DNA of 59,275 bases, filler included, from Dugesia japonica (Eukaryota): the NCBI GenBank assembly GCA_001938525.1. It is 5 parts of 5 records of this genome, joined end to end, with 100 filler letters (N's around TTAATTAATTAA, not from the genome) between each part and the next. Parts side by side here need not be neighbours in the genome. Positions count along the whole stretch, not along the records: positions 38,846 to 59,275 come from MQRL01628381.1; 4 more parts are not named here. The stretch is one strand, 5' to 3'. Positions within the stretch are counted from its first letter, which is position 1; the number at the start of each line of letters is the position of its first letter. Under the pieces are notes generated by a model. It saw nothing but the letters and a program-made list of their open reading frames with translations, was not told the origin of the DNA and made no database searches. This document shows, one piece after another, positions 1-59,275 of this stretch. The translations under genes and the position numbers were made by a program.

Positions 1-556
1 TAATTGAACACAACATTAGCTCCAGGATCTGCAGTTCTGCATTGTACAGTTGATTTAGCTGCAGCGCCAAAACCCAAAGGTAAATCTTTGAGATTGTAAA
101 CGACAACTCCGGCGTATTGAGGAACTTCGTCGGACATTTTGCTGAGATCCATTTTTCGAATATGATTACCACGAGTGAACAAGTCTTCCGCTCCATCTTT
201 TACCCAGACTTTGTGTTTACAATAAACTGACAAATAATCCAAAGCAGTGATGAACAATTTAAATTGTAATTTATGCTCCTTTGATGTAAATTTGCCAAAA
301 CAAACTCCGCATATTATAATTTCTTTTCGAACAAAGCTTTGGGCTTGTTTAGCAATCATTTCCCTGATATAAAGAAGTTTCTTGTTATGATATCTAAATA
401 CATATTTATCGTCTTCTCTATTCAACAGTTTATCGATATTTTCTTGTCCTATACTAAAAAATAATAAAATATGATGAATTAAATTTAAAAAAGCATTTAC
501 AATTTTGATAATTTTTCATATACACATTCTCGTTCTTTTTCATTTAAATCACGCAT
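1..556 (-). CDS. NIP7: 60S ribosome biogenesis protein NIP7 (exon 1 556-501, 47-nt intron 500-454, exon 2 453-<1; 3' end outside window)
   Basis: Manual spliced translation MRDLNEKERECVYEKLSKFIGQENIDKLLNREDDKYVFRYHNKK...CFGKFT..FKLFITALDYLSVYCKHKVWVKDGAEDLFTRGNHIRK...QYAGVVVYNLKDLPLGFGAAAKSTVQCRTADP matches the NIP7 pre-PUA/PUA pattern. The GT..AG intron keeps the frame. Confidence 0.95.
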
Positions 557-978
557 TATAAAAACTTTAAATAAAAATTACTAAATATTTAAACAACGTT
601 TTGCTAAAAAGAGAATAATTTTTTGTAAGGAATCTAATTATAATAAGCAAGCATTATTATTTGGTGATTCCTTTCACATAATTCATTAAAAACTAAAAAT
701 AAGACTTATTTTGGTATTGAGAATTTTTTTTTATATTTTCAAGATCAAGAAAAAATGTAAATTCAAGGGACATAGTCACAAATGTTGCATTAAAATTAAA
801 ATTAATGTAACCTATGTAAATTAATAAAAATGCTTCGATCAAAATGTTGATTTTTGTTGTTATTAATTCGAATTGGCAACAGTTGTCTTCTACAGGAATT
901 AACTTTAAATTAACTTGTGTGGTTTTGAAAAATGTAAATCCAATTAAAATTTAAATAACGAATTAAATTCAACTTTGA

Positions 979-1239
979 AGAATAGTCCAAGTGATTTAAA
1001 TCTTGAAAGGCAAAATTTGGAAATAAAACTTTGTAGAAGTATATGAGATAAATACTTTTAAATTGAAATTATAAAAAAATTGGACATTTTTATTTCGAAA
1101 TTGAATAGCAACTGTTGAGTTTCCAGTTGCAAGCCACTTCTTATCTATTACCTTAGATCACTGTCAGATAACTAGAAGAGTTCATTTTAATTCACCAGTA
1201 CTTAACTGTATATCCCTTACTCAACTTCAAAGAACCCTC
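979..1239 (+). CDS. Possible small exons of a host gene divergent from NIP7 (perhaps upstream part of the CCDC142-like gene)
   Basis: Two stop-free segments (NSPSDLNLERQNLEIKLCR / TVEFPVASHFLSITLDHCQITRRVHFNSPVLNCISLTQLQRTL) can be joined through a GT..AG intron. No recognisable motif. Confidence 0.25.
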
Positions 1240-1849
1240 GTGATTTTGCAATGAAAATTACCTTTTAGTATTTCTTGAGTGGCGGTCTTATAAAATTTAC
1301 CCTTTTAAAATTTAAAACTTAAATTAACAATAATTGATATCGGAAATGGCCTAACTTTGTCTCATATTTTGCGCAAAATCAAGACAAGCATTCACTGATT
1401 TAGTATTTTTATTTCGATTATTTTGTATTTTCTGTATGTTTTTTATCTTTCTTTTGTTCTTCTGAAAATGATATACTGTTTATGCCTTTGTTAATATTGC
1501 CACAAGTTTCATGGTATCGTCTTTTTATGTTAGGGATATACGCAAAAATGAGTCCGCATTTTTATTAGCTTTTCTTGGTTTTTACTTGATTTTATGTTCA
1601 TATCTCGTATTTCCATGGTCCATTTTAATATTCTACTTGAGGTATCATTAATTTTTCATAAACTTTTTAGTAGTTAATAATCTGTTCGTAAACTACTGTT
1701 CCATAAATAAATTATTGAAATTGTTTAATTGCATATATTATTGAGTAACATTCTTTTTCTATTGTCGAGTTCCTCGTTTCAATTTATTTTTAATTCAGCT
1801 TCAATCGCTCTTTAATTTAAAAGATCTCCGTCAAAATCAGAATTCCTCA

Positions 1850-4380
1850 GACATGTAACTTTGAAACGACCCAAGAGGTAAGAAGAAATTTAGATAATAT
1901 CAAAACAGAAACATGAAACCCGGTCATATGAAGGAACATCAAATGCCTCGAGTTAAGAAAATAATGTGATAATGAAATGATAATCAATATAAATTTTAGG
2001 AGAACAGAGAAAATAGAAACAAAAATGAAGATTATGGTAGTTATCCGCAAAATTAATTTTTAAGAGAGTACAATAATACAGTGGATAACAATAAACAAAA
2101 CCGAGTAATAGTTAAAGATGAGGATTCTTTGGATGATCANNNNNNNNNNNNNNNNNNNNNNNNNNNNNNNNNNNNNNNNNNNNNNNNNNNNNNNNNNNNN
2201 NNNNNNNNNNNNNNNAAAATGAGGGATTTCTGCTGTCACAAATTATTCATATTATAAAAGATGTAGTGATAATACATATTATATAAGTAAATTTGATAAC
2301 AATAATATTAATAATAAATTATGTTGGGTCAATTATTTCTGGATACAACTCAAATCAAGTCAAATAAGCTTCACGCATGAATTATTAATAATATTGTTTG
2401 TTCTATATCACCTTTAACCATCGGATATTGATCGATCTGTTTTCCTTCATCATGTTTGAATAATTTCATTTGCGAGTTGAATATCGAATATGTATATCGA
2501 CTATGTATGTATATCTAATTGTTATTTATATTATTTTCCATGATAAAAGTGTTTTGATAGATAAAAATAGAATATTAACTTCGGAATTAGAAATGATGGA
2601 TAAAAGTATTGAAAGAAACAGTGATGAGATACTTGAGGAAAATTATGATATTTTATAAAATTTTGATAACTGGAATGATCGTTAAAAAATTAAAAAGAAT
2701 ATAAATACAAATGTTCCTATAATGACAGTAGACGAAATGAAGGAAGAAGCAGAAATTGTTTATAACATTATGGAGGGAAGACCTGGTTTAAAAATAAGAT
2801 TCAATCAGATTTGGTCAGATTTTTTATTGATACAGGAGCTAGAGTAAATGTTATTGGTGATAAAATACTTAAAAATATAGTGGATGTAAAAATTAAAATG
2901 ACAAATGAGAGATTAAGAGCTGCAAATGACAGTATTATTAAAACTTTAGGAAAGGCAATATTGAAAACTGAAATTAATGGTTGACCAAATGGATTGAACT
3001 TATTGTGTTATCGGTGAGATTGATTTACGAAATAAATTTAACATTAAGTTTAAAATAGAACCGGTAAATAAAGAACAAATTAATTATCAAGTATGCGAAA
3101 TTATTGCAAATATTGGTAAGGAAGTAACTGACGAGCAAATATTTGAGAAGGCTATAAAAACTTTTAAAATAAATAAAAATTCTTAATTACATAGTATAAT
3201 AAGTAAAAACAAGGCAGCTTTCATGGTCGACGCGTGAGATATTGAATGTACAAATTTGTTAAAACATTCAATATTAATGGAAGGATGTCTAAGTGTAATG
3301 AAACTTAGAGACCAAAATGTCAATTTGGAAAATAAAACCAACGATACTATTCAAAATTTATATGAAAATAATATTCTCAGGAAATGTAATTCACCTTGGA
3401 ATACACCATTAGTGTGTGTATGGAAGAAAGGTAAAACAGATTTTAGATTGATTTTAGATTTTAGACAGCAAAATGAAATAACTGTTAGACTAGCTTTCCT
3501 GATACCAAGTGTGTAAGAATGGTTGGACACTTTACATTATAGACGTTATTTAATTCAATTGACCATAGAAATGCGTATTATCAAGTGGAATTGGATGAAA
3601 AATCACAAAGAAAAGACAGCATTTTCAACATAATTAGGACAATTTTGTTTTACAAGAATGTCATTTGGTATTGTTACTGCTCCAGGAACGTTTCAAGATA
3701 TTATGAATAAAGTATTAATCGGGATAAATGGTGTCAAAACCTTGGTTTCTTTGCACGATATCTTAGTTTTTTCTAATTCCTTGGAACAGCACATAATTCG
3801 TTTAAATAATGTGTTAAGNAGAATAAAAAACTGTAGATATAAGAATTCGTCCAGAAAAATGTTCGTTATTTAAAAAAGAAGTTAAATTTCTTGGACATAT
3901 TATTACAAGTGAAGGAATACAAACAAGTGAAAATAAAATTGATGCAATAAGTAAATTTGAAAGTTCGAAATGTATTAAGAGTTTGATAAGTTTCTTAGGA
4001 TTATTTAATTATGATCAAAAATTTATAAATAAACACTCAGAAAAGGCTAGAATTTTAGAGGCATTGTGTGTTAAAAGTAATGAAAAGTTTATTTGGTCTG
4101 ATCAGTGTGATGAGTCGTTTAATCAATTAAAATTGCTTTTCAGAAAACTCCAGTGTTAGCATATTCTGATTTAAACAAAGTTTTTATTTTGGACACGGAT
4201 ACTAGCTTTGAAGCAATTGGAACAATACTCTCACAATTAGATGAAAATGGAAACTAAAAAGTTATTGATTATGGATCACATGCAATTATTTTACACGAAA
4301 GATGTTATGTTATTACACGCAAGTAACGGTTAAAAACAAAGACCAATTAATGTGAAAAGAAAAAAGACGCATCAACTTTG
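1850..4380 (+). mobile_element. Decayed Ty3/Gypsy LTR retrotransposon (gag remnant, protease, RT, RNase H)
   Basis: LDTGARVNV protease motif near 2825; RT motifs SPWNTPLVCVWKK, LDFR, MSFG..APGTFQ, HDILVFS; RNase H ILDTD.SFEAIG.ILSQ and YGSHA. Many stops and frameshifts. Confidence 0.92.
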
Positions 4381-4429
4381 GTTCAGATAATGGAAAAATG
4401 ATGGAGTAATAGAGCCAAAAGAAAGAAAT

Positions 4430-7400
4430 ATGATTTTGTTAATTTGTAGAGTTAAAAACCCTTGGATTGATCTATTATACCGAGAACATATTTTTTCGAC
4501 ATCTTGTCTCCTGTAGTGGTCCACACACATCTATAAATGACAGTTCAAACATTTTCGCTGGCTACGTATTTTTCGTTTCTTCCTTCGTTTTTGTTGTCAA
4601 TAATTTTGCTTTCTATCATTTTATATAACTTATACAACCTCTTGTACTTTGCTCCACAAATGTTTCGTGTTATATTTATGCTTCATATGCACTGCTACCT
4701 TTTCTGCTACAAAAAGATATTGTATCCTCATTATAACCTCTTCTACTTTATCATCAGGTATCCATGTTCCTTCATAATTCTCACTAAAATTGCTTTGTTT
4801 TTCTTGAATATCTACTGTATTCAACATCTTCGTGTTACATTTTCCCCTTTTGAGATTTTTAAGTGACATTAGACATTGTGCACATGTATTGCATCTACTC
4901 CTTGACAACATATCCGCATTTGTATGAAGCGATCCTTTTCTTTGTTCCAATTTTATATCAAAACGGCTCAAATGATTAATCCAGGTTTGAAACTGTGATT
5001 TAATCGGTATTTTGGTATTTAGCATAAAAGTGATAGCTTTACGGTCGGTTATGGGGATAAATCTCTTATCATATAAATAATTCTTGAAATGCGAGTAAAT
5101 TGCGAGTAGATTTTTTCCGCGTAGTACAATATCTTTTCTCATGACTCGTCATTGCGTGTGATCCATATGCAATAACTCGTTCTTGTCCGTTATTGTCCAT
5201 TTGAGATAGTACTGCCCCAATCGTATCGAAACTCGCATCCGTGTACAAAATAAATCCTCTAATATTGAAGAACATAATATTGGAGACATCATTAGTGCTT
5301 CTTTCATTCCATTAAAAACTTCTTCTAATTTGTTTGCCAATTTAATCTTCTTGTTACTCAATCCACTACACTTATATTCCAGCAATTTGGCTTTTTTCGA
5401 ATAATCTTTAATAATCTCGCGATTGTAACTGTAAATTCCTAAAACGCTTCTCAGCTTCTTAACGCATTTTGGTTTACTAAAGTTCTAAATTGCTTCTATC
5501 TTAGTTGGACCTGTATTGACACCTACTTTACTGATAATGTGTTCCAAAGATTTTNNNNNNNNNNNNNNNNNNNNNNNNNNNNNNNNNNNNNNNNNNNNNN
5601 NNNNNNNNNNNNNNNNNNNNNNNNNNNNNNNNNNNNNNNNNNNNNNNNNNNNNNNNNNNNNNNNNNNNNNNNNNNNNNNNNNNNNNNNNNNNNNNNNNNN
5701 NNNNNNNNNNNNNNNNNNNTTATTCATAATTTCCTGGAACGTACCTGGTGCTGCTGCAATTCCAAAAGGCATTCTATTGAAACAAAATTGCCCTGTTTTG
5801 GTCGAAAAAGCCGTCTTCTCTTGAGAATCTTCTCTGAGGTCCACTTGATATTATGTATTTCCGAAGTCTATTGAGCTAGAATATTGTGTATCTTCGAAAA
5901 CATTCAGCATTTCGTCCACATTTTGTATAGGAAAAGCTTGTATTTTTGTTATTTCATTGATCTGTCTTTAGTCTAAGCATAATCGTATATACTTTTTTTC
6001 CTTTTTTAAAACAGAGATTAATGGCGTATTTTATTGAGAACTACATTTCCGGATGATACCGTTATCATATAGGTTCTTGATGGTCTTTTCAATCTTTTCT
6101 TCTAAATTCATTGGTTGACGATACGGTTTTATGTTGATTGAACTTTCTTTAGTGATTTTTCAATGCTTCATTAAGTGTGTACATCCAATGTCCTATTTAT
6201 CCGCCAAAATAAGTCCTCATTATTCTGAATAACCGCAGTCAATCTATGATCTTTGTTAATTTCTAGAATCTCCATTGCATATCTTGATCGTTTACCCTTC
6301 CGTATCTGCCTTCTAAATTTTGCCACAATGTTGCAAACAAATTTTTCTCGATAATTATTGATGTATACCCTTCACTTTTTATGAAGATGATACCCAAAAG
6401 TATTCTGAAATTCTACTCCACCAATTAGATCTGGTATTAGCTTTTCTACTATTATAAATGTTACTTCCCTGTACACCTCTGACACTCCAACTTCGACACT
6501 TATCTTTCCAATTGTCTCCAATGAGTTGTTATTCGCTCAATGCAATTTTTCCTCGCTTTTCTCTAACATTGTTTCTCCGAGTCTACTAAATCCTTTCATA
6601 CTCATTACACTTATTCTTTCTCATGTATCTAACAAACAATCAAACTCTTCACTCTTGATCATCACTAAAATGCTAGGTCTCCCTTGCATTTTATCATACG
6701 AAATTTCTGCATTCTGTTTCTCTTCAACTGTTCCTATCACTTCTGCTTTGTTAATTTCAGTATCATTGAAACTTTCTCTTTTTTAGAAATCTGTTAACCT
6801 TTTCTCCATTTTTGCTCATCTCATTCTATTTCTCGGCCTTCTGAGGATATTCAAACGGTATCTTGTTTAATGAATGGCTCCAACCAACTCCTCTATTCAT
6901 GGAGCCTTTTGGGTATGCCTTAAATGCCCTTTCCTGTGACAAGTCCAACATTCTACATGAAAATTTATTGGACACTCTCTTTTTGTATGCTTATAACTCT
7001 GGCATGTCCAACACTATGGTTCTGTTCTTTTTGTAACTTTTTCGATATTTTGTTTCCTCTCTCCGAAACGTTATTTACGTGTTACACTTACGTAACTCTT
7101 TACATTAATATGTTCTATTCTTTCTAGTTTTTCAACCAAAGATTGCGTTTCTTTTATATCTTCTACTTTTTCCAATTTTTGCATGATAATCTCTTCTTCG
7201 ACATTTTTTTACCATTTGCACAAATTATTAGCATTTTTGATAAGAGGTTTTCTTTCGCCAGCTCCCCATTTGCCAAATCTTCCACTTTTTATAAAAACAC
7301 CTCAAGTTCTTCATCAACTCGTCGATAGCTTACAAGATTCTGTATTATTCTTTTTATTATTTATCTCTTGCTCTAAAAAGCTAATCGCTATCTCTCTCGA

Positions 7401-8200
7401 TATCCATCCGCTTTCTTCAATGTCTCCACATATGCTTCCATTAAATCTTCGTGAAGCATACATATTACTCAACGTTTCTGATCTTTCTTAACAACGATGT
7501 TCTTTGCCTCAAAGTATATTTCACACAGTTTGATAAACTTCTCTAGATCATCGCCTCTGCAAAATATTTCTGGCAACAATCTTTCTGGGATCGCATCGGT
7601 GTTTACCGCTGCCACCATGTTATATGAGATTGGAAAACTCATCGGATTATCAACATCAAAACTCGAATTCATTACAAAATTTATACAAATAAAAACTCTG
7701 ACCATCATTTTTTGTTTATTCAAACAAATTAAAACTTCATGCTCTTATCGGAAATTATTTTTCACAAATTTAAAATTTAGATTTAAAACTTGATTTAAAT
7801 TAATTGGAAAATTTACAGAGTACAATTATTTTTTAATAACACATCCTTTAATAACACAAAACTTTAAAACCAGAATGACCATTTGTTAATAAAAATTTTC
7901 ATAAAATTTTAAAACAAAAAATGATCATTTGTTAATAAGATATCCTTTAAAATTTTCAAAAAACCTTTCATAAAATTTTCAAAACAAAATCACTTGCTAT
8001 TAAATTATCATTTTAAAATCTTCTGAACTTTCAAAACAAAATTGTCAATTCCAAAAATTTTAATTTATTTTAATTTCTTAATTAATTTGTAATAATAATT
8101 TTTTTTAAAAAGATTTTTAAAAACACCAATCCACGAAAAATAAATGAACTAAGGCCTTAAAAGTAGGCCTTCGACAAGTAGCCAGCCAGCAATTTTTACA
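4430..8200 (-). mobile_element. Decayed Ty3/Gypsy element, same family, convergent with the previous copy (gag-PR-RT-RH-INT start)
   Basis: gag ~7640-6800 with degenerate CCHC knuckles; CLLDT protease ~6640; KTAFSTKTGQFCFNRMPFGIAAAPGTFQ; TDASFDTIGAVLSQ; HTNADMLSRSRCNTCAQC; integrase start DVCGPL ~4530. Confidence 0.93.
8177..8188 (-). promoter_or_regulatory. Candidate primer-binding site of the Gypsy element (TGGCTGGCTACT)
   Basis: TGG-initiated GC-rich motif about 0.5 kb upstream of gag. Near-identical TGGCTGGCGACA lies at the equivalent position (13954-13943) of the related element. Confidence 0.45.
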
Positions 8201-8999
8201 AATTAATTTCTGAAGAAAATAGAAAGTAAAATAAAAACGGAATCGAAAGAAATGAAAGAAAGTAACAATAAAATAATTAAAAATAGTAATAAAATTAATA
8301 ACGGACCACCATAATCAAGAATAACCATGGAATCTAATGAAATGCATTTAAATATAATAAAAAATAATATCGGAAAATAAGCTAGAAAATTAATTAATCA
8401 AAATCTGAAAAAAGGGGATGAATTTTTATCCAACCATCAGAAATGGCCGAGGAAAAAAACCAGCAGATAATAACTTAAAAAAACTATTTTCTGTAATTAA
8501 AAAAGGTTATCATCTTTGGAAGGCTTGTAAAAAGGGTTTAAAGATTGGGCCAATGAAAGGCCATAGAATAAAATAGAAAAAGAATATACCTTAGCTTCTC
8601 CTGAAATAGGATCATTTACTTAACATTCTATCTTGGTAATTTGTCCTTTCTTTAATGATGCTTTATTATTTTAGTTTCTTTGAGATAATCTAATGTCTGC
8701 CATTCTNAAGGACATGCTGAAATTTATAAGGCAAAAAAGGGAGAGGTCTCGGTAAAAGCATTAAATTGGCTACATCCTGGCGCCAGATCGGGTTTTGTCT
8801 CCTGATGAAACTGATCTGCGATGATTCATAGAGATGTTCCCACTCGGATCTGAGGTAGATTTAGACTGGGGTTCATAATCAAAAAGCTCAATTACAATTA
8901 GGGTGTGTACTAAATAAATCATTAGTGAAACATGACCTTATTTTTCTGCGAAATAATGTTGATTTTCATTTATTAATTATTGAATGTTTTTTCCACACC

Positions 9000-10550
9000 T
9001 GTTTTATAAATTGTAATTCATATTTTCAGTGATCGAATATCGATGGTGCTTAGCCTTAGATAAAAGTGTTAATTCGGTAGTATTCCAAGACCAACGTAAT
9101 CCGCATAACTGTTGTGCCAGTATCCGAGTGACCGTACGAATGTGTCTCTCGTGAAAGCTGCCAAAGGTGGCCTACCGAAAGATCGGAAGAGGACGAGAAT
9201 GCGTTTTCCTCATCCTCGCCTACTACGTCTGAGATGTATAATTTTATTGATGATTATTTGTGGAGTATTAAAGGCTTCAGTAGTCCCACTTTATGCCACA
9301 CATTTAATTATCGTTAATAAACCTTTGTCTTTGGTGTCAGTCTAAGTTTTGAATTATTAATTATTGCCTTGTATTAAATAAATTAAATATTTCTAGTCAT
9401 TATAACTTGGGTTGAGGCTTTGTAAGCATTTTTGTTTATCAACTCATTTTTGTTTCAAATTGCAGTCACTAATAATTTTTTATCTATATTCAGTGAGTGG
9501 CTCACACAATCGATCCACTGCTCTTACCAAAAACGTGCGTGAAAATAGCGAAGACATTGACATATCCTGGAAATTATACAAATTAGCGAAGAGGAAATGA
9601 GAGGCAAACGTTGCAACTGCCCATGCCAAAGTTAAGCAGTATAAACACAAATGTCGCGAATACCGACTAGAAGCAAAAGCTATTCATTTGCAAGAGAGGC
9701 CTTGGAAATGCCAGTTAGAAAGTTTCGCCAACATAATTAAAGCAAAACATGTGAGGGAGAGTAAACTAGTGAACGAAATTTTGGATCTGCGCAAGCTCAT
9801 TCCAGTAGAATCTCAAATACTTAACAAGTTCACCCAAACTCGTAACTAAAATTATGTCTTGGGATTAAAATAAATCTTATTGTTAATTTTTGTTGTTGTT
9901 TTATCAAATAATTCTATCTGTCTGACTTGATTTTCAATTGATAATCTTGTATTTTAGTGCCAAGGATAAGACATCCTACTAGCCTACGCAAGTTTCATAA
10001 GGTCATCCAAAAATTGCAAGTCAAACGTCATCATTTTTAGGAGAGGCAAACGTTCGTTACTCCGTCATCTAACCCAAAGGAATAGACTTATCAACAAGCT
10101 TGAGATCATAAATAAGAAACAAGATGGACTCGCCATGNGCACCAAAAACATCCTGGCCAACAAGATAAACTTTATTAAATAATACATAGCGGATTTCTCA
10201 GCCAGGCTAGAAATAGAAAGCTGGACGCCGTGAAATAGCGAAGACGAAGAGGCGGCGTTTGACTTTACTGACGACGCGCACGTCGAATGGCTCAATCCAG
10301 GAGCCTTTGATTAATGATAAATCAATTTTTCTAATTTTCGACTTGTCTTTGTTTTCATGAGTTGAGGGGAATTGTGAACCCGAATCAAAGGTGTACTAGC
10401 ATGAATTCCAAATAAGCGTTTGGAGTCAACGGCTCTGTACTGAAAATCTAAATAAGGACTTGAGGTAAATTCTTCATGGGGTCCACCGAGGACTGTCATT
10501 TATTCCAGCCATATTTTTTATCCGACCCACAACTCAGGTGGAACCTTAAA
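9000..10550 (+). mobile_element. Unclassified repeat element carrying decayed coiled-coil genes and a conserved end motif
   Basis: 9975-10314 translates (with frameshift and stops) to a homolog of ORF 44409-44897. Downstream motif CCAGCCA..TTTTTT..CAACTCAGGTGG is shared with 44313-44365 (minus). Confidence 0.6.
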
Positions 10551-10609
10551 ATTATTATTATTATTNNNNNNNNNNNNNNNNNNNNNNNNNNNNNNNNNNN
10601 NNNNNNNNN

Positions 10610-10621
10610 TTAATTAATTAA
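10610..10621. other. Artificial contig-joining linker TTAATTAATTAA inside an N-gap (also 19039-19050, 27835-27846, 38790-38801)
   Basis: Identical 12-mer with stops in all six frames, centred between equal N-runs four times. Confidence 0.95.
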
Positions 10622-10665
10622 NNNNNNNNNNNNNNNNNNNNNNNNNNNNNNNNNNNNNNNNNNNN

Positions 10666-13600
10666 TGTTCAATTTCTTCTACTTTACTTTGCCATTTATA
10701 TGTATCTGGATCTGATATACCATTAATTGTTCTTGTCTTTATTTTTCCTTCCTTTCATGTTCTGGTAAGCATTGTCCACACGTACCACAATTCATTCTCG
10801 ACAGCATATCTGAATTCATGTGTTTCGCACCTTTTCTAAATTCCTAAACCATATCTAGTCTACTAAGAAAATTCATCCAAGTCTGAAATTGCGGAATAAT
10901 TGGCTTGTTTGTCTTTTTCATAAATGCTATCACCTTGTGATCTGTTCTCACCAAAAACCTTTTTCCATACAAATAATGTTTAAAATGTTTACATAAATAG
11001 TAAATGGCCAATAATTCCTTTCTTGTTATACAATGTCCTCTTTCATGAGCTGACATCTATATTAATTGCATATTCCCAAAAAGCTTCTCAAGTTCTTCAC
11101 ACATTTAGGTCTTCCGAAATTTTTNNNNNNNNNNNNNNNNNNNNGATCAGTTCGGACTCCATTCTTGTCTATGAAGTATCCTAAAGATTTTACTTCTGCT
11201 CGCAATAAATGATATTTTTCTGGATTAATTTTCAATCCTGATTCTTGAATTCTTTTAAAAACTTGGTCTAAAATTCTATAGTGCTGCTCTAAATTTTCTG
11301 AAAATATCAATATATCGTCCATTGCTCCTGTCAATCTTCTTAATACTTTTGTCATTAATTCTTGAAACGTTCCAGGTGCTGCAGCTATACCGAAAGGCAT
11401 TCTTGTTAAACAATACTGTCCATTATTCGTAGAGAATGTTGTTTTCTATTATGAATCTTTATGTAACGGAGCTTGATAATATGCATTACCCAAATCTATA
11501 GTTCTAAAATATCTTGCACTACTCAAATTGTCTAGTATTTCCTCTACATTGGGCATCAAAAAGGCCTGTCTTTCTGTGATTGCATCCAGTTTTCTAAAAT
11601 CTAGACATAATCTAACGTCTTTCCTTTCTTTTTTCCAAACACATATTAACGGAGAGTTCCATTGCGAATTACACTTTCTAATTATGCCATTGTCAAACAA
11701 ATTCTTGATAGTTTCATTGATCTTATTCTCTAAATGCTCCATGGTTGCGTATTTATTGGTTCTCCATTTGTGATTATTTGATGTTCTGCCATTGTTGTTC
11801 TGCCGATATCCCTGTTGTCTGCCATAAATATTTCTTATAACTTTCTCCAAATTCTCGTTTGGGTTGTTAATCAATATTTTTATTGCTCTCTGCACTCTCT
11901 CTCCATTCGTTGTACTGTGTCCATACTTTGCTTCTATATTACAAACATACATTTCATTGTCCTCACATTTAGTCTCAGCAGTTGGAATCCAAATTGTTTC
12001 TGTAATTCTCTTCCTCCAATTAGATCTGGATGTATCTGTTTCACGACAATGAATTTGTTTTATTCTCGAATTTTACTTCTATCTTTATCGTATCTACTCT
12101 TTCGAGCGGACTTTTATTGGCAAATCTTAAATTGTCTTCGCTTTTTAATATATTGGCTTTTCCCAATCTTTCCAAAATTCTCAAACTCATCAGTTTCACT
12201 CTTGCTCCAGTGTCTAACAAGCAATCAACTTTTAAGCCTTGTATTTCAACCGTTATACTTGGTCCTCCTTGCATTTTGTCATAACTTATCTCTTGTTGCT
12301 TTATCGTCAGAATTTCACTGTCATCTTCTCCATTTATATCATTGACCCTCTCTGGTTGGTCTCTAATCGATTCTTACTTTACAAACTTGTAAACTTTTTC
12401 TTTTACATCATTGCACTTTTCTACTCGTTTAGCTTCGTTTCTTTTATCGTTATTTATACTACTTTTACTATAATTAACAATACTGCGATTTTTTGGGATA
12501 CTTAATTCAACGTTCCGACAAACTTAACTTCGGTTAGAGCTTACCCATTTGGGTATTCGTCTTTATAAGTATTTGATCCTTCATTACAATAGTGGCCTTT
12601 ATCTTCTTTACATACACAATCTTTTCCATTTTCCTCAATTAAATTAACTTGACTTCCACTCATTTTTGTGTAGGTATTCGTATTGTTCGAATAATATCTT
12701 TGGTTGTCATTTCCGAATACTTTTCTGGTCTGTTCACTTTTATTCTGATAACTAAACTGTCTGTTCATATTTGTATAACAGTTCTCTGTGTGGTGAAATT
12801 TCTTGTTGCATCTTTAACGGCTAACTTTGGTACAGTCTCTTAAGTGCTGTTCAGTTCAACAAGCATAACACTTTTTTTTCTTTCTTGGCAATTTCTGCTT
12901 ACATGACCTATTTTGTTACAGGTCCAACACGTTATTTCNCGTCTTTCGTTGTTTCTGTTCTGTTGCATTCCTACATTTCGACTCCTGTTGAAATTTATTT
13001 GTTCTGAATTTCGGCGAACTGCATCTCTGTAGTTACGAACTACATTTATTTCTTCAGTGTTTACTTCGTCTTGTATGTCTTCCCACTCTTTTATTGTTTT
13101 AAATACATCGTCTACTTTTTCTATTTTTCCTGATTTCATTTTATGTTTAATCTTTCTGTCGTTGCATCTATTCATTATTAGCTCTTTTGTTAAGTCCTCT
13201 TTGTTCAATTTATGAACCATTAACTTTTCTACCAATCCTTCAATATTCTTCTTATAGATATTTATATGTTCTCCATTCCTTCGATAATTTAGAGCTTCCT
13301 CCAAATTAGAGGTTTCATTTGCTGTATTTTCTAATCTATGTAATTGACATTTTAAGCTGTAAATGGAAGCTTATTTGTTCAGTTAGAAACTTTTGAATCC
13401 GGCGGGATGTAGCTCGGACCTTTGTTAAGTGAATGTTTGTTTAGTAAGATTTTTGAAAGGAAGAACAGTTGTACAAGAGCTTTGATTTCAATTTATTTTG
13501 ATTTTGTCTTTAGATTTAGATTTTTCAGTAAGTAGAATTTTCATTTTCTTTTGTTTATTGCGAGAACTTATTTGTTATATTTGTTAAACGTTTCTTGATC

Positions 13601-13960
13601 TACTATATTAGGAGGAAAATTTAGAGGTTTATTTTATAAACGGTCTTCCTTTCATTGTTGTTTTGTGATCTTTAGGAACACAGTACCTCGAGGTTGGAAC
13701 TGGTTCATGATATTTAACTGTTGTTAGGTAAATCTTAATGAATTTAACTGTATAGTTTCTTACGACAACAAGTCATCCCCTGAAAACTTTGTCGTTTAGA
13801 AAATTCTTCGGATTGGCGGCAATTAAAGGTGTTCTCAAGTTTGTTTTGAATTCTTATTAATTCCCTTCTTTTACATACGCTTAAGAATTTAATGTGATTT
13901 TGAATTTTTAACCATTGACTAAATCAAAAAGTCTATGGTTGATGTCGCCAGCCATAATTA
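10666..13960 (-). mobile_element. Decayed Ty3/Gypsy element, third member of the same family
   Basis: gag with CWTCNKIGHVSRNC (12840-13304); CLLDTGARV; RT SQWNSPLICVWKK, LCLDFRKL, MPFGIAAAPGTFQ, DDILIF; RNase H with internal deletion, CITRKELLAIY. Confidence 0.93.
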
Positions 13961-27890: not shown

Positions 27891-30022
27891 ATTTACATAA
27901 AATTTAAAATATATTATAAAATAAAGAAAAACTAACTTTTATCATAAATAGAAGCAGCAACAACGGAAGCATCATAATTCTAAAATAAATAATTTTTACA
28001 ACTATCAAGTGTTAATAAAAAATTTACTTTAATTAAAATCTTCCTCTTGATACCTCTTCCACTTTGATGTGAATTATTATAATTCTAAAATAAAATAATT
28101 AGTTATTAAATAATAACAAAAAAGTTATATTATCCACCATTAAACTTGACAAATTCATATTTCTATTATCGTTCATATTGTTCATAACCTGAAAACAATT
28201 AATTAATAATAATCAAAACCGTTAGTTTACCTTTTCTTTGCGCAACAATGTTCTCAATATGCTTTTATTATTACTGTTAATAATATAAATAAATATATAT
28301 TAAAAAAATAACAAACTTACTAATAAAAAGTTGTCGCTTTTAAAAATAGTTTTAATAAAATTGTGAAAAATTTTAAAACGTAACTAATTTTATAATTTTA
28401 TAATAAATAATTTTTCTATCCCCTCTGTATGTATGTATCATAAATTTGCCACCCATTTTGTCTGTGTATATCATAAATTTTCTATCCCCATTTAACTCTT
28501 TGTGTGTGTATTTAATTTTTCTGTCCTCATTGTATGTGTGTATCATAGTTTTTCTATCTCTTTTGTAAGTGTGCATCAAAAAATTTTACAATACCAAAGC
28601 GTAACATATTTTAAAATACCACAACGTAATATATTTAGTTAATTTTAAAATACTGCAACGTAATATATTTTAAAACACCACAAAATAACAAAATACATGT
28701 AATGACTTTTTATTAATAAACATATTTTAATCGACTTTTTAAACACATTTTATTCTCCAGATTGGTTCAATATTAATGTTAAATTTTTTATATCCATGAA
28801 TTTCAATTTTAATCTTCCATTTAAGCGAATTTTGTCTTGTTTAGTCCTCTTTAGGGCTCAAAATTATAGGTTCAGTAAAGAAAATGCAATACAGATGCAA
28901 GTCAAAAAAACTATGAGTCCAACATGTGCAACATGAATGCAATTTAATCAAGAAAACGCAACATAAATGTAAGTATACAAAGAGCATGAGTAATGCAGGT
29001 GAGCATTAAACAATGCCAATCCAATAAGAATGCAAGTTAAACAAAGACAATGCAATACAGATGCAACAATGCTCAATATAGACAAAATCAACATTTTTCA
29101 TTTTATCAACCATGAATTTAGATAAAGTTATTGGTGANATGGTTGAACAAATTGATATAAATTTTTCTCAACAAAACTTTGTAGAAATGAATGAGAAAGA
29201 AGAATGCTCTAAATTGTCAGAAAAGGATAATGAAATATTTGTTGAAGATAAAAGTAAGATATATTTATTAAAATTGTTATCTAAAATTATTTACTTAGAA
29301 AATATGTAAGAAGATGTAAAAATGGTCGAGGAAAAAGAAATACTGATTACGAAAGGTTTGGACACTTTAGAAACATCAACCGATATATTTGATAAAGGTT
29401 ATATTTAATTTTAATTAAATAATTTATTATTTTTAGAGTTGTTTATTGAATTATTTGAGATTTTTTATCGAAAACTAAGAGAAGAAATAGTATACTGCGC
29501 ACCGGAATTGTTATGGTTTAAAATTAAACAGATTACTAGAGTAGACATATACATGGTTAAAGAAATATTAGAAAAATATCATAATGAAGATAATGAAGAT
29601 AAGAAGAAAAATTTAAAAAAGGAAATTTATAGATGCAATCTGTCAGTGTTGTACTAATAAACATTACCGTTAATTATATATTATCAAATAAATATTTGTT
29701 TTAGAATTGCATTTTTTTCTTTAGTAGTATAACAAAACTATTTTAGGAGAAAAAAATTGAAAAAATAAAATAAAAAAATATTAATATTAAGTCTGCACAA
29801 AGAAGTCTGGCTGGATAATATTGAAACGCTTCGATCAATCAGATCGTAGGATACTATATCACCTTGACTATGACAATTCACCCTTGAAATGTTTCAACCA
29901 ATCAGAATCGAGTATACAGAGTCTCTTTGAACTTGAAAAGGAAGTTTCAATCAATTAGAAAATACTAAGCCACTTTGACCTTGATTGCGGGGGGTGGCAT
30001 AGTGCTCCATAGTCTATCTACT
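27891..30022. mobile_element. Right part of a Maverick-type element with small intron-containing accessory genes and terminus ending at 30022
   Basis: Reverse complement of the end reads AGTAGATAGACTATGGAGCACTATGCCACCCCCC. The subterminal repeats match the terminus at 54875 rather than 19109. Confidence 0.75.
29112..29657 (+). pseudogene. Unknown two-exon accessory gene (IVYCAPELLW motif)
   Basis: Two ORF pieces joinable by a ~40-nt GT..AG intron (~29398-29436), one premature stop. A similar C-terminus occurs at 39214-39361. Confidence 0.5.
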
Positions 30023-30055
30023 CACTACAATGAAAACATTTGGTGCTCAAATATA

Positions 30056-31760
30056 GTGGGTTGAACTTTGGTGTTGTGCTGGAATTCCCTGATTTAACCT
30101 TTGACCTAGTGCTGAAATTTGTATTTTGAAATATATGTGCAGAAATTCAAATTTTTATATTGACTTTTCCACGCAATACTTCAACGTACAAGTATCGCCA
30201 TAGTATCGTTGGATGCGTAAAGACACAACGGTTGTCATGGCAATTTAATCCTCAGTCCAATCAAGCGTAAACAGGAAAATTTATTGAAGATCAAATAATG
30301 AAAATTTTCCTTGTCCAAATTTTTGATCAGATCAAGTCAAACTTGTTATCATTCTGTAGGAAATTAAATACTACCGATATATTACCTAAAGTACCTTGGT
30401 CACAAAATGCTTTTGTTCTCGACATTAAATGTGTGGCGCAATAAACCAATATTATGATAATAATTATATATATAATGAAATAATAATTTCTTATAAACAT
30501 ATATGCACCATTGGAATCAGCATTAAAAACTACCTATACATTGTTTCATCGAAAATGTGTTTTCCCGCAGACCCCCCTACGTCGATGAAGTGTTTTAGAA
30601 ATTTGGTTTTCACATTTAGATAGAAAATTCAAAAGTAAAATAAGAACACATCAATACAAAATTTATGAAAATGTCTTCCATTTAAAATGGTGGCTAAAAG
30701 TACATATCGATTTTAGAGGTCAAAGTCTATTTAAAATAAATTATTTTTGCCAAACTTAATATTGTTTGATGCACAATGAGATGATAAACACAATAGCGTT
30801 GTTTAAATTTTAGTTTGATGTAATGATAAAAAGTTATTAAAGATTTAAAATTTTAAAAATTTTAATAAATCAGTCTTCACCAAAATTCTCAAATTACATC
30901 CATCAATGTTTTGATAGATTGTGATAGAGAATTAAAATGAGAACATATCCCACTTATAAATATTTAAATAAAAATGTTTTCTTAACGTCTATATCGTTTC
31001 AACAAATGTTTTGGCTTTACGGTTGGTGGTTCCAATTTTCTGAGTTGAAACCATCATCATTCGGGATGAAAATCCAAAACCATCTATACATTACCTAAAA
31101 GACTTATGGTGAAAAATTCTTTCTTCGCGATGACAAATGATGGACAGTAGTGAGATATGTCAGCATGACACCACCTAAAATCAACACTTTTAAAATCATC
31201 ATTAAAACGAATATATACGTGCTATGGTGACAAACTTGATACCGTTGGACTCGTAGAAGCGTGAGAAATAACGTTGATATCTCAGAAATTCAATCTGACG
31301 AGTTATTAAAGATTAAAAATTTAAAAGTTTAAAAGTCGCTCATAGACTTAAACTTTTACCATCTAGACTTGAATTTGATACTATAGGGTAGGCAAATAAA
31401 AACTTCTTATACATTATTGATTATTATTGAAAAATGTATGGCTTACGAGAAAATCACATAAGAAAAAACTAAGGGCTTTTAAAATATATTTTAATTAAAA
31501 TGTATTAAACTTGATATTAGAATGGTAATGAATGTAACAAATACATCTGTAATGTTTGTAGAACAAGTTTACGAATATGTAGCGAGATAATGACCATTTA
31601 AATTTTTAAAAAAAATAAAAAATGAATAAATTATATACTTGCAAATTGTAAATAGATAAAATTTATTTAAAAATGATTATGAAATTTTTAAAAATGTATT
31701 TATGTTGTATTTATATTGTATTTATATTGCATTCGTGTTGCACATATTATATTTAATATA
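30056..31760 (+). repeat. Second, diverged direct copy of the 19109-20220 Maverick terminal region
   Basis: Colinear shared blocks: ACCTTTGACCT, TTTTGATCAGATCAA, CCTAAAGTACCTTGGTCA, TACATTGTTTCATCGAAAATG, ATTTGGTTTTCACATTTAGA, GTAAATAGATAAAATTT. Confidence 0.85.
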
Positions 31761-31879
31761 AATGAATACATACATACACATATATACGAGTACTTTGTTA
31801 TATTTTCGGTATATAACAAGTAATTAGGTGTAATAATTCTACAGATTTGCTTAAAACATTGTCCGTAGATAACCATCTG

Positions 31880-32936
31880 ACAACGCAATAAAAATCTACA
31901 TCAATTGAAATATATTCATTACCAAATTCTATTAAGAACTTTTAAACTGGTGATGATTTGTGGCATTAGCTCGTATATAAAAATTACAAATAAAACTATA
32001 TTCATAACATTCTAATATTTAAATTGTTTGGTAATGAGCTGTTCTCGATGCAGTATGTGATGTATTGAAAGATATTTTCGAATATTTGGATCTTTTACTA
32101 AGAGCCCTGTAAATCCATTTACACTCCCTACCATATCCAGAGGACCATCAGCGGTAATGCATATCAATTATTTAACCGGTATATCAAAATCAATTAGAAT
32201 CTTATCAAATACAGCTTTAATATCGACGAAGCGTGTTAATTCTATAATAGGAACTAAATCCAACAATTCTTCTTTGATAGCTTTATGTATAAAACAAAAC
32301 ATATCTTAATAAAATAAAACATATCTTAAAAAAACGTATAAAAACAGCTAACTGTAGAATATCATTAATATCAGTTGACTCGTCTAAAGCTAAACTCAAC
32401 GCCTTAGAGTTTTTGACATCAATTTTTAATTTTTTTTACTGTATCTACACTTATATCTGTAAAACGTATTTCTACAGTTGGTCGAGATACTGGAATTGGA
32501 TATAATTTTGCATAATTTGCAATTTCCGGGATTTATAATTTTAACTATGTCTTCCAAAATCTTTTTATAAACACTCCTTCTGTATATGAGTATTTTCCTC
32601 TTGTGGTGTTCCATGTCGAAATATAACTTGCTTCTTTCAAATTTTTATCTTCTTTGCAAAACGTGGAGAGGACTGATTGCTGTTTTTGGAGAACACTTTT
32701 CAAAGCTTTAATTGAAACTTTCCTTAATCTTGTGTTTTCAGGGTATTTTGATTGGAAATTAGCATGAATTGCTGTGTAATTTCTTAATTTTCCAACTTTA
32801 AAGTGTTCTATTGATGTTCTAAAAATTAGGCATATTGCTAATCAATTATTATTTATAAACAAAACGTTTTGTTCCCAATCTTTATTGTACTTTCTTTACT
32901 CATTTTCATATTTTCGTTTTTAGTCTACTTATCCAT
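31880..32936 (-). pseudogene. hAT (Buster/Charlie, GTF2IRD2/ZBED8-like) transposase, 5' half
   Basis: RKYNKDWE, ICLI BED-like remnant, LSLALDESTDINDILQLAVFIR, IKEELLDLV, CITADG...M.G...GF, IHHILHREQL. Confidence 0.92.
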
Positions 32937-33639
32937 AATAACTCTAAAATATATTTTTTAATAAATAAATAAATCCAGGCCATTCTTGTTATAAAGCGGC
33001 CAAACATTTCTCACCCGCTGATAACTGTACTTATGATTCTTCAATGTTTTATCAATGGGAACGTAATAAAGATAAAATTTCACAGACCAGTGCTTCTATG
33101 GAAAGTGTTACGGATGTTGGTAGAAATCCATAGATTGATGATCTTATTGTTGATGAAATCGTTGATTTAAGAATTACGAATATTAAGGTAACAAGATCCT
33201 ATAAATCAGACAGCCATACAATTAGCAAATGAAAATGACATTGAATTTCTGAATGACTTTGATGAATGAATTGATGGATTTATGAATAGGAATAATTTTC
33301 TTTACGGTGAATGACAAATCTCACGACTTTAACTGAAGGCCAATTGTTACAGGGGATTGTGAATTGTATTAAGTATCTTGCTGAGCGACTCTCACATACT
33401 AAAAAATTTTGCCGTGGTTTCAATTTTTTCAGTTTATAGATTATTTTTGAAGCCACCAAATAATACCACTAATCTTGAAAAGTATCATGCGGTATCGCGT
33501 CTTGAATTTGAATTTCTTTATGACTGCAGTTATTCCGTTTGATTCTCTGTCCCTCATACCTTTCACCATCATAAAAAGACATTTTTCATAAACAACAATT
33601 TCTTTACATCACAATTTATAATTCATCAATTTTTATTTT

Positions 33640-34680
33640 CCCTGGATAGCTTTTCTGTGTCTAATCCTTAGTCATTTATGTTTCACTTAACATCCAAATT
33701 GTTGCTATTAAGGCGCCTTCTCGGTCGGCGTATGACTTGATTATGTCAGCCATCATCCGGCTCGACTGTTATAATGCAAAATCTCGCTCCTTTAATTTAC
33801 TATTCTTTTTACGTAGAAGAGTGTTTTCGCGTTGAAATTCTGCGATTTTATTATGCAGTTTCTTGTGCAAGGAGCATCATTTCTATCTGAGGTCTGCCAT
33901 TGATGTAGAATTTTTTAATGCAATCACTAAATGGGTAGATATTATCAATGTATATATGCAACACAATGAATATTTAATTCAAAATTAAGATGATTCAATT
34001 TTATAATGATAATTCATGATATTAGTAATTCAAACAAGATGTTATTAGTATCAATTAGGAAGTCCTTGATTATAAAACACAAACATATATTCAAAGAGAA
34101 CATTATACTGATAAGACACACACGATTTAGATATTAATAATAGTGTTAAACTTTGGTTTTGGTGATATTCACTTCCTCGCCTAGTACGGGAAGGATCTGC
34201 TGCAAATTAATTTCAATTCTTGCCATCAGTCTTTCTGACTATTTCTTATATTCTCCCATTTTTGCGTTTTCCGTCAGTTGCGACTGCTGTCTCAGATGGT
34301 GCTATGATCGATTGAGCAAGTTTATCAACGCTCCTTTTCTCACGTTTTGCCATGTGATGACATCGGCCAGTTCTTTCTTATGTTTCTGCTCTTGGCTGTC
34401 GATTCTCTTTTTGTACGGCTTCAAGATTTGCGAGCTTCTCTAGATATTTATGTACTTGTAACAATAATTTCTCTTATAAGGCTGCAATCCGAATATACAT
34501 TTTTATGGATTAGATCATTTTTATCCAGCAAGGCTAGGAATCTGTTCCATTGAGTCCTAGCAAATCCCACAGATTTGGCATTCGATTGATGGGTTTTGCA
34601 TTGAAGGACCATCCATCCTTGCTAGGGCTTCTCTCCGCGTTGACTTGCATTATGCGTCTTGACATCTGGATATAATAAAC
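33640..34680 (-). pseudogene. Two decayed coiled-coil ORFs of an unnamed family
   Basis: MMADIIKSYADREGALIATI (~33750) and LADVITWQNVRKGALINLL (~34350) resemble FANIIKAKHVRESKLVNEI at ~9730. Confidence 0.4.
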
Positions 34681-35114
34681 TGATTAATCATTTACCATAT
34701 AAGGTAAGAATTGACATTGTTTGAATATACAATATAGTTATAAAGTCGATATTAATGGTATCAAAAATAAAGTTGAGCAAACATAATATTTAAATAGTAC
34801 CTGAACTTCATATTACTTCCAGATAGAAGTATATAAGAATCATACATTAAATCTTGGGTACGACCTTTTGTTCAGCAGGCATAAGATCACTCGTCGCAAT
34901 CACTAGAGTCATACATTATTTAATTATTACTTTACGCAATAAATGTCAGTCAATAAATGTGAAACATTTTATCAAAAAATGTAAATACGACTCCACAACC
35001 GCAACGACTTTCCCATCTGTTTGATTCGTGTTTGTATCAGACTTTTGTAAGTAATTATTAATCAAAATATCCTAAAGAAGGACATTCACGGGTATTATAA
35101 ATATGACTAGTACT

Positions 35115-36300
35115 AGTAGTTAGATGTGAGCTCACTGGTACAGATCCCCTCCCCCTCTACTAGTAGCGATAAAACATAACGCTGTGTTGGATATTTGGTA
35201 TGGGTTGTGATGAAAAGTTAAGAATAAAATATTGAATGAAATAAAATAAAATAGTGTTTTAATATTGAATAAGAAAGACGGTAATTTGTTGGCAGTATTT
35301 AAAAAATAAAATAAATGTTATTTGTTACTGTTAGAGATTAATTATGAAGTATTTTAATTGATTGGCGATTTAAAGTAAATCCGACGATTGTGATTACTCG
35401 ACTTTTATTGGAGAAAAACTTTGGATTTCGATACTTTGGCTTTCGTGTGGTAATTGCGGTTTTTATTACATTTTAAGACTTAATCACTATTAACGTTTAT
35501 TGTGATTTTCGAGTAATTTTTCGTAAATTTAGAAAGTAATTATTGTTAATTCATTAAAGTTGAGATTGTATTATAATTGTAATCGAGTTAAAATAAAAGT
35601 ATTAAATCTTGTTAGTTAATTGCGGTTGCTTAATAACTAAATAATAAATATTAGTAACAATTATTATTTGTTATCTTATTATTTAATATTTTTCATTTAA
35701 CATTTACTCGAAAAGTCTGATCGAAGGTGCACTTTTTTGGCAGACAAGTTGGGGAAAAAGAATGCTGGCAGAAAGTGAACACTTCTATTGATTGAGGAGG
35801 AGATTTACGTTTAAAGGAAGTATGTAGAAAAAGGGGAGAGACATTCATGACAGATAGATGGAATATAGGTAGGACACACTTCAAAAAACACAAAAAAATT
35901 ACAATAGTAGGAATTGTTGTGAAGTGGTATGATGTATGTGTTTGTAGAAAGTACAGATGCATATTTAAGTGTAATTTCTATAGTGATGTGATATAAAAAT
36001 ATCGTGAAAAAACAAAATTTGAATAAAATATTAGAAACAAACATTTTTAAAAAAAATAAAACCAATCTTAAAATTCAAAGAAAATTCCCTCATTAATTAA
36101 ATCATAAAAAGAAAAATTAAAAAAATAAATTTACTCACACAAACCCTTCTAGAACGATTTTAAAAATTCATACACACACTCACACATCAAAAAAATCCAA
36201 ACCATACTTTTTCATATTCCTTTATCTTTCCTATTTCTACAAAAAATAAATCACACTTCGGAAAAGAAATTTTCTTGTACCTAAACTACTTACAAACCAA
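35115..36300 (+). mobile_element. Maverick-type terminus followed by non-coding sequence resembling the foldback core
   Basis: AGTAGTTAGATGTGAGCTCACTGG..CCCCTCCCCC. The right boundary is approximate. Confidence 0.55.
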
Positions 36301-37897
36301 GAACGTTTATCCTTTGAAAAATAAATCAATAATTGCAATTTGATTGAGTTTCCTGTGCATTCAGTTTTTATTTCTACAATTTTCGAGTAATATTTCCCTT
36401 TTACTTGCGTATTTATTAATTGTCCAATAAGCTTTTTAAATTACAAAAATATCCATATTATTTTAGGATTATTTATGGGGCTTTTGATCTTATCATAGGG
36501 AAGATATTTAGATAATTCATATATCTGTTGCATATTATTTTTTCTGATTTTTCTTTCTTGTCTGATTTTCTTTTATTTTTCTTTCTATAAGTGTTTATTT
36601 AGTTGAGTTCCGTCCCGACAATATTATTATAAAATGTCAAAATAATTAAATTTAGAATTAATGGCTCGCCTTCAACTATTTTAGACAAAAAAAAATTAGA
36701 AATCAGCATAAATTCAAAAATTTTCAAGAAAGTTTAATCTAAATTAAGTTGTCAATAATTAATAAAAAAAACAAAATTAATATGTTTCTAATAAAAACGA
36801 TTAGAAGAAAAAAAAGTACTTTTATATAATTGTAATATGATTAATCTGGCACAGTTCCAACATCGATTAGTAATGTTTTTTTATAGCGGATAGAAAATCA
36901 TTTTTTTACGAAATGTTATGACAACAACTACGAAAATCACTATAAATTATCAGTATCGAATAACCAATATTTCCATCGAAATTGTTTAAGAATGATTTTA
37001 ATATTTTTATCATTTCTTTACTGATTTTTTCAATACTTTTTTAATGTTAAATTATTTAACAATTTTCAACAAAATATTAAGTAGCCAATCGATTTTTTAT
37101 TTAGCTCGATTGACCACTTGTCATTTGATTGACAAACAATAGATATTAATCTATGAAATATTTTTGAGTATGCTAAAATATTATTTTTTTTAACTTAATT
37201 AAACATGAAATATTTTAAACAATAACAAGTGAAATAAATAAGTGTAAAATAAAAATATTAATAAAAAATTCTTTATAATAGGAATACTAATATAAAAAGA
37301 TAAATGTAATTTATAACAATTAAAATAAATGATTTAATTAAAATTCAATAAATAAAATTAATAAACTCGTTTTCAACAACAAATAATTTTTTATTTCAAA
37401 AAATTATTTAACAAGCAAAGCTCCAAATTGCTGTTCTTCTATTTTCAATATTTCAGCATAGCCTTCTTCAGGAACTATTGTTCAGTAAATTGTTATATTG
37501 TTATGTAAATTGTTATGTAAATTGATATGAAGATAAATTTTAAATAAATCTGTGTAAAATCAATTTCCATTGGATTTTAATTGTAATATAAAATTAAATG
37601 AAAATTTTCTNGGTTAATTGCTGCAAAGTATTATGATAAATCTATTTTTCAAATTGCTTTAAAATTTAAAAAATTATTTTTTTAAAAAAAACATTGATCT
37701 GTCAATAAATAAACATCAAAATTGCGGTTCTTTTATTTTTTTTAAAAGAATAATTTTTTAAATTTTAAAACAATTTAGAAAATAGATTTATAAAACAAAA
37801 TTAATTTTAAATTATTTGTTTCTTCTAANAGCATAATTAAATCTAAAAATATACTTGAAGAATTCTCGAAAATTTATATTTATAACAAATTAAATAA

Positions 37898-37935
37898 ATT
37901 AGGTAGATAGAGGCGCATGATCCCAACCCACCCAC
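37898..37935 (+). mobile_element. Degenerate Maverick-type terminus
   Basis: ATTAGGTAGATAGAGGCGCATGATCCCAACCCACCC. Confidence 0.55.
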
Positions 37936-37959
37936 TTGTGGAAACAAGGAACAGGTGAG

Positions 37960-38710
37960 GACATGAATAATTTATTTTCATCTTCACTGTTTCTATTGAA
38001 GAATCATCTTTAGATTTCGTGTAGACCCACTTCATGATCTTAGATGCTATTTTGTTAGTCTTATATCCAAATCAAAAGTTAAGCGCAATGGATACATCAT
38101 CAAATATAAGATAATATGGATAATCACAAGTGAAGGNTATTCTTATCATATGGAATATAACAACATTTTCATTTTGTTTGACACTCAACGATTTTTCTTC
38201 GTTATTAATTGAAATAGTTATATCCTACGAAATATCGTTCTGTGTCATGAAATGAATTTGTGATTTGTTATAAACTGGAAATGGAGNNNNNNNNNNNNNN
38301 NNNNNNNNNNNNNNNNNNNNNNNNNNNNNNNNNNNNATATCCAAATCAAAAGTTAAGCGCAATGGATACATCATCAAATATAAGATAATATGGATAATCA
38401 CAAGTGAAGGTTATTCTTATCATATGGAATATAACAACATTTTCATTTTGTTTGACACTCAACGATTTTTCTTCGTTATTAATTGNAATAGTTATATCCT
38501 ACGAAATATCGTTCTGTGTCATGAAATGAATTTGTGATTTGTTATAAACTGGAAATGGAGAATATACAAAGGTGAAATCTTACAATACTAATTCCTACTA
38601 CATCAGGTTTTGAAGCTCAATAATGAATTTACTAGCTGTAGTTTCTGGATGAATAAGCGGACAACTATTACTCGGTAAAATTGTATAGAAATTATTTGAT
38701 TTTATCTCAT
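37960..38710 (-). pseudogene. Second Maverick minor capsid gene, 5' fragment
   Basis: NFYTILPSNSCPLIHPETTASKFIIELQN; nucleotide similarity to 23540-23715 (TTTTACCGAGTAATAGT, GATTTCACCTTT). Confidence 0.85.
38063..38560. repeat. 224-bp identical duplication on both sides of an N-gap (38063-38286, 38337-38560); probable assembly artefact
   Basis: Copies are identical apart from Ns and abut the gap. Confidence 0.9.
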
Positions 38711-38825
38711 TTTTTCTTTTTTTTGATAAACTATCTCTGATACTANNNNNNNNNNNNNNNNNNNNNNNNNNNNNNNNNNNNNNNNNNNNTTAATTAATTA
38801 ANNNNNNNNNNNNNNNNNNNNNNNN

Positions 38826-39213
38826 NNNNNNNNNNNNNNNNNNNNTTAAAACAATAAAAAAAAATTAAAACAAAAAAAAATATTAAAACAAAACAAAAAT
38901 AAAACAAAAAAATATGAAAACAAAAAAAAACGATTAAAACAAAAAAAACGATTAAAACAAAAAAAAATCTTTATAAAAACAAAATTTTTAAAGTTATGTA
39001 TTTCCGTGAGAGGGGGAGGGGCTATGTCTTTGTTCTGAAATAGAAAAATTTTCGAGAAAAGTATGAGTCATCAAAAATTCAAAAGGGGGGGGAGAAAAAG
39101 ATCAAAAAGGGGCGGAGTCCAAAAAGGGGCGGAGTCCAAAAAGTAGGTGGGCAAAAAATTGGGGGGTACCCCCCTCGAGGGGCCCCGGTTTGGTGCGCTC
39201 ATATCTACCTACT
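38826..39213 (-). mobile_element. Maverick-type right terminus with two GC boxes and an AP-1 site
   Basis: Reverse complement AGTAGGTAGATATGAGCGCACC; GGGGCGGAGT at 39109 and 39126; TGAGTCA ~39064. Confidence 0.75.
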
Positions 39214-39829
39214 GACAGAAATTGACATTGAAAATGTTATAAAAATCTATGAAGAATATAATAAGGATAATAATTGCGAACATTGTTCAGAAAATAAGAA
39301 GATTTTGAAAAGAAAATTTTTTGAAACAATTTATCGTGACAGTCATAAAAGAAAATGTTAGTTTAATGTATTAGTATAATGTTATAAATAAATAAATTTA
39401 ATCAGTAAATGTTTTTTCTNNNNNNNNNNNNNNNNNNNNNNNNNNNNNNNNNNNNNNNNNNNNNNNNNNNNNNNNNNNNNNNNNNNNNNNNNNNNNNNNN
39501 NNNNNNNNNNNNNNNNNNNNNNNNNNNNNNNNNNNNNNNNNNNNNNNNNGGGTGATATAGAAATTTTTTCTTTGTTTGTTTGGACATGGAAAATTTTTCG
39601 ATAAACGATGAGTCACCCTGATCTAGAAAATTTTTCTTGGTTTAAATGGACTTAGAAAATTTTTTGAAAAAAAGTATGACTCATCTTGATCTAGAAAAAC
39701 GATGAGTCATCGATGAGTCATCGTCTTTGTTCTAGTCATCGATAAGTCATACTTATGACTCAAGCTCTTTGTTATAAAAGTTCTTTGTCTAAGGGGGGGG
39801 GTGATCCAGCGCGCCACTATCTACCTACT
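39214..39829 (-). mobile_element. Maverick-type right terminus with AP-1 array; same family as the 56343 terminus
   Basis: Reverse complement AGTAGGTAGATAGTGGCGCGCTGGATCACCCCCCCC..TAGACAAAGAACTTTTATAACAAAGA; at least five TGA(G/C)TCA sites. Confidence 0.8.
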
Positions 39830-41324
39830 CCAAGCGTTTCAAGTAGTGGGTGAAAATTAATAGAAATTTCACAGAAGTCATAAATTTTTAAACTTTGATA
39901 AAATATTTCATACTTAATTTTTACTATGTCTAAGGATTTCAGTTGTAATTATGCATGTGTCTTCGTTTAGATTAATAAACGTTGTTACACATATTTGTTT
40001 GATAGTTTCAAGCCATCGATTCTTGACAATAGAGTACTTAAAATTTCATTGTTATTTAGTCAAATTCAGAAATAGGTCTACTATAGATACACGTATTTAA
40101 TTAATTTTAATTAATATTATTACTTAATTATAACTTTTTATAGATATACACAAAATATATACGAATTCCATAAGTAATTCCATTAAATTGTATATAGACC
40201 CACAACTAAATGATGGACAAAGTTTCATTAAGATTTATAAAAAACAATAAAGATGTGACAAATGAAATTATTAATTATTGTTAAATTATTATTAATTAAA
40301 TAAAGGTGTGACAAATTTCCATTAATTGTCTTAATTTGCGTAAGCTTTATAGATTTCAGAGTTTAGTAAGAGATACAGAAAATCATTAAATACAATAAAC
40401 AAGTCGATAGAGTAACCAAATGGGTACAGAAAATCAATGTGTTACAGTAAACCCCACGAATTTTAGTAAACCCATGGATAAAGTAAGCCAATGTGACACA
40501 ATAAACCTATGTGCTTCAGTAAATCAATGAATAGAGTAAATTAGTGGATTTAACTGGTAGTATTTTATCACAGTACTTGATAAAATCAGTCATTTATACT
40601 AAATTATTGTATTAGTTTTAGACTGTTAATAGAATCCAGACCAATTATGATCAACGAAAGATATAATTTTAATTTAAATAAATCTTTTAGTATAAATTAT
40701 ATGTATGATTTTGATATTATTTAAATGTAAACTAAATTATTTTAAAGCAAATTGAGTTATTTCAACGTTTTTAAATATTATAATGATAATTTTATTAATG
40801 AAATAGCTTTACAAATAGAATTAATTTAAATTAATTTTAATTAATTAATTATTATTTGATTGTGATCATTTCTTATTATTGTTATTTTAATTATTATTAT
40901 TTTTATTAGTAATAATTGTTTCTAATCATTGTTGAAAATTTTACTATTATTTATCAGTGCAAATAGATTTAAATTTATTTTAAAATTAATAATGATTATT
41001 TTAAATAATAATTAATTAAAATTTTATTATTATTATAACTATTATTATTATTTATTATAATTAATTATTAAACAATTACTGAAAAATATTTTGATGAAAA
41101 CATAAAAAAACTTAAAACAGTAAATATTTTTCATTTTCATTGTTAATTTCTAACAAAAATAATATTGTGTAATAAATAAAAATAGCAAATACAATCACTT
41201 TTTTATTATGTAATTTATCGATTGACATTTTAATCATCCAATTCATTTGACCCCAATCACGTTATTATGTAAAATAACGGCTCACATACTATAATTATAA
41301 TTTTTTATTATTCATTTTATGATT

Positions 41325-41328
41325 ATTG

Positions 41329-41388
<60 letters not shown>

Positions 41389-41715
41389 NNNNNNNNNNNN
41401 NNNNNNNNNNNNNNNNNNNNNNNNNNNNNNNNNNNNNNNNNNNNNNNNNNNNNNNNNNNNNNNNNNNNNNNNNNNNNNNNNNNNNNNNNNNNNNNNNNNN
41501 NNNNNNNNNNNNNNNNNNNNNNNNNNNNNNNNNNNNNNNNNNNNNNNNNNNNNNNNNNNNNNNNNNNNNNNNNNNNNNNNNNNNNNNNNNNNNNNNNNNN
41601 NNNNNNNNNNNNNNNNNNTTAATTACAATTATTTTTATTATTATTTTAATTATTTTAATTATTATAATAATTTTAATTAATATTTTAATTATTATAATTA
41701 TTTTAATTATTATTG
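41325..41715. repeat. (TTA)n microsatellite spanning a gap
   Basis: Perfect TTA run before the gap, degenerate after it. Confidence 0.95.
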
Positions 41716-42624
41716 TTAGTTGGGTTTTGAAAACTCATCGAGTCATTAACATCAGAATTCAAATTCATTACAACTATTTATTAATATAAAACGATAACCA
41801 TGCGCTACCACACTTCAAGCAAAATCCAACCATCCAACCCCATATGTCCTTTAGACAATATATAGATCGAATTTTTGTCCAACCACAACCAAATCTTAAA
41901 AACCCTTGAAAAACTATTTTCATGATCTCCAGCTTCCACTCGAGTCCAAATTCAGTCTTTCACACACATACACACAACCACACAAAGAAACTCAACTTGA
42001 CCTAATTTTTTAAATCCCCTATAGCAACCCAAACAAACACAAATTTTAAATTTTAAAAATACACATACTTAGGACCAAAAAACACTGATCTGATCAAAAC
42101 GTTTTGATCCGTTCAAAAGAATTTCTGATCTCAAAGTATTAAAAAAAACCATCACAAAATTTCGGTCACTATCGTAATCAATTGTCGAGACCTTATCTGA
42201 AATATGTTATAAATTTTATTCTAAATCAAATGCTATCATTTTTAGAACGATACGATAAGGTTTGACAGAGAAATTTAAAAAGCAAGGTCAAGTGTTTCTG
42301 TGCGCCACCACCTTTTCTCGGAGAACCAAGATTATTTTTTTAGTACCTATTAAACAAAAGATGTTTAGTTTTTAGTTCTATGATGATAAATACCAAATTC
42401 GAAACCATACGATGAAATTTGATTAAAAATTAAAAAAACCAATTTTCGATATTCGACCTTTCCAAGCAAAAATTCAACCGTTCCAACATGAATTCGAAAA
42501 CATTTGTCATGTATTCGTCACGTTCAATTAAAATCCTACTTGTCAAAAACATCAAAACAATTAAATTGTCAAAAACCGTTGGCGCCGGAAGGGTATTGTT
42601 CCAGTGTGGCACTATATATCTACT
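41716..42624 (-). mobile_element. Non-coding Maverick-type element related to the 45.5-kb foldback; terminus at 42624
   Basis: End reads AGTAGATATATAGTGCCACACTGGAAC on the minus strand; shares ACTGATCTGATCAAAA, GATCTCCAG and CACACAACCACAC blocks with the foldback. Confidence 0.75.
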
Positions 42625-43620
42625 GGCAACACAATGATGTGCTTAAACTACTCGCTAGGTTTACTAGAGCCAACACTTGCTATAAAGTCATCGTTGATCA
42701 GACCTGTGACCTTGTTAAGATGAATTATTGCGTTGACTTGCAACTAATAAATAGTGCGGGAAAGCGAATGATTTTACTGGATGGAAAGATTCCCTATGAT
42801 ACATCCAGTAATCTAAAATTAGAGAGAGACTTAAACATTGTCAAATACACACCACTCAATGAGAAAATTCAGAACAACCTAACCAAATGGAAACTTCTCC
42901 TTGAAAGGATCTCAATCAGGTGTCTGGGATCATGGTGCTTAGAAAATGAGCATGTACTCAAATAGGTTGGGTTCCATCCTAACACTATAAAATCATTCGC
43001 TCTTGTCTCGATCAGAAAGGACATAGCTTGGTCGAGCAATCATTGGAGATTCCGCAACGGACAAGCTGGCAATCTGGACATTGAAGAAATAGAAGAATCT
43101 AGAGCCAAAATGTATGAGTTGGATGAAACTAATAAAGGTTCCAAACCAAAAAAGTTACCAAAGGTTTCTTTACGCTATTTTCCTTTTCTTCTCATTTCGT
43201 TTTCTTTTAACAAAGTTTTAAGCTGGCCAAACCAGGACATGATTAAGCCTGGAGAGGATTTTCTAACCTGAAATATGGTATTGTATATTGCAGCGTATTA
43301 ATACGTGTAGTCCCTGTAGACTTATTTTACACTTTATCTTTTCTATATAACTTTTTATCTATAAGGCTTGAATATTAGAATGTCATGTGAGTAGCATTCA
43401 TATTGCACTATTTGCTCACTTGTAATGGACACATACTTTGTATGTAACGCAACATATTATTCATTTATCTTTCATACTTCATGTAAATTTCATAAATATT
43501 TTTAATACTTCTATACAATTTCATAAAATGTTTTTTATACTTCTAAATAATTGTATAAAATGTTTTAATACTTCTATACTCAAGGTTTAATTTATTGAAT
43601 AAAGAATTCATTACATTACA
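42625..43620 (+). mobile_element. 3' fragment of an R2/NeSL-like non-LTR retrotransposon (restriction-like endonuclease + 3' UTR)
   Basis: (R)HNDVL, VDL...D.KIPYD, KY.PL, LGSW...N..VL..VG motifs; AATAAA near 43600. ORF 42504-42965 is a chimera across the insertion point. Confidence 0.85.
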
Positions 43621-44408
43621 ATTTGAATTCAACATGTAAAAATATGAGTTTTATCTTATGAAAAATAGATATCATTTCAATAAAACCATTAACTATTTAT
43701 TTTCAGCTTAGCTTGCTCATTGGTTTCTCTGTGTGCACGTTTGTTTTTTTAGTTCCATTTTCTTTTAAATACTTAACTATCAGTTACATTAAAAATCAAA
43801 CTTTAGATTATAACTTAAACATCATTATATGGTTTCAATATGGAAAATATATGTTTCTACATTAGAGAATAATAAACTTATCATAGACAATACCAGTTTT
43901 ACCATTAGAAAATATTAGTTTGGGCATAGAAAATATTTAGTAAAGTATATCTAGTCACTGATTATATTACATTTATTTTATACATGCAGTCATTTAATAT
44001 GCTTAATTTATCTATGTTTTATCAATTTTCACTTACTTTTTCACCTTATCCCCAACTTTAATCAGTTTTCATGATTAACACTCGTTTTTCATTATTTACC
44101 ACTATTTAGCCATAAACAGCTATATTTCCCCTTGTTGTACACCATCTCCGATCATTTAGCTATATTTTTAATATTTAACAATATTTTCTCAATCTTCTTT
44201 TGAGTTTTAATATACATTTTCACCTCATATGTTCATGGACCCTGTTAAGTGAGTTTGGAAATCTCGTCGAATCATTAACATCAGAATTCAACTCCATATA
44301 TTTGTTGGGGTCCCACCTGAGTTGAGCGACAAAAAAGGTGGCTGGGGAAAAAACAGCCCTCAGAGGAACCCTTTCGAGAATTTAACCTACCGTATCTGTG
44401 TCAGGTTT

Positions 44409-44897
44409 TCAGTTCATGGTGGTTGACCACACCCACAAACCTTTATTTTCGGGTTCAATATTTTCCCTAATATATAAAGATTTAAACCAATAATTTTTTG
44501 AACATTTATTATTTAAAACGCTGGGATCTAGCCATTGATCTGGATCATTTATTGTAAAATTAAACGCCGCATAATCAACCGCATCGTTCCACTGTACCCA
44601 AGTTGGGTTACCGATTTGACGAGAAAGATCAGCTAAATACTGCTTTAAAAAATCGATCTTCCTTATCAGCAGTTGTTTGTTTTCGTCGTCTAGCGCCTTA
44701 GTTTGGACTGCCAAATCGTTTTGTTTTTTAACGATTAAGTCTAACTTTTTAATAAGTTTGTCACGTTGGCCAAGATGTTTTAAAAGAGTCTTATCTGCTT
44801 TGCGCTTTAAGTGGCGTTCCAACAACAAACGACGCATGATCCGGTGGCACCTTCGTAAACTTGTGTTTTTAAAAATTATATTAATGTTATATATCAC
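44409..44897 (-). CDS. Unknown basic coiled-coil protein (intact frame, probably an exon), element-borne
   Basis: 162-codon open frame in very AT-rich DNA; homologous to decayed 9975-10314. Confidence 0.65.
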   Translation of the reverse strand: MIYNINIIFKNTSLRRCHRIMRRLLLERHLKRKADKTLLKHLGQRDKLIKKLDLIVKKQNDLAVQTKALDDENKQLLIRKIDFLKQYLADLSRQIGNPTWVQWNDAVDYAAFNFTINDPDQWLDPSVLNNKCSKNYWFKSLYIRENIEPENKGLWVWSTTMN

Positions 44898-45543
44898 ATT
44901 TTAGGAAATTTTTTGATCTTCTCTACGTTTCTTTCAAGACATTTTTCGTTTGTATCTTCCATAATGAAACGTCTGTTGTGAACTTTCCTCTTAATCTTAT
45001 AGGGTCCTTCATAACGATTTTGGTTCTTGTTTCTTGTTTCACTTCACTAAATTCAGGAATAGAAAATATTTAATATAGTAAATCTAGTCACTAATTATAC
45101 TGTATTTATTCTATACATAGTCATTTAATATGCTTAATTTGTCTACGTTTTGACTTATTTTCTTACCATTTCTGATACTTTAGTCATTTTTGACCATTTA
45201 CCATATATTTCCTTGACTTACCCCTATTAAGCTATATTTAACATATTTTCACTGATTTCTATTATGTTTTAATGCATATTTTCATAGACCTCACTTCAAT
45301 AATCTTTAAAACGTGGCATATATTAATAAAAGAAGACAATATGGCTGAGTGAGACCTAGTAAGATGATTTTTATTTAAAATAATATAACTATGTCAGTAT
45401 ATTTTAATCATCTTATTATCCTGCTGCTTCTTTGCTTGCTCTTTGGTTTTTATGGGTATCTCTTTCTTTTAAATACCTTATATTCAGATATATTGTTAAA
45501 GAATAATAGTTCAACATGGAAAATACGGATCTCGCCATTAGAA

Positions 45544-46658
45544 AGTAGATGGATAGTAGCGCACTGGAAGACTTTTTTTTGATCGATTCCCCCCCCCCAT
45601 TTTTTTGTTTAAATGAGGTAAATTTTTTTTTAAATTAAGTCAAAGTAATTATTTTTGTTTAAATTGAGTGAAATTATTAGATTTTTGTTTAAATTAACGA
45701 AATTAGTGATTCTTTGTTTAAATTAATCAAAATTAAATGATTGTTTTTTTAAATTTAAAGAAATGAATAACTTTTGAGTTTCTTCATGGAAAAGTTATTG
45801 AAAAGCTTATATCTCGTTTAATTAAACAAAATTTATCGAATGTGATTTTCTCCTCGGAAACACATTACGCTTGAGCTGCGTTTTTTGACATGATTTTTGT
45901 ATTCGTTTTTTTATTCCTAAGATTTTTGGGATCAAAAACATTTTTTTATCGAATCAGTTTTTTTATCCTGGGTGTGTGTGCGTATTTTTAAATTTTTTTG
46001 TATGTTTGGATTGCTAAGGTAGTTTTAAAAAAGTAGGTCAAGTTTTTTTTGTGTGTGTGGTTGTGTGTGTAAGAGTAGAAAAACAAGTAGGAGGAACTGG
46101 AGATCTTGGAAATAATTTTTTGTAGTTTTAAAGATTTGGTTGTAGTTGGACAAAAATTTGACCTTCTTTTTAAAAACCACCTTAGGAATCCAAACACACA
46201 CAAAAATCAAAAATACGCACACACACTCAGGATAAAAAAAACTGATCTGATCAAAAAAATTTTTTGATCCCAAAAATCTTAGGAATAAAAAAACGAACAC
46301 AAAAATCATGTCAAAAAAACGCAGCTCAAGCGTAATGTGTTTCCGAGGAGAAAATCACATTCGATAAATTTTGTTTAATTAAACGAGANNNNNNNNNNNN
46401 NNNNNNNTTTCCATGAAGAAACTCAAAAGTTATTCATTTCATTAAATTTAAACAAACAATCATTTAATTTCGATTAATTTAAACAAAAATCCAATAATTT
46501 CACTCAATTTAAACAAAAATAATTACTTTGACTTAATTTAAAAAAAATTCACCTCATTTAAACAAAAAGAATGGGGGGGAACGGTCGAAAATAAAAAATC
46601 TTCCGAAATTTTTTTTTCATTCGGGGAGGGTGTTCCAGTGCGATACTATCCATCTAAT
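45544..46658. mobile_element. Non-autonomous Maverick-type foldback element, about 500-bp inverted arms, about 100-bp spacer, 6-bp TSD TTAGAA
   Basis: Left end AGTAGATGGATAGTAGCGCACTGGAA, right end TTCCAGTGCGATACTATCCATCTAAT; TTAGAA at 45538-45543 and 46659-46664; arms are near-perfect reverse complements. Confidence 0.92.
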
Positions 46659-48249
46659 TTAGAAATACTTGATTCAACATTGAAAATATTAGCTTTAATA
46701 GATTATTTTTTTTGGTGTTATCAATAAGAACAGGATTTTATCATGAAAAAGTAGGTTTGGCAATGGTAAATATAGGATTTATCGAGCAAAATAATGGTTT
46801 TATCATGAAAATATATGTTTAATGGAAAATAAGGGTTTTATCATTGAGTGTAAGACCATTAAATTAGATATATTCAAAACACTACATTAAGATTTACTGA
46901 AATTTTCAACACATAGACCAACACATGGATAACCGAGTAATATCTATTCAATGTTTCTGATAAAAACTAGGGTTCACTTCATTCTCAGTAAGTTTCTTTG
47001 CTTTAACGTAGAAAAATGATAAGTAAGGGTAAGAGTGAGAAGCATTAAATTTACTAAACCTCGTGAAATTCAATCTGAGATTTTATAGTACTCAATAAAG
47101 AGTTTAAGAAATTAAACAGTAGTCGATAAAAAGTTTATGAAATTGCACAGAAATCGATATTCCTTTCAAGTCCTATGTAAATTAATGGGAAAATTTATCT
47201 AAAAGTGACTAGAAGTATCTTAATATTTTATGAATTTGCACAGTAGTCACAAATGTTTAAATAAAATTTGAGAAATATGAATTAATTTTAGAATTATAAT
47301 TTTGAAATAAGAATAAGACTTTTAATGAAAATTTGAAATAAAATTTTTAATGAATATAATTACTTTTAGAATTGTAATTTTGATATTAGATTTTGACTTT
47401 TCTTTATTATTATTATTGGTATTACACATATATCTTAATTAACTATTTATTAATAATCATTTATTATTATTGTTAGATTTAGAAATAGAGTTAAGCACAA
47501 AATATATATTCTTAAACAAAATGATACAAAATGTAACAAATATATAGCTTTTGAGNNNNNNNNNNNNNNNNNNNNNNNNNNNNNNNNNNNNNNNNNNNNN
47601 NNNNNNNNNNNNNNNNNNNNNNNNNNNNTTATCACATACATATGTTAATTTACTTATATAAAGGTCAATATGAAATATTATATTATTAATCATATCTCAC
47701 ATTCCTCTCTTTTAAAGTGTTTTGACCATTCAATATTTCTTATTATTCTTTTATCATTAGTAAGTTGTAATTAAAGTGTTTCTTAAAACATTAAATTTAT
47801 TAACACTTTATTAATTAAGGTCAACTTATTTTTAATGTACCCGGGAGCGACTTGTATTTTTATCATATGAGATTTACTAATTTAAATTAAATTGTACTCT
47901 AGAAATAAGTTGATCCACTATTACAATCTAAAAGTCTAAAAATTATAACCAACTAAAAAGCTTGAAATTATTAACGATTAAAAAGTCTTAGCATTATCAT
48001 CACCTAAAACGTTTGAAAACGTTAACCAGATAACAAACAAACAAACCAGATTGATTGATCAAATTTTTATTAATTAAATATTTTACTTTGAAAAATGAAT
48101 TAATCTTATTATTTGGTTTTTACAGGGTTTCTATTATTTTTTAATATTCCTCAGGGACTCCCAAATAAAGTAATTGTTTCTTCTATATAACTTTTTATGT
48201 ATAAGGTTTGTTGATTTTTAACTGTGTTATTCGTACTCACCGTAAATTT

Positions 48250-49066
48250 CCTATCGTATAGTATAAATTTCAATACATTCTGAGTTTCTTTAGATATTTA
48301 AAAAAAAGTATCAACAAACCCGGGAAGGCGGCAGTACATATTCGTTAGGAAGGATTTTCCGGAGACGATATTTAAACTTTACACAGTCACCATATTTGCC
48401 TGAATAAAATAATACCAAATTTGAATCGATAGTGGACATCAGTGCACAAAAATCAGAGCGCTAAAAGCTGAATTTTGAGATATTTTAACCACAAAATCCC
48501 ATTTATTTCATCAACTATTAAATTAAGTTAACTTTAGGTTAACACATCTGGAATCAGCGAACCATTCTCTATTGAATAGACAACTTTTTAACCTATTTGA
48601 GAAGAAAAAATCTTTTCGAAAAATTTTTAATGGTGCAAAATAATCGTGGTAAAATTCTCAGCAGTTTGGTATAAAAATCTTTGAAATCTGAGATATAGAA
48701 CATATTTTCTCAAAAATTTAGACTGTTCACCCAGACTCCCATAAAAAATTCATTCAAAATTTTTTTAATTTTTCATATTATTTAAACAAAATAAACGGCT
48801 TGCTCGGATTCCTGAAATAAATTTCCTTAAAAAATTTTTGCCAACTAAAAAGCTTGAAAAAATATTGCAGCTTAAAAAAGAATAAAAAATTTCCCAAATA
48901 AAACCACATAAAACGTAGAGCCACTTAATTAAGTAATATTACCTAATAAGATGTCATTTTTTAAAATTCCCAACTAAATGCATTAGAATTAAGTTTCATT
49001 ACATCACTAATCCGTCGGGGGGATTACTGAATGTGTACTGGTAATGTTCGCTACTATTCATCTACT
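48250..49066 (-). mobile_element. Maverick-type right terminus; same family as the 58795 terminus
   Basis: Reverse complement AGTAGATGAATAGTAGCGAAC..CAGTACACATTCAGTAATCCCCCC versus CAGCACACATTCAGCAAACCCCCC at ~58820. The left boundary is approximate. Confidence 0.65.
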
Positions 49067-49471
49067 TATAATTAATTAATAATTATTTAAAGATTTCTAA
49101 ACGTTATCAACGTTTATAAATGAAAGTTGTTTTAAATTCATCTTTATTCAAAATACTCAAAAACTGTTAATTAAAATTAAAGAAAAAATATAAATGATGT
49201 TTAAAATAGTATTGAAAAAGAAGTTACAAAAATATATTCCAAAGCGAACCGTGACGATAAAGAATACAAAAAATAAATTAAAACAATTTTTATTTCGGCT
49301 TTCATTGAATACAAACAATTCACATAATAGTTTATTGTCCATGAAAAAATTGTAATTTTTCTATGTTATGCTAGCAAAATTGATGAAAAGATGTGCAATT
49401 CAAATGCTGTAAAAGTAATCATATAAAATGAATTTATTTATCATTTCCGTTATTATTTAGATATAATCATA

Positions 49472-50384
49472 ATGTTTCATTTTATCATTTTCTTATTGAT
49501 AATTAGTGTTGTATATTGCGATATTTATGAATCTGCGGATTCNTGTATTTTCAATAATATGACAACAGTAAATGCGAATTCCAATATCAAATGTGGAATA
49601 GAATGTAGTCTTAGACAATGTAAAGCATTCAAATTTAATTCGATTGAAAAATATTGTAATTTATACAAATTTTCTGAAATTTGTCAATCAAATACAAATT
49701 GCACAAACAATACTGTTTTCATTAATGATCGATACAATAATTTAGTAATATATTTTATTTAATAAATATATTCATTGATTTATATTCTAATTTCAGTATG
49801 AAAGTGATAATATTGGATTCAGATATAAAATATTGAATGGAGTTAATTATATATATGATGACGGGTACCCATCTGTATTCAATATTAATGATTCTAATGC
49901 AGCTGGTCCTTTGCTAGTTGGAAACTCAAACAAAGTAATAATGGCATTGGGAACATTTGGAAATAGTAAATTAATTTTGTATCCAAAATCCGGTTTTGTT
50001 ACAAAATTAGCTCAGTCTAAATTAAATAATTCTCGATTGATTACGAATATGTTGAAATATTTTTCAAATGGAAATTGTTCTGATCCAAAGGATTGTTATC
50101 ATTCAATTGTTTATTATGATAATTTTACTAATTTAAAAAATCAGGTATTTGGTGTAGATCAAAATTCAACATTCAATTTGACAGATTTGTTGAGCCAACC
50201 AAATATTGATAATTGGCATTTTATTGTTTCAGGAACATTTTGGACCATTCCAAATTTGCCAGATATTTATAAATTGGTCAATTTATATGGCTTGTGTATT
50301 ACAACAGGTTATGAGACCAGTGATTTCTTAGTGAGAGGAAATATTTGTGAAAATATTACAACTTATAAAAATGATAAATGTTGA
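49472..50384 (+). CDS. Secreted protein, 286 aa: signal peptide + PAN/Apple-like domain + TCAF/FAM115 N-terminal-like domain (exons 49472-49744, 49797-50384; 52-nt intron)
   Basis: Phase-0 GT..AG intron joins two ORFs; hydrophobic N-terminus; C...C....CKAFKFN....CNL PAN pattern; ILNGV......PS.F.I.....PLLV.....IMA...G.SKLI pattern. Confidence 0.8.
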
Positions 50385-50689
50385 AAATGATAATTTTATT
50401 AGTGAGATTTCTCAGTTAGTTATGAAATTTAGGATTGCAAACTGTTAATTCTTAGGAAAATTATTTTGATTATTGATTTTAAAATGTTTCGTTTTGGTTT
50501 TATTTATTCGTTTATGATTGCAACATTGTTTTAATATATTTTCATTCGCATCATTTACAAATAAATGCTGACATTGATAATCTCGACAAAAATCCCTCTT
50601 AATTTATATTTATGATGATTTCTGTTGAGTTTATTAATTTTATTTTGAAATTAAATATGATAAAACTTAAACAATACTCAAGCATTATA

Positions 50690-51145
50690 GTAGGTGGAAG
50701 TGTTAGCTTTAAACCAGATGATTGACAGTTCACATCACATCTTATAATATAAACAACAATAGTATGTGGTTAAGTGGACTCAAGAACAAGATGTTTACAT
50801 TATCTCAGGTGTAAACATTTACACGTTAATATAAACTATGAAATTGACACCTTCAGATCAGATTAATGTAAACAGTGGGCATTGTTACCCAAGATGTGAA
50901 TTTTCACACCTTTAAAATAAACAAACTTAGATGTGAAATTATACACTTCAGTTAACCTCAAATACATATTTTTATTGTTTTAATTAACATAAAAATTTTC
51001 ACAACTTATTATACTTCTATTAGAAATTTAAAGCGTTGAGCATTACTATATAAAATACATTATTATTATTTTTATTAATAATATTATTAAAAATGTTTTT
51101 ATAGCAGTGAATTTTCACACCTTTGGCATGAACTTTCACATCTTA
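50690..51145. repeat. Array of about six imperfect palindromes GATGTGAATTTTCACACCT
   Basis: Variants near 50808, 50838, 50893, 50930, 51106 and 51128. Confidence 0.6.
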
Positions 51146-53409
51146 ATCTAAACTACGAAAAATTATTCTATTATTTTGTATTGACGTGGGAATATTATAA
51201 AAATTTTTGTTGTTATTTAAATGTACTTTTTTAAAGATATTAATTGTCACACATTAGTATAAACTTTTTCATTAGATTCACGTGAAATAATGAGCCTCAA
51301 ATATTATTTTTAACCATATATATTTGTTATATTAGTATATGAATTTTCTCTCTACTAGCGTGACCGTGAGAATTTTAGAGTTACACATTATTCACATTTA
51401 TCGAGCATAACTATAGATATAAACCTTAATATTTAAATGCTATTTTTAACGTAAAAATATATTAAAATTTTATTATTTCTTTAAAAAAAAATTTTTATAC
51501 CTATATACTTATGGTACTTATATAAAGAAACATTTATTAATACTATAAAAAAAATTTAGAAATTAAAAATATCACTATATAAATAATGATCATAATCATT
51601 TTTTAATAAAAATTTCAAATATCCTAATATTTATATTTAAATGTTTCTTATAAGTGTAAAAATTCATAGCCATGGGCAAACTATGATATTTTAAATGCGT
51701 ATACATTTTCACATTATTTTTTTATAATTATTAAGATGTTTTTGTAGATGTGAATTAACCATATAAATTTAAAAATTAATCCCTTACTTGATTATAAAAC
51801 ATTTTAAATAAAAATGAAGGCGTTNATCAAATAATATTAAAACAAATATATTTTGAAATTAAATTGAATCAAATCTAATACAATATTAAGTTAGAATAGT
51901 AAATAAATTATAGATGCTACTTTATAAAATAAAAGCTTTTACATTCAAGAAAATTTTTAATATTGGTTAAAATTAATTATAAATAAGTAAAATATATATA
52001 TAAAGAAATATAATTTAAAATAAATATTATTATGAAATTACTTATTTTAATCAAATTATTATACAAGGTTAGAAACATGTAATCAAAGGTTAGAATATTG
52101 TTGCAAAGGTCAAAAAATTTAAATGACACAATTGCATTGTAATGACATGATTTCATTGTATATAAAGCATCATATTTTTGTAATTATTATTACACAAAAC
52201 AAGAAATAGCAATGGTACGTAAATTTGTTTATTATTATTCATTATCATTTTTCTTATTTTCAGACTCCTCGACAGATTTTTAATGAGAAATTTGCAAAGA
52301 TAATAGCTGAGGTAAAGGAATATGAACAAAGAATAATCAATGAAAATGCGATGAAATACATTGAAGAACAACACAATCTCAGAGATCAATTAATGATTCA
52401 AAACCGGAGGGCATAGGAAATTGCTCAAAAGATATTGGAGAAAATCAAATATTTGCTACAAAGGTTACGACTATATGAAGAATTATAAATATAGTTGTTA
52501 AAAAAATATTTTTATAAATATTATTGTGAGTTTTCCTTTTATTCATGGTTTATTATTTTAAAGGTTTATTTTCATGGTTTATTATTATAATTAGCAGCAT
52601 AGGTTTATCAATTATTATAAAAATTATTATAAATACAGTTATCAATTATGAAATCTAAAATTATTATTATCATTATTATTATCTAAATATTATTATTATC
52701 AAAAATATTATTATTAGCAAAATATTATTATTATTAGCAAGACTAAACCTTAATAAGCAATATAAGTTTAGGTGTGTATACATGTATGGATTTGATTGGG
52801 TAATGNAAGTTTAACATGATTGGTTTAACCTTTAGATAATTGGTCTTAACTTTAATACTCATCTCATTAAAATGGAAGCCATCCTATTGAATTTATATAA
52901 CATGAAAATTGAAAATATCGAGGTGAAGAAATAACAGTGGTCAGCATATGATGAACTACTTTTATTAAATTAAGCATTAATTTCAAAAGCTAATTACTGA
53001 TTTCATACATATGCTAATAAGTCTTCTAAATTCATTTTCTCATATATTACGTAAACAATACTTTCATACAAATTGAACCTGATTTTCTATACAATTAACC
53101 ATCATAAATTTAATTTATTTAATAACTATTCTATACAAGTCTATTGAACACTTTTAAACTGGATACAATCAATAAGCCAATTGTTGCAAATTATAATTAA
53201 ATTATGCCCCTGGCATTTGGATTTTATTCATATTAGTCATAAAGCAAAGAAATGATGGAAATATTTTTACAAATTACTAAACGTGTTTGTTTTTAATTTT
53301 TAGAGGAAAGAAAAAATGGAGAAAGCAGAGGAGCAGACGAGTTTTATAAAGAGGTGCACGAAGAAATGCAGGCAGATGGTGATGATGAAAGTTAAATGAT
53401 TATATTATT

Positions 53410-53950
53410 TTAGAAGTGTTTGAAAATGGTATAGAGTTTCCATGAAGTGTTGGAATATTATTTAGAATTTCAGAGAAGTGTTGGAAATTTATAAAGAATT
53501 TCTGAGATGTATTAAAAATTTAGAAAGAATTTCAGAGAAATGTTGGAAACTTATTCAAAATTTCCACGCAGTCGTGAAAGTTTATCTAAAATTTCACAGA
53601 AGTCATGGAAGTCTATCTAAGATTTCACAGAAGTCATGGAAATATATCCAAAGTTTCTACGTAGTGTGTGAAAATTAATAAAAATTTCACAGAAGTCATA
53701 AATTGATATACGATGATACTCTATTAACTATGTCCAAGGATTTACATTGTAATCAAGCATTTGCCTTTCTTTGGATTAATAAAAGGCAATTTTGGATTGT
53801 TGCACATATTTATTTGGTGTGTACAAATCATCAATTATTGACAATATAGTACTAAAAACATGAAAGTTATTTATTTTAATTTCAAAAGGAAAGAAGCCTA
53901 CCATTGATTTTAAATAATTTTAATTAAAATTATTAATTTATTATATTAAA
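53410..53950 (+). repeat. About 29-bp degenerate tandem array plus flank; 53650-53950 is repeated at 39830-40110
   Basis: Units such as GAAGTGTTGGAAATTTATAAAGAATTTCT and ATTTCACAGAAGTCAT; shared GTGAAAATTAATA.AAATTTCACAGAAGTCATAAATT. Confidence 0.75.
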
Positions 53951-54661
53951 ATTTTAAATTTATTTTGTTTAAATTCATTGTTTGCAATAAATGTAATCTT
54001 TTCAAATTTCCAAAATTTATTACTCATGTATATAAGTCAAATCTTTAATAATTTCTTAAACTTATAAATGAAATGGGACAACANTTGCATGTCTTCAATC
54101 TAGACCAATACAAATCATTAAACTTAATACATTCATAACCCAATACAGTCAATAAACTAGTACATTCATTAAAAATATTGATCCTATACATTTAATATGA
54201 TATAGTAAAACCAGTATAATATAGTAGAACTAAATTAAACTATGTGTTAATATAGACCCTTACTTACTTTACCTAAATCTATTAAGTTCTCATTAAGATA
54301 TACAATTAGCTATTCATTTCATTAATTACCCCAAATACATACAATTCATATACTTTTTCAATAAATGTTTAAATAAAACACTTAAAAGTAAATTAAATAA
54401 AAATTTTTATTATCTAATATTTATTAATATACATTGTCGTCAACTCCTGGCATTTCTTTAATCTGGTACAGGTATATTCCTGATACCTAGAATATTAAAT
54501 CTTCTCCTAAGTTCGGTATTCTTTTAGAATTTGTATAAATAATAACAATTGATTCATTAGTATAATGTAAATAAACTACACCTTTTCCAATTACATGTTA
54601 TACTTCTGACCATTCTTCTTTTTCTATTTATTCTTCTTATTGTTACACACAGACTCATTAT

Positions 54662-54874
54662 TCACGAGAAATTTGCGAGTTCTAATACTCCAAATGCAAT
54701 TGGTAGTAATTCTGTTATAAATCCGCCATATTGTTTATACAAAATCTTTTTTATTAATTTCTTATTCTATGTATTTATAAGTGTTAACAGCGACTTTTTA
54801 TGTTTTTCCTATGCCTGTCTTCTATTTTTGCTTAAAGTTACATTACCATGAACGAAATTCACAATAATCTCAAG
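54662..54874 (-). pseudogene. Second Maverick PW-like gene, cut at its 5' side by the 54875 terminus
   Basis: EIIVNFVHGNVTLSKNRRQA*EKHKKSLLTLINT*NKKLIKKILYKQYGGFITELLPIAFG; homologous to 22190-22440. Confidence 0.8.
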
Positions 54875-55090
54875 AGTAGGTAGATCCTAGTGCATGTATA
54901 AAAATTTTCAAGGTCAAAGTGGCTTCATATACTCAATTTTGATTGGTCGAAATTTTCAAGGTCATATTATTTCAAGGTTAAAGTGGCTACGTATACTCGA
55001 CTTNGATTAGTGGTAAGTTTTTTCCAATGTCAATGTGGCTACGTATACTCAATTCTGATTAAAAGAAATGTTTTCAAGTTCAAAATTGTG
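54875..55090 (+). mobile_element. Maverick-type left terminus with TCAAGGTCA / GTGGCTACGTATACTC / GATTGG subterminal repeats
   Basis: AGTAGGTAGATCCTAGTGCA; repeats match the reverse complement of 29830-29985. Confidence 0.75.
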
Positions 55091-56342
55091 TGATGACTGG
55101 GGACAGTTTTAGTTTAATTAAAGATGAAATTCAATAATTAAATTTACATAACTTTAATATTTGGTTTATATTAATGAGGGACAAATCTTATATTAAGAAA
55201 TTTAAATTACTATAAATAGTATATTATATCTTAAAGTGAAAAGAAAAATAAATATAATTACTAAAAATAATGCGAACAAAAATAAAATAAAATAAGATAA
55301 AATAAAATAAGGTAGGTGAAAATAAAATAAAGTAGATAAACCACCTACAGTTAAAAACTTTTGTATAAATATGAATTGTGTAGATAGTAATACTGCACAA
55401 ATTATCATTTTATTAAGGTAAAATATTGATTATTTTATTAAGGTACAAGTTAATCAACATTTGTTATCGTGNAATACTATTTGGAAATTCGGTCAATATA
55501 TTAATTGGAATTACTTTTCGGGAAAATTATTGTTTTTTAAGGAGTAAATTTTTTATTTAAAATTTTCTAATTTTTATAAAACAACTGGGATAGCTTTTTA
55601 ATTTGAAAAAGTTAATATTTTCAATTTAATTTCATAGTCTGTTAAAGACTAGTTTTTATTTATTTTTCAAATTATTTGAAGTCTGTTAAAGACTTGTTAA
55701 TAAAATTTTGGAAAGTCTGACATAGACTAGTGTTTTAGTTAATTTATTTTATATAATTTTATTTCATTGATATTACTTTTATTAGTCAGTTATTTACTAG
55801 CAAACAAAGTATTAATTAAAATTTAAAAAAGGGATACTGTTAGACATAATTGTTAGCAGGTATCCTGTGTTTTCCAAAAATCAATATAAAAATTACCGAG
55901 ACCCAAAAATCTCGTTTCTTGTGTCCATTGTTTAAAGGTGGTGTGCTGCGATTTGTTTGTGCGTATAACCTTTAGGTCAGTAGTTATTTCTGAGCTCTTT
56001 CAATTAAATTATATAGGAGCAGGTTGCTCGAAAAAGGTATCCCTAAAATTCAGATTTACTTTATATTTTATTTAGTCAATTTTTTTGTAAAATTGTTTAT
56101 AGTTTTAATAAAAGTTTATTATAAAATAAACGTGTTATCTTGATTGATTTATATTTATTTATTATATAATTACTTATAATGAATAAAATAACGTTATACC
56201 TACACGCCTATTTAATTTATATTTGGAGTCAGATAAATATTTTTTGAACGACCAGATAGGAAATGAAAAAGTAAGATAGTATTGTCTTATTACCTAAAGC
56301 GTAAAATAATTCCTTCCCTATTAAATTCGCTTTTAAATTATA

Positions 56343-58794
56343 TGTAGGTAAATAGTAGCGCAATAGATCACCCTTGCCCCTCCTCCTAGACAAGAAACTT
56401 TTATAACAAAGACAATGATTCATACCTATGACTCATTGATGACTGAAAAAAGACGATGACTCAGCATGATGACTCATTGATGACTAGAACAAAGACAAGG
56501 ACTCATCGTATTTTAGATTAAGAGTCATCGTTTTTATTGATCATAAGTCATAGTTTTTCTTAAAGTTATTTTCAAAGTCAGTTATCTATTACCCACGATT
56601 CTGATTGGTCAGTGATATAGTATCCATAATTCTGTATGGTAGACATTATTCAAAGGTTTAATGATGAGCCCCCTATAAAAAATTTTTTTAATTTTTTATT
56701 TATTTATTTTTTGTAAATTTTTTTTTAAAAATTTTTTTTACCAGTTCATCGTTTTTTTTAAGGTTATCCATTTGTATTTTTTTATCAAGGTCATCCAATA
56801 TTATGAGCACTACTACGTTTTCGAGTGTATTATTGCTTAGGTACCATGTAATATGTAAACAACAACCGTTTAATATATGGTTTTTGTATTAGTTGCATAG
56901 TTAACTGGTAATCATGTATTATAATGTTTTTGAGTGTTATACATATATAGCAAAATGAGTATATAAGGATTATGAGTGTATTATTTACATAGTAACCCTG
57001 TAATATAGGTTTTATGATTATATTATTTGAATAGTTACCTTGTATTATTTACATTGCAACCGTGTATTTAAGGGTTTATGAATGTATTATTTGCCTAGTT
57101 ACCTTGTGTTATTTACATATTAACCGTATATATTAGGGTTTATGAGTATATTATTTACATATTAACCGTGTGATTTAAGGTTTACGAGTGTAGTATTTGC
57201 ATAGTTACCTTGTATTATTTAAATATTAAACGTGTATTATTTACATATTAACCGTGTATTTAAAGTTTATGAGTGTATTATTTATCTAGTTACCTTGTAT
57301 TATTTACATAGTAACCGTGTATTTTAGGGTTTATAATTCTACTATTTACATATTAACTGTGTAATCAAAGGTTTACGAGTGTATTATTTGCATAGTTACC
57401 TTGTATTATTAACATAGCAACCATGTATTACATGGTTTATCATGTAAATATGGTTTATGAGTGTATATGATTTTAATATTTATAATGTAAAATTACTGTA
57501 TTAATACTTAATGTCTACTTGGTGTTATGTTTTTTACTGCAATAAATCATTATGAAAACATTAGTAATATTTAATTATATAACATTTTATATAACATAAA
57601 GAAAGACAAAATATAAATACATTTATTCAATGATAACAAATATATTCATTGTATTTATTCATTTCAGTCAGATGCTTCTCCTTGGCAACCAGAAAATTAA
57701 ACGTTTCACATCCATTACAGTTAAGTGCGCAAAATTCCGGCGACATATATATTATATATATGCATAATATAAAACCACAACGTAATATATAAATTATTTG
57801 AAATTTAAATATCTAAATTTAAATTAATATTTTTTCGTACTTGAATTGTAAACGTTTTGCATTCATGTTGCGAAGTTTCTAAATTATTTCAATCAAATCA
57901 AATAAATATGAAGTAATGTTATTCACATATCCTTGAAAATTCAACTTTTAAAGCGTTAGTATTACTAGTTTTTCTGTTGAGAACGCATTTATACATAAAG
58001 TGTCATATTTTATAAGTCGTATAGGAAATAACTCCGGTTCAAACCAGTAGCTGACTATTCTTGCTAATTTATACATATTTATTGAAACTCACATATTTAC
58101 AACAATTAATAGTGACTTTAATTGTAAATTTTTATATCGTAGTGGTTCAATTCATGCGGTTTCAATGGTTTCTAACAACCCATTATTCCACATTTTTATG
58201 ATCTAAAGTAAATAATTGTAAAGTTATCACTTTTGACTTAAAATTGACATGGTATGTGTATAAAAAAGCTCATTTTATTTGTTACTTTTGCATCACTTCA
58301 TCTCTGTAATTAATATTGGTAATCATAATTAATGAATTTAGACGAAAATTTATATGAAAATTTCTCACACTCATAAACTATATTCATTCATAAAATATTC
58401 ACTTTTAAGATTTTATATAGACTTAGGAGACGGTTACTCAGTAATTTTAAGATATATATGAAAACGTTACATAATTATAAATCATATACACTCACAATCC
58501 CTTATATATACATACAAATATTTACTTAGTTATTTATCAGTTATTTTTGAAATAATTTCCACACTCATACACCATATAAACTCGAAAAACCTATACTACA
58601 CAGTGTTTAAGTAAATAATACAATGCAAATATACAAATATTACACTCATAAACCCTATATTATAAGTACCTTCATAAGCCTTTTATTACACGTTTGATAT
58701 GTATATAATTTCTTAAAAAGTATTATATTTCATAAACCTTATATTTTTTGGTTGCTATGTAAGTATAACACTCATAGACATTATAATACATGAT
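56343..58794. mobile_element. Mini Maverick-type element: long inverted arms with tandem arrays around a ~0.8-kb cargo; right arm interrupted at 58795
   Basis: Terminus TGTAGGTAAATAGTAGCGCAATAGATCACCC; GTTTATGAGTGTATTATTTACATA arrays (56800-57470) mirrored by ACACTCATAAAC arrays (58365-58794); 56911-56952 is the near reverse complement of 58752-58794. Confidence 0.75.
57879..58326 (-). pseudogene. Decayed minimal TATA-binding-protein-like gene (about 148 codons, two frameshifts, several stops)
   Basis: MITNINYR...TLQLF..KCGIMGC...NLQLKSLLIVVNM*VSINMYKLARIVSYWFEPELFPIRLIKYDTLCINAFSTEKLVILTL*KLNFQGYVNNITSYL aligns by eye to both TBP repeats (YEPELFP..IFVSGKVVLTGAK..AFENIYPIL). Confidence 0.75.
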
Positions 58795-59275
58795 AGTAGT
58801 TGGATAGTGGCCGTAAAGAACAGCACACATTCAGCAAACCCCCCCCCCGCCCCCTATACGTAAATGGATTATGACATAACTGTTTTTAAATTTTTCTAAT
58901 GTATTTAGTTGGGAAAATTTTTCAGGCTTTTTAGTTGTGAATTGGCTCTGTGAGGTCGATGAGGTTGAATTTTGATTGGTTTTAAGTGGTTTTTGTCAAA
59001 ACCTTTCTCGGTGAGGTGGAATAAGATTGATTTTTGATTGGTTTAAGTGAATTTGGTTTGAAATTTTCTCGGTGAGGTCGAATTTGGTCAATTTTTGAAT
59101 GGTTCAGGTTAATTTGGTCAAATATTTCCTCGGGATTGGTTGGTTTGGGTAATTTTTGGGCGTTTTGGTCTAATGTTTTCTTTGGCATTGATGATTTTTA
59201 TTGATTTAGGTGAACTTGGTTGAAAGTTTTCTCGGTTAGGTTGAATATAGTCAATTTTTGATTGGTTCAGTTGAA
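58795..59275 (+). mobile_element. Maverick-type left terminus followed by ~60-bp tandem repeats rich in ATTGG
   Basis: AGTAGTTGGATAGTGGCC..poly-C; repeated TTTCTCGGTGAGGTCGAATTTGGTCAATTTTTGATTGGTT. Confidence 0.75.

Follow-up and report, generated by a model that had tools for sequence, protein, structure and literature searches.

A near-palindromic 1.1-kb insertion with a 6-bp target-site duplication in Dugesia japonica, probably a gene-less Maverick/Polinton derivative

Introduction

Short non-autonomous Polintons of zebrafish were reportedly already described by Kapitonov and Jurka in 2006. Autonomous Mavericks/Polintons are elements of 13-25 kb that encode pPolB, an integrase, an ATPase and a capsid protein, and they carry AGT-type ends, a target-site duplication (TSD) of 6 bp and terminal inverted repeats (TIRs) of several hundred bp, with 584 bp in the anole and a vertebrate mean of 402 bp (PMC8097293, PMC3014272). 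In vertebrate Mavericks, the 6-bp TSD accompanies TIRs of 46-1,447 bp and end motifs of the form (AGT)2//(ACT)2 or (AG)3//(CT)3 (PMC8097293). Non-autonomous derivatives of this superfamily are named in Repbase, among them Polinton-1N1_DR (PMC9341505) and Polinton-N1A_NV, which keeps a capsid gene (PMC11296320). The anole apparently lacks such derivatives (PMC3014272). Tlr1 of Tetrahymena has sometimes been viewed as a group of non-autonomous Polintons, and has been reclassified among the Polinton-like viruses (PMC5499653). In the Polinton model, the TIRs of an excised single strand pair as a panhandle for protein-primed copying (PMC4046053, where the model is applied to casposons); the route of Maverick excision and replication was described as unknown in a 2010 study (PMC2836005).

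The locus analysed here lies in a window of 59,275 nucleotides from Dugesia japonica (assembly GCA_001938525.1), in which parts of five records are joined end to end with filler between them. The focal element, at 45544-46658, falls within the part from MQRL01628381.1 (window positions 38,846-59,275). Like autonomous Mavericks it has a 6-bp TSD, an AGT-type end and TIRs of several hundred bp, and unlike them it is 1.1 kb long and carries none of their genes. It shares non-autonomy with Polinton-1N1_DR and Polinton-N1A_NV, and differs from the latter in being gene-less and 91% TIR; Tlr1, in contrast, is large and gene-rich. MITEs and foldback elements such as FB and Galileo are likewise gene-less, with long TIRs that contain internal tandem repeats, and are moved by a helper, as is predicted for the focal element. 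They differ from it in their TSDs and ends, and their helpers are cut-and-paste transposases.

Structure of the focal element

The element is 1115 bp long, nearly palindromic and made up of TIR sequence over about 91% of its length (Table 1). The initial annotation had described a 1115-bp near-total inverted repeat with arms of about 500 bp, a spacer of about 100 bp and AGTAG ends with one substitution on the right, and arm alignment confirms this description. The left end begins AGTAGATGGATAG and the right end, read inward, begins ATTAGATGGATAG, the two differing at the second base. Measured against the canonical Maverick (AGT)2, or AGTAGT, the left end AGTAGA matches at 5/6 bases and the right end ATTAGA at 4/6; sister ends at 35115 and 58795 read AGTAGT. 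Between the arms there are 430 matches, 23 substitutions (12 transitions and 11 transversions; 94.9% identity), 19 N and 13 gaps, the largest of which remove 21+7 bases next to the inner edge of the terminal 29 bp and a single tandem unit of 29 bp.

Table 1. Features of the focal element, its target and related sequences, in window positions (summed contig depth is not a copy number)
Feature	Position	Strand	Basis or remark
AGTAG-type end at 19109, followed by decayed Maverick gene block	19109-27722	+	
ATPase remnant	21180-21830		
Integrase with chromodomain	22588-23540		
Penton-like gene	23530-24600		
N-terminal half of pPolB	26301-27722		
Diverged relative with a single end (AGTAG, at 42624), comprising arm and spacer	41864-42624	-	
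Host repeat, left part of target	44900-45537	.	summed contig depth about 1e4-9e5 in X1, X3 and X5 over 44912-45535
Left TSD, TTAGAA	45538-45543	.	sequence; present once in empty-site paralogues
Left arm (TIR, 506 bp), AGTAG end	45544-46049	+	arm alignment
Tandem array in left arm, 4.5 copies of 29-bp unit	45622-45755		
Spacer, 100 bp, non-palindromic	46050-46149	.	collinear with one-ended relative
Putative fold-back or deletion junction	46147-46164	.	homology of relative ends here; 13/17 bases agree with the inner end of the left arm in reverse complement
Right arm (TIR, 509 bp), 3.5-3.9 tandem units	46150-46658	-	arm alignment
19-N gap inside right arm	46389-46407		
Right TSD, TTAGAA	46659-46664	.	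sequence
Host repeat, right part of target	46665-46760	.	depth about 2e5 at 46664-46684 plus loose ends; weak in-window paralogue 43834-43901 across site
Second element with the same end type: repeat-rich arm of about 1.1 kb, TBP-like remnant (57885-58282), partial inverted arm cut by AGTAG end at 58795	56343-58794	+	

The gap within the right arm raises the question of an assembly fold-back artefact, which the roughly 120 bp beside the gap that show no mismatch between arms (chance about 0.002 for one fixed stretch) would also fit; local collapse or gene conversion is possible in that stretch. Against such an artefact, the arms differ elsewhere by their substitutions and by large indels, the flanks are two halves of one host-repeat site, and a contig from a sequencing run bridges the right junction. 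Because the arms differ and the flanks are collinear, an assembly fold-back is very unlikely.

The focal element has no recognisable coding capacity, its longest ATG frame being 94 low-complexity codons, and tblastn with 144 ORFs from metagenome Maverick loci L001-L016 gave no match inside it. Rfam returned no match in 41600-47500, and the minimal hammerhead motif (CTGANGA..GAAA) is absent from the repeat on both strands; a Penelope fold-back stub was rejected on these two grounds. A hairpin of 459 pairs is predicted for the element in single-stranded form, a trivial consequence of its sequence.

Target site and insertion as a unit

The window is eukaryotic DNA, rich in A and T, that contains Gypsy remnants and gaps of N. 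The sequence that flanks the focal element (44900-45543 and 46659-46700) is a very abundant host repeat with a degenerate subunit of about 21 bp and a summed contig depth, not a copy number, of up to 9e5; a circularly permuted paralogue of it lies at 43707-44222.

The hexamer TTAGAA stands directly outside both ends. Exact 6-mer matches at the spacing of the focal element occur at 57/55,464 window positions (0.1%). When all left-right pairs among 19 candidate ends are compared, the focal pair alone has a 6/6 flank match, and five other pairs reach 4/6. Among 24 public runs listed, 8 contain part of the stretch, with at best 27% of its words, and their contigs bear on the unoccupied site. Among the best 12 of 51 loose-end rows, five host-repeat contigs from run X3 start at 46659 with upstream letters that equal 45508-45537 at 25/30 bases, ungapped, and six from run X5 start at the same base with nearly the same upstream letters. 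In these contigs TTAGAA occurs once and is joined directly to left-flank-like sequence, so the unoccupied site has one copy and the duplication is exactly 6 bp. The bases next outward of TTAGAA differ between the two flanks, which likewise sets the TSD at exactly 6. The in-window paralogue at 43650-43960 does not discriminate between one and two copies of TTAGAA (scores 93 and 90).

One X5 contig covers 46580-46718 and bridges the right junction, with three other letters and three gaps. Among the matches listed (32 of 27,786 pieces), no contig bridges the left junction; none of the matches listed spans the whole element, and the run contigs are uninformative on the spacer. The empty-site paralogues in X3 and X5, which had been proposed as a check, confirm that the focal element is a real insertion that entered a host repeat as one unit with a true 6-bp TSD, as the duplicated TTAGAA (45538-45543 and 46659-46664) had first suggested. 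The 6-bp rule rests on this one copy: no other end pair in the window has a 6/6 TSD.

Maverick-type ends and genes in the window

A profile built from 12 similar ends of the window finds 13 ends in it, with leave-one-out scores of 12.3-39.8 bits, and five shuffled windows gave 0-1 hits with a maximum of 12.6. The TBP-like gene whose remnant lies in the second element also occurs in metagenome Maverick loci, as a short TATA-binding-protein-like ORF at L011:2175-2621, L006:311-784 and L004:231-714 (Pfam TBP, E about 1e-17). The ends at 39649-39829 and 56343-56579 are 80% alike and belong to one family, in which a short array of motifs of the GATGAGTCA type follows directly on the end. Two tiny units, 35115-35161 (47 bp) and 39142-39213 (72 bp), have AGTAG on the left, CTACT on the right and no clean 6-bp TSD, and the 72-bp unit contains GC-rich palindromes. 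Scraps of Maverick genes are found at 38517-38729 (a penton-like start) and at 54668-54874, where a small ORF of core type borders on an AGTAG end at 54875. The scaffold joints at 10566-10665, 18995-19094, 27791-27890 and 38746-38845 each consist of 44 N, a 12-base spacer and 44 N, and the sequences on their two sides need not be contiguous.

A decayed Maverick gene block follows the end at 19109, from which it is separated by 2.07 kb without N. Its integrase pieces match rve (E 3.9e-5), rve_3 (E 0.002) and a chromodomain (E 0.017), all below curated cut-offs, and have relatives at up to 82% identity. With the polymerase fragment, a word-based search gave no match and a HMMER search did find homologues. 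Pfam did not name pPolB in ten long homologues, and reported Endonuclease_7 in five of them; pPolB was identified by motifs A and B in 10/10 homologues and the exonuclease motif in 7/10. Metagenome locus L011 encodes an integrase, an A32-type ATPase, a double-jelly-roll-like capsid protein and pPolB, and the gene order of the window block is that of L011 except for the orientation of the polymerase and the absent major capsid gene. Searches of PDB sequences with a pPolB homologue and with the capsid-like protein of L011 gave no hits. Within 21180-27722, pPolB is directed away from the ATPase, integrase and penton-like genes, the reverse of its direction in L011, and there is no major capsid gene; this stretch may comprise two rearranged elements.

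Two sequence motifs link this block to the focal element. The 14-mer TTTTGATCAGATCA has four matches in the window against 0.10 expected, located in the right arm, in the one-ended relative, 266 bp inside the end at 19109 (at 19375) and in a paralogue of the region of that end. The 29-bp unit of the focal arms, which is very AT-rich, matches 25730-25839, upstream of pPolB, with a score of 74, compared with a maximum of 44 in 200 shuffles and a best score of 36 outside that region. Together with the end at 19109, these motifs would tie the focal element to the decayed Maverick by circumstantial evidence. The end and the gene block are adjacent in a nest of decayed elements and have no matching right end or TSD. 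A pairing of 19109 with 30022 as the two ends of one Maverick was rejected, with no TSD match and a scaffold gap between them.

An intact autonomous Maverick with the focal TIRs was found neither in the window nor in viral contigs nor in 80 metagenome loci. The end pattern had 0 hits in the viral contigs, where a single integrase protein gave no match and an integrase alignment gave distant matches alone (28-31% identity). In the 80 metagenome loci, kept of 235 confirmed, neither an AGTAG end nor similarity to the arms was convincing; blastn gave one hit, 27 bp long (E 0.004).

Superfamily assignment

The focal element has the 6-bp TSD of Mavericks, in one copy, and their long TIRs, of 506 and 509 bp; pPolB and integrase, which autonomous Mavericks encode, are absent from it. 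The initial assignment to Mavericks gains support from this TSD, from the Maverick-type ends and from the Maverick genes linked to such ends in the window. The focal element is thus probably a gene-less, non-autonomous Maverick/Polinton derivative that was integrated by a Maverick integrase in trans. Since the element codes for nothing recognisable, helper action can reasonably be assumed.

An origin in a different cut-and-paste superfamily with 6-bp TSDs (Ginger2, IS3EU or an unclassified one), as a MITE or an element of foldback type, with the nearby Maverick remains being coincidental, is considered unlikely. Long TIRs with internal tandem units do resemble those of foldback elements, no parent was found, and parts of the arms also occur in repeats of much greater abundance (at 45848-45951 the depth is about 1e5), so that the arm motifs are not specific to Mavericks. 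Against this origin, ends of the focal type occur together with Maverick genes twice in the window. IS3EU elements have TAY..RTA termini and a 6-bp TSD, and the focal ends AGT..AAT do not conform to these termini. Foldback (Drosophila FB) and Galileo, with TSDs of about 9-11 bp and 7 bp, respectively, were set aside in view of the focal TSD of exactly 6. Ginger2/Tdd was excluded by the AGTAG ends and the TTAGAA target, as Ginger2 has TGTNR ends and RTATAY targets in the cited description (PMC2836005).

A multi-copy family and a one-ended relative

Related arms are numerous in the runs X1, X3 and X5. Among the best 40 of 299 variant rows, variant letters of the arm occur, per run, in at least 35-40 contigs at 45771, at least 46-58 at 45901 and at least 116-120 at 45645. 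In the best 15 of 118 joints, the outermost 23-36 bp are connected to inner positions that vary between joints, and a 328-base skip within the arm is among the joints listed for both X1 and X5. Over most of the arm, summed depth amounts to hundreds to thousands, compared with about 4-14 for single X1 contigs, a measure that gives no copy number. At three of eight listed arm sites the right arm has the letter of the run majority and the left arm differs, and at five the two arms have the same letter, which is not that of the majority; other repeats predominate at some of these sites. The abundance of related arms in the species supports placing the focal element in a multi-copy family.

A diverged relative ends at 42624. 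It aligns with the focal element at 72.5% over 255 bp, with a score of 142, where 100 shuffles reached at most 40. No long inverted repeat lies within it (self score 40, with shuffles reaching 43), and no left flank matches its outer flank as a TSD would, since GGCAAC occurs five times in the window and never before a terminus. The initial annotation had taken a relative at 41716-42624 as a sign of a family; the family itself holds through the variant arm contigs, and the relative is no further hairpin: its homology starts at about 41864, and it has one end and no TSD. The stretch at 41714-41791 is a different repeat, with other copies at 7614 and 44243. The three copies (7614-7694, 41714-41791 and 44243-44297) start with TGTTA and are possibly an LTR or a Ginger-type end; the copy at 44243 is followed by a 163-codon frame at 44409-44900 on the minus strand.

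These observations also bear on a single collapsed Maverick, in which a full-length insertion would have lost its interior by deletion between the TIRs and the 1.1-kb form would never have been mobile. No second complete copy or shared spacer junction was readable from the variant arm contigs, the relative is one-ended, the contigs could derive from the TIRs of long elements, and the element at 56343-58794 looks like a deletion product of this type. Several different short joint layouts in three runs, including the 328-base skip, nevertheless suggest a set of short derivatives, and related arms are numerous even though the Maverick genes of the window are decayed. A lone collapsed insertion is rated as decidedly improbable, below an origin in another superfamily.

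Origin of the palindrome

The inner part of the left arm and the whole spacer are collinear with the one-ended relative, whose match ends at 46164, 15 bases into the right arm. At 46147-46164, 13/17 bases, counted by eye, agree with the inner end of the left arm in reverse complement. Since the relative is collinear and these bases match, the focal element looks like one end and its mirror copy joined at a short microhomology. A fold-back template switch and a microhomology deletion between longer TIRs would be expected to leave the same sequence, and the relative might be truncated at this point.

In the proposed series of events, one Maverick end would have switched template, or undergone a microhomology deletion, near 46147-46164, which left that end with its mirror image. 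The arms may then have paired as a panhandle that was copied by a helper protein-primed polymerase, as in the published Polinton model; plain integrase-driven excision and reinsertion would also fit. A helper integrase would next have cut the target with a 6-base stagger. The present copy is likely a fossil that is no longer active: the arms differ by 5%, or about 2.5% for each, and a terminal base is changed.

Snap-back (copy-back) defective viral genomes likewise consist of one end and its mirror image, with a short loop and a junction at inverted microhomology. They are known for helper-dependent extrachromosomal replication, packaging or interference, whereas the focal element is known from sequence alone and an internal deletion gives the same sequence. 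It is conceivable, if doubtful, that the family preserves as fossils the defective snap-back genomes of a Maverick virus, which would have arisen when the protein-primed polymerase switched template by fold-back at a short inverted microhomology, multiplied as minimal panhandles and been inserted by a helper. The panhandle or snap-back reading of the initial annotation is not established: arms of about 505 bp lie within the normal TIR range of 46-1,447 bp given for vertebrate Mavericks (PMC8097293), and snap-back and deletion do not differ in their product. No account of snap-back non-autonomous Mavericks was found in the literature; Repbase entries were outside the scope of that search, and absence from print is not claimed.

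Significance

Non-autonomous Polintons are already catalogued, and the focal element adds what is likely another Maverick-derived member. As a gene-less unit of 1.1 kb with the right integration signature, it narrows the cis signals of Mavericks to the terminal 29 bp or so, the 29-bp array and the shared 14-mer, and it helps to annotate an abundant repeat class in this genome. With such elements catalogued and the focal copy diverged and likely dead, the gain is incremental unless a snap-back origin is shown. If the snap-back reading is true, the family would define the minimal cis-acting unit of Maverick replication, and it could have helped to extinguish the autonomous elements in this genome.

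Follow-up and report, generated by a model that had tools for sequence, protein, structure and literature searches.

The segment at positions 56343 to 58794 of a 59,275-nucleotide stretch of Dugesia japonica DNA (the window, analyzed as a whole) is best read, with a probability of about 60%, as a dead piece of a Maverick/Polinton element. In this reading, it is a deletion derivative that still carries one broken gene for a minimal TBP (mini-TBP), and the intact mini-TBP of the parent element would have served as an activator at the promoter word TATAAAC. For the first part of this reading, it is probable that the unit arose when a full-size element lost internal sequence; for the second, a role of the intact protein as activator of element genes, with binding to DNA predicted, is somewhat favored. 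The broken gene belongs to a protein family whose intact members are encoded in Polintons, and TATAAAC stands upstream of many genes in the same loci with a bias in position and strand.

The window consists of AT-rich eukaryotic DNA with assembly gaps. Elsewhere in it, a Pfam search located a piece of a NIP7 gene, and several ORFs belong to what we take to be remnants of gypsy-like retroelements. A Maverick-type terminus word is matched 13 times in the 59 kb, against 0.12 matches expected, and most of the matches are unpaired. One of them lies at 56343, where the earlier note had placed a terminus of this type. Validation of the terminus family comes from a complete foldback element bounded by a TSD (45544 to 46658), which also shows that gene-less mini-elements move in this genome. 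Its 6-bp TSD fits the Polinton TSD sizes given in the available text of PMC10748475 and PMC3014272. The Maverick-type origin claimed for the unit is supported. Among 84 loci collected from elsewhere, the terminus word had four scattered matches and was uninformative. The window also holds a decayed Polinton core, pieces of which are 41 to 75% identical to neighbors of mini-TBP genes; for its ATPase, integrase, and other pieces, identity reaches 73 to 75% with neighbors in two of these loci (L013 and L024).

The left terminus and the mirror arrays of the unit are real (Table 1). Three perfect AP-1 words, at 56429, 56457, and 56470, lie inside the 41-bp repeats of the left arm, and the 22/42-bp array that follows contains a 191-bp higher-order duplication with 85% identity; the AP-1 words and tandem arrays described earlier were thus both found. 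Positions 56344 to 56579 of the left arm are 80% identical to an element end at 39828 to 39583. The similar end at 39829 was rejected as a partner for the one at 56343, as the two ends point away from each other. The claim of mirror-image flanks stood in part. The two arrays are inverted copies that align over 203 columns with 78% identity (score 148; highest score in 200 shuffles, 72). The right arm also has a degenerate inner portion, which weakly resembles the left array in inverted orientation (score 72, reached by 1 of 200 shuffles). The non-array inner flanks, however, are inverted at chance level only (score 50 against a null mean of 50; 104 of 200 shuffles as high), and for the outermost 570 bp on the left, no mirror image was found on the right side.

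Table 1. Features of the unit and of related elements, in window coordinates
Feature	Position	Strand	Remarks
Decayed Polinton core	21152..27722	+	packaging ATPase, integrase, penton-position ORF, protease, N-terminal part of pPolB
Complete gene-less foldback element, same terminus family as the unit	45544..46658	unstranded	1,115 bp; 6-bp TSD; arms 93% identical
Left terminus, Maverick/Polinton type, AGTAG-type terminus family	56343..56361	+	one of 13 word matches
Outer left arm	56344..56816	+	C-rich box, 41-bp repeats
Left tandem array	56817..57466	+	22/42-bp units
Low-copy spacer	57467..57752	unstranded	short TA-rich run at its end
Broken mini-TBP gene	57879..58326	-	inside high-copy core, ~57753-58338
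Degenerate inner part of right arm	58340..58560	-	low-copy
Right tandem array	58561..58794	-	inverted copy of left array
Start of a different element, same terminus family	58795..59275	+	61-bp repeats; continues past window end

The unit does not stand as a whole element. The window contains neither a right terminus nor a 6-bp TSD closing it, no terminus word in reverse orientation follows 49066, and the left 6-bp flank recurs eight times downstream, with no preceding terminus at any of the six copies listed. Position 58795 is instead the start of another element, which resembles the terminus at 49066 and which RNA reads show joined to other flanks. The right arm equals the left arm at 12 of 12 bases ending at 58794, where the match stops and the plus-strand terminus begins. 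It is likely that the 58795 element inserted into the right arm of the unit. As to gene content, the TBP gene is the only match to Polinton-locus ORFs between 56300 and 59275, in agreement with the earlier statement that the unit has no pPolB, integrase, or capsid gene. Likewise, the spacer showed no homology to Polinton-locus proteins, and a 61-codon minus-strand frame (57627 to 57812), considered as a possible remnant of a neighboring Polinton gene, had no match among the 29 loci with Polinton neighbor genes.

Given that inversion of the inner flanks stays at chance level, each arm may come from a separate element. On this view, two unrelated remnants of one family, a left end (56343 to 57466) and a right end with its terminal TBP gene (57753 to 58794), would lie side by side in a nested transposon cluster. 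The density of mostly unpaired termini in the window fits such a cluster, as does the modest identity of the arms (71 to 78%, compared with 93% in the foldback control). However, the two arrays face each other across less than 1.1 kb with no terminus in between, and the right arm follows the left one to its last base before the 58795 terminus, an observation that also speaks for the deletion and activator reading. Furthermore, the long terminal branch of the gene (0.42 versus 0.067; see below) shows an age compatible with diverged arms. We regard the side-by-side origin as quite improbable. Under the preferred deletion reading, a full-size Polinton with its TBP gene beside one arm would have lost its interior, leaving an arm-gene-arm remnant; later, another element would have inserted into the right arm and cut it, and the TBP gene would have decayed. 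Among the sequences examined, no full-length parent element with these arms was seen, which counts against this reading.

The minus-strand decayed ORF (58326 to 57879) carries the motifs FEPELFP and NAFSTEKLVI, as reported before, and its last 90 codons, with stops read as X, match the archaeal TBP 1mp9_A (E value, 2.4e-4). A profile of intact relatives matches two pieces of the gene (E values, 4e-22 and 3e-10). Since this profile covers the gene in three frames, its 149 codon positions must be interrupted by two frame breaks, one near 58290 and one within 58184 to 58130. Stop codons occur at 58240, 58198, 58091, and 57950, and a fifth, at 58154, lies inside the uncertain zone of the second break. 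The gene is dead, and the window copy yields no protein; both TFIIB-contact glutamates discussed below are present in it. One detail of the earlier reading fails: TLQLF had been taken for the first TBP repeat, but relatives do not use that frame there, and the homologous stretch of the first lobe lies in the next frame. No match was obtained in a Pfam search with the broken pieces, whereas all 26 intact relatives submitted scored above the Pfam TBP (PF00352) cut-off. A homologue search by words, run with the broken piece, gave no match, while relatives were recovered with HMMER. No second mini-TBP copy was found in the window with the profile of relatives.

A TBP motif in an intronless, decayed gene might also indicate a processed pseudogene of a host TBP or TBP-related factor that was captured between repeats. 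The window copy is, however, 63% identical to its nearest intact relative (P0116), an element-family protein, and only 14 to 19% identical to 11 cellular TBPs, a set of rows that does not include animal TBP or TRF2. It also has the shortened first lobe of the element family. In a 68-row tree, it groups with P0116 as its sister (SH-aLRT, 99), and both fall within an element-type clade of 43 rows (99). Moving the copy to the base of the family was not rejected by the AU test (p-AU, 0.276). As this first test merely shifts the copy to the family base, a test of nested placement was added, and nesting among cellular TBPs (rows without animal TBP or TRF) was rejected (p-AU, 5e-102). The pseudogene explanation is accordingly exceedingly improbable. 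The terminal branch of the window copy is long, as expected from decay after insertion.

Relatives of the gene were collected with HMMER from 1.84 billion proteins at E values of ≤0.001. This search returned 49 relatives, one of which (P0024) was a repeat-rich chance match and was left out. A second-round profile built from 38 relatives found 474 proteins at E values of ≤1e-10, a number whose remainder beyond the 120 listed may include ordinary TBPs; at least 120 clusters were listed at 200 bits or more, and most of them are 144 to 170 aa long. In the ESM Atlas, the closest clusters are TBP-domain proteins of 144 to 158 aa, with taxon records nearly absent. The predicted fold of one intact relative, P0005, has a pLDDT of 97, with nine strands and three helices, and its model aligns with solved TBPs at TM scores of 0.65 to 0.77 (Z score, 13.4; rmsd, 2.3; 143 of 148 residues aligned). 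This intact relative, on which the prediction was made in place of the window copy, is thus modeled as a two-lobe TBP saddle. The compact, highly diverged TBP fold proposed earlier is supported.

Residue conservation was surveyed in 134 of 164 family proteins. The two glutamates of the E-x-E loop in the C-lobe are kept in 96% and 100% of the proteins. Canonical TBPs have four DNA-intercalating phenylalanines. Three of these are kept in 100% of the surveyed proteins, while the column of the N-lobe stirrup has Phe in 13%; several DNA-face columns are conserved at 95 to 100%. Columns of the N-lobe helix H2 are gapped in 82 to 100% of the rows over most of the helix, in line with the three helices of the P0005 model, and the distance from the first strand to the EPE loop has a median of 94 residues (125 of the 134 proteins), compared with 116 to 117 in four cellular TBPs. 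A longer Polinton TBP subfamily (L026 to L032) retains part of H2. According to the available text of PMC7221094, the two C-lobe glutamates of TBP make the TFIIB contact, and a basic patch located mostly on H2 is the contact for TFIIA, TAF1, Brf1/2, and Mot1. The mini-TBP family retains the TFIIB-contact glutamates and has deleted the H2 regulator patch.

A metagenome scan placed the relatives in their genomic context. Of 200 confirmed loci, 80 were kept, 29 of which (L005 to L033) fall into the mini-TBP clade by profile score. Five of 12 loci sent to Pfam have neighbors above cut-off that encode an adenovirus-type protease, A32 ATPase, rve integrase, or pPolB, and in further loci the neighbors are clear relatives of the protease, ATPase, integrase, or pPolB. 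Furthermore, ORFs of 412 to 426 aa at the expected capsid position align at 26 to 43% without a Pfam or PDB sequence match; these ORFs beside the mini-TBP genes may be major capsid genes (double jelly-roll). With such Polinton neighbors, the mini-TBP is a regular, ordinary accessory gene of full-size Polintons. pPolB was seen only in L066 and beside the longer, H2-bearing TBP subfamily (L027); none was seen on a contig with an H2-less TBP, such contigs being at most 7.2 kb long. No TBP gene lay between inverted arms in any of eight loci checked, and no gene for TFIIB turned up in the loci examined. The four loci on viral contigs all encode giant-virus-like TBPs, none of them in the mini-TBP family.

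Of the 7-mers in upstream regions of genes in the mini-TBP loci, TATAAAC ranked first; it occurs in 30 of 105 regions, against 1.9 expected. In the 29 loci, the word is found 58 times on the strand of the TBP gene and 6 times on the opposite one, where about 19 would be expected on each. Of 36 ORF-linked sites, 35 stand 25 to 55 nt ahead of the ATG, with 22 falling at 32 to 39 nt. In 55 other loci, the word occurs 28 and 29 times on the two strands, compared with about 60 expected. It precedes 25 of 82 other genes but none of 22 TBP genes. An ordinary TATA word stands before 10 of 23 TBP genes (null mean, 4.5; 1 of 500 shuffles) and before 14 of 82 other genes (null, 12.2). TATAAAC also occurs in the decayed core of the window, at 21152 before the ATPase and at 21844 at its end. 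Such placement, ahead of many genes but not of any TBP gene, suggests a private late promoter. As the word was chosen after its enrichment had been seen, the loci are related, and the comparison was made without TBP-less Polintons, the association between word and TBP gene is a correlation.

The earlier note had suggested an element-specific transcription factor or decoy acting on host polymerase II or on the arm repeats. A transcription factor working with host polymerase II is likely, but action on the arm repeats is unsupported, the candidate target being TATAAAC. We know of no RNA polymerase in Polintons. In the parent element, host TBP at an ordinary TATA box would likely express mini-TBP first; the mini-TBP would then likely read TATAAAC before packaging and other genes and recruit host TFIIB and RNA polymerase II via its intact C-lobe. 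Loss of the N-lobe H2 would likely have allowed escape from control by TFIIA, TAF1, Brf, and Mot1/BTAF1. Absence of one of the four DNA-wedging Phe residues counts against an activator role. Indeed, with this residue and one strand and helix H2 of the N-lobe lost and the TFIIB loop nearly invariant, the intact protein might instead act as a decoy or repressor that ties up host TFIIB or TATA boxes, an alternative that concerns its role and not the origin of the locus. Conservation of the other three Phe and of several DNA-face columns at 95 to 100% argues against a decoy, as does the presence in the elements of a uniform, noncanonical TATA word at promoter distance that is absent before the TBP gene. 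A decoy role is thus unlikely.

Contigs were mapped over positions 57500 to 58835 at 80% likeness, giving 3,463 contigs in one set (X1, kind unrecorded) and 3,190 in another (X2, guessed to be DNA). Summed contig depth over the TBP ORF is 2.5e3 to 1.7e5, compared with 4 to 16 for single listed contigs, and is not a copy number; it points to the mini-TBP core being a very large family in this species. In the inner flanks, summed depth drops to 19 to 695, which is 100- to 1000-fold below the core, so most TBP copies must have other flanks. Contig coverage is 6 to 20 at 57641, 57711, and 58384 and merely 1 to 2 at 58465 to 58474; a small group of copies shares the inner flanks of the unit. One DNA contig links the TBP start to an array in another copy, and the gene-beside-arm arrangement is therefore not unique to the window copy. 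No contig spanning the whole unit was among those listed. In two RNA runs, 359 and 66 reads mapped, none at ≥99% identity, and 79 to 88% of them run on into unlike sequence; these reads therefore come from other copies. Of 11 ORF bins, first mates favor the plus strand in all 11 in one run (X10) and in 5 in the other (X13); the bias in X10 would be sense if the library was stranded as usual.

These data bear on the possibility that the unit belongs to a mobilized, helper-dependent mini-Maverick family with mini-TBP as its sole cargo, which would boost helper expression or act on the host. Its arm-gene-arm layout, the complete gene-less mini-element with a TSD in the window, the very high copy of the TBP core, and the sense-biased RNA reads from related copies in one of two runs would all fit. 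Both inner flanks recur in several other contigs, as in a small mobilized subfamily, and this, like the mobilization of gene-less minis such as 45544 to 46658 by the genome, counts against simple deletion. However, depth falls 100- to 1000-fold outside the core, with most TBP copies flanked differently, the unit has no right terminus or TSD, and its gene is dead. Moreover, full-size elements carry the gene as an ordinary component, and in the window, a tiny sample, it is not over-represented: a single remnant was found for TBP, as for ATPase, integrase, and protease. On these grounds, a mobilized family of this kind is improbable, and less probable still is that such mini-Mavericks spread as satellites whose stripped-down TBP trans-activates TATAAAC-bearing packaging and integration genes of full-size Polintons. 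The earlier claim of a mobile, helper-dependent TBP-only element is not demonstrated, and neither is that of a distinct mini-element design built around TBP, as the gene is ordinary in full-size Polintons and most of its copies have other flanks. The deletion derivative remains our preferred reading of the locus.

The unit shares long, repeat-rich arms and an AG-starting terminus with Mavericks/Polintons and with the adintoviruses/MELD viruses, as portrayed in the available text of PMC8502044, 10.1101/697771, PMC10748475, and PMC3014272. The same text is matched by the control element, with its 6-bp TSD, and by the relatives, with pPolB, rve integrase, A32 ATPase, and adenovirus-type protease, whereas the unit has no core gene, right end, or TSD in the window. 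Neither the TBP family nor the lost helix nor the promoter word is described in this text.

Compared with cellular and archaeal TBPs (PF00352; 1cdw, 1ytb, 2z8u, and 1mp9), mini-TBP is alike in its two-lobe saddle, the C-lobe EPELFP glutamates, and three Phe residues. In contrast, its span from first strand to EPE loop is shorter by about 22 residues, the N-lobe H2 and the N-lobe stirrup with its Phe are missing, and identity to solved TBPs is 21 to 25%. Non-autonomous foldback and deletion derivatives of DNA transposons retain their ends, lose their interior, and depend on a helper. The element at 45544 to 46658 is of this foldback type, from which the unit differs by one retained accessory gene.

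With the TBPs of NCLDV, mini-TBP shares a virus-type TBP fold and the loss of the host-regulator surface. In the available text of PMC7221094, the viral TBPs have diverged TFIIB-contact residues, have lost the H2 patch, and have their own TFIIB as partner. Mini-TBP, in contrast, keeps the host-type glutamates, and the loci examined showed no TFIIB gene. Herpesvirus TBP mimics such as KSHV ORF24 read a variant TA-rich late promoter together with host polymerase II, as far as the available text of PMC12529657 and PMC7498053 goes. Unlike these mimics, mini-TBP is a stand-alone protein of 150 aa and not a domain of a large protein; its BFVD matches are 10 to 20% identical.

A literature search on Polinton/Maverick TBP, the promoter word, and non-autonomous Polintons, with Repbase and most subscription papers outside its scope, returned no paper on the mini-TBP family or a TBP-only element. 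The sole published trace in the available text, figures aside, is a label in a figure legend of Starrett et al. (PMC8502044); one supplement file of that paper gave no match. A term search of the available text of PMC11161782, 10.64898/2026.06.19.733378, PMC10748475, and 10.1101/2025.02.07.637071 found no mention of TBP.

The interest of these observations lies in the mini-TBP family and its switch, the mini-element design being unproven. A TBP-only satellite, if true, would be a new kind of helper-satellite relation. The family represents a natural minimal TBP and may help to ask which parts of TBP initiation needs. The value of the window copy itself is as a sign that TBP-bearing Polintons have been heavily amplified in this genome and have been shedding short derivatives. 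For the timing of packaging and capsid genes in Polintons, mini-TBP and TATAAAC offer a concrete early-to-late switch, a model that parallels the TBP mimics of herpesviruses.

The window holds 13 Polinton-type ends between positions 18958 and 58795, which form a dense cluster and mostly lack a partner. Their subterminal repeats differ in length (31, 41, 61, 64 and 66 bp), and AP-1 or CCAAT words are abundant in several of them; the window has 14 perfect AP-1 words, 8 of which fall within two related ends. The terminus at 54875 is a second nested insertion, comparable to that at 58795, where another element of the same terminus family was likely inserted into the right arm of the mini-TBP unit. 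The complete palindromic element is a non-autonomous foldback derivative of a Polinton. Within the decayed Polinton core, the candidate promoter word TATAAAC was detected at 21152, 21844, 25612 and 26075.

Features of the window outside the mini-TBP gene
Feature	Position	Strand	Remarks
Decayed Polinton core, TBP-bearing type	21152-27722		ATPase, integrase, penton-position ORF, protease, N-terminal part of pPolB
Direct duplication, 224 bp	38063-38286 and 38337-38560		99% identical; N gap between copies
Penton-position fragment	38732-38601		
Open frames of 111, 197 and 163 codons	49427-50384 and 44409-44900	+ and -	
Palindromic gene-less element, complete, 1,115 bp	45544-46658		Polinton-type termini; arms 93% identical; 6-bp TSD
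Polinton ORF fragment	54674-54874	-	Truncated exactly at start of another terminus (54875)
61-codon open frame	57627-57812	-	Cys-rich tail; just downstream of TBP gene

No homologue of the frame downstream of the TBP gene was found among the 29 loci searched; it may be a chance frame or the leftover of a next gene. Likewise, the 197- and 163-codon frames, which were those tested, had no significant match in Pfam. The 111- and 197-codon frames may together form a host gene whose start is rich in Cys and looks secreted. The 224-bp duplication is likely an assembly artefact.

In the metagenome locus L010, a tandem array of 79-bp units (1095-1385) lies immediately upstream of an intact mini-TBP gene, resembling the array alongside the TBP gene of the window. 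A longer Polinton TBP subfamily of 165 to 180 aa (loci L026, L027, L030, L031 and L032), which also uses TATAAAC, partly retains helix H2 and is a possible intermediate stage of N-lobe shrinkage. A full-length TBP-like gene of 188 aa is present at L066:2165-2731 (see also L071 and L040). Locus L066 appears to be a complete Polinton; going by sequence, it has ORFs that resemble pPolB, integrase, ATPase and protease genes. Its TBP-like gene branches outside the mini-TBP clade and possibly represents a second, independent capture of TBP.
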